From IMG/VR virus record IMGVR_UViG_3300036833_000139, positions 1 to 30,836 of that record: a DNA stretch of 30,836 bases; one strand, given 5' to 3'. The DNA comes from a virus. Its lineage: Duplodnaviria; Caudoviricetes. Positions 1-30,836 of the stretch are shown piece by piece. Position 1 is the stretch's first letter. Each line of letters starts with the position of its first letter. Below the pieces are notes generated by a model, which was not told the origin of the DNA, did no database searches, and worked only from the letters and a program-made list of their open reading frames with translations. The position numbers and the translations under genes were made by a program.

Positions 1-205
1 CTCGCGAACTTTTGGGCTCCACAACCCAGGAGTTGTAAGGATTGCGGTCCTAAAAGGAGAAGAAAATTCCTCTCGGTTCCAATAGGAAAACGGTCCAGCG
101 TAAGCTCAACTTGAGCGAGCGCGGAATTGAAACCTAGAGGGATTTCAGCGGCTTAGCGGAAACGCCCGCCGACTTCCGCCAATCGTTCGCCAATCTTTCC
201 GCCGA

Positions 206-253
206 AAACCACCAGCGGAATCACCAAACCACCAGCGGAAACCACCAGCGGAA
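206..253. repeat. Three direct copies of ACCACCAGCGGAA (208-220, 228-240, 241-253) in a non-coding-looking region
   Basis: Exact 13-mer read directly three times; partial copies CAGCGG/TAGCGGAAAC near 146-163. Confidence 0.9.
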
Positions 254-414
254 ACACCTCGGGGTGGTAAATGCGTTTCTGGTATCGAATTGGGATGCGT
301 GAGGCGCTGGCCGGGGCGTACATGCCGCCGGGCGGCTTGGTGCGGCTGTGGTACCGGTGTGGCCACATGGTTGGCCGGGCGCGGCGGGAACGCGCCGTCA
401 GCCTTGCGTAAGCC

Positions 415-681
415 CTACGGCTCGGCGCCGATCTCTTTGGCCGCGATCGGCACCATGTGCCACGCCGCGACGGCGAGCAGGTCGAGCTGGGCCTTGCGGA
501 TCTTGGCGGTTTCGGCGGGCGACTCGAGCACGACGTGGCCAGCGATGAACCGGGCGATCAGCTGGACCAGGACGGCGCCTTGGATCTGCGGGCCTTTCCC
601 GGCGAGCGCATCGAAGAACGGCGCTAGTTCATCGGCGAGATCCGCAGCGTGCACCGCGATCCTATCCACGTCCTCGGTCAC
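415..681 (-). CDS. Hypothetical phage protein (~88 aa)
   Basis: GTG at 681 overlaps the TGA of the upstream gene (GTGA coupling); helical protein-like sequence VTEDVDRIAVHAADLADELAPFF... Confidence 0.65.
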   Translation of the reverse strand: MTEDVDRIAVHAADLADELAPFFDALAGKGPQIQGAVLVQLIARFIAGHVVLESPAETAKIRKAQLDLLAVAAWHMVPIAAKEIGAEP

Positions 682-1298
682 GGGGTGATCTCCATCTCCA
701 TGCGGACGTCGTCGGGCCACGTTGAGCGCTCGGGGTGTAGTTCCGCGTCGCTGATCTCGTGCCATTGCTTGTCCTCGGATAGGGCGGGTGCGATCAAGAT
801 CAGGGCCTCGCGCTCGGAGAATCGCAGGATCGCGGCTTTGCCTTCGGCCGCCCGGCGTTCGATGAACGCGCGCAGTTCGGCGTCCTGGCGCCAGTCATCG
901 CGCCGTTTGGGATCGATCCAGATCTGCACCACCTCGACCGGGGTGCCACCCTCTGGGCCGCTGCCGTCCTTGCTCACGTAGCGGATGAAGTCGGGCACCA
1001 TATCGACCACGTACCCGGCCCGATCGGGACGGCGCATCGCCGCGGTGTCGGCGCCGCTGAGCCATGCGCAGGACCAGATCCGGCATCCGAACGGGCGCCG
1101 ATCGTAGACGCTGCAGCCGGTGTGACGCTGATGCTGACAGCGGGCGCCCGCGCGCTTGTCGAAGTCGCGCACCCAGGTCGGCGGCAGGCCGAGCGGAAGC
1201 AGTTTGCTGATCTCCGGATAGCGGGCGAGATCGTCGCGCCCGGCCTGCATTGGCAACAGGCGGCAACAGAGCGTACAGCCTGAGCATTCGCGTCTCAT
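678..1298 (-). CDS. Cysteine-cluster protein, YkgJ/CxxCxxCC-like (putative Fe-S/Zn binding)
   Basis: ATG at 1298 overlaps upstream stop (ATGA); MRRECSGCTLCC...RCQHQ...GCSVYDRRPFGCRIWSCAWL. Confidence 0.75.
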   Translation of the reverse strand: MRRECSGCTLCCRLLPMQAGRDDLARYPEISKLLPLGLPPTWVRDFDKRAGARCQHQRHTGCSVYDRRPFGCRIWSCAWLSGADTAAMRRPDRAGYVVDMVPDFIRYVSKDGSGPEGGTPVEVVQIWIDPKRRDDWRQDAELRAFIERRAAEGKAAILRFSEREALILIAPALSEDKQWHEISDAELHPERSTWPDDVRMEMEITP

Positions 1299-1477
1299 TT
1301 CGGGCCGCAATCCATACACAGCATCGTCTGAGTGATCGCGCTCGGCTCGCTTGGATCTTGATAGACAACATCGGCTCGAACATATTGCTGCCCTGGTTCG
1401 ATCCTCTTGCCGCAGCCGCAGATGTACGGTTTCCTTGCTGTGTGTTGATGACTGCGCACGATTCGATATTTGTCCAT
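1295..1477 (-). CDS. Small putative Zn-ribbon protein (60 aa)
   Basis: ARKPYICGCGKRIEPGQQY...LCMDC; GAGGA RBS upstream; coupled to next gene. Confidence 0.7.
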   Translation of the reverse strand: MDKYRIVRSHQHTARKPYICGCGKRIEPGQQYVRADVVYQDPSEPSAITQTMLCMDCGPK

Positions 1478-1491
1478 TTGCTGTCCTCTGT

Positions 1492-1761
1492 TTATTCACT
1501 CAGTGCCTTGGCGATCCGGTGCATTAGCTGGCGATTGGGAAAGTCGAAGGTGCTATCGACTTCTCCGGCGGTCATCGCCGCGAAGACGGCGAGCGGATAC
1601 GGCACCTGCTGGCGATGCAGGTAGGCTTTCGGTCCGAGCGTGTCATAGGTTTCCTGCAGTAGCGCGCGCAGCTCGCTGGCGCGTGATAGGCCGTCAGCCA
1701 GACCGGTGGCGTAGGCCATCCGTGCAGCTGGTCCGCTCATGCAATGATGATTTGAAGTCAT
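1492..1761 (-). CDS. Hypothetical phage protein
   Basis: ATGA overlap with upstream gene; part of a tightly packed leftward operon (alternative start 1740). Confidence 0.6.
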   Translation of the reverse strand: MTSNHHCMSGPAARMAYATGLADGLSRASELRALLQETYDTLGPKAYLHRQQVPYPLAVFAAMTAGEVDSTFDFPNRQLMHRIAKALSE

Positions 1762-2087
1762 CGCGATTGCCCCACCGTTTGGAGATGAGCAGCAACATCA
1801 AGGATTTCCTCGCGCGTCAGCTCCCATTCGTCGTCGGCGATGGGGGCAATCCGCAGCCGCTTGAATTCTTGATGCAGTTCGACCGCCTGCAAGTCGTTGC
1901 CGGTCGCGTCAGCGAGCAGCGCGACGGCGAGCTGGGCCGGGCCTGATCCGCCGTAACCCCAATTGAAGCCAGTTGGGGAATGGTTCTCGAGATCGAGCCG
2001 GATGCGTAGCGGCCGTTTGCGGGTGCCATCGATGCGCCAGACGAAACAGACGCCGTGCTTGTCACGCTGGCCGCGGTAGTGGGTCAT
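1758..2087 (-). CDS. DUF6166-like protein
   Basis: Characteristic NHSPTGFNWGYGGSGPAQLAVALLADA motif. Confidence 0.8.
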   Translation of the reverse strand: MTHYRGQRDKHGVCFVWRIDGTRKRPLRIRLDLENHSPTGFNWGYGGSGPAQLAVALLADATGNDLQAVELHQEFKRLRIAPIADDEWELTREEILDVAAHLQTVGQSR

Positions 2088-2437
2088 GTGCGTCGCCGGG
2101 GTCGGCGTGGGCGATCAGGATCGCGCGGTATATCCGACAGCACACGATCCTGCTCGATGGCGCGGCCCGTTGGAACGGAAAACCTATTGTCATCTGTGCG
2201 CTGACGCGGATAGGCGATAGCCGCAATCGGCTCGGCACCACGGGTGGCAGTCTCCGGATTACCGCGCGGAAGCGTCGAGGTCAGCGCACTGATCCAAGCA
2301 TCGGCCGCAGCCTCATCGTCGAACACGTTGAGGTCGAGAATCTGAATGCCGTAGCCGCCCCAATAGACGATCGCGAGCCAAGTATCATCGACTTGACGGT
2401 GCTTGAGGCCTTGATAGGCGTCTCCGACATGGGTCAT
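2084..2437 (-). CDS. Hypothetical phage protein
   Basis: ATG at 2437 overlaps upstream stop (ATGA); its stop overlaps the next start. Confidence 0.55.
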   Translation of the reverse strand: MTHVGDAYQGLKHRQVDDTWLAIVYWGGYGIQILDLNVFDDEAAADAWISALTSTLPRGNPETATRGAEPIAAIAYPRQRTDDNRFSVPTGRAIEQDRVLSDIPRDPDRPRRPRRRT

Positions 2438-2622
2438 GACAGGTGCTTCCAGATCAGTGCGCCCCACAGCACCAGCAACACGAGCCCCGCACACAGCCCG
2501 AAGATGCGGTTGAACTTGAACTGGCGCAGCATGGCCAACAGAAACTCATCTCCGATCTCGCGGGCGAACTGCTCGGTTTCGTGAATGTCCGCCATATAGC
2601 GGCGCCATAACCGTCGCATCAT
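2434..2622 (-). CDS. Small membrane protein (one C-terminal TM helix)
   Basis: IFGLCAGLVLLVLWGALIW hydrophobic stretch; coupled in operon. Confidence 0.6.
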   Translation of the reverse strand: MMRRLWRRYMADIHETEQFAREIGDEFLLAMLRQFKFNRIFGLCAGLVLLVLWGALIWKHLS

Positions 2623-2903
2623 TTGCGGCCGCTCCGCTCGACGATCTCGCGCAGTTTCATCACCACGCCACGCGCGGTCTGTATCTCGACAAAACGCGGA
2701 TCGAGCGCCATTTGGATCAGCTCCGCCTCGGTCAGTGCTCGCACCTTGAGATCGGCCTTGAATGCCATCACATAGCCGCAGCGAAAGCAGATGGTGAAAT
2801 CACCCGGTTTCGGCGTTGCATCGGTCAGCGCGTCGGTGACGCTGTCCAAGCGTGTCTTGCAATCGAGACACCAATCGTCGCTGGCCAATCGAGTCGTTTT
2901 CAT
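2619..2903 (-). CDS. Putative Zn-finger protein (CxxC...CxxC)
   Basis: MKTTRLASDDWCLDC...PKPGDFTICFRCG; start at 2903 avoids overlap with TerL. Confidence 0.7.
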   Translation of the reverse strand: MKTTRLASDDWCLDCKTRLDSVTDALTDATPKPGDFTICFRCGYVMAFKADLKVRALTEAELIQMALDPRFVEIQTARGVVMKLREIVERSGRK

Positions 2904-2943
2904 CGTCTGCTGACCATAGCCACTCAAGCCGCCCTTTAGCAAG

Positions 2944-4581
2944 ATGCCCGACATCATCGATATCTCTGGCCGGTTCAATCGGCCGACCGGCAAAAAGGCA
3001 GAAGACGCCTTGCGCATGCTCGAGGAGCTGGCGGGCGAGCGGGCGCCGTGGGAAGAGCCGGGGTTGAAGCGTCGTTCCGATAAGGTTATCGCCTTTTGCC
3101 AGGACATGACGATTACGAGCGGGCCGTTGAGCGGCAAGAAAATCACCCTCCGCCCATGGCAAAAAAAGTTCATCCGCGCGGTCTACGGCGTCGACAAGAC
3201 CGGCAATCGCCGGGTGCGCACGGCGATCCTCAGTCTTGGAAGGAAAAACGGCAAGACTCAGCTCGCTGCTTGCTTGGCGCTATGCCATCTCTCCGGCCCG
3301 GAGAGCGAGAGCCGCGGCGAGGTCTATTCGTGCGCCAACGATCGCCTGCAGGCGAGCAAGCTGTGCAACGAGATGATTGCGATGATCGTCAATCATCCGT
3401 GGCTGGCGATGCGCACGCGGGTGTTGCGCGGCCGCAAGCAGATTGATGATCTGGTCACCGAGTCGACCTATCAAGCACTGTCACGCGAAGCAAACACAAA
3501 AATGGGTTTGAACCCAAGTTTTGTTTGCTACGACGAATTGGGCTCCGCCAAGGGTCGCGACTTGTACGACGCGATGGATTCGGCGCTCGGCGGTCGCAAA
3601 GAACCGTTGTTGTTGGTGATCAGCACGCAGGCCGCCGACGACTTCGCGCCCATGTCGCAGCTGATCGACTACGGGCTCAAAATCGAACAGGGCGACATTC
3701 AAGATCCGGCGTTTCATCTGACGCTGTTCACGGCGCCGGAAAATGCTGACCCCTGGAACCCGGCCAGTTGGGAAGCCGCCAACCCGGCGCTCGGCGACTT
3801 CCTCTCGCTCGAGCACGTGGCGCGCATGGCCAAGCAGGCGCAGCGCATCCCGGCGCGCGAGAATTCCTTCCGCAATCTGGTGCTCAATCAGCGCGTCGCC
3901 GCCGAGACCCGATTTGTTGATCGCATCACCTGGAACGCCTGTGCAGGCGCGGCGGTGATTCCGCGCGGGGTGCACGTCTATGCCGGGCTCGACCTCGGCG
4001 CCACCCGCGATTTGTCGGCGCTGGTGATCGTCGCCGTTGATCCAAACGGGTGCTGGAATATCCAGCCGCATTGCTGGATTCCGGGGAAGGATCTCAAGGA
4101 GCGCAGCGATCTCGATCGCGTGCCATACGAGGCCTGGGTGCGCGACGGCGCCATCATGCCGATCGGCGAGTCGACAGACCCGAAGGTAATCGCGCACAAG
4201 ATCGCGCAGATCAACGGCATCACCCCGATCGATCTACTGGCATTTGATCGGTGGCGAATTGCTGATCTCAAACGCGAGCTGGATGCGATTGGCTGTCCGG
4301 TCGTGCTCGAGCCGTTCGGCCAAGGGTTCAAGGATATGAGTGCCGCAGTTGATATTGTTGAACGATTGCTGATTCAGAAAAAGCTCAGACACGGCGGCCA
4401 CCCGGTGCTGACATGGTGCGCGCACAACGCCGTGGTGGTGCGCGATCCGGCAGGCGGGCGCAAGTTTGATAAAGCGAAAAGCTCCGGCCGCATTGATGCG
4501 CTGGTCGCGGCGAGCATGGCGTTGAGCCTCGCGCTGACGCGGGCGCCGAAGGCGGTGGACATTGATGCGTTGATAGGATAG
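2944..4581 (+). CDS. terL: Terminase large subunit (HK97/Terminase_1 type)
   Basis: LRPWQ adenine-binding motif, Walker A LGRKNGKT, Walker B VCYDE, ISTQ coupling motif, nuclease YAGLDLG and RIDALVA. Confidence 0.97.
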   Translation: MPDIIDISGRFNRPTGKKAEDALRMLEELAGERAPWEEPGLKRRSDKVIAFCQDMTITSGPLSGKKITLRPWQKKFIRAVYGVDKTGNRRVRTAILSLGRKNGKTQLAACLALCHLSGPESESRGEVYSCANDRLQASKLCNEMIAMIVNHPWLAMRTRVLRGRKQIDDLVTESTYQALSREANTKMGLNPSFVCYDELGSAKGRDLYDAMDSALGGRKEPLLLVISTQAADDFAPMSQLIDYGLKIEQGDIQDPAFHLTLFTAPENADPWNPASWEAANPALGDFLSLEHVARMAKQAQRIPARENSFRNLVLNQRVAAETRFVDRITWNACAGAAVIPRGVHVYAGLDLGATRDLSALVIVAVDPNGCWNIQPHCWIPGKDLKERSDLDRVPYEAWVRDGAIMPIGESTDPKVIAHKIAQINGITPIDLLAFDRWRIADLKRELDAIGCPVVLEPFGQGFKDMSAAVDIVERLLIQKKLRHGGHPVLTWCAHNAVVVRDPAGGRKFDKAKSSGRIDALVAASMALSLALTRAPKAVDIDALIG

Positions 4582-4583
4582 CG

Positions 4584-4615
4584 AAAAAAAACCGCGCCCG
4601 CGCACAGGGACGCGG
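4584..4615 (-). terminator. Rho-independent terminator for the leftward gene 4644-4892
   Basis: A8 tract 4584-4591 next to GC stem CCGCG-CCC / GGG-A-CGCGG. Confidence 0.6.
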
Positions 4616-4643
4616 CGAGTTCCCGAAGGGTCACCAAGTCGTG

Positions 4644-4892
4644 TTAGACAATGATCGGTGATTGTGGCTCGGTCTTGGCGGCCTTGCGGGCGGCGCGGGT
4701 AGCGGCCTTTTCCTCCTCCCGCGCCTTGTTGATGCGGCGCTGGCTGCGCGCCAATGCCTTGACAGAGCGGTCGAGTTTAGCCGCAGCTCGGATCAGCAGT
4801 CGGATCGCCTTGTCGCGCTGAACCATCGCGCTATCGAGATCATGCACCAGCTTGCGGTGTTGCTCGAGCGCGCGTTCGAGATAGGTTTTCAT
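4644..4892 (-). CDS. Small basic coiled-coil protein (82 aa), stand-alone accessory gene
   Basis: GAGGA RBS before ATG, own promoter and terminator, Ala/Arg/Lys-rich helical sequence. Confidence 0.8.
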   Translation of the reverse strand: MKTYLERALEQHRKLVHDLDSAMVQRDKAIRLLIRAAAKLDRSVKALARSQRRINKAREEEKAATRAARKAAKTEPQSPIIV

Positions 4893-4914
4893 GTTTGTCC
4901 TCGTTTGCTTGGTC

Positions 4915-4967
4915 GTCAGGACAATTCCTGATCGATGTTGCTATTATAGCACAGCAACAATTTGTTG
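4915..4967 (-). promoter_or_regulatory. Extended -10 promoter (TGcTATAAT, 4943-4951) inside inverted repeat TGTTGCT-N10-AGCAACA, plus neighbouring palindromes
   Basis: Minus strand reads ttgttgctgTGCTATAATagcaaca; palindromes CAACAAtTTGTTG (4955-4967) and TCAGGAcaatTCCTGA near 4916-4931. Confidence 0.75.
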
Positions 4968-5067
4968 ATCGGCGCAGCATGCCACGGAGCAGGAAGTCGC
5001 TGTTGATGTGGTTGATGTTTTGCTGCGCGATCATGTCGCGATTTGCTTGATGCCGCCAGATCGACAG

Positions 5068-5199
5068 ATGTTCTGGTTCTGGGTGGTGTTGCTGATCCTG
5101 ATGTGCATCTGGATTTTCGTCATCGCTTACACCTTGATGCGCGAAGAAGAGACCAGACATGGCTTATCGCAAGCATTGCTGTTGCGGTGGCGCCAATAG
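5068..5199 (+). CDS. Small membrane peptide
   Basis: MFWFWVVLLILMCIWIFVIAYTL hydrophobic helix; start uncertain (5008, 5050 or 5068). Confidence 0.45.
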   Translation: MFWFWVVLLILMCIWIFVIAYTLMREEETRHGLSQALLLRWRQ

Positions 5200-5215
5200 T
5201 TAAGCGGAAGCCGTC

Positions 5216-5446
5216 ATGAGTGCTGGCAAATCCAACGGCGCCGGTGGCGTCACCGTCTACGCCGCCAACATGCAGCGGATGGCAAGCTTGCTCAGCGATC
5301 TCTACACGCCGATCGAGACCGACCAGTGGCTGCAGGCGAAACATGATCTGCTCGGCGGTCAGACCCCAGCGCAGCTGATCGCCGACGGCCGCGCCGCAGA
5401 GGTTGAGGACTTGATCTCGGCGATCAAGGACGGCGTGTTCCTATGA
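5216..5446 (+). CDS. MbcA/ParS/Xre-family antitoxin domain protein (DUF2384-like), without HTH
   Basis: QWLQAKHDLLGGQTPAQLIADGRAAEVEDLISAIKDGVF matches the WL..P/H..LGG.TP..L...G....V...L..I..G pattern. Confidence 0.8.
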   Translation: MSAGKSNGAGGVTVYAANMQRMASLLSDLYTPIETDQWLQAKHDLLGGQTPAQLIADGRAAEVEDLISAIKDGVFL

Positions 5447-5640
5447 CCCAACGCCAGCGCATCGGTCTCGCCATCATCATTGCGTTCGTCGTGCTGATCG
5501 GGCTAGCGGTTTATTTTTCGCGCCAAGAGCAAAAGCAGCTGATCGACAAGTGCAGCAGCCGCGGGCTGGTGCCGTACGAGATCGAGCACACCACCGTCTG
5601 CCGCGAACCGGCGACCGGCCAGCTGTACGCACCGCAATAG
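5443..5640 (+). CDS. Small membrane-anchored protein (65 aa)
   Basis: N-terminal TM helix IGLAIIIAFVVLIGLAVYF, two Cys in the C-terminal part; ATGA coupling. Confidence 0.7.
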   Translation: MTQRQRIGLAIIIAFVVLIGLAVYFSRQEQKQLIDKCSSRGLVPYEIEHTTVCREPATGQLYAPQ

Positions 5641-5643
5641 CCG

Positions 5644-7077
5644 ATGTTCGCAGCGTTCGACATAGCGTTCGGTCACGCGCCGACGATGACGCTAACGGTG
5701 GCGGCCACCGTCGCCATCGCCCCGCCCGACGACAGCGTCGACACCAACAAGATCATCGTTACCGGCACCGGCACCGTCAGCTCGCTCGGGCCGGGGCCAC
5801 TGCCGCCGTACGGCCAACCCGACGAAGAGGTGCCAACGCCGTGGGGCGTGAGCAAACAGGTGACCTGGATTCCGCAAGATGCGACGCATCCGATCACTCT
5901 GGTCTACAGCCCGACGCTGCAGCTGCTCGGCAGTGTCAACCGCACCATAACCGTCAAGACGATCTGCGATTACAGCTGGGACCCGATCGCCCAGGGGTGG
6001 ATCGAGGAGAGCTACACCGACACCACGCAATCGAAAGGCGGTGGCGGTAGCGGCGGCACCGGACCGCAAGGCCCAGCCGGACCCGCCGGACCCGCCGGAC
6101 CCGCGGGTCCGGGCTACAAAGCCACCAGCACCAGCGCCGTCAACATCGCCACCGGGGCGCAAACCTTCACCACGCAATCCGGGCTTGCCTACACGATCGG
6201 TGCGCGGACGCGCGCCAGCTCCAATGGCACGCCGACGAGCTGGATGGAGGGCCGGGTCACCGCCTATAGCGGCACATCGCTCACCATCGGCGTCGATCTC
6301 ATCAGCGGCAGCGGTACATTTTCCGATTGGAACATCAACCTCGCCGGTGTGCAGGGCGCGCAAGGCGCCACCGGCGCGCAGGGCAACCAAGGTCTGCAAG
6401 GAAATGCAGGCCCGCCCGGCCCAACCGGCCCGCAAGGCATCCAAGGCAATCCCGGCGCTACCGGATCGACCGGGCCCGCGGGTCCAGGCTATACGGCGAC
6501 CAGCGGGTCATCGATCGCTGTCAGTAACGGCGCCAAGACGTTCGTTACACAATCCGGACTCGCCTACACGGTCGGCGCCCGGGCGCGCGCCGCGTCGAAC
6601 GGCGCACCAACAAACTGGGTGGAGGGCCAAGTCACCGCGTATAGCGGGACGTCACTGGTCATCAACGTCGATCTAACAAACGGCTCAGGCACGTTCGCCG
6701 ATTGGACCATCAATCTCGCGGGTGTGCAGGGCACGCAAGGCGCCACGGGCCCGCAGGGCTCGCAGGGTGTGCCCGGCGCCGCCGGTGCACAAGGCCCGCA
6801 GGGCATCCAAGGCAATCCCGGCGCTACCGGGCCGCAAGGTCCGGCGGGCCCGACCGGATCGGCTGGCCCGACCGGGGCGAGCTACGTCGCCACCAGTACG
6901 ACCAGCTTGCCGATTGCAGCCGGTCCAGCGACGATCACGACGCAAGCCGGGCTCGCTTATATGGTCGGCGCGCGCACGCGATTGAGTTCAAATTCCAATC
7001 CATCGCAATGGATGGAAGGAGTTGTTACGGCTTACAGTGGTACATCGTTGACCATAAATGTTGATCTACACAGTTAG
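5644..7077 (+). CDS. Collagen-like fibre/decoration protein with three beta-rich repeats
   Basis: Gly-X-Y runs alternating with repeats Y.ATSTS...TTQ.GLAY.VGAR.R.SSN..P..W.EG.VTAYSGTSL.INVDL. Confidence 0.85.
   Translation: MFAAFDIAFGHAPTMTLTVAATVAIAPPDDSVDTNKIIVTGTGTVSSLGPGPLPPYGQPDEEVPTPWGVSKQVTWIPQDATHPITLVYSPTLQLLGSVNRTITVKTICDYSWDPIAQGWIEESYTDTTQSKGGGGSGGTGPQGPAGPAGPAGPAGPGYKATSTSAVNIATGAQTFTTQSGLAYTIGARTRASSNGTPTSWMEGRVTAYSGTSLTIGVDLISGSGTFSDWNINLAGVQGAQGATGAQGNQGLQGNAGPPGPTGPQGIQGNPGATGSTGPAGPGYTATSGSSIAVSNGAKTFVTQSGLAYTVGARARAASNGAPTNWVEGQVTAYSGTSLVINVDLTNGSGTFADWTINLAGVQGTQGATGPQGSQGVPGAAGAQGPQGIQGNPGATGPQGPAGPTGSAGPTGASYVATSTTSLPIAAGPATITTQAGLAYMVGARTRLSSNSNPSQWMEGVVTAYSGTSLTINVDLHS
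6106..7070 (+). repeat. Intragenic tandem domain repeats (~6106-6480, ~6481-6876, partial third copy ~6877-7070)
   Basis: Repeated DNA such as GGCATCCAAGGCAATCCCGGCGCTACCGG and repeated peptide blocks; boundaries approximate. Confidence 0.85.
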
Positions 7078-7208
7078 TGATACAGCGCATCAAATAATCG
7101 GTTAGCGTCGGTCCTTTCGCAGCCATCCAGGCCGCCGCTGAGGGGCGGCGGGCGCGGCGGCTTGCAGTGGCGTCGCGTTCGTCGTTCGCCCCAAAGGGAA
7201 ATCGCGCG

Positions 7209-7424
7209 ATGCCCGACGACGACCAGCAGCAAAGCTTCACGCTCGAGCGCGGGCCCGACCCCTGGCACAAGCTGCCGAGCTTGGCAGCGCGGCTCGGTGT
7301 CGAGCCTTGCAGCGGGCCGATGGCGGGTCGCGTCATCGTGAGCAATCGCGAGGGCAAGCGCTACGATTTGTTTGAGCTGGTCAACGCGTTGCTCGATCGG
7401 CTCGATCGTGCGGCCCAGGACTAA
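7209..7424 (+). CDS. Hypothetical phage protein (71 aa)
   Basis: AAGGGA upstream of ATG 7209; protein-like sequence ...GKRYDLFELVNALLDRLD. Confidence 0.65.
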   Translation: MPDDDQQQSFTLERGPDPWHKLPSLAARLGVEPCSGPMAGRVIVSNREGKRYDLFELVNALLDRLDRAAQD

Positions 7425-7662
7425 GCAAGCGCGATGACCGATCTCCCGGAATTGGTAGGTCAATTCCCTCCTGGCGAAACAGCTCTTTCAGCTGGCGCCA
7501 GCAGGCGAGGCCGCGACTGTGGTGCCAGAGGCGCGTCATCGGGCGCATGGGAAACCACGCGCGTAGGATATGCGCCCAGATGCAAGTCATTAGCCACAGT
7601 GCTCGTACGACGTTCCGCATCCGCGATGACTACCACAGGACTAAAGCAAGCGCGATGACCGA
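7416..7662. repeat. 26/27-bp direct repeats CAGGACTAA(A)GCAAGCGCGATGACCGA at 7416-7441 and 7636-7662
   Basis: Read directly; the copies differ by one A. Confidence 0.92.
7434..7658 (+). CDS. Possible leader ORF (74 aa) coupled to the zeta-like gene
   Basis: Starts at the ATG in repeat copy 1 and ends at the TGA overlapping the ATG in copy 2; peptide not recognisable. Antisense ORF 7381-7620 is an alternative. Confidence 0.3.
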   Translation: MTDLPELVGQFPPGETALSAGASRRGRDCGARGASSGAWETTRVGYAPRCKSLATVLVRRSASAMTTTGLKQAR

Positions 7663-8794
7663 CGACGTCGCCAAAGCCAACGCGCAGACGGAGTTCATGA
7701 ACGACTGCGTGCCGTACTTCATCGATGAGGGCAAGGACCAGGATCAGGCGATCGCGATCTGTCTGCATCTGTGGGAAGGCAAGCGCTGGCGCGGCATCCG
7801 CGCTCGCGCCGAGCAGCTGCAGGCCCGGCGCCGTCACGCCGACAACAAGGCCCGCTTTGCGGCGCTGCGCTATCAGCCGCATCCGTGGCGGGCGCTGCGC
7901 CAACGCGCGGCCGAGCTGCTGGTGCGGTTCGATCCCGACGAGCCGCGCGACGAATCCGGCAAATGGACCGACGGCGGCGGTGGTGGCAGCGACGGCGGCG
8001 GCAAAAAACCAGCCAGCGAGACCAAGCCCGCTGTCGCCGCACATGCCAATCCCAAGGTCAAGGAGATCATCGAGAAGGTCCCCGGCGCGCAAGCCGCGAT
8101 CGAGCGCGCTGTCGACAAGCTCGCCAGCGGCAAGCCCAGCGATGCGCCGGTCGGCGAAGGCGGCTACAAACGCTCGGATGGCTTCTACACCGCGCCGCGC
8201 CAAAAGGTGCACGCCGAGATCCTGGAGAAGATCTTCACCCCGGAGAAGATCGCTGCCGCCACGCCCAAGCCGGGCGAGCAGCCGACCGCGCATCTGCTCG
8301 GCGGCTCCGGCGGTTCCGGCAAGGGCTGGTTCACTAAGCCGGACGGCACGGTGCGCACCGACAATGCGATCTATCTGAATTCCGATGACATGAAGGCGAT
8401 GCTGCCCGACTACAAGGGCTGGAACGCGCCGTTGCTACATGAGGAATCGAGCGAGCTGCTGCGGCTGACGGAAAACATCGCCATGGCCCAAGGTCTCAAC
8501 GTCATCATCGACGGCACCATGGGCAAATACGACGGGCTGGCCAAGCGCATCGATCGCTACAAGACCGGCGGCTATCGGGTGGAAGGTCACTTCATGCGGG
8601 TGACACCGGAGACGTCAGCAACCCGCGCGCTGCAGCGGTTCGTGCGCGGCGGCGAGAGCGGCCGCTACGTGCCGCCGGAAATGCTGCTCGCGCATCCGGC
8701 GACCGCTAACTTCGAGAAGGCGCGCAGCAAGATGGACGCCTGGGAGATGTATGACAACGAGGGCACCAAACCGAAGTTTGTCAGCCGCGGCTAG
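7655..8794 (+). CDS. Zeta-toxin-family P-loop kinase with N-terminal capsid-protease-like module and DPDEPRDESGKWT motif
   Basis: LLGGSGGSGKG P-loop, YLNSDDMK, LHEESS, NVIIDGT, RALQRF...GRYVP, MYDN; N-terminal FMNDCVP...DQDQAIAICLHLW. Confidence 0.85.
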   Translation: MTDDVAKANAQTEFMNDCVPYFIDEGKDQDQAIAICLHLWEGKRWRGIRARAEQLQARRRHADNKARFAALRYQPHPWRALRQRAAELLVRFDPDEPRDESGKWTDGGGGGSDGGGKKPASETKPAVAAHANPKVKEIIEKVPGAQAAIERAVDKLASGKPSDAPVGEGGYKRSDGFYTAPRQKVHAEILEKIFTPEKIAAATPKPGEQPTAHLLGGSGGSGKGWFTKPDGTVRTDNAIYLNSDDMKAMLPDYKGWNAPLLHEESSELLRLTENIAMAQGLNVIIDGTMGKYDGLAKRIDRYKTGGYRVEGHFMRVTPETSATRALQRFVRGGESGRYVPPEMLLAHPATANFEKARSKMDAWEMYDNEGTKPKFVSRG

Positions 8795-9024
8795 TTGCGC
8801 GCGCGTTGTTTTTTCGCGATCTCTTCCGCGCACGTGATCCTGATCAGTGTTATCAACTTCTCAGCCAAATCATCCTCGCTATCATGAAGATCATAGCGAA
8901 CCGCGATCTTGACGGCTGTTACGATAAGCGCGGGAATTATATCGCCGGGATCAACAGAGGGCCGTTCGACGAGCCAAGCGATCAGCTCATTGGTCAGCTC
9001 TTGGGCGGCTTGCGGGCTGCTCAC
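8791..9024 (-). CDS. Hypothetical protein (77 aa), convergent with the zeta-like gene
   Basis: GTG at 9024 after AAAGGA; stop codons overlap in CTAG at 8791-8794. Confidence 0.6.
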   Translation of the reverse strand: MSSPQAAQELTNELIAWLVERPSVDPGDIIPALIVTAVKIAVRYDLHDSEDDLAEKLITLIRITCAEEIAKKQRARN

Positions 9025-9029
9025 CAGGG

Positions 9030-9197
9030 CTAATCCTTTTTCGGTTTTGATTTGCGCTTGGCATATTTGTCGTACAGCTCCTGGAACGCCTCTGGCACCT
9101 CGCCGGGGTCCCAATCGCTGTCGAAGTTCTCGAGCGGAATCGGATTGCCGTTGCCGTCGACGTAGCCGTCCGGCTTTTTGTCTTTGTCGTCACTCAT
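9030..9197 (-). CDS. Small acidic protein (55 aa), not in the ORF track
   Basis: Manual translation MSDDKDKKPDGYVDGNGNPIPLENFDSDWDPGEVPEAFQELYDKYAKRKSKPKKD; ATGA overlap with HTH gene, GAGGA upstream. Confidence 0.75.
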   Translation of the reverse strand: MSDDKDKKPDGYVDGNGNPIPLENFDSDWDPGEVPEAFQELYDKYAKRKSKPKKD

Positions 9198-9385
9198 GTG
9201 AAGTCCTCTGCGGTTAAGTTATGCTTTACCATATAGTCTAGCACCTTGGCAATCAGCGGCGGCACGGGCAGCTCGCCAAGCGCATAGCGCCGCGAGGTAC
9301 GCGGATCGATCGCGAGGAAATGCGCCGCCGTCACCTGATTGAATCCGATGCGATCGAGCGCGCGTTGGTATTGTTTCGCGGTCAT
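9194..9385 (-). CDS. Small XRE/Cro-like helix-turn-helix regulator (63 aa)
   Basis: MTAKQYQRALDRIGFNQVTAAHFLAIDPRTSRRYALGELPVP; ATGA coupling, GGAGA RBS. Confidence 0.85.
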   Translation of the reverse strand: MTAKQYQRALDRIGFNQVTAAHFLAIDPRTSRRYALGELPVPPLIAKVLDYMVKHNLTAEDFT

Positions 9386-9594
9386 GGGGTGGTCTCCGCA
9401 AACGGGCGCCCGTGATAACCATCGAGGAATGCAACCAGCTCGGCGGCGTCGTAGGCCTGCAGGCTGACGACGTACCACGTCAACGGATGGCCGACCGCGC
9501 GCACCCGGCGCCCGCGCCAGTACGCCCGACGCGCAGCCGAGACCAAGCCCGCTTCCGCGAGCTTGGCCCGATACTCGGCCATTGTCTGTTCCAT
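9382..9594 (-). CDS. Hypothetical phage protein
   Basis: Abuts upstream stop and is coupled to the HTH gene. Confidence 0.6.
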   Translation of the reverse strand: MEQTMAEYRAKLAEAGLVSAARRAYWRGRRVRAVGHPLTWYVVSLQAYDAAELVAFLDGYHGRPFAETTP

Positions 9595-9978
9595 CTAGGC
9601 GCCGTGCACCGCGAGATACTTCGCTGCGCCCGCCTTTTCGGCTTCCGCCTTCACCACTTTGCTGACGCCGGGAAACCGCACAACCTTGCCGTCGCCGCTA
9701 ATCTTGAATGAGCCGCGCCGCACAACCGGATCGCCGACCCAGTCGGGATGATCGCCGAACCCGCGCGCAATCGCTTCGGCCTTGCGCTCCTCGTCAGTCA
9801 ACGTCTTGACCGTCTTGAACACCGTTCCGGTGATCGAGCCGTCATCGTGCTCGACCCGCGACGTTTCATAAAAACCGTCCGACAAGCCGTTGCTCGAGTG
9901 ATTGGTGGTCCCGCGCCGGGCGATCTCGCCCAACGCCTGGAAAACGTAACCGGCTTTCGCCGCGTAGCTGTAACCCAT
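9595..9978 (-). CDS. Hypothetical phage protein (127 aa)
   Basis: GAGGA RBS before ATG; globular-looking sequence (FYETSRVEHDDGSITGTVFK...GSFKISGDGKVVRFP). Confidence 0.75.
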   Translation of the reverse strand: MGYSYAAKAGYVFQALGEIARRGTTNHSSNGLSDGFYETSRVEHDDGSITGTVFKTVKTLTDEERKAEAIARGFGDHPDWVGDPVVRRGSFKISGDGKVVRFPGVSKVVKAEAEKAGAAKYLAVHGA

Positions 9979-10014
9979 TGTGTCCTCGTTTCAGTTAGTG
10001 GTGGTAGTTGCTGC

Positions 10015-10332
10015 TCACTCGATCTCCATCGGCAACCCGACGCTTTTACGCAGCGCGCGGTAGCGAGGTTCGGCGAGTTGTTTGCGGAGTAAATTACGTT
10101 CCGCGTCGATGTGCTTTTGCGCGTAGGCAACCGCTTCTTCGCGCGTGGCAAATGCGACGCCCTTGACCGGGTTCCAAGTGTGGAACCTGCTGATCCGATC
10201 CGGCCGGTCATAGTTGATGACGGGCACATAGGGATAAGCTGGATTGCGTCCGCGTTTGGCGGCCGACGCGCGGCCATACCAACGCTCAGCGGCAATGGCC
10301 TCGATCGCAGTCATCAGTTCAACGCGGTTCAT
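10015..10332 (-). CDS. Hypothetical phage protein (105 aa), first gene of leftward operon
   Basis: CAGGA upstream of ATG 10332; RGRNPAYPYVPVI...FATREEAVAYAQKHI. Confidence 0.7.
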   Translation of the reverse strand: MNRVELMTAIEAIAAERWYGRASAAKRGRNPAYPYVPVINYDRPDRISRFHTWNPVKGVAFATREEAVAYAQKHIDAERNLLRKQLAEPRYRALRKSVGLPMEIE

Positions 10333-10439
10333 CTCGAATTCCTGGTGCGGGTGTTCCGGCGAGACCCGCTCACGCCGCCCGCCAGCTCCGCTGCCGAGTC
10401 CGGGCCACCGCCGTCGCGATGGCAATCTCTCACGCTCTT

Positions 10440-10467
10440 AATATAGGGCATCACGCCCTATACGCAA
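10440..10467 (-). promoter_or_regulatory. Sigma70-like promoter (TTGCGT-N16-TATATT) with operator palindrome TATAGGGC-N5-GCCCTATA (10442-10462)
   Basis: Perfect 8-bp inverted repeat read directly, spanning the -35/-10 spacer. Confidence 0.75.
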
Positions 10468-10470
10468 GTG

Positions 10471-10490
10471 GTGCGGTGAGCATGCCGCAC
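10471..10490 (+). promoter_or_regulatory. RNA hairpin GTGCGGT-GAGCAT-GCCGCAC upstream of the protease-capsid RBS
   Basis: 7-bp stem (one G-U); the same loop motif recurs three times before the internal capsid start. Confidence 0.6.
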
Positions 10491-10516
10491 GTATCCCCAT
10501 ACCGATGGAGGCAGAA

Positions 10517-13105
10517 ATGCCCATGAAACCGCACAAGGGTGAAAGCCAGGACGCGTTCATGAAGCGTTGCGTGCCCGACATGATGGGCGACGGTAAGCGT
10601 GAGCAGGACCAAGCCGTCGCTGCTTGCATGTCGATCTGGCGCGACGACAAGGGGCAGAAGCAACCCGAGGGCAAAGACTTTGCCGACCCCGGTTATCGCG
10701 GCGACGGCGGCAAGCGCTATGTGATCGATACTGCCGATCAGGTGCGCACGGCATGGCACAACATTCATCGCGCCGGTGAAATCTATACCAAGGCGCAGGA
10801 CGATCGCATCAAGGCGCGCATCATCTCGGCCTGGAAAGTGCTGATCGACAAGGCCGGGCCGCCCGACCTGGGCGATGCCAGCAACCGCGCGGCGTTGCGC
10901 CAGCATGTCGTGACGGTGACCAAACAGGACTGCCCAGAAGTCGACGCCGACGAAAGCCACGACGACTACATCGAGCGCTGCATGTCGGAAATGGGCGACA
11001 TGGCCGACGATGACGCCGAGGAAGCGTGTCAGCTGGCCTGGGAAGAATCCAACGACAATGAGCGTAGTGGCGACGCTGTGCTGCTGCACAAGACGATGGC
11101 GACGCCGAGCACCGGCATGGAGTTCGTGCTGTCGGACGGGACCCCGGATCGGTTTGGTGACGTGATCGAACCGCTTGGCTGGAAAATCGACACCTTCGCT
11201 TCCAACCCCATTGCCCTCTTCAATCACAATACTTCGTTCGTTATCGGCCGCTGGCGGAACCTGCGCGTCACCGACAAGGATCTGCGCGGCGATCTCGAGC
11301 TGGCGCCCAAGGGCACCAGCGACCGCATCGATGAGATCCGCAAACTGATTGAGGCCGACATTTTACGCGCGACTAGCGTCGGCTTCCGGCCGATCGCATC
11401 CGCGCCGATCAACGCTAAGGACCCGTGGGGCGGTGTGCACTACACCGAACACGAGTTGGTCGAGACCAGCGTGGTCGCTGTCCCAGCCAATCCCAATGCG
11501 CTGGCGGTAGCCAAAGGCTTAGGCGTTTCTGGGAATACGTTGCGCATGGTGTTTGGCGAGCAAGCCGACAAGGGCACCATCGTGCAGCGCGAGTATCGAG
11601 CGCAACGGGGCGAGCACGCCGACACACCAAAGCGCGAGACGACGACGACCAAACAAACTGGCGAGCATGCCGATCCCAAACAGATTGGAGCACAACGGAG
11701 GACTCCCATGTTGCTCTCGCAGCGAATTCAGGAACTGGAAAAGAGCTTACTGGCGGATCAAGACGATCTCGACCGCCATCTGGAAACCATTGACGACGAC
11801 AATCCGACCGAAGAGCAGATGGCGCTGACCGAAGATAAGACCACTAAGATCGAGAACAAGCAGCGTCAGCTCAACAACCTCAAGACGGTCGAGGCCAAGA
11901 ACGGCAACGGTGCGATCGACACCTCGACTGCGACGGCCGTCGCTCGGCGTAAGAGCAACGAGATCCGGCTTCCGGCCGAGCTGGCCCCGCGTCCGGCCAA
12001 GAAGGCTGACCCGCTCGATTTCATCGTGCGCGCCGCCATCGTCCGTGCCAAATCAAAGGTCGAAGGCGTCAGCATCGACGATATGCGGCGCAAGATCTAT
12101 GGCGACGACGAAGCCACCCGCATCATGACCGATCTGGTGTTGAAGGCGGCGACCGCTCCGGCGGAAACCACCGTCACGGGGTGGGCGGCTGAACTGGTCC
12201 GCACCGTGTGGGCGGCGTGGATGGACGTCTTGCTGCCTGTTTCGGTATTGCCAAAGCTAAGCGCGATCGGTCTCGGCCTCACGTTCGGACAGAACGGCCG
12301 CATTGTCATTCCGACGCGCTCGCTGACGCCGTCGATCGCCGGTGCGTTTGTTGGTGAAGGTCAACCAATTCCGGTGCGTCAGGGCGCCTTCACCTCGCAG
12401 ACCCTGACTCCCAAGAAACTTGCTGTTATCACTTCCTGGACTAAAGAGATGGAGGACTTTTCCATTCCAGCAATTGAGGGTCTGCTACGGCAGGCGATCA
12501 TCGAAGACACGGCGGTGGCGCTCGATACGGTATTGCTCGACAACAACGTCGCCACCGCGATCCGGCCACCCGGCTTGCGCTCTTACGGCGCTGGTCTGAC
12601 GCCGAGTGCAACGACTCCATTCGCCAACTTTGTCGCCGATTACAACGCGCTCTATGGTGCGCTGCTGACAGCGACCAAGGGTAACGTGCGCCGCCCGGTG
12701 ATCTTGCTCAACCCGACGGAGGTGCAGTCACTCAGCATGCTGCAACCGCCCAACGCAGCGGCGCCGTTATTCCCGTTCATGACGATGCTGGATAACAACC
12801 GGCTGGTCCGCGCCGATCTTGTTGAATCGTCGACGGTGACTGCGGGAACGGCGATCATGCTCGACGCGGCCGATTTCACCACCGCCGGTGCTGAAGGTCC
12901 GCGCATGGACATTTCAGATACTGCGACTCTGCATATGGAAGATACGGCTCCGGCGGATATCGTGTCCGGATCGCCCGGTGTTGTCGCTACTCCGGTCAAA
13001 TCGATGTGGCAGACCGACAGCCTCGCCCTCCGCATGATCATGCGCCTCAATTGGATCATGCGGCGCCCGGTGGTCGCCTGGATGAGCGGCGTCACTTGGA
13101 AGTAA
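10517..13105 (+). CDS. Prohead protease (HK97/U35 type) fused to major capsid protein, with N-terminal Cys/Trp modules and a DUF6582-like domain
   Basis: GGAGG RBS at 10507-10511; protease motifs DRFGDVI, LFNH, ATSVGF, LVETSVVAVPANPNA; capsid motifs GEGQPIP, LTPKKLAVIT, WQTDSLALR. Confidence 0.95.
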   Translation: MPMKPHKGESQDAFMKRCVPDMMGDGKREQDQAVAACMSIWRDDKGQKQPEGKDFADPGYRGDGGKRYVIDTADQVRTAWHNIHRAGEIYTKAQDDRIKARIISAWKVLIDKAGPPDLGDASNRAALRQHVVTVTKQDCPEVDADESHDDYIERCMSEMGDMADDDAEEACQLAWEESNDNERSGDAVLLHKTMATPSTGMEFVLSDGTPDRFGDVIEPLGWKIDTFASNPIALFNHNTSFVIGRWRNLRVTDKDLRGDLELAPKGTSDRIDEIRKLIEADILRATSVGFRPIASAPINAKDPWGGVHYTEHELVETSVVAVPANPNALAVAKGLGVSGNTLRMVFGEQADKGTIVQREYRAQRGEHADTPKRETTTTKQTGEHADPKQIGAQRRTPMLLSQRIQELEKSLLADQDDLDRHLETIDDDNPTEEQMALTEDKTTKIENKQRQLNNLKTVEAKNGNGAIDTSTATAVARRKSNEIRLPAELAPRPAKKADPLDFIVRAAIVRAKSKVEGVSIDDMRRKIYGDDEATRIMTDLVLKAATAPAETTVTGWAAELVRTVWAAWMDVLLPVSVLPKLSAIGLGLTFGQNGRIVIPTRSLTPSIAGAFVGEGQPIPVRQGAFTSQTLTPKKLAVITSWTKEMEDFSIPAIEGLLRQAIIEDTAVALDTVLLDNNVATAIRPPGLRSYGAGLTPSATTPFANFVADYNALYGALLTATKGNVRRPVILLNPTEVQSLSMLQPPNAAAPLFPFMTMLDNNRLVRADLVESSTVTAGTAIMLDAADFTTAGAEGPRMDISDTATLHMEDTAPADIVSGSPGVVATPVKSMWQTDSLALRMIMRLNWIMRRPVVAWMSGVTWK
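11708..13105 (+). CDS. Major capsid protein from an in-frame internal start (coiled-coil delta domain plus HK97 fold)
   Basis: GGAGGACTCCCATG at 11697-11710, in frame; MLLSQRIQELEK begins a coiled coil. Confidence 0.7.
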   Translation: MLLSQRIQELEKSLLADQDDLDRHLETIDDDNPTEEQMALTEDKTTKIENKQRQLNNLKTVEAKNGNGAIDTSTATAVARRKSNEIRLPAELAPRPAKKADPLDFIVRAAIVRAKSKVEGVSIDDMRRKIYGDDEATRIMTDLVLKAATAPAETTVTGWAAELVRTVWAAWMDVLLPVSVLPKLSAIGLGLTFGQNGRIVIPTRSLTPSIAGAFVGEGQPIPVRQGAFTSQTLTPKKLAVITSWTKEMEDFSIPAIEGLLRQAIIEDTAVALDTVLLDNNVATAIRPPGLRSYGAGLTPSATTPFANFVADYNALYGALLTATKGNVRRPVILLNPTEVQSLSMLQPPNAAAPLFPFMTMLDNNRLVRADLVESSTVTAGTAIMLDAADFTTAGAEGPRMDISDTATLHMEDTAPADIVSGSPGVVATPVKSMWQTDSLALRMIMRLNWIMRRPVVAWMSGVTWK

Positions 13106-13213
13106 TGTTCTGCTAAACTCATTGGAACTGTGCCAGCACGAATGAACGTGCTTCGGGGCGACTGTAAACGCCCCGGCGCAGGACCAAACAAAATCGAAAC
13201 AAGGAGAACGATC

Positions 13214-13561
13214 ATGGCAGACCAGCAACAGGATCAGAAACAGCGCCTCATGCAGGAACGCGAACAGCGTGCCAGGGAACAGGAAGAACAGCGCGCGGCA
13301 CATCGCGGCACGCCGACGCCGACCCAGGAAGAGGCCGACTTGCTCAATCTCGGGCAGCATGTCGAGCTGGCCAAGGATGGCTCCGAGGAAGATCACAACG
13401 TCGGCTTCACCCAGCGCCAGCTCGAGGGTGAACGCGGCGGTGATTACAAGACCCGGCGTTCGGAACCGCAGCAACATCAGCCCAGCGGCTCGCAGCAACG
13501 ATCGCCGCAACCGCAGCCGCATTCCCAGCATACGTCGCCGCGGCCACCTGAGAACAAGTAA
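13214..13561 (+). CDS. Head-cluster hypothetical protein, Gln-rich
   Basis: AAGGAG RBS; GTPTPTQEEADL core; lies between capsid and portal. Confidence 0.8.
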   Translation: MADQQQDQKQRLMQEREQRAREQEEQRAAHRGTPTPTQEEADLLNLGQHVELAKDGSEEDHNVGFTQRQLEGERGGDYKTRRSEPQQHQPSGSQQRSPQPQPHSQHTSPRPPENK

Positions 13562-13570
13562 GCGACGATA

Positions 13571-15001
13571 ATGAACCTGCTCGGCAGATTCTCACGGAAC
13601 TGGAGGACCCCGGTCGCGAAAGCGGCCGAGGGCGAATATCGCCCCGGCCCGTGGAATCTGCCGATCACGAACGGCTGGTTGCCTGCCCAAATCGGCAATT
13701 CGATCAATTGGTGGCAACTCGGTTACGACCCGATCCTGGCGGGCAGCAAGCTCGCCATCATCGAGGCGTGTGTCGGTGCCTATAGCCAGACACTGGCGAT
13801 GTGCCCAGGCGACCATTGGCGCAGTTTGCCGAACGGCGGGCGCGAGCGCGTCACCACCTCGGCGCTCTCACGCATTCTACGCAAGCCGAACGATTATCAA
13901 TCCATTTCCGATTTGATGCTGAATGCGGTGCGCCAGCTCTACCTCGAGGGCAACGCCTATCTGTGGTGTCCGCGCAACGCCCGCTTTGAGATCCAGGAAC
14001 TGCACCTGATGGATAACCGCTACTCGCGCGCCATGATCGACGGCGAGGGCGAGGTGCATTACCAACTCGGCGGGAATGCCATCATTCTAAACCGGTTCGG
14101 CTCGCTACTGTCGCGGGTGCCGATGCGCGACGTGCTGCATATCAAGCTGCACTGCGATCAGCTGCGCGATCCGCTACGCGGCGAAAGCCCGCTCACCAGC
14201 GCCTATCTCGACGTCGCCACCGGCATGTCGATCCGCGCTCAGCAGGCAACGTTCTACCAAAACCAAGCCAAGCCCGGCACTGTGCTGGCGACCGATCTGC
14301 AGCTCGACAAGGATCAGGTGTCGGCGCTGCGCGATCGCTGGACTGAGCAGACATCCGGCAGCAACGTCGGCGGCACGCCGATTCTCACCAACGGGCTAAA
14401 ACCGCTGGCGCTGCCGAACGTCGCCTTCCGCGATGCGCAGATGGCCGAAGTGTTGAAGCTGACCGACGCCGATATCGCCATGGCGTTCCGGGTGCCGCCC
14501 GCGATCCTTGGCATTGCCCAAGGTCCGCGCGAGACCGAAGCGCTGATGCAAAGCTGGATTGCCTCCGGGCTCGGCTTTTGCTTGAACCACGTCGAGGAAG
14601 CGTTCGGCCTCACCTTCGAGCTGAAGGGGGTCCCGGACGAGTACGTGGAGTTTGATACCAAAGCACTTCTGCGGTCAGCTTTTGTGAACCGCATCGAAGG
14701 TCTGACGAAGGCCGTCATCGGCGGTGTCATGTCGCCGAACGAAGCCAGAAATTCTGAGGATCTTCCTAACACACCGTTTGGAGACGAGCCGAGGGTTCAA
14801 CAACAAGTGGTCCCATTGTCGCAAGTGGGTAAAACGCCTGCAGCTCCCGCCGCTCCGCCCGCGCCGACAGCCCCACGGCCGCCGCCGCCAAGCAGGAGCT
14901 TGTTTGATGGACAACGAGACGCCTACGTTCGAAGCATGCTCAACCGATCCAAACAGATCGAACGCGAGCATCAGCGACGCATTTCAGGAGATGTTGTTTG
15001 A
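13571..15001 (+). CDS. Portal protein (HK97 family)
   Basis: RKPNDYQS, LYLEGNAY, DVLHIK, LRGESPL, IAMAFRVPPAILG, GVMSPNEAR. Confidence 0.96.
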   Translation: MNLLGRFSRNWRTPVAKAAEGEYRPGPWNLPITNGWLPAQIGNSINWWQLGYDPILAGSKLAIIEACVGAYSQTLAMCPGDHWRSLPNGGRERVTTSALSRILRKPNDYQSISDLMLNAVRQLYLEGNAYLWCPRNARFEIQELHLMDNRYSRAMIDGEGEVHYQLGGNAIILNRFGSLLSRVPMRDVLHIKLHCDQLRDPLRGESPLTSAYLDVATGMSIRAQQATFYQNQAKPGTVLATDLQLDKDQVSALRDRWTEQTSGSNVGGTPILTNGLKPLALPNVAFRDAQMAEVLKLTDADIAMAFRVPPAILGIAQGPRETEALMQSWIASGLGFCLNHVEEAFGLTFELKGVPDEYVEFDTKALLRSAFVNRIEGLTKAVIGGVMSPNEARNSEDLPNTPFGDEPRVQQQVVPLSQVGKTPAAPAAPPAPTAPRPPPPSRSLFDGQRDAYVRSMLNRSKQIEREHQRRISGDVV

Positions 15002-16364
15002 AACCGGCGCGCATGTCATCGCCGAGCTGCGCCGCGACTGGGTGCGCGAGATGGAGGTGCAGCGGGCGCAAAGCCGCGAGACCATCGCCAATCTGCGCGC
15101 TGAGCTGATCCAACTACAACATCAGTTCGCCGCGGAAGTCAGCACGCGACTTCACGACGTCAAGGACGGCGAGCCCGGCCGCAATGGCGCCGACGGCCAG
15201 CGCGGATTGCCCGGCGACCGCGGCGACCGCGGCGAGATCGGGCCGATCGGGCCGCAGGGCTTGCCCGGCGAACCCGGACGGAACGGTGAGCGCGGCCTGA
15301 CCGGTGAACGCGGCGAGCAAGGGCCGATCGGGGCCATCGGACCGCCTGGATTGCTTGGACCAGTAGGGCTGTCCGGTGAGCCGGGTCGTAACGGCGAGCC
15401 GGGACCGATCGGCATCACCGGCCCGCGTGGCGAGCAGGGTGGGCCAGGGCCTCGCGGCGAGCGCGGGGAACTTGGGGAGCCCGGCCGCAACGGGGAACGC
15501 GGTGAACGCGGCCTTGATGGCGCGCCAGGGGCACAAGGTCAGCAAGGCTTACCCGGCGCCAAGGGCGACCCAGGGGAGCCGGGCCGTAACGGCGAGCGCG
15601 GCGAGGTCGGCCCGCAAGGGCCCGCCGGATCGCCTGGGCAACGCGGGGACCGCGGCGAGCAAGGATTGCGCGGCGAAATAGGGGAGCACGGCCGCAATGG
15701 CATTGACGGGATGGTGGGGGCGGCCGGACCGGCCGGGCCCGCGGGAGCGAAGGGCGACCCGGGCGAACCCGGCCGCAATGGCGCTCTGGGCCCGGCCGGA
15801 CCGAGCGGACTGAAGGGCGAAAAAGGCGACACCGGGCAACGCGGTGAGCCGGGCCCGCGCGGCGTCATCGCCCGCGCCGTGCCGTGGTCGGACAAGATCT
15901 TTTACGAGGGCGAGATCGTCACGCACGAAGGTTCGTGCTGGCAAGCCGTCACCGACACCGCCAAGCGCCCTGGGACGTCCGACGACTGGGCGATGATCGC
16001 CGCCGCAGGCCAGCCGGGGCTGTCGTTCCGCGTGCGTGGCACGCATACGCCGGGCGAGGTCTACAAGGCGCTCGACGTCGTTACCCTGGATCATTCCTGG
16101 TTCGTCGCCCGGATCGATAACCCGGGGCCGATTCCTGGACCGAACTGGCAAAGCGGGCCGGTCGGCAAGAAGGGCGAAAAGGGCGTGCCAGGACCGCGTG
16201 GTGACAAGGGCGAACCCGGCAAGACGGCCCCGCACTGGATCGGATGCAAGCTCGACGGCTTCATCCTGAAGACCGTGCTGAGCGACGGCACCCTGGGTCC
16301 GTCGATCAATTTGGTGCCGCTGTTCGAGCAGTACGACGCCGAGCGTGCCAATCGCGAGCACTGA
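14907..16364 (+). CDS. Collagen-like head-associated protein with coiled-coil N-terminus and C-terminal carbohydrate-binding-like modules
   Basis: AGGAG RBS 14894-14898; long Gly-X-Y run; YEGEIVTHEGSCWQA...DDW. Confidence 0.85.
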   Translation: MDNETPTFEACSTDPNRSNASISDAFQEMLFETGAHVIAELRRDWVREMEVQRAQSRETIANLRAELIQLQHQFAAEVSTRLHDVKDGEPGRNGADGQRGLPGDRGDRGEIGPIGPQGLPGEPGRNGERGLTGERGEQGPIGAIGPPGLLGPVGLSGEPGRNGEPGPIGITGPRGEQGGPGPRGERGELGEPGRNGERGERGLDGAPGAQGQQGLPGAKGDPGEPGRNGERGEVGPQGPAGSPGQRGDRGEQGLRGEIGEHGRNGIDGMVGAAGPAGPAGAKGDPGEPGRNGALGPAGPSGLKGEKGDTGQRGEPGPRGVIARAVPWSDKIFYEGEIVTHEGSCWQAVTDTAKRPGTSDDWAMIAAAGQPGLSFRVRGTHTPGEVYKALDVVTLDHSWFVARIDNPGPIPGPNWQSGPVGKKGEKGVPGPRGDKGEPGKTAPHWIGCKLDGFILKTVLSDGTLGPSINLVPLFEQYDAERANREH

Positions 16365-16367
16365 ATC

Positions 16368-17024
16368 ATGCAACAGATCCTCAATGTCCTGGTGAAGGCT
16401 GATACCTACGACCTCGTCACGCTCGAGGGGATGAAGGCCATGTTGCTGATCCCGCCAACGGACACCAGCAAGGACATCTTGCTGACGGAGTTGATTACCG
16501 TCGTCAGCGAAACCGTCGCCAAAATGTGCAATCGGGTGTTCAGCTACGAGAAGGTGCGCGAGCAGTTCTATCAGCTCGAGGACGGCAATAGCAGCCGTCT
16601 CTATCTGTCGCGCTGGCCGGTGAAGTTCGCAGACATCGAGAGCATCAATCGCGACGATGATGATTACGATTTGCTACCTGACAACCCGACGCGCTGGCTG
16701 CTCGAGGAAGAGACGGGGATGCTCTACAGCTACCCGGCCAGTGGTTACTGGTATGGTACGGTCGATGTGATTTATTCCGGCGGCTACGTGCTGCCAGATG
16801 AAGCGCCGGGCCCGCTCAAGTTCGCGGTCGCGGGCGTGATCCGCGAATCCTACATGGCCTGGATTCGCAACCCGGCACTGTTTGGCGTGCGCCAGCTCGG
16901 GCACAAGGAAGCGCGCATCGCTTATTACGATCCCACCAAGTTGGGCGTTGCGCTCGGCTCGCCAGAGACTTGGCAAGCCGTGCAAAGCGTTCTCGACGCC
17001 AGATACACACGATTTTGGGTGTAG
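16368..17024 (+). CDS. Head-tail connector/adaptor (gp6-like)
   Basis: LVTLEGMKAML...MCNRVF...LYLSRWPV...VIYSGGY..P.APGPLKFAV; position after portal. Confidence 0.8.
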   Translation: MQQILNVLVKADTYDLVTLEGMKAMLLIPPTDTSKDILLTELITVVSETVAKMCNRVFSYEKVREQFYQLEDGNSSRLYLSRWPVKFADIESINRDDDDYDLLPDNPTRWLLEEETGMLYSYPASGYWYGTVDVIYSGGYVLPDEAPGPLKFAVAGVIRESYMAWIRNPALFGVRQLGHKEARIAYYDPTKLGVALGSPETWQAVQSVLDARYTRFWV

Positions 17025-17026
17025 CG

Positions 17027-18070
17027 ATGAACAAACAACTCGACGACCGTCGTCCTGCCATGGCGCTGCCGCATCCCGGCGAGCATTTCTGGCGCGCCTT
17101 TGCTGCCAAGGTACGCGGCTCGATCCTCGGCGAGCTTGCCGAGGACTTGCTGCGCGAGCGGCACCCCGACGATCACATCGCACCGTTGCTGCTACGCGCC
17201 GCGTCGGCGCCCGCCAAAACCACCGTGCCCGGCTGGGCGGCGGAGCTAGCGCGCAAAGCTGTGTCGCAGGCGATTGAGGACGTCGTCAGCATGAGCGCGG
17301 CGCGGCATGTGATGGACGCCGGAGCGCTGCGCATCGATCTCGGTCGCTTTGCCAGTATCGTTGTGCCGGGGCGTTCGAGCACCATAGCCGACGCCGGTCA
17401 GTGGGTGGCGGAAGGCGCGCCGATTCCGGTGCGGCAATTCCAGCTGCCCGGCTCGACCTTGACCGCGCACAAGCTGGCGGTAATCGCCACCTTCACCCGC
17501 GAGATGAGCGATAGTTCCAACATTGAGGACGTGATCAAGGCGCTGATCACAGAAGCCGCCGGACCGGCGCTCGATGCGGCGATCTTCTCCACCGCCGCGG
17601 GCACGGCCGCGCGCTCGCCCGGCATTCTGCACGGTGTGACCGGGCTGACGCCGTCGACGGGCGCCGCCTATGACGATTGCGGCGCCGATCTCGGCGCCTT
17701 GATCGGCGATCTTGCCAGCCGCAACGGCGGCGCAAATGCGGTATTTGTCGCCAATCCGGCGCAGGCGATGACCATTCGGTTTTTCAGCGGCACCCAGCTC
17801 GACGCTTGGGGCAGCGTGCCGTTAGCCGGGGGCACCGTACTTGCGCTCGAGCCAGCCTCGCTCGCCATCATGCTCGGGGTCGAGACCTTCGACGTCGCCG
17901 ACGTCGGCACCCTGCACATGGAAGACACCACGCCCGGCGATATTTCCGGAGGATCGACGCCAGTCAAAAGCCTGTTCCAGACCGATACGCTGGCGCTGCG
18001 AATGATATTGCGCGGCGATTGGGCAATGCGCGCGCCGCACGTCGCCTACATGACCGGCGTGTCCTGGTGA
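17027..18070 (+). CDS. Second major-capsid-family protein (paralogue lacking most of the coiled-coil delta domain)
   Basis: RAASAPAKTTVPGWAAEL, EGAPIPVRQ, HKLAVIATFTREM, TLHMEDT, TPVKSLFQTDTLALRM align with the main capsid protein. Confidence 0.92.
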   Translation: MNKQLDDRRPAMALPHPGEHFWRAFAAKVRGSILGELAEDLLRERHPDDHIAPLLLRAASAPAKTTVPGWAAELARKAVSQAIEDVVSMSAARHVMDAGALRIDLGRFASIVVPGRSSTIADAGQWVAEGAPIPVRQFQLPGSTLTAHKLAVIATFTREMSDSSNIEDVIKALITEAAGPALDAAIFSTAAGTAARSPGILHGVTGLTPSTGAAYDDCGADLGALIGDLASRNGGANAVFVANPAQAMTIRFFSGTQLDAWGSVPLAGGTVLALEPASLAIMLGVETFDVADVGTLHMEDTTPGDISGGSTPVKSLFQTDTLALRMILRGDWAMRAPHVAYMTGVSW

Positions 18071-18076
18071 TCCGCC

Positions 18077-18493
18077 ATGCCGATGCGCATGGAGATGGAT
18101 GCGAGCGAAGTCACCGACGCGATCGATAAGTTGCTCGAGAACCTGCATGCGCTGCCCAACGACTTCGCCACTGAGCTGACCGACTGGCAAGCCGAGGACA
18201 TGCGGCGCAAGTATCCGCAGACCGATCGGCCGGATGAAAACACGGCCGAGACCGACGTCTATCCGCGCTCGCGTACATGGCACAAGCCGCCCACCGGCCA
18301 ACCGCCGGGACGGCCGCCAACTCAGCACTATCGTTCGAGCTTCCTGCGCGTGCCACGCGGCGCTCGGCCCAAGTCACCGACCGGCCAACGCAGTGGCTTC
18401 CGGTCGGGCCGCCCGATCCTTCGCAGCGAGCTGTTTGAATCGCTGAGCATGCGCATCAGCGAACTGCTGCGCCGGGCCAAACTGATGGAATGA
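18077..18493 (+). CDS. Putative neck/tail-completion protein
   Basis: Position in neck module; basic loop ending in RPIL; function inferred from synteny only. Confidence 0.5.
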   Translation: MPMRMEMDASEVTDAIDKLLENLHALPNDFATELTDWQAEDMRRKYPQTDRPDENTAETDVYPRSRTWHKPPTGQPPGRPPTQHYRSSFLRVPRGARPKSPTGQRSGFRSGRPILRSELFESLSMRISELLRRAKLME

Positions 18494-18496
18494 GCC

Positions 18497-18874
18497 ATGG
18501 CAGTTAATTTCGGCATCGAGGTCTATGCGGCGAATTACGCGGAATGGGCGCGGCCGATCTCGGTCAAACCGATCGGTTCGCAGCCGGGCATGCCGAGCTA
18601 TAGCGCGCGCGGCATCTATCACACCGGGGCGGTCTTTGTGCCGTTGGAAGACAGTTCACTTTTGTCCGACCAGCAGACCACACTTGACGTACTCGAGGCC
18701 GAGTTTGCCGTGGTGCCCGCCCAGCATGACCTCATCAGCATCCCGATGGACCCGGCCTCGGGCCTGCCGCCGTTGCCCGATTATGAGGTGGTCGACGTCT
18801 CCAGCAATGGCGGCGGCGAAACCACCCTGACTTTGAAAAAGCTGGTGATCCCGGCGCTGGCGGTGCAACCGTGA
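18497..18874 (+). CDS. Head-tail joining protein (gpFII-like head closure)
   Basis: SARGIY...SDQQTTLDVLEAEF...P.QHDLI...YEVVDV..NGGGETTLTLK. Confidence 0.7.
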   Translation: MAVNFGIEVYAANYAEWARPISVKPIGSQPGMPSYSARGIYHTGAVFVPLEDSSLLSDQQTTLDVLEAEFAVVPAQHDLISIPMDPASGLPPLPDYEVVDVSSNGGGETTLTLKKLVIPALAVQP

Positions 18875-19473
18875 ACCTGTTCTATGAATTGGAGGAAGTG
18901 CCGCAGAGCTGGCCGACGTTGTTCGTGCCGCAGCCGCCGACCAATGCGCTGCAGCAGATCCAGTCGGCCGGTTATCTGATCCGCGAGACGCTGTTCACTG
19001 CGGTGGCCGAGCGCGAACCGTTTTTCGCCGACTACAAAACCAAGCGCCGCACCAAGATGGACCCGGTGCAGGCCAACGCGTTGCCGTATCTCGGAATCTA
19101 TCTCGGCAAGGAAAACATGGGCCCGGACGGCGATGCCAACGCGGGCGATACCCGGTTCAGCCACACGCTGCCGATCCACTTCTCGGTGATCATCGCCAAC
19201 AACAACGCCGACGATGCCGAGCGCACCCTGGATCAGGCCTATAACCGCATCATGCAGCGGATCTTTCGCGACGCCTGGGTGATGAACGTGCTGCGCACCA
19301 CCAATCCGTGGTCGCATCTCGAAAACGCGGGCGACGTCAAAATCGAGTCGATCGTGCGCGGCCAGAAAGAGACCGTGTTCGGTCTCGCCAGCGGCAACAA
19401 CGAAACCCCGATCGGCGAACTGCGCTACGTCATGTCGGTGTTCTTCAGGTCGCCTTGGGACCCGGTTTTTTAG
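18871..19473 (+). CDS. Putative tail terminator/neck protein
   Basis: LPYLGIYL..E...DGDANAG..RFSH...FSVII; size and position upstream of tail genes. Confidence 0.55.
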   Translation: MNLFYELEEVPQSWPTLFVPQPPTNALQQIQSAGYLIRETLFTAVAEREPFFADYKTKRRTKMDPVQANALPYLGIYLGKENMGPDGDANAGDTRFSHTLPIHFSVIIANNNADDAERTLDQAYNRIMQRIFRDAWVMNVLRTTNPWSHLENAGDVKIESIVRGQKETVFGLASGNNETPIGELRYVMSVFFRSPWDPVF

Positions 19474-19485
19474 GAGCGGTGAGCC

Positions 19486-20115
19486 ATGAGCGGCGCCAGC
19501 GATTATGTGGCTACTCTGGTCGGGCGCTGGGTGACCGGGCAACGACCGATGCCCGCGTTGCCGGAAGTCTGGATGGCGCTGTTCGCCACGCTGCCATCGG
19601 ATTCCAACATCGGCGGCACCGAGCTGTCCGGCAACGGCTACGGCCGCGCCCAGGTGTCCGGCCAGCTCGCGGTCTCGGCCGCGGTCGCCAACGGCACCGT
19701 TTTGAACTTCGCCAGCGTGCCAACCTGGATCGTGCCGGGCATGAGCGTGTTCAGCGTCAGTGATGAAACCTCGATCGCGAGTGACCAAACCGTCGCCGCC
19801 GTCGACACCACCAACAACACCGTCACCTTGAGTGCGCTGATCGACAACGCGATTGCACTCGGCGACGTCATCAGCTTCTCGGTCTATGCGGACGCCACCG
19901 GTTCCAACCCGAGCATCTTCAGTAATGTCGGGCCGATCAGCTTTCCGCTCACCACCATGCCGGGGCCCGGCACCGCCTACGGCTGGGGATTCTTCGATGC
20001 GCAGACCGGCGGCAACTTGCTGATCGCCGACACTATTGCGGGCGGCGCGCAAGTGATCTCCGGCAATATCTCGGCGACGTTCGCCGAAGGCCAACTGATC
20101 GTCACCATCACATGA
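19486..20115 (+). CDS. Virion structural protein, beta-rich
   Basis: AGGAG RBS; ALFATLP...GGTELSGNGYGR...ISFP...GFFDAQTGGNLL pattern typical of a phage structural family, with an inserted domain. Confidence 0.7.
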   Translation: MSGASDYVATLVGRWVTGQRPMPALPEVWMALFATLPSDSNIGGTELSGNGYGRAQVSGQLAVSAAVANGTVLNFASVPTWIVPGMSVFSVSDETSIASDQTVAAVDTTNNTVTLSALIDNAIALGDVISFSVYADATGSNPSIFSNVGPISFPLTTMPGPGTAYGWGFFDAQTGGNLLIADTIAGGAQVISGNISATFAEGQLIVTIT

Positions 20116-20357
20116 GCATTCTGGATCTCTCCGGCGCCACCACCGTCGGCATTGTCGGCACCGCCACCGCACCGGAAAGCGCGCTGCGCATGGCCGGACG
20201 CACGCAGATCCGCATTATGAGTTTCGCCGACGCATCCAACATCAACGGTGATGCGCTGGCCGAGATCGACGTGTCGACCGGAATCAAGATCGCCGACACG
20301 CCGGAGCAGATGGCGCAGCGCCTGCAGATCAAAGCCAAATACGTGTTCAGCCCATGA
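20112..20357 (+). CDS. Hypothetical protein (81 aa)
   Basis: ATGA coupling to upstream gene; protein-like sequence. Confidence 0.6.
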   Translation: MSILDLSGATTVGIVGTATAPESALRMAGRTQIRIMSFADASNINGDALAEIDVSTGIKIADTPEQMAQRLQIKAKYVFSP

Positions 20358-20370
20358 AAGGATCAGCACC

Positions 20371-20778
20371 ATGGTGAACGTTCGCATGCAGCCCAGCAAA
20401 CCAACCAACCAAGCAGACGTCGCCGCCAGCCAAAAGGCCGAGCCGATCGACGGCATCCGCGGCCGCAAGCTGCGCGAGAACCAGGAAAAGCTGCGCGCGC
20501 TCCGGCGCCCAGGGCTCCGCGTCGTGCCCGCCGAGAATCATCCGCGGCTGACGGCCGAGCAGATCCGCAAGCACATCAAACACGCGCCGACCGGTGTGCG
20601 CTTCCGCGATAGCGGCAGTATCGAATGGCCCAACGACCGGTTCACCCAGCGGCGCTTGCGCGAGGGCGTGATCAGGCTCGCCGACGACAACAACAAATCC
20701 GGCGAGGAGCGCCGCGAGGAGCGGCGCGATCAGCGCCAGGACCAGCGGCGCGAGCCCACCCCGCCCGCCAGCGAATGA
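20371..20778 (+). CDS. DUF2635-like (Mu gp38-like) pre-sheath protein
   Basis: AAAGGA RBS; EWPNDRFTQRRLREGVI resembles the 'yw.RRl.dGdv' motif; position before sheath. Confidence 0.6.
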   Translation: MVNVRMQPSKPTNQADVAASQKAEPIDGIRGRKLRENQEKLRALRRPGLRVVPAENHPRLTAEQIRKHIKHAPTGVRFRDSGSIEWPNDRFTQRRLREGVIRLADDNNKSGEERREERRDQRQDQRREPTPPASE

Positions 20779-20781
20779 TCA

Positions 20782-21978
20782 GTGCGCACCGCCGTCGAAA
20801 CAACCGTGGATGACTTGCCGGATCTCGATCCGGTGGTCGCGCACGAAACAACGGCCTACGGCTGGCGGGGGCTGACGGCGCACGGCGAGGTGTTGGAGGT
20901 CAAACGTTCGAACGGCCACCCGATCGCGGTGCCAATCGAACTGCTGGTGACACACGGCGGCCGGTCGATCGGCCGCCGCGCGGTCACCAATGAGCTGGCC
21001 ATCAACATTGACGACTATCTCGCGCACTTCAATCGCATGGTCGCGCTGCATCGCGCCAACCAGTTCAACGAGGCGCTGGTCGAGGCGGACGCAACGCTGC
21101 GGATCGCGCCGACGCTGCGCGCGCGCTTCAATCGCGCGATGGTGCTGCTCGCCGTCGGTCATTGGCGCGAGGGCTTCGCGGAATACTGGAGCTGCGAGCA
21201 GGAATCTTCGCTCATGCGTCCGCCGGTGCGCGCCGCGCTCGATGCGGGCTTGCAGCCATGGCACGGCGAAGATCTGTGCGGTAAGCGGCTTTTGCTGATT
21301 CACGCGCACGGCTTTGGCGACAGCATCCAGACGCTGCGCTACGTGCCCGCGCTTCAAGCGATGGGCGCCGACGTGGTCATGCTGATGCCGCGCGAGCTAG
21401 AGCGGTTGGCGGCGCAATGCGGTTCGGTTGTGGGGGCGCTGCAGGACGCTGATTTCTTCTGTCCGATGCTGCATCTGCTGCACGTACTGCAAGTGCATCC
21501 CGACCACGTGTCCGGGAAACCCTATCTCAACGTCGATCGTGCGCTGGTTGATCGGTGGTCCAAACGTATCGATGCGGACCGCCGCAACATTGGCCTTGCT
21601 TGGTCGATCGGTAACCCGAGCCTCAGTGATTATCCACGCGAGATCTCGCTCAGCGACCTGATCTCGCCGCTCGGCGACGCGCAACTCTATAGCGTGCAAG
21701 CCCAATATCAGGAGGAGGCGGCGCGCATCGGCGTCAAAGCGTTTGAATTTGAGGACTTCGCCGACTGTGCCGCGCTGATGTGGCGGATGCAGCAAATCAT
21801 CAGCGTCGACACCGCGGCGTTGCACCTCGCCGGTGCGATCGGTCATCCGCGCGTGGTCGGCCTGCTGTCGCATTGGGCGAGCTGGCGCTGGATCGCGCCT
21901 TGGTACGCGAACGTCAGCCTGTGTCGCCAGCAAGTGCCGGACGATTGGGCGAGCGCCCTAAATCAAGCGCAAATGTAA
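20782..21978 (+). CDS. TPR-containing GT-B glycosyltransferase (GT9/heptosyltransferase-like)
   Basis: TPR-like helices (ARFNRAMVLLAVGHWREGFAEY), PWHGEDLCGKRLLLIHAHGFGDSIQTLRY, IGLAWS.GNP, IISVDTAALHLAGAIG. Confidence 0.9.
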   Translation: MRTAVETTVDDLPDLDPVVAHETTAYGWRGLTAHGEVLEVKRSNGHPIAVPIELLVTHGGRSIGRRAVTNELAINIDDYLAHFNRMVALHRANQFNEALVEADATLRIAPTLRARFNRAMVLLAVGHWREGFAEYWSCEQESSLMRPPVRAALDAGLQPWHGEDLCGKRLLLIHAHGFGDSIQTLRYVPALQAMGADVVMLMPRELERLAAQCGSVVGALQDADFFCPMLHLLHVLQVHPDHVSGKPYLNVDRALVDRWSKRIDADRRNIGLAWSIGNPSLSDYPREISLSDLISPLGDAQLYSVQAQYQEEAARIGVKAFEFEDFADCAALMWRMQQIISVDTAALHLAGAIGHPRVVGLLSHWASWRWIAPWYANVSLCRQQVPDDWASALNQAQM

Positions 21979-22547
21979 TGCCCCTGCAACGCGTCTCACA
22001 AACTTCGATCGGTGCGGGGCGCATCCGAGGTCCGGTCAGCCAATATCTAAATCGGAACGAGACGGAGTTGCTGGTTGCGCTGGTGCGCAGCGTGATGCCG
22101 CGCGTGATGATCGAGTTCGGCTGCAATCTCGGGTTCACCGCAAAGCGCGTGCTCGACAACGTGCCGTCGCTCGAATGCTACATCGGCATCGATGTGCCAG
22201 CGGGGCACGAAACCACGCTGACATGTCAACGAAGCGAAGTGCCGACCGCCGCCGGTTCGTACGTCGCCAGCGATGAACGGTTCTGGTTGTTAATGGTAGA
22301 GGAACGGCTGACCGCCGATCAGCTAGAGCCATGTGACGCGGTATTCATCGACGGCGATCACAGCGAGCAGGGCGTGAGTCGCGACAGCGATCTGGCGCGC
22401 GCGTTGGTTCGGCCGGGCGGCATCATTGTTTGGCACGACGCGGGAAACCCGGCGGTCGAGGTCACCGCAACGCTCGAACGGCTGGCCGATCAGGGCTGGC
22501 GCATCAAACACATCGAGAATAGTTGGCTCGCGTTCATGCGGACGTAG
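21978..22547 (+). CDS. Class I SAM-dependent methyltransferase (Methyltransf_24-like)
   Basis: TAATG coupling; MIEFGCNLG, YIGID, DAVFIDGDHS, VRPGGIIVWHD. Confidence 0.9.
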   Translation: MPLQRVSQTSIGAGRIRGPVSQYLNRNETELLVALVRSVMPRVMIEFGCNLGFTAKRVLDNVPSLECYIGIDVPAGHETTLTCQRSEVPTAAGSYVASDERFWLLMVEERLTADQLEPCDAVFIDGDHSEQGVSRDSDLARALVRPGGIIVWHDAGNPAVEVTATLERLADQGWRIKHIENSWLAFMRT

Positions 22548-22605
22548 CCGGATGATCAGCTAATCCTGATTAGTAAATCAGGCGCCCGCGCCTGACAAAA
22601 CCAAA

Positions 22606-22673
22606 CAGCCCGTGCGGGACCAGGGCTGCTCGGCCCGTCGTGATGACGCGCCATTCCCCCGATGGAGGTTCCC
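22606..22673 (+). promoter_or_regulatory. Stranded structural-gene leader: two hairpins plus GGAGG RBS with no start codon after it
   Basis: CAGCCC/GGGCTG stem, CGTC-GTGAT-GACG stem, GGAGG 22664-22668; same layout as tube leader 25169-25242. Confidence 0.6.
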
Positions 22674-23291
22674 CTATTCGGTGTACCGGCCGTGCTTGTA
22701 GTTAGGATTGTTCTCGCCGGTCACGCCGCCGCGCTCAGTGAGTTTGTCGCGCATTTTTTGCTTGGCAGCTTCCGACGTCAGCTTTCCGTAGTTGGGATTC
22801 TTGGCGCCAGCATAGTCGCGGTTCTTGGTCTTGATGCCGCGCTTGACATCGCTCGATGAGCGTTCGCGCTCTGCAGGATCAGTGTAACGACGCAACGCCG
22901 CTTGTCGCATCTTCTCGCGCTGCTCGGGAGTTTTGGGAATGCCTTTGAAACGGCCAGCAGCTTCTTTTGCTTTTAGCTTCCGAAATGCCTCGGCATGTTT
23001 GTAGCCGATGCAGGATTTTTGACCGCCGCCAGCGCGGTTCCAGCCAATCCCCGGACGCGGCCGTAAACGCGCTTCTAGTTCGAGCGCTTCGATACCCGGA
23101 CCAACAAAAAGAACTTGGACCCTGAAATCGGGCGGCAGCGAATGCGCGCCCTTACCGTTCCCGCGCCGATGAGCAGCAATTCGGACGGGGAGATGCGCGG
23201 TGATCCCGACGTAGCCGTGATGCCACGGACAAATGCAACGCTCGTCGTGCAGCCAATAAACGAAGGTCTGTTGGTTGTTGTCAGGCAGCAT
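22674..23291 (-). mobile_element. Free-standing GIY-YIG homing endonuclease with NUMOD3 repeats
   Basis: FVYWL...GYVGIT...R...H, E..L motif; KGIPKTPEQREKMR, NPNYGK..SEAAKQKM, GENNPNYKHG; GGAGG RBS; antisense to tail operon. Confidence 0.88.
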
Positions 23292-23343
23292 CTGTTCCTC
23301 CAGGTAGCATCGTGAGAATATCCCACATCAAAAGGAGGCGCAA

Positions 23344-25161
23344 GTGCCTATTAGCTTTGCACAAATCCCGCAAAATATCAAAGTGCCCCTCTACTGGGTG
23401 GAGGTCGACCCCTCGATGGCCGGTCTGCCATCGATCAACTTGCGTGCTCTCTTGATGGGCACGATGTTGACTGGACCGAGTTCGGGCATCTCCACTGCGA
23501 CATGGGCAGCGGGCGTAACGACGTTCACGACGTCCTCGGCTCTCAATCTGACTGTGGGTCAAGCGATCACTGTCGAAGGAGTGACCCCGACCGCTTACGA
23601 TGGCAACTACACAACGATCACGGGGACGACCGGATCGACCGTCGTCGTGACTGGTCCGACCCTAAATCCTGGGACATATACCAGCGGCGGTCTGATCGTC
23701 GCGCTAGACCCGAGTATCGCTGATGCCACGCCGGATGTGCCAATTCCGATCGGCTCGCAGGCGCAGGCCAACGCCCGCTTCGGCCACGGCTCGGAACTGG
23801 CGCGCATGTTCCAAGCCTATTATGCCAATAACTTTGCGAATGAGGTTTGGGGAACTGGGTTATCAGAGCCGATCGGTGCCAGCGCTGCCACCGGCGATAT
23901 TGTGATATCGACGCCGCCGACTGCGGCCGGAACGATCTTCCTGTACATCTCGGGCACCTTCGTGCCGGTCAACATCGCCACCACCGACACCGTCGACGAC
24001 ATCGGCTCGGCGATCGAGATGGCGATCAACGATGACGACACGTTGCCGGTGTCGGCAGTGAACACGACGGGCACGGTGGCGCTCACCGCGGTATGGAAAG
24101 GCATCGCGGGCAATGAGATCACGGTGCAACTCAACTACTACGGCGGTCGTGGCGGCGAGGCGACCCCGGTCGGACTCGGCATCAGCTTGCCGCCCAGTGG
24201 CACACTCACCGGCGGCGTCGGCACGCCGTCGCTGACCAATGCCATCCTCAACCTGGGTGAATCGCCGTTCGAATACGTCGCCTGCGGCTATACCGACTCC
24301 AACACCATCTTCGATCTCGATCAGGAATACGGCTTCACCGACCAGGGCCGCTGGGGCTGGCAGCGTCAGCTGTTCGGCCACGTGTTCATGGCAAGGCGCG
24401 GCGAGTATTCCGATCTGGTGTTGTGGGGCCTCAACAACAATTCGGGTGTGGTCTCGGCAATGGCGTTCGAAAGCATGGCGCCGAGTCCGAACTTCGAATG
24501 GGCCGCGGCCTATGCCGCCAAGGCGCAACGCGCGCTGATCAACGATCCGGCGCGGCCGTTGCAATCGCTCTCGCTCAACAAGATCAAGGGCGCGCCGGAG
24601 CACCATCAGTTCGACTTCGTCGAGCTGAATTCGCTGGCTAGCTCTGGGCTCGCGATCCAGCAGATGGGCAGCGACAAGCAGCCGATGATCCTGCGTGAGC
24701 AGACGATGTATCAGCTCAACCTGTACGGGGCGACCGACGACGCCTACGAGCTGGTCACTACCTTGGCGACGCTGGCCAAGCTGATGCGCAATCAGAAACA
24801 CGTCATCACCACCAAGTTCCCACGTCACAAGCTGGCCGACGACGGCACCAAGTTCGGACCCGGGCAAGCAATCGTCACCCCCGGCATCATCAAGGCCGAA
24901 CTGATCGCCGATTATCAGCAGGATGAATACAACGGCCTTGTGGAGAATCTGGCGGCCTTCAAGGCGCATCTACTTGTGGAGCGGGACCCGAATGATCCGA
25001 ACCGGGCGAACGTGTTGTATCCGCCCGATCTGATCAACCAATTGCGCATCTTCGCGGTGCTCAATCAGTTCCGCCTGCAGTACGACCGCGGCGTCGATAC
25101 CGCGATCATCGGCCCGGCGCCGTCGCCGTTCAACGCCGCCTCGCAGATCCTGGTCGGCTAA
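23344..25161 (+). CDS. Tail sheath protein (Mu gpL-like)
   Basis: AAGGAGG RBS; MPISFAQIP...VPL..VEVD.S.A, FG.GSELARM, DPARPLQSL, RHKLADDG, IVTP..IKAEL, VERDPNDPNR...PPDLINQLRIFA..QFRLQ. Confidence 0.96.
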   Translation: MPISFAQIPQNIKVPLYWVEVDPSMAGLPSINLRALLMGTMLTGPSSGISTATWAAGVTTFTTSSALNLTVGQAITVEGVTPTAYDGNYTTITGTTGSTVVVTGPTLNPGTYTSGGLIVALDPSIADATPDVPIPIGSQAQANARFGHGSELARMFQAYYANNFANEVWGTGLSEPIGASAATGDIVISTPPTAAGTIFLYISGTFVPVNIATTDTVDDIGSAIEMAINDDDTLPVSAVNTTGTVALTAVWKGIAGNEITVQLNYYGGRGGEATPVGLGISLPPSGTLTGGVGTPSLTNAILNLGESPFEYVACGYTDSNTIFDLDQEYGFTDQGRWGWQRQLFGHVFMARRGEYSDLVLWGLNNNSGVVSAMAFESMAPSPNFEWAAAYAAKAQRALINDPARPLQSLSLNKIKGAPEHHQFDFVELNSLASSGLAIQQMGSDKQPMILREQTMYQLNLYGATDDAYELVTTLATLAKLMRNQKHVITTKFPRHKLADDGTKFGPGQAIVTPGIIKAELIADYQQDEYNGLVENLAAFKAHLLVERDPNDPNRANVLYPPDLINQLRIFAVLNQFRLQYDRGVDTAIIGPAPSPFNAASQILVG

Positions 25162-25168
25162 GCAAATC

Positions 25169-25242
25169 GAGCGCCGCGCCCTGCGGCGCTCACCTCTGGC
25201 CCGCCGTGACGGCGCGCCCTTCCTCACAAATGGAGAACGACA
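25169..25242 (+). promoter_or_regulatory. Structured leader of tail tube gene (two hairpins plus GGAG RBS)
   Basis: GAGCGCCGC-gccct-GCGGCGCTC then CGCC-GTGAC-GGCG, TTCC, ATGGAG. Confidence 0.6.
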
Positions 25243-25608
25243 ATGGCCCAACGGGTCGCAGGAATCGCGTTCCTCGCTGTCGACGGCAATCAGCTGCAGC
25301 TGCGTGGCAATTTCACCGTCTCACCGTCGGCGGTAGAGAGGACCATGATAGCTGGTCAGGATGGGGTACATGGATACCAGGAGCTTCCCAGAGTACCTTA
25401 CATCGAGGGTGACATCACCACCATGCCCGGCCTCTCGCTCGAGGCGCTCGAGCAGGAAACTGATAGCACAGTTGTGGCACAGCTCGCCAATAACATGCAG
25501 TACACCTTGATTGGATCAACATGTAAGGCCGGGCTCGAGGCCAACACCCGCGACGGTCAGGTGCGGGTGCGGTGGGAAGGCTTGAGTTGCCAAGAGGTCC
25601 CGCTCTAA
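25243..25608 (+). CDS. Tail tube protein (Mu gpM-like)
   Basis: RVAGIAFLAVDG...R..IAGQDGVHGYQE.P..PYIEG...TVVAQLAN; directly after sheath. Confidence 0.93.
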   Translation: MAQRVAGIAFLAVDGNQLQLRGNFTVSPSAVERTMIAGQDGVHGYQELPRVPYIEGDITTMPGLSLEALEQETDSTVVAQLANNMQYTLIGSTCKAGLEANTRDGQVRVRWEGLSCQEVPL

Positions 25609-25643
25609 TCTGATCAACAACAACAAATCATGGATGGCAAAAC

Positions 25644-26105
25644 ATGAACGATGTTCCGCGCGATCAATCGCAGTTTCGCGAGGGGTTCGTCAGTACACCC
25701 GGCCCTGCCGACAAGTCCAAGCCCAAGGACGTAGCGGCGGCGCTGGCGTCGCATCCGGGTCCGGAGATTGCCGATTCTCCGGCCGAGCTGGACGTTGCCG
25801 CGCCGATCGTAACGTGGCCGATGGTGGTTAAGTTGTCGTTCAAGCCGATCCCGAACGGCAAAGGTGAGACCGTCGACGAACTGGTGTTCCGTGAGCCCAA
25901 GGGCGGCGACATCAACCGCTATGGCAATCCGGTGCGCATGAACGCGGCCGGGGATTGGTGCATCGAGGAGCGCAAGATGCACTACATCATGGCGGCGCTG
26001 TCCGACGTATTGCCGCCGTTCCTCGACGCCATGGATACGCGCGACTGGAATTTCGCGGCCTATGAACTGATGCGTTTTTTTCTTCCAACTCGTCGGGTGT
26101 CTTAG
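25644..26105 (+). CDS. Tail assembly chaperone (Mu gp41/P2 gpE-like)
   Basis: VKLSFKPI...VDELVFREPKGGDI...LDAMDTRDW...RFF; between tube and tape measure. Confidence 0.88.
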   Translation: MNDVPRDQSQFREGFVSTPGPADKSKPKDVAAALASHPGPEIADSPAELDVAAPIVTWPMVVKLSFKPIPNGKGETVDELVFREPKGGDINRYGNPVRMNAAGDWCIEERKMHYIMAALSDVLPPFLDAMDTRDWNFAAYELMRFFLPTRRVS

Positions 26106-26266
26106 GCGCCGAACTCGACATCATCCTCGATTGCTACCGTCTCGCCCACTACTACCATCAACCGCCTGAAATGTTTCTCAACATGACGCTCGGCGAAGTG
26201 CGCCTGCATTTGCATCGCACCTCGCAGCTCGAGCGGCAACGCGCGCGCGAGTCATCGGATGGCTGA
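26075..26266 (+). other. Programmed -1 frameshift site (T7 at 26075-26081) and chaperone extension frame
   Basis: -1 frame reads SSNSSGVLGAELDIILDCYRLAHYYHQPPEMFLNMTLGEVRLHLHRT...SDG* to TGA 26264-26266 and has no convincing upstream start of its own. Confidence 0.8.
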
Positions 26267-29200
26267 AGAACAAGTCGTCAGAGTGCAGGCGGTGCTCGAT
26301 GATCAGGCTACGGCCCAGATCATTCAGCTACGCAAGACGATGGATGATGCTTCCCAGGCCGCGGCGACGGCCGGGCAGCGGGTGGGCGAAGGCGTTACTG
26401 AGGTCGAAAAAGCGATTGCGAATCTCGGCCAATCGGTGCTTGGCGTCGGCCGCACGTTTCAGGACTTAGGGCGCGTGATCGGCCCCGTTCCGCTGGCGAT
26501 CGGACTGGTCGGTTATGAGATCGTCCGCAGCATCGGGGCGATGAAAGAGTGGGCGCAGGCGGGCGCCGAGATGGGTAATGCCGCGCGGCGGATCGGCATA
26601 GATCCTGGCCAGTTCACCGCGATCACCGATCAGATGCGGGCGATGGGCACCAACTCCAAGGACGCCATTAACAATTTGATCGGTTTCAATCGCGCCTACA
26701 CCGAGATCATGACGAGCCCGGAGAAGCGGCAGGAGATCCTGAAGCTCGCGCCGGGGCACGCGCAGGAGATGGCGCGATTCCTGCTCGAATACGCGCGCAC
26801 CAACGATCAGCTGACGCAGATGAACGCCGTTCGGCACGCGGCGACGTTCGTGCGCCAGAACGAGCTGAACGAAACGCACAATGAGCGGATGGCGGCTTTC
26901 CGCGAAGAGCAAGTTCTGCAGGCGTTCAATGCCCAATTTCTTGAAAAATACACCAAGGATTTGACGCAAGCTGATCTTGCCCACATCCAGCATTTGCGCG
27001 AGCTGAACACCAAACAGGACGATCTGCACATAGCCCTGAGCAAGGAGGCCGTCACCCGCGACGCTCTCAGCCGCGAATTGCACGGCATGATCGCCGGGCC
27101 AGAAACCGAATTGGTCAAGTTCGCGACGCGGATCGAAGCCGAGATTCTGCAGCGGATGGAAAAAGCCACCTCGCTCATGGAATTCATCGCGGGCTATGCG
27201 CATGGCGCCGATACCGGCGAAGGGCCACAAGCATTTCCCAATCTGCCGAACTGGTGGCGGCGTTTCCTGTTCACCGACTTGCTGACCGGCCAAATGGATA
27301 CTGGCCAGGGCGCGCCGATCCTTCACCAATGGGCGCAGGGTGCGCGCGGCAGTCTAGCCAATCAGCTCGGGCTCGGCTCGCTAGGCGGACCGGCAACCGG
27401 CGGCGGTGCCACCAGCATTGCGCGGTTCTCCGGCGGTGATGAAGACGACATCCGGCAAACCGAGACGCAAACCACCAGCCTGGGTGAGAACAGCGATGAG
27501 ATCCGCCAGCTCAATGCGAATATGGATCTGATGCTCGATCGGTTAGAGAGCGGCGGTGGGCCCGGTGGACTTGGTGGAGGTGGCGGAGGTGGTGGGTTCG
27601 GCGGCGGAGGAGGTGGTGGAGGTGGAGGCGGTGGCTATCGCGGCGGAACGACCGGCACGGGCACGGACGGCACGACGACAGTAACACCGCTGCCGTCACC
27701 GGCAATCGGACCAACAGGCACGCCGCTCGCAGGCGTAACAGGCGGCCAGCCATTCGGCCTCAACGTCAGCCCCGAACGGTTCAGCGAGATCACGGGGTTG
27801 CCGCCGAGCTTCATGAATGTCACCGCGGGGCAACGCGCCTATGCGCGCGGCATCAGTACGGGGATGGGTCCGGGCGGCGTCGGGCTCGATGCTCGATTTG
27901 TAGGTGGAAAACCTGCGGTGAGTTGGCCAACGACGGCAGCGGTCGGTGGTGGCGGCGGTCTCGGCACCGCAACCGGTGGCCCTGCGGTCAAAGCAGGCCC
28001 GAGCGGCGCTGTTGATCCAAACGCGTTGTTTCAATCCTACGTCACCAAGTTCAAGGGCACTTCGCTCGACGGTTTTGTGCCCAAGGATGGTGCTCAGTTT
28101 GGCATCACCAAAGGCACACCGGAGGAATGGGCTCGGCTTGCACTTGCCACGTCGATGCAGGAGAGCGGGCTTAAAGCAAACGCGGCCCATGGCGGCCTCA
28201 ATCAGTTTGATCGAACCGCTAAGTCCGATGATCTTGCAAACTATGGCTTGCGCGGTCGCGATGTTAACGACCCCGACGCGCAGGCGCAGGCATTGGTCAA
28301 CGTGATGACCAAGTTCATCCCGCGCGATGGCGTCATCACGAGCCCACAGAGTCGTACCCAAGCCGGTGCTGGTAGATACTTTGGATCATTGGTTCGTGAT
28401 TGGAATCATCCCGGCATTGACGTGCTGCGCAACAACTACTTGGAATCGGCTGGCAAGGTTGCGGCAGCAAATGCGGTACAACAAACGACGACGCCGACCA
28501 CAACTGGCTCTCAAGTTGTTGAAACACTCCCCAGTGGCGCGCAAGTCATTCGCGGCGCTGCTACCACGACTCAGGTGACCGGCGTTTCATCAAGCAATCC
28601 GTTATTAACGGGAGTGAACCCGACCACTGGCCAGCCGATTGACAGGGCGGTCCTGCAACAAGCCGCACAGATAGTCCAGTTGGGCAACGCGCGTGGTACT
28701 CAAGGAGAGGCTTTACAGCAAGTCAAACAATACATCACGAGCCAGGGGTTAACATATTCCACAGGGGAGGACTGTGCCGAGTTTGTCACCGCGGTACTGG
28801 CGCGGTCGCAGCATCTCTCTCCAGGGGCGCTGCCACAGGGCGTGAAGGGCGACTATCCATCGGCCGCATCCTATCTCCACTACGGGGATGAGGTGGACGC
28901 GGCGCATGCTCAGCCCGGTGACGTGCTCTCCAAGCGTGGCGGGGGCCACGCGATGATTGTCGGGCCTGACGGGTATAACCCTCAGACCCATATACTGGAC
29001 GTCCTATCAGCCAACAATGATAGACGAGTGCCGGTTCATGTTGGCGCAGATGGGAGGATCGACGAAGGGTACTATAATCAATTTCGCATCGGCCACATGC
29101 CTGTTGATTCGACAAAAGTTGCGGCACCGCAGGGGGCAACCGGGACCGATCCAAACAATCCTTTTGCGTGGCCGACATCGGGGACCGAGTCAAACGCTGA

Positions 29201-29504
29201 CTCGATCAAACGCATGAACGCGATTGCGCTCGGTGGCGACAAAGGCATCAAGCTTCCAATCAAAGGCGGTGATGACACCGGCGACGTGGATGCGGATCGG
29301 GCGACAGTGGATAAACGCGCGGCAGCGGTCGCGGCGCAGCAGAGCATCAAGCTCAAGATCAAACACAAGAACGCGTCCGCCGACACCACGGTGAAGACCG
29401 AGGGCGAGGCGTTCAAGGGCAGCAGCATGGAGCGCACGAATGCGCCGCCGCCGCCCAAGGAAGCGGCGACCAAGTTCAAGGCGGGCGGCTTGGAGTTTGC
29501 ATAA
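26259..29504 (+). CDS. Tape measure protein 1 with C-terminal lytic-transglycosylase-like and CHAP/NlpC-like domains
   Basis: Helical N-terminal ~430 aa, Gly linker, SMQESGL...GLNQF, DCAEFV...QPGDVL...GHAMIV...LSANN. Confidence 0.85.
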   Translation: MAEEQVVRVQAVLDDQATAQIIQLRKTMDDASQAAATAGQRVGEGVTEVEKAIANLGQSVLGVGRTFQDLGRVIGPVPLAIGLVGYEIVRSIGAMKEWAQAGAEMGNAARRIGIDPGQFTAITDQMRAMGTNSKDAINNLIGFNRAYTEIMTSPEKRQEILKLAPGHAQEMARFLLEYARTNDQLTQMNAVRHAATFVRQNELNETHNERMAAFREEQVLQAFNAQFLEKYTKDLTQADLAHIQHLRELNTKQDDLHIALSKEAVTRDALSRELHGMIAGPETELVKFATRIEAEILQRMEKATSLMEFIAGYAHGADTGEGPQAFPNLPNWWRRFLFTDLLTGQMDTGQGAPILHQWAQGARGSLANQLGLGSLGGPATGGGATSIARFSGGDEDDIRQTETQTTSLGENSDEIRQLNANMDLMLDRLESGGGPGGLGGGGGGGGFGGGGGGGGGGGGYRGGTTGTGTDGTTTVTPLPSPAIGPTGTPLAGVTGGQPFGLNVSPERFSEITGLPPSFMNVTAGQRAYARGISTGMGPGGVGLDARFVGGKPAVSWPTTAAVGGGGGLGTATGGPAVKAGPSGAVDPNALFQSYVTKFKGTSLDGFVPKDGAQFGITKGTPEEWARLALATSMQESGLKANAAHGGLNQFDRTAKSDDLANYGLRGRDVNDPDAQAQALVNVMTKFIPRDGVITSPQSRTQAGAGRYFGSLVRDWNHPGIDVLRNNYLESAGKVAAANAVQQTTTPTTTGSQVVETLPSGAQVIRGAATTTQVTGVSSSNPLLTGVNPTTGQPIDRAVLQQAAQIVQLGNARGTQGEALQQVKQYITSQGLTYSTGEDCAEFVTAVLARSQHLSPGALPQGVKGDYPSAASYLHYGDEVDAAHAQPGDVLSKRGGGHAMIVGPDGYNPQTHILDVLSANNDRRVPVHVGADGRIDEGYYNQFRIGHMPVDSTKVAAPQGATGTDPNNPFAWPTSGTESNADSIKRMNAIALGGDKGIKLPIKGGDDTGDVDADRATVDKRAAAVAAQQSIKLKIKHKNASADTTVKTEGEAFKGSSMERTNAPPPPKEAATKFKAGGLEFA

Positions 29505-30836
29505 ATGGCCGACGAGGAAGTCGTCAAAGTCCTGAGAATCCGCGCCCAGGTGGAGGGCGAAGCGGTCTCCAAGCTGCAGGCGATTCAGCAGGAGCTGGGC
29601 AAGCTCAGCACCGGATCGACGCGGCGTTCGATGCAGGCGGCGACGGAACAGGCGACCGAGTTTCAGCGCGCCGCGGCCCGGCTCAGTGAATCAGCACTCG
29701 GTATCGGCCGCACGTTCAAGGATCTGGCCGCCGTGCTGGGCCCGGTGCCGATCGCCATTGGCCTGATCGGCTACGAACTGGTCCGGCAAATCAATGCGAT
29801 GAAGGAACACGCGCGCGCCTCAACGGAAATGAGCCAAGCGGCACGGCGCGCCGGATTGGGCGCAGGCGAATATGCACTCATTAACGAAAATTTGCGCAAA
29901 GCCGGGCTGAACGCGGAGCAAGCAACCGGCACCTTGCAAGGCTTCAGCCGTGCGGTTGCCGAGCTGAGCATTCAAGGCAGCGAGCGGCGTCAGCAAATCA
30001 TGCGCGATGCTGGTCCGTACTATGCCGAGCTGCAGTCTGGCTTGGTCAAGATGATGCAGGCGGGCAGTTACTACAAGCAGATGCAGGAGGCGCAGCGGAT
30101 TGCCAACAACGTCGCCGCCAATGAATTCAACCAAAGCCACAATGCGCGCTTGGCGGCTTTCCGCAAGGAGCAAATCCTGCGCGACCTTGGCATGGAGCAA
30201 CTGATCGATGCCAACAAGGATCTCGAGGATATTGAGGAAGGTCGCACGAAGCATCTCGATGAAGTGTATGCCGGGCAAGAGAAGCTGAACACGGCGCTCG
30301 ATGACGAACAATCAACGCGCGAGCAAATCTATCGCGAGGCGATGAGCTGGACCGCTGGATTCAATACCGCGCTGGTCAATCTCACCACCGAATTCGAAAA
30401 AGGTCTGCTGCACGATCTCGAGCGCGGCAGCATCTTGAAGCCGCCGGGTGAAGGGGTGCAGCCCGGATTGCAGCCGGGTGTGACCAAGGAAGACTGGACC
30501 AAGAAGGGGGGGGTGATTGATCCGAGCTGGGGCTGGCACAATCTGTTTGGTCGTGGTGGCGGTGGTGCGGCCGCGCCACAGCGTCTTTCTGATAACGCGG
30601 ATGTGTTGGGCCTTGCGCCGGGCTCGCTCGGCTATGGCGATATCAGCAAAGGCTGGCGGCGCTCGACGAACATCGAAGACCACAGCGACCGTGTCGAGCA
30701 ACAAACCAAGGAAGTCGACCAGAACACCGAGCAGCTGCACGGCTTGAATCTGCGGATGAAGCGCTGGCTCGATCAGGACAGGGGTTCGATCCCGATCCGG
30801 GCCATGGCCGAAGGTGGCATTGTGCAAGGGCCAACA
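29505..30836 (+). CDS. Tape measure protein 2 (paralogue of TMP1; partial, runs off the window)
   Basis: Manual translation open from ATG 29505 to the window end; LGIGRTFKDLAAVLGPVPIAIGLIGYELVR matches TMP1; last residues in window are MAEGGIVQGPT. Confidence 0.88.
   Translation, partial: MADEEVVKVLRIRAQVEGEAVSKLQAIQQELGKLSTGSTRRSMQAATEQATEFQRAAARLSESALGIGRTFKDLAAVLGPVPIAIGLIGYELVRQINAMKEHARASTEMSQAARRAGLGAGEYALINENLRKAGLNAEQATGTLQGFSRAVAELSIQGSERRQQIMRDAGPYYAELQSGLVKMMQAGSYYKQMQEAQRIANNVAANEFNQSHNARLAAFRKEQILRDLGMEQLIDANKDLEDIEEGRTKHLDEVYAGQEKLNTALDDEQSTREQIYREAMSWTAGFNTALVNLTTEFEKGLLHDLERGSILKPPGEGVQPGLQPGVTKEDWTKKGGVIDPSWGWHNLFGRGGGGAAAPQRLSDNADVLGLAPGSLGYGDISKGWRRSTNIEDHSDRVEQQTKEVDQNTEQLHGLNLRMKRWLDQDRGSIPIRAMAEGGIVQGPT

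Follow-up and report, generated by a model that had tools for sequence, protein, structure and literature searches.

A zeta-like kinase and a protease-capsid polyprotein, both encoded on a 30,836-nt stretch of phage DNA (the window, taken over its whole length), were found to have a 35-residue N-terminal module, here called M, in common. On the sequence comparisons, we give about an even chance to the reading that the kinase is part of a MuF-independent, protease-processed array of head cargo, in which a basic leader together with a second element, the D motif, is likely to do the loading, and M is likely to be a released passenger or an auxiliary hook and not a required address. The features on which this reading is built are listed in Table 1.

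Table 1. Features of the window relevant to head assembly and cargo loading, in window positions.
Feature	Position	Strand	Description
Large terminase	2944..4581	+	Upstream border of the variable cargo region
Cargo gene, 379 aa	7655..8794	+	M, basic helical leader, D motif, Gly linker, zeta-like P-loop kinase
M, cargo subtype	7676..7777	+	aa 8-41; Cys18, Cys36; directly after putative Val-Ala-Lys/Ala junction
Arg-rich helical leader	7781..7927	+	aa 43-91, net charge +12; ends at putative Leu-Val-Arg junction
D motif, FDPxEPRDxxGKWT-Gly-rich	7928..7978	+	Common mark of cargo in the clade
Zeta-toxin-like kinase domain	8264..8692	+	P-loop Lys223-Gly224; Asp244 aligns with second Asp of PezT DGD motif
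Protease-scaffold-capsid polyprotein	10517..13105	+	M1, DUF6582-like, M2, S78 protease, scaffold, HK97-fold capsid; phrog_617 E 6e-75
M copy 1 of polyprotein	10520..10642	+	Near neutral
DUF6582-like domain	10673..10870	+	Between M copies; E 0.001, below Pfam cut-off; stronger in homologs
M copy 2 of polyprotein	10931..11044	+	Acidic, net charge -14; after putative Val-Thr-Lys junction
S78 prohead protease domain	11093..11515	+	Flanked by putative Leu-His-Lys and Val-Ala-Lys junctions
Predicted mature major capsid protein	12146..13105	+	Begins after Val-Leu-Lys
Portal	13571..15001	+	No MuF gene found adjoining

The original prediction had counted 15 identities in about 31 positions between the N-termini of the kinase and the polyprotein. 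A recount of kinase residues 11-40 (7685-7774) against polyprotein residues 15-45 (10547-10639) returned the same 15 identities in 31 columns, BLASTP extended the alignment to 16 identical residues out of 35 (E 2e-7), and the score of 87 was reached by none of 1000 shuffled kinases (null 39 ± 5). The diverged third copy that had been suspected was likewise recovered, at 10952-11041, with 12 of 35 residues identical, a tblastn E of 2.6e-4 within the window and 0 of 2000 shuffles; no further copy was found in the window, where the next tblastn matches had E ≥ 0.06. That both modules lie at the same distance from the start Met, as was also claimed, holds provided that the polyprotein begins at ATG 10517. 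Its ORF is open from 10505, this ATG has a GGAGG just upstream, and the start agrees with the MPMKP start in most homologs. A recent copying of the kinase M from the phage's own polyprotein was rejected on account of the 36% identity between the two and their separate branches in the tree. M is predicted to fold as a helix-turn-helix hairpin with two invariant cysteines and displays a near-invariant QAxA face. A structure model of the tandem M1-M2 from a homolog (L019; 41-row alignment) had a pTM of 0.47 and speaks neither for nor against packing of the two copies.

Searches with 80 M copies revealed no significant Pfam family (best E 0.025), and no significant family was found in NCBIfam. The PDB sequence search gave no significant match (best E 0.02, on partial helices), and neither Foldseek against the PDB nor the structure search of BFVD returned a match at E ≤ 0.001, the top BFVD rows including XkdF proteins and proteins of 41-57 aa; in the ESM Atlas, unnamed clusters only were hit. 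Among GenBank phages, polyprotein M1, the whole kinase and the D region had no match, and the kinase M had only rows at E ≥ 0.9. Literature searches for the M and D motifs or the phage clade yielded nothing relevant, and D-like strings in full text led only to unrelated papers among the matches listed. A weak likeness through the second helix to the DUF6496/phrog_2423 small phage proteins may be taken as a lead only: phrog_2423 matched 4 of 29 M copies (best E 0.0009), and the nearest Pfam-bearing Atlas cluster (0.77) has DUF6496 on 15% of its members, with no DUF6496 match at E ≤ 1 among the 80 copies.

The kinase matched PF06414 with E 2.4e-28 and 99.4 bits (cut-off 22.3). As in the zeta toxin and PezT UDP-GlcNAc kinases, a P-loop Lys (Lys223) and a DGD-like Asp (Asp244, presumably catalytic) are aligned. 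Unlike these kinases, it has Gly224 and no Ser/Thr after the P-loop Lys (54 homologs: Gly 20, Ser/Thr 29, unparsed 5), and no antitoxin family was found among the neighbouring ORFs scanned against PHROGs. The domain is distant from PezT (E 0.0015) and scored 14.4 against the cut-off of 470 of the PezT equivalog NF041574. The start codon was assigned to ATG 7655, and ATG 7547 was rejected, because the sibling phage L002 lacks the insert 7434-7654. A promoter scan stayed at chance level. A repeat-flanked insert lies directly before the kinase gene, and a block of minus-strand ORFs is located between this gene and the polyprotein gene.

In the polyprotein, an S78 protease (PF04586) and an HK97-fold capsid protein (PF05065) were both matched above cut-off within one ORF. 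The DUF6582-like domain, as well as the D motif of the kinase gene, had been missed in the original prediction. Its premise of an N-terminal targeting region in the HK97 protease appears to be wrong, as this region is reportedly C-terminal and is said to have been placed there by Duda, Oh and Hendrix in 2013. One published passage names only 'a segment of the GP4 protease'. According to excerpts of PMC8508860 and to NCBIfam NF045541, protease, scaffold and HK97-fold capsid are also joined in one gene in the Pseudomonas phage MD8 group; unlike the fusions described there, the present family has one to four N-terminal M hairpins, an optional DUF6582 domain and sometimes whole enzymes before the protease, and the polyprotein of the window scored 38.5 against the NF045541 cut-off of 525.

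A profile of M matched at least 2,253 protein clusters. In the best 150 of the 2,253 matches, which were inspected, the hosts were mostly prohead proteases of four families (S78, XkdF, Mu-I and ClpP-type), S78 and ClpP proteases differing in fold; a Pfam protease was present on 35 of the 76 longest matches among those listed. Protease or capsid proteins made up 61 of 85 host clusters, and five of the 85 were complete stand-alone M ORFs of 56-72 aa. M is usually N-terminal, as in the window kinase, and frequently in tandem, with up to seven copies (P0183), while internal (P0091, P0201, P0202, L202, L209) and C-terminal positions also occur. Cargo-type M forms a single branch (12 rows, SH-aLRT 98), and at least five unrelated domains follow it in the proteins concerned; the clustering is partly circular, since the branch was labelled by a sequence motif. 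P0322, which combines M with part of a glycosyltransferase, is a possible chimera of assembly or gene calling and does not enter the argument. The profile search, which had been proposed as a check on the fusion partners, thus showed proteases and capsids to dominate, with varied enzymatic cargo also present, and the module is indeed portable and strongly tied to head proteins.

The proposed function of M as the address label that packages the kinase was not supported. M was found on 8 of 56 related kinases, seven of them in one clade; of the 37 tagged non-polyprotein ORF clusters, all have D, and only 2 have M in addition. It is internal in several cargoes, occurs alone, and is retained on 72 of 73 polyprotein clusters, where protease and capsid form one protein and a label is superfluous. 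Since M sits mostly on proteases and on only a minority of the related kinases, the kinase is likely to be packed via another, more widely shared tag.

The same distribution bears on an earlier idea, which we consider unlikely and which nevertheless survives best among the alternatives, that M is a true, optional docking hook, which would attach to the inner side of the prohead or to further M copies on the polyprotein, make the loading of proteases and of M-bearing cargo more efficient, and then be cut off. The proteases on which M is found must all enter the prohead, and the usual N-terminal and tandem placement, the invariant Cys and QAxA face, and the cargo branch on unrelated domains would all suit a hook; the bias of M towards protease N-termini (61 of 85 host clusters) is as much to be expected of a docking element as of a passenger. 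Against it stand the 48 of 56 kinases, the sister group among them, that lack M, as well as its stand-alone, internal and superfluous copies, the partial circularity of the cargo branch, and the presence of D in six of the eight cargo-type M host clusters (one of the others ends at a contig edge, one is without D). More doubtful is the broader proposal that M is a lineage-independent prohead docking domain of four protease families and, in a cargo-specific version, of enzymes, and that MuF-less phages load their heads by a two-part code of M hook and D tag that could be transplanted to any protein.

D was found in all 37 tagged non-polyprotein ORF clusters of the loci L001-L099 and the window, a count that is inflated because L001-L020 were fetched with a D-containing query, and to which untagged cargo is invisible because it takes only ORFs with a tag. 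At the 79 loci found by the polyprotein query alone, 28 non-polyprotein ORFs had D and 4 had M. The D profile finds 35 of the 56 kinases; about eight more show variant motifs and several others look like fragments, as judged by eye. In four near-complete relatives, the six D matches are all confined to the roughly 11 kb that precede the polyprotein, and a fifth related genome (87% complete) had no match. D precedes ARTs, GNATs and oxidoreductases, and the cargo domains include ART, GNAT, Acb1 and zeta. In 7 of 73 clusters the polyprotein begins with fused D-led cargo, such as a TrxB-like domain in P0043; in L017 the fusion partner is a Mu-type portal, with D ahead of an ART. The cargo region is highly recombinogenic, and its shuffled enzymatic domains among terminase, portal and capsid genes, with head-protein fusions, show the pattern by which phage polyvalent or head-associated effectors are recognised.

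Excerpts of PMC5512222 and PMC9503650 describe related domain classes fused to MuF, portal or head protease, including MuF-zeta fusions, and the present array resembles these effectors and phage polyvalent proteins in having zeta-like kinase, ART, GNAT and 2H domains among head genes as well as portal and protease fusions; neither M nor D is mentioned in these excerpts. Unlike MuF effectors, the cargo here forms an array of separate genes marked by the short D motif, with no MuF found. PF04233, which was matched in 5 of 14 controls, gave no match in the window (41% complete) or in the five related records, four of which are at least 90% complete. A MuF-dependent route was rejected on the lack of MuF in the window and the four near-complete relatives, and the predicted independence from MuF stands to that extent.

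The recombinogenic cargo region, the polyprotein fusions and the repeat-flanked insert before the kinase are also what would be expected if M served the maturation protease in assembly or as a pro-domain, for instance as a chaperone, scaffold aid or activity brake, with the cargo copies being inert by-products of recombination among adjacent genes of the head region. The dominance of proteases among the hosts and the mapping of the kinase gain of M to one recent clade agree with this. We nonetheless regard it as improbable, given that the kinase M, at 36% identity to the polyprotein copy, is of a distinct cargo subtype, that its codons differ from those of the sibling L002 by eight synonymous and four conservative changes, and that M, which may be N-terminal, internal or C-terminal, is shared by proteases that differ in fold.

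Processing is suggested by putative protease junctions. Lys or Arg directly precedes the capsid start (position -1) in 74 of 74 distinct homolog contexts, which is the only unbiased count because the protease-start and protease-end logos were selected on Lys/Arg. Of 111 D contexts, 49 have hydrophobic-x-Lys/Arg immediately before D, versus a background of 9.8%, and 62 are without the junction motif. For the cargo-type M core, a Lys or Arg was found 4-5 residues upstream in 12 of 14 contexts. The kinase has five hydrophobic-x-Lys/Arg sites, these motifs being short and common, and two of them are at the starts of M and D, where Lys7 (before M) and Arg91 (after M and leader) are putative cleavage sites. 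The sites preceding M and D resemble those at the polyprotein junctions.

In excerpts of PMC9026906, the T4 capsid targeting sequence (CTS) of the internal proteins IPI-III, which is removed by gp21, is a like case in that unrelated proteins share N-terminal elements ending in a short protease-type site; the P1 DarB N-terminal signal (excerpts of PMC9024508) is another shared N-terminal element. Unlike T4 as described there, the present phage has an HK97-type head, a fused protease-capsid and putative Lys/Arg sites instead of L/I-X-E. Unlike the CTS, M is a predicted folded 35-aa hairpin found also on the protease and alone, and, by the kinase and cluster counts given above, it is not common to internal cargo.

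On the preferred reading, the kinase gene is one of a variable set of enzyme genes that, in this clade, occupy the interval from the terminase to the protease-capsid gene; their products are likely to be taken up by the prohead and likely to be cleaved by the phage protease at hydrophobic-x-Lys/Arg sites. The polyprotein would assemble the prohead and would so bring one to four M copies per capsid subunit inside, and cargo would be recruited via leader and D, or by direct fusion to polyprotein or portal. Cuts at Lys7 and Arg91 would free M with its leader and leave a D-kinase product, which would be ejected with the DNA to phosphorylate a nucleotide-sugar or a related host metabolite. M could be carried by any head protein and would remain as a small internal peptide in high copy number, comparable to T4 IPI, for which the small high-copy internal proteins of T4 (excerpts of PMC9026906) are a model.

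Least probable is that the kinase is a late cytoplasmic enzyme and not a virion protein, for instance one that blocks cell-wall precursor synthesis for lysis, with the motifs reflecting co-location in a late operon: zeta kinases inhibit cell-wall synthesis and cause lysis according to excerpts of PMC5512222, and the minus-strand ORF block separates kinase and polyprotein, but D also leads domains covalently fused to polyprotein and portal, among PHROGs the kinase domain is closest to phrog_16619 'minor head protein' (E 2e-12), and MuF-zeta fusions are described.

M emerges as an uncatalogued small domain of at least 2,253 protein clusters that is tied to phage head maturation. The hosts of this soil phage clade are probably Bradyrhizobium and relatives; as clade proviruses are on record and Bradyrhizobium genomes are among the named sources of homologs, the loading code can be tested directly. 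If M, or leader and D, packages a reporter, a new cargo-loading tag for HK97-type capsids would be at hand, and if M is the payload, it would be a candidate high-copy, IPI-like counter-defence peptide. For soil phages, the array suggests that ARTs, acetyltransferases, anti-CBASS enzymes and kinases could be injected as infection begins, by a route that does not depend on MuF.

Comparison of the zeta-like kinase with the protease-capsid polyprotein bore out the shared N-terminal module (M) of the original prediction, with 15 identities recounted in 31 positions, a BLASTP match of 16/35 (E 2e-7), and none of 1000 shuffles matching the real score. The second polyprotein copy (M2), claimed as a third instance of M, was likewise recovered (0 of 2000 shuffles). 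M is predicted to form two helices (residues 2-24 and 29-42; pLDDT near 90 at residues 11-40 in a single-sequence model), and its two cysteines, which may together form a disulphide or bind a metal, were invariant across alignments of 29 and 80 copies, their spacing being variable. No family match to M was found in Pfam, NCBIfam or PDB. Judged by sequence comparison, ATG 7655 is the kinase start, because the sibling phage L002 lacks a 221-bp repeat-flanked insert present upstream of the kinase, and its module codons show 8 synonymous and 4 conservative substitutions.

The window is a tailed phage fragment of 30.8 kb (41% complete) from soil metagenomes, with the gene order large terminase, collagen-repeat gene, zeta-like kinase, small minus-strand ORF block, polyprotein, portal, second capsid-like gene and contractile tail. 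Homologs of the polyprotein occur in records named Bradyrhizobium and Xanthobacteraceae, and the host is therefore probably a member of that group. The minus-strand block is largely conserved in L002 and the related locus L003, individual genes having been exchanged. The second capsid-like gene has its own Leu-Leu-Arg/Ala junction, and many relatives likewise have a separate second capsid gene, encoding about 360 aa.

Features of the window and candidate processing sites of the polyprotein
Feature	Position	Strand	Remark
Exact 19-nt direct repeat	7423-7441 and 7644-7662		flanks the 221-bp insert; includes the kinase start codon
Zeta-like kinase gene	7655-8794		
D motif and glycine linker in kinase	7928-7978		after Arg-rich helical leader, net +12
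Small minus-strand ORF block	8791-10425	-	between kinase and polyprotein; one ORF HTH-like
Protease-capsid polyprotein gene	10517-13105		
Second polyprotein copy of M	10952-11041		
Polyprotein junction-type sites	Lys140; Lys196; Lys337; Lys547		before M2; before protease; after protease; before capsid
Second HK97-fold capsid-like gene without protease	16970-18070	+	phrog_617 E 7e-18; TIGR01554 above cut-off
Glycosyltransferase-like and methyltransferase genes	20782-22547	+	within tail module
GIY-YIG/NUMOD3 endonuclease-like gene	22674-23291	-	ahead of sheath gene

At E <= 0.001, a 29-row profile of M matched 2,253 clusters, defined at 50% identity. Among the best 150 of these, Pfam analysis of the 76 longer ones revealed S78 protease in 29 (one weak), XkdF in 4, and ClpP and Mu-I in 1 each, with DUF192, KTSC, DUF5661 and a glycosyltransferase as single partners; many of the remaining scanned matches were N-terminal fragments. 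On XkdF proteases, M lies among other small modules, e.g. Hva1_TUDOR, DUF3721 and zinc ribbons. New matches of <=70 aa numbered 18 of 133, some probably being fragments. Scanning DNA with the kinase-type alignment yielded 293 confirmed stretches from viruses and 168 from metagenomes; the 80 kept of each gave 85 host clusters, of which 52 carried a protease/capsid label (48 by Pfam, 4 as polyproteins of this clade) and another 9 were assigned likewise via BLAST to those 52; the others were 8 cargo-type clusters, 5 in which M stands alone in a complete ORF of 56-72 aa, and 11 that were truncated or had no assignment. When five stand-alone contexts were inspected by eye, three were near head or structural genes, one adjoined a possible small terminase and one lay amid ribonucleotide reductase genes. 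From this distribution we conclude that M is head-linked, as had been proposed, and does not occur mostly in non-head contexts. Small proteins with N-terminal M were also seen (L150, 5977-6600; L152, 5971-6666; cluster P0337), in which M is followed by an Ile-Asp-x-Phe-Leu-x-Glu stretch resembling, by eye, T4-type leader sites.

All 74 matches of the polyprotein module carried 1-3 copies of M, as did 72 of the 73 polyprotein clusters in the related loci (1-4 copies); M was present on 8 of 56 related kinases. Seven of these eight formed one well-supported clade, with sister kinases devoid of M, in a tree built from 55 of the 56 kinase domains (one being too short); the copy on the eighth is internal and of a different type. 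The M of the present kinase falls within a cargo subtype on a single branch (12 rows, SH-aLRT 98), a weak grouping given 44 columns and a label set by motif. Unrelated downstream domains of at least five kinds bear this subtype, N-terminally or internally. M is therefore portable, a cassette as had been proposed, but absent from most cargo, and the address-label proposal is partly supported.

By sequence, the common mark of cargo is D (FDPxEPRDxxGKWT), not M. All 37 tagged (D or M) non-polyprotein ORF clusters in loci L001-L099 and the window carried D, two of them also M; L001-L020 had been obtained with a D-containing query, and the other 79 loci, obtained with the polyprotein alone, held D on 28 ORFs in 21 loci and M on 4 ORFs. 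The D profile matched 35 of the 56 kinases, with variant motifs in about 8 more. Domains downstream of D comprise ART, GNAT, zeta and unknowns, a Pfam family being assigned to 12/37 clusters at E <= 0.01, with several below the cut-off. Chained polypeptides of the form Acb1-M-D-kinase and Acb1-M-D-ART (P0091, P0201; Acb1, anti-CBASS domain) were found, 7 of 73 polyprotein clusters had D-led cargo fused in front, and D is also present where portal and ART are fused in another phage (L017). The six D matches in four near-complete relatives all fall upstream of the polyprotein, at a distance of up to about 11 kb; a fifth relative (87% complete) gave none. No MuF was found in the window, at its 41% completeness, or in five related records. 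A thioredoxin-reductase-like flavoprotein is D-tagged cargo (P0043, P0202), once fused ahead of the protease-capsid polyprotein. EFFY...DAxLHxxIL marks a third mobile module of small size, present by itself, on cargo and N-terminally on the polyprotein (L008, 7276-7569; N-termini of P0014, P0015 and P0073).

The residue before the predicted mature capsid start is Lys/Arg in 74/74 distinct contexts, position -3 being mostly hydrophobic. The junction motif precedes D in 49/111 contexts versus a 9.8% background, and cargo-type M is preceded by Lys/Arg in 12/14. The polyprotein has 15 motif matches in all, the four tabulated sites among them; the kinase has five, two of which lie at Lys7 and Arg91. 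Cuts at these two sites, if real, would let M begin one product and the D-kinase another, so that M would part from the enzyme instead of travelling with it; this reading is built on short motifs.

The targeting signal of the HK97 protease is reportedly C-terminal. The concept of head-loaded cargo is already known, since internal proteins of T4 are targeted by CTS propeptides, 10-19 residues long, which gp21 removes (PMC9026906), a reporter is packaged by the N-terminal 30 residues of P1 DarB (PMC9024508), there are descriptions of MuF fusions with zeta-like kinases and of Nudix or 2H domains joined to MuF, portal or head protease (PMC5512222, PMC9503650), and protease-scaffold-capsid fusions are on record (PMC8508860). 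Literature searches found neither the M domain nor D-tagged, MuF-free arrays, and the supplements of PMC5512222 and PMC9503650 may list such architectures.

In the kinase, the P-loop Lys is retained, as is the Asp that aligns with PezT, but a Gly follows that Lys, likewise in 20/54 homologs. The concentration of M at protease N-termini would suit an auxiliary docking hook, the main rival reading, which we consider rather unlikely; its stand-alone occurrence, tandem amplification and retention where no label is needed argue for a passenger bead, which would ride on any head protein bearing it. We favour, with about even confidence, a MuF-independent head-cargo array with M as such a passenger, in which the leader with D would recruit the cargo, the fused protease would trim it, and the enzyme would then be ejected.
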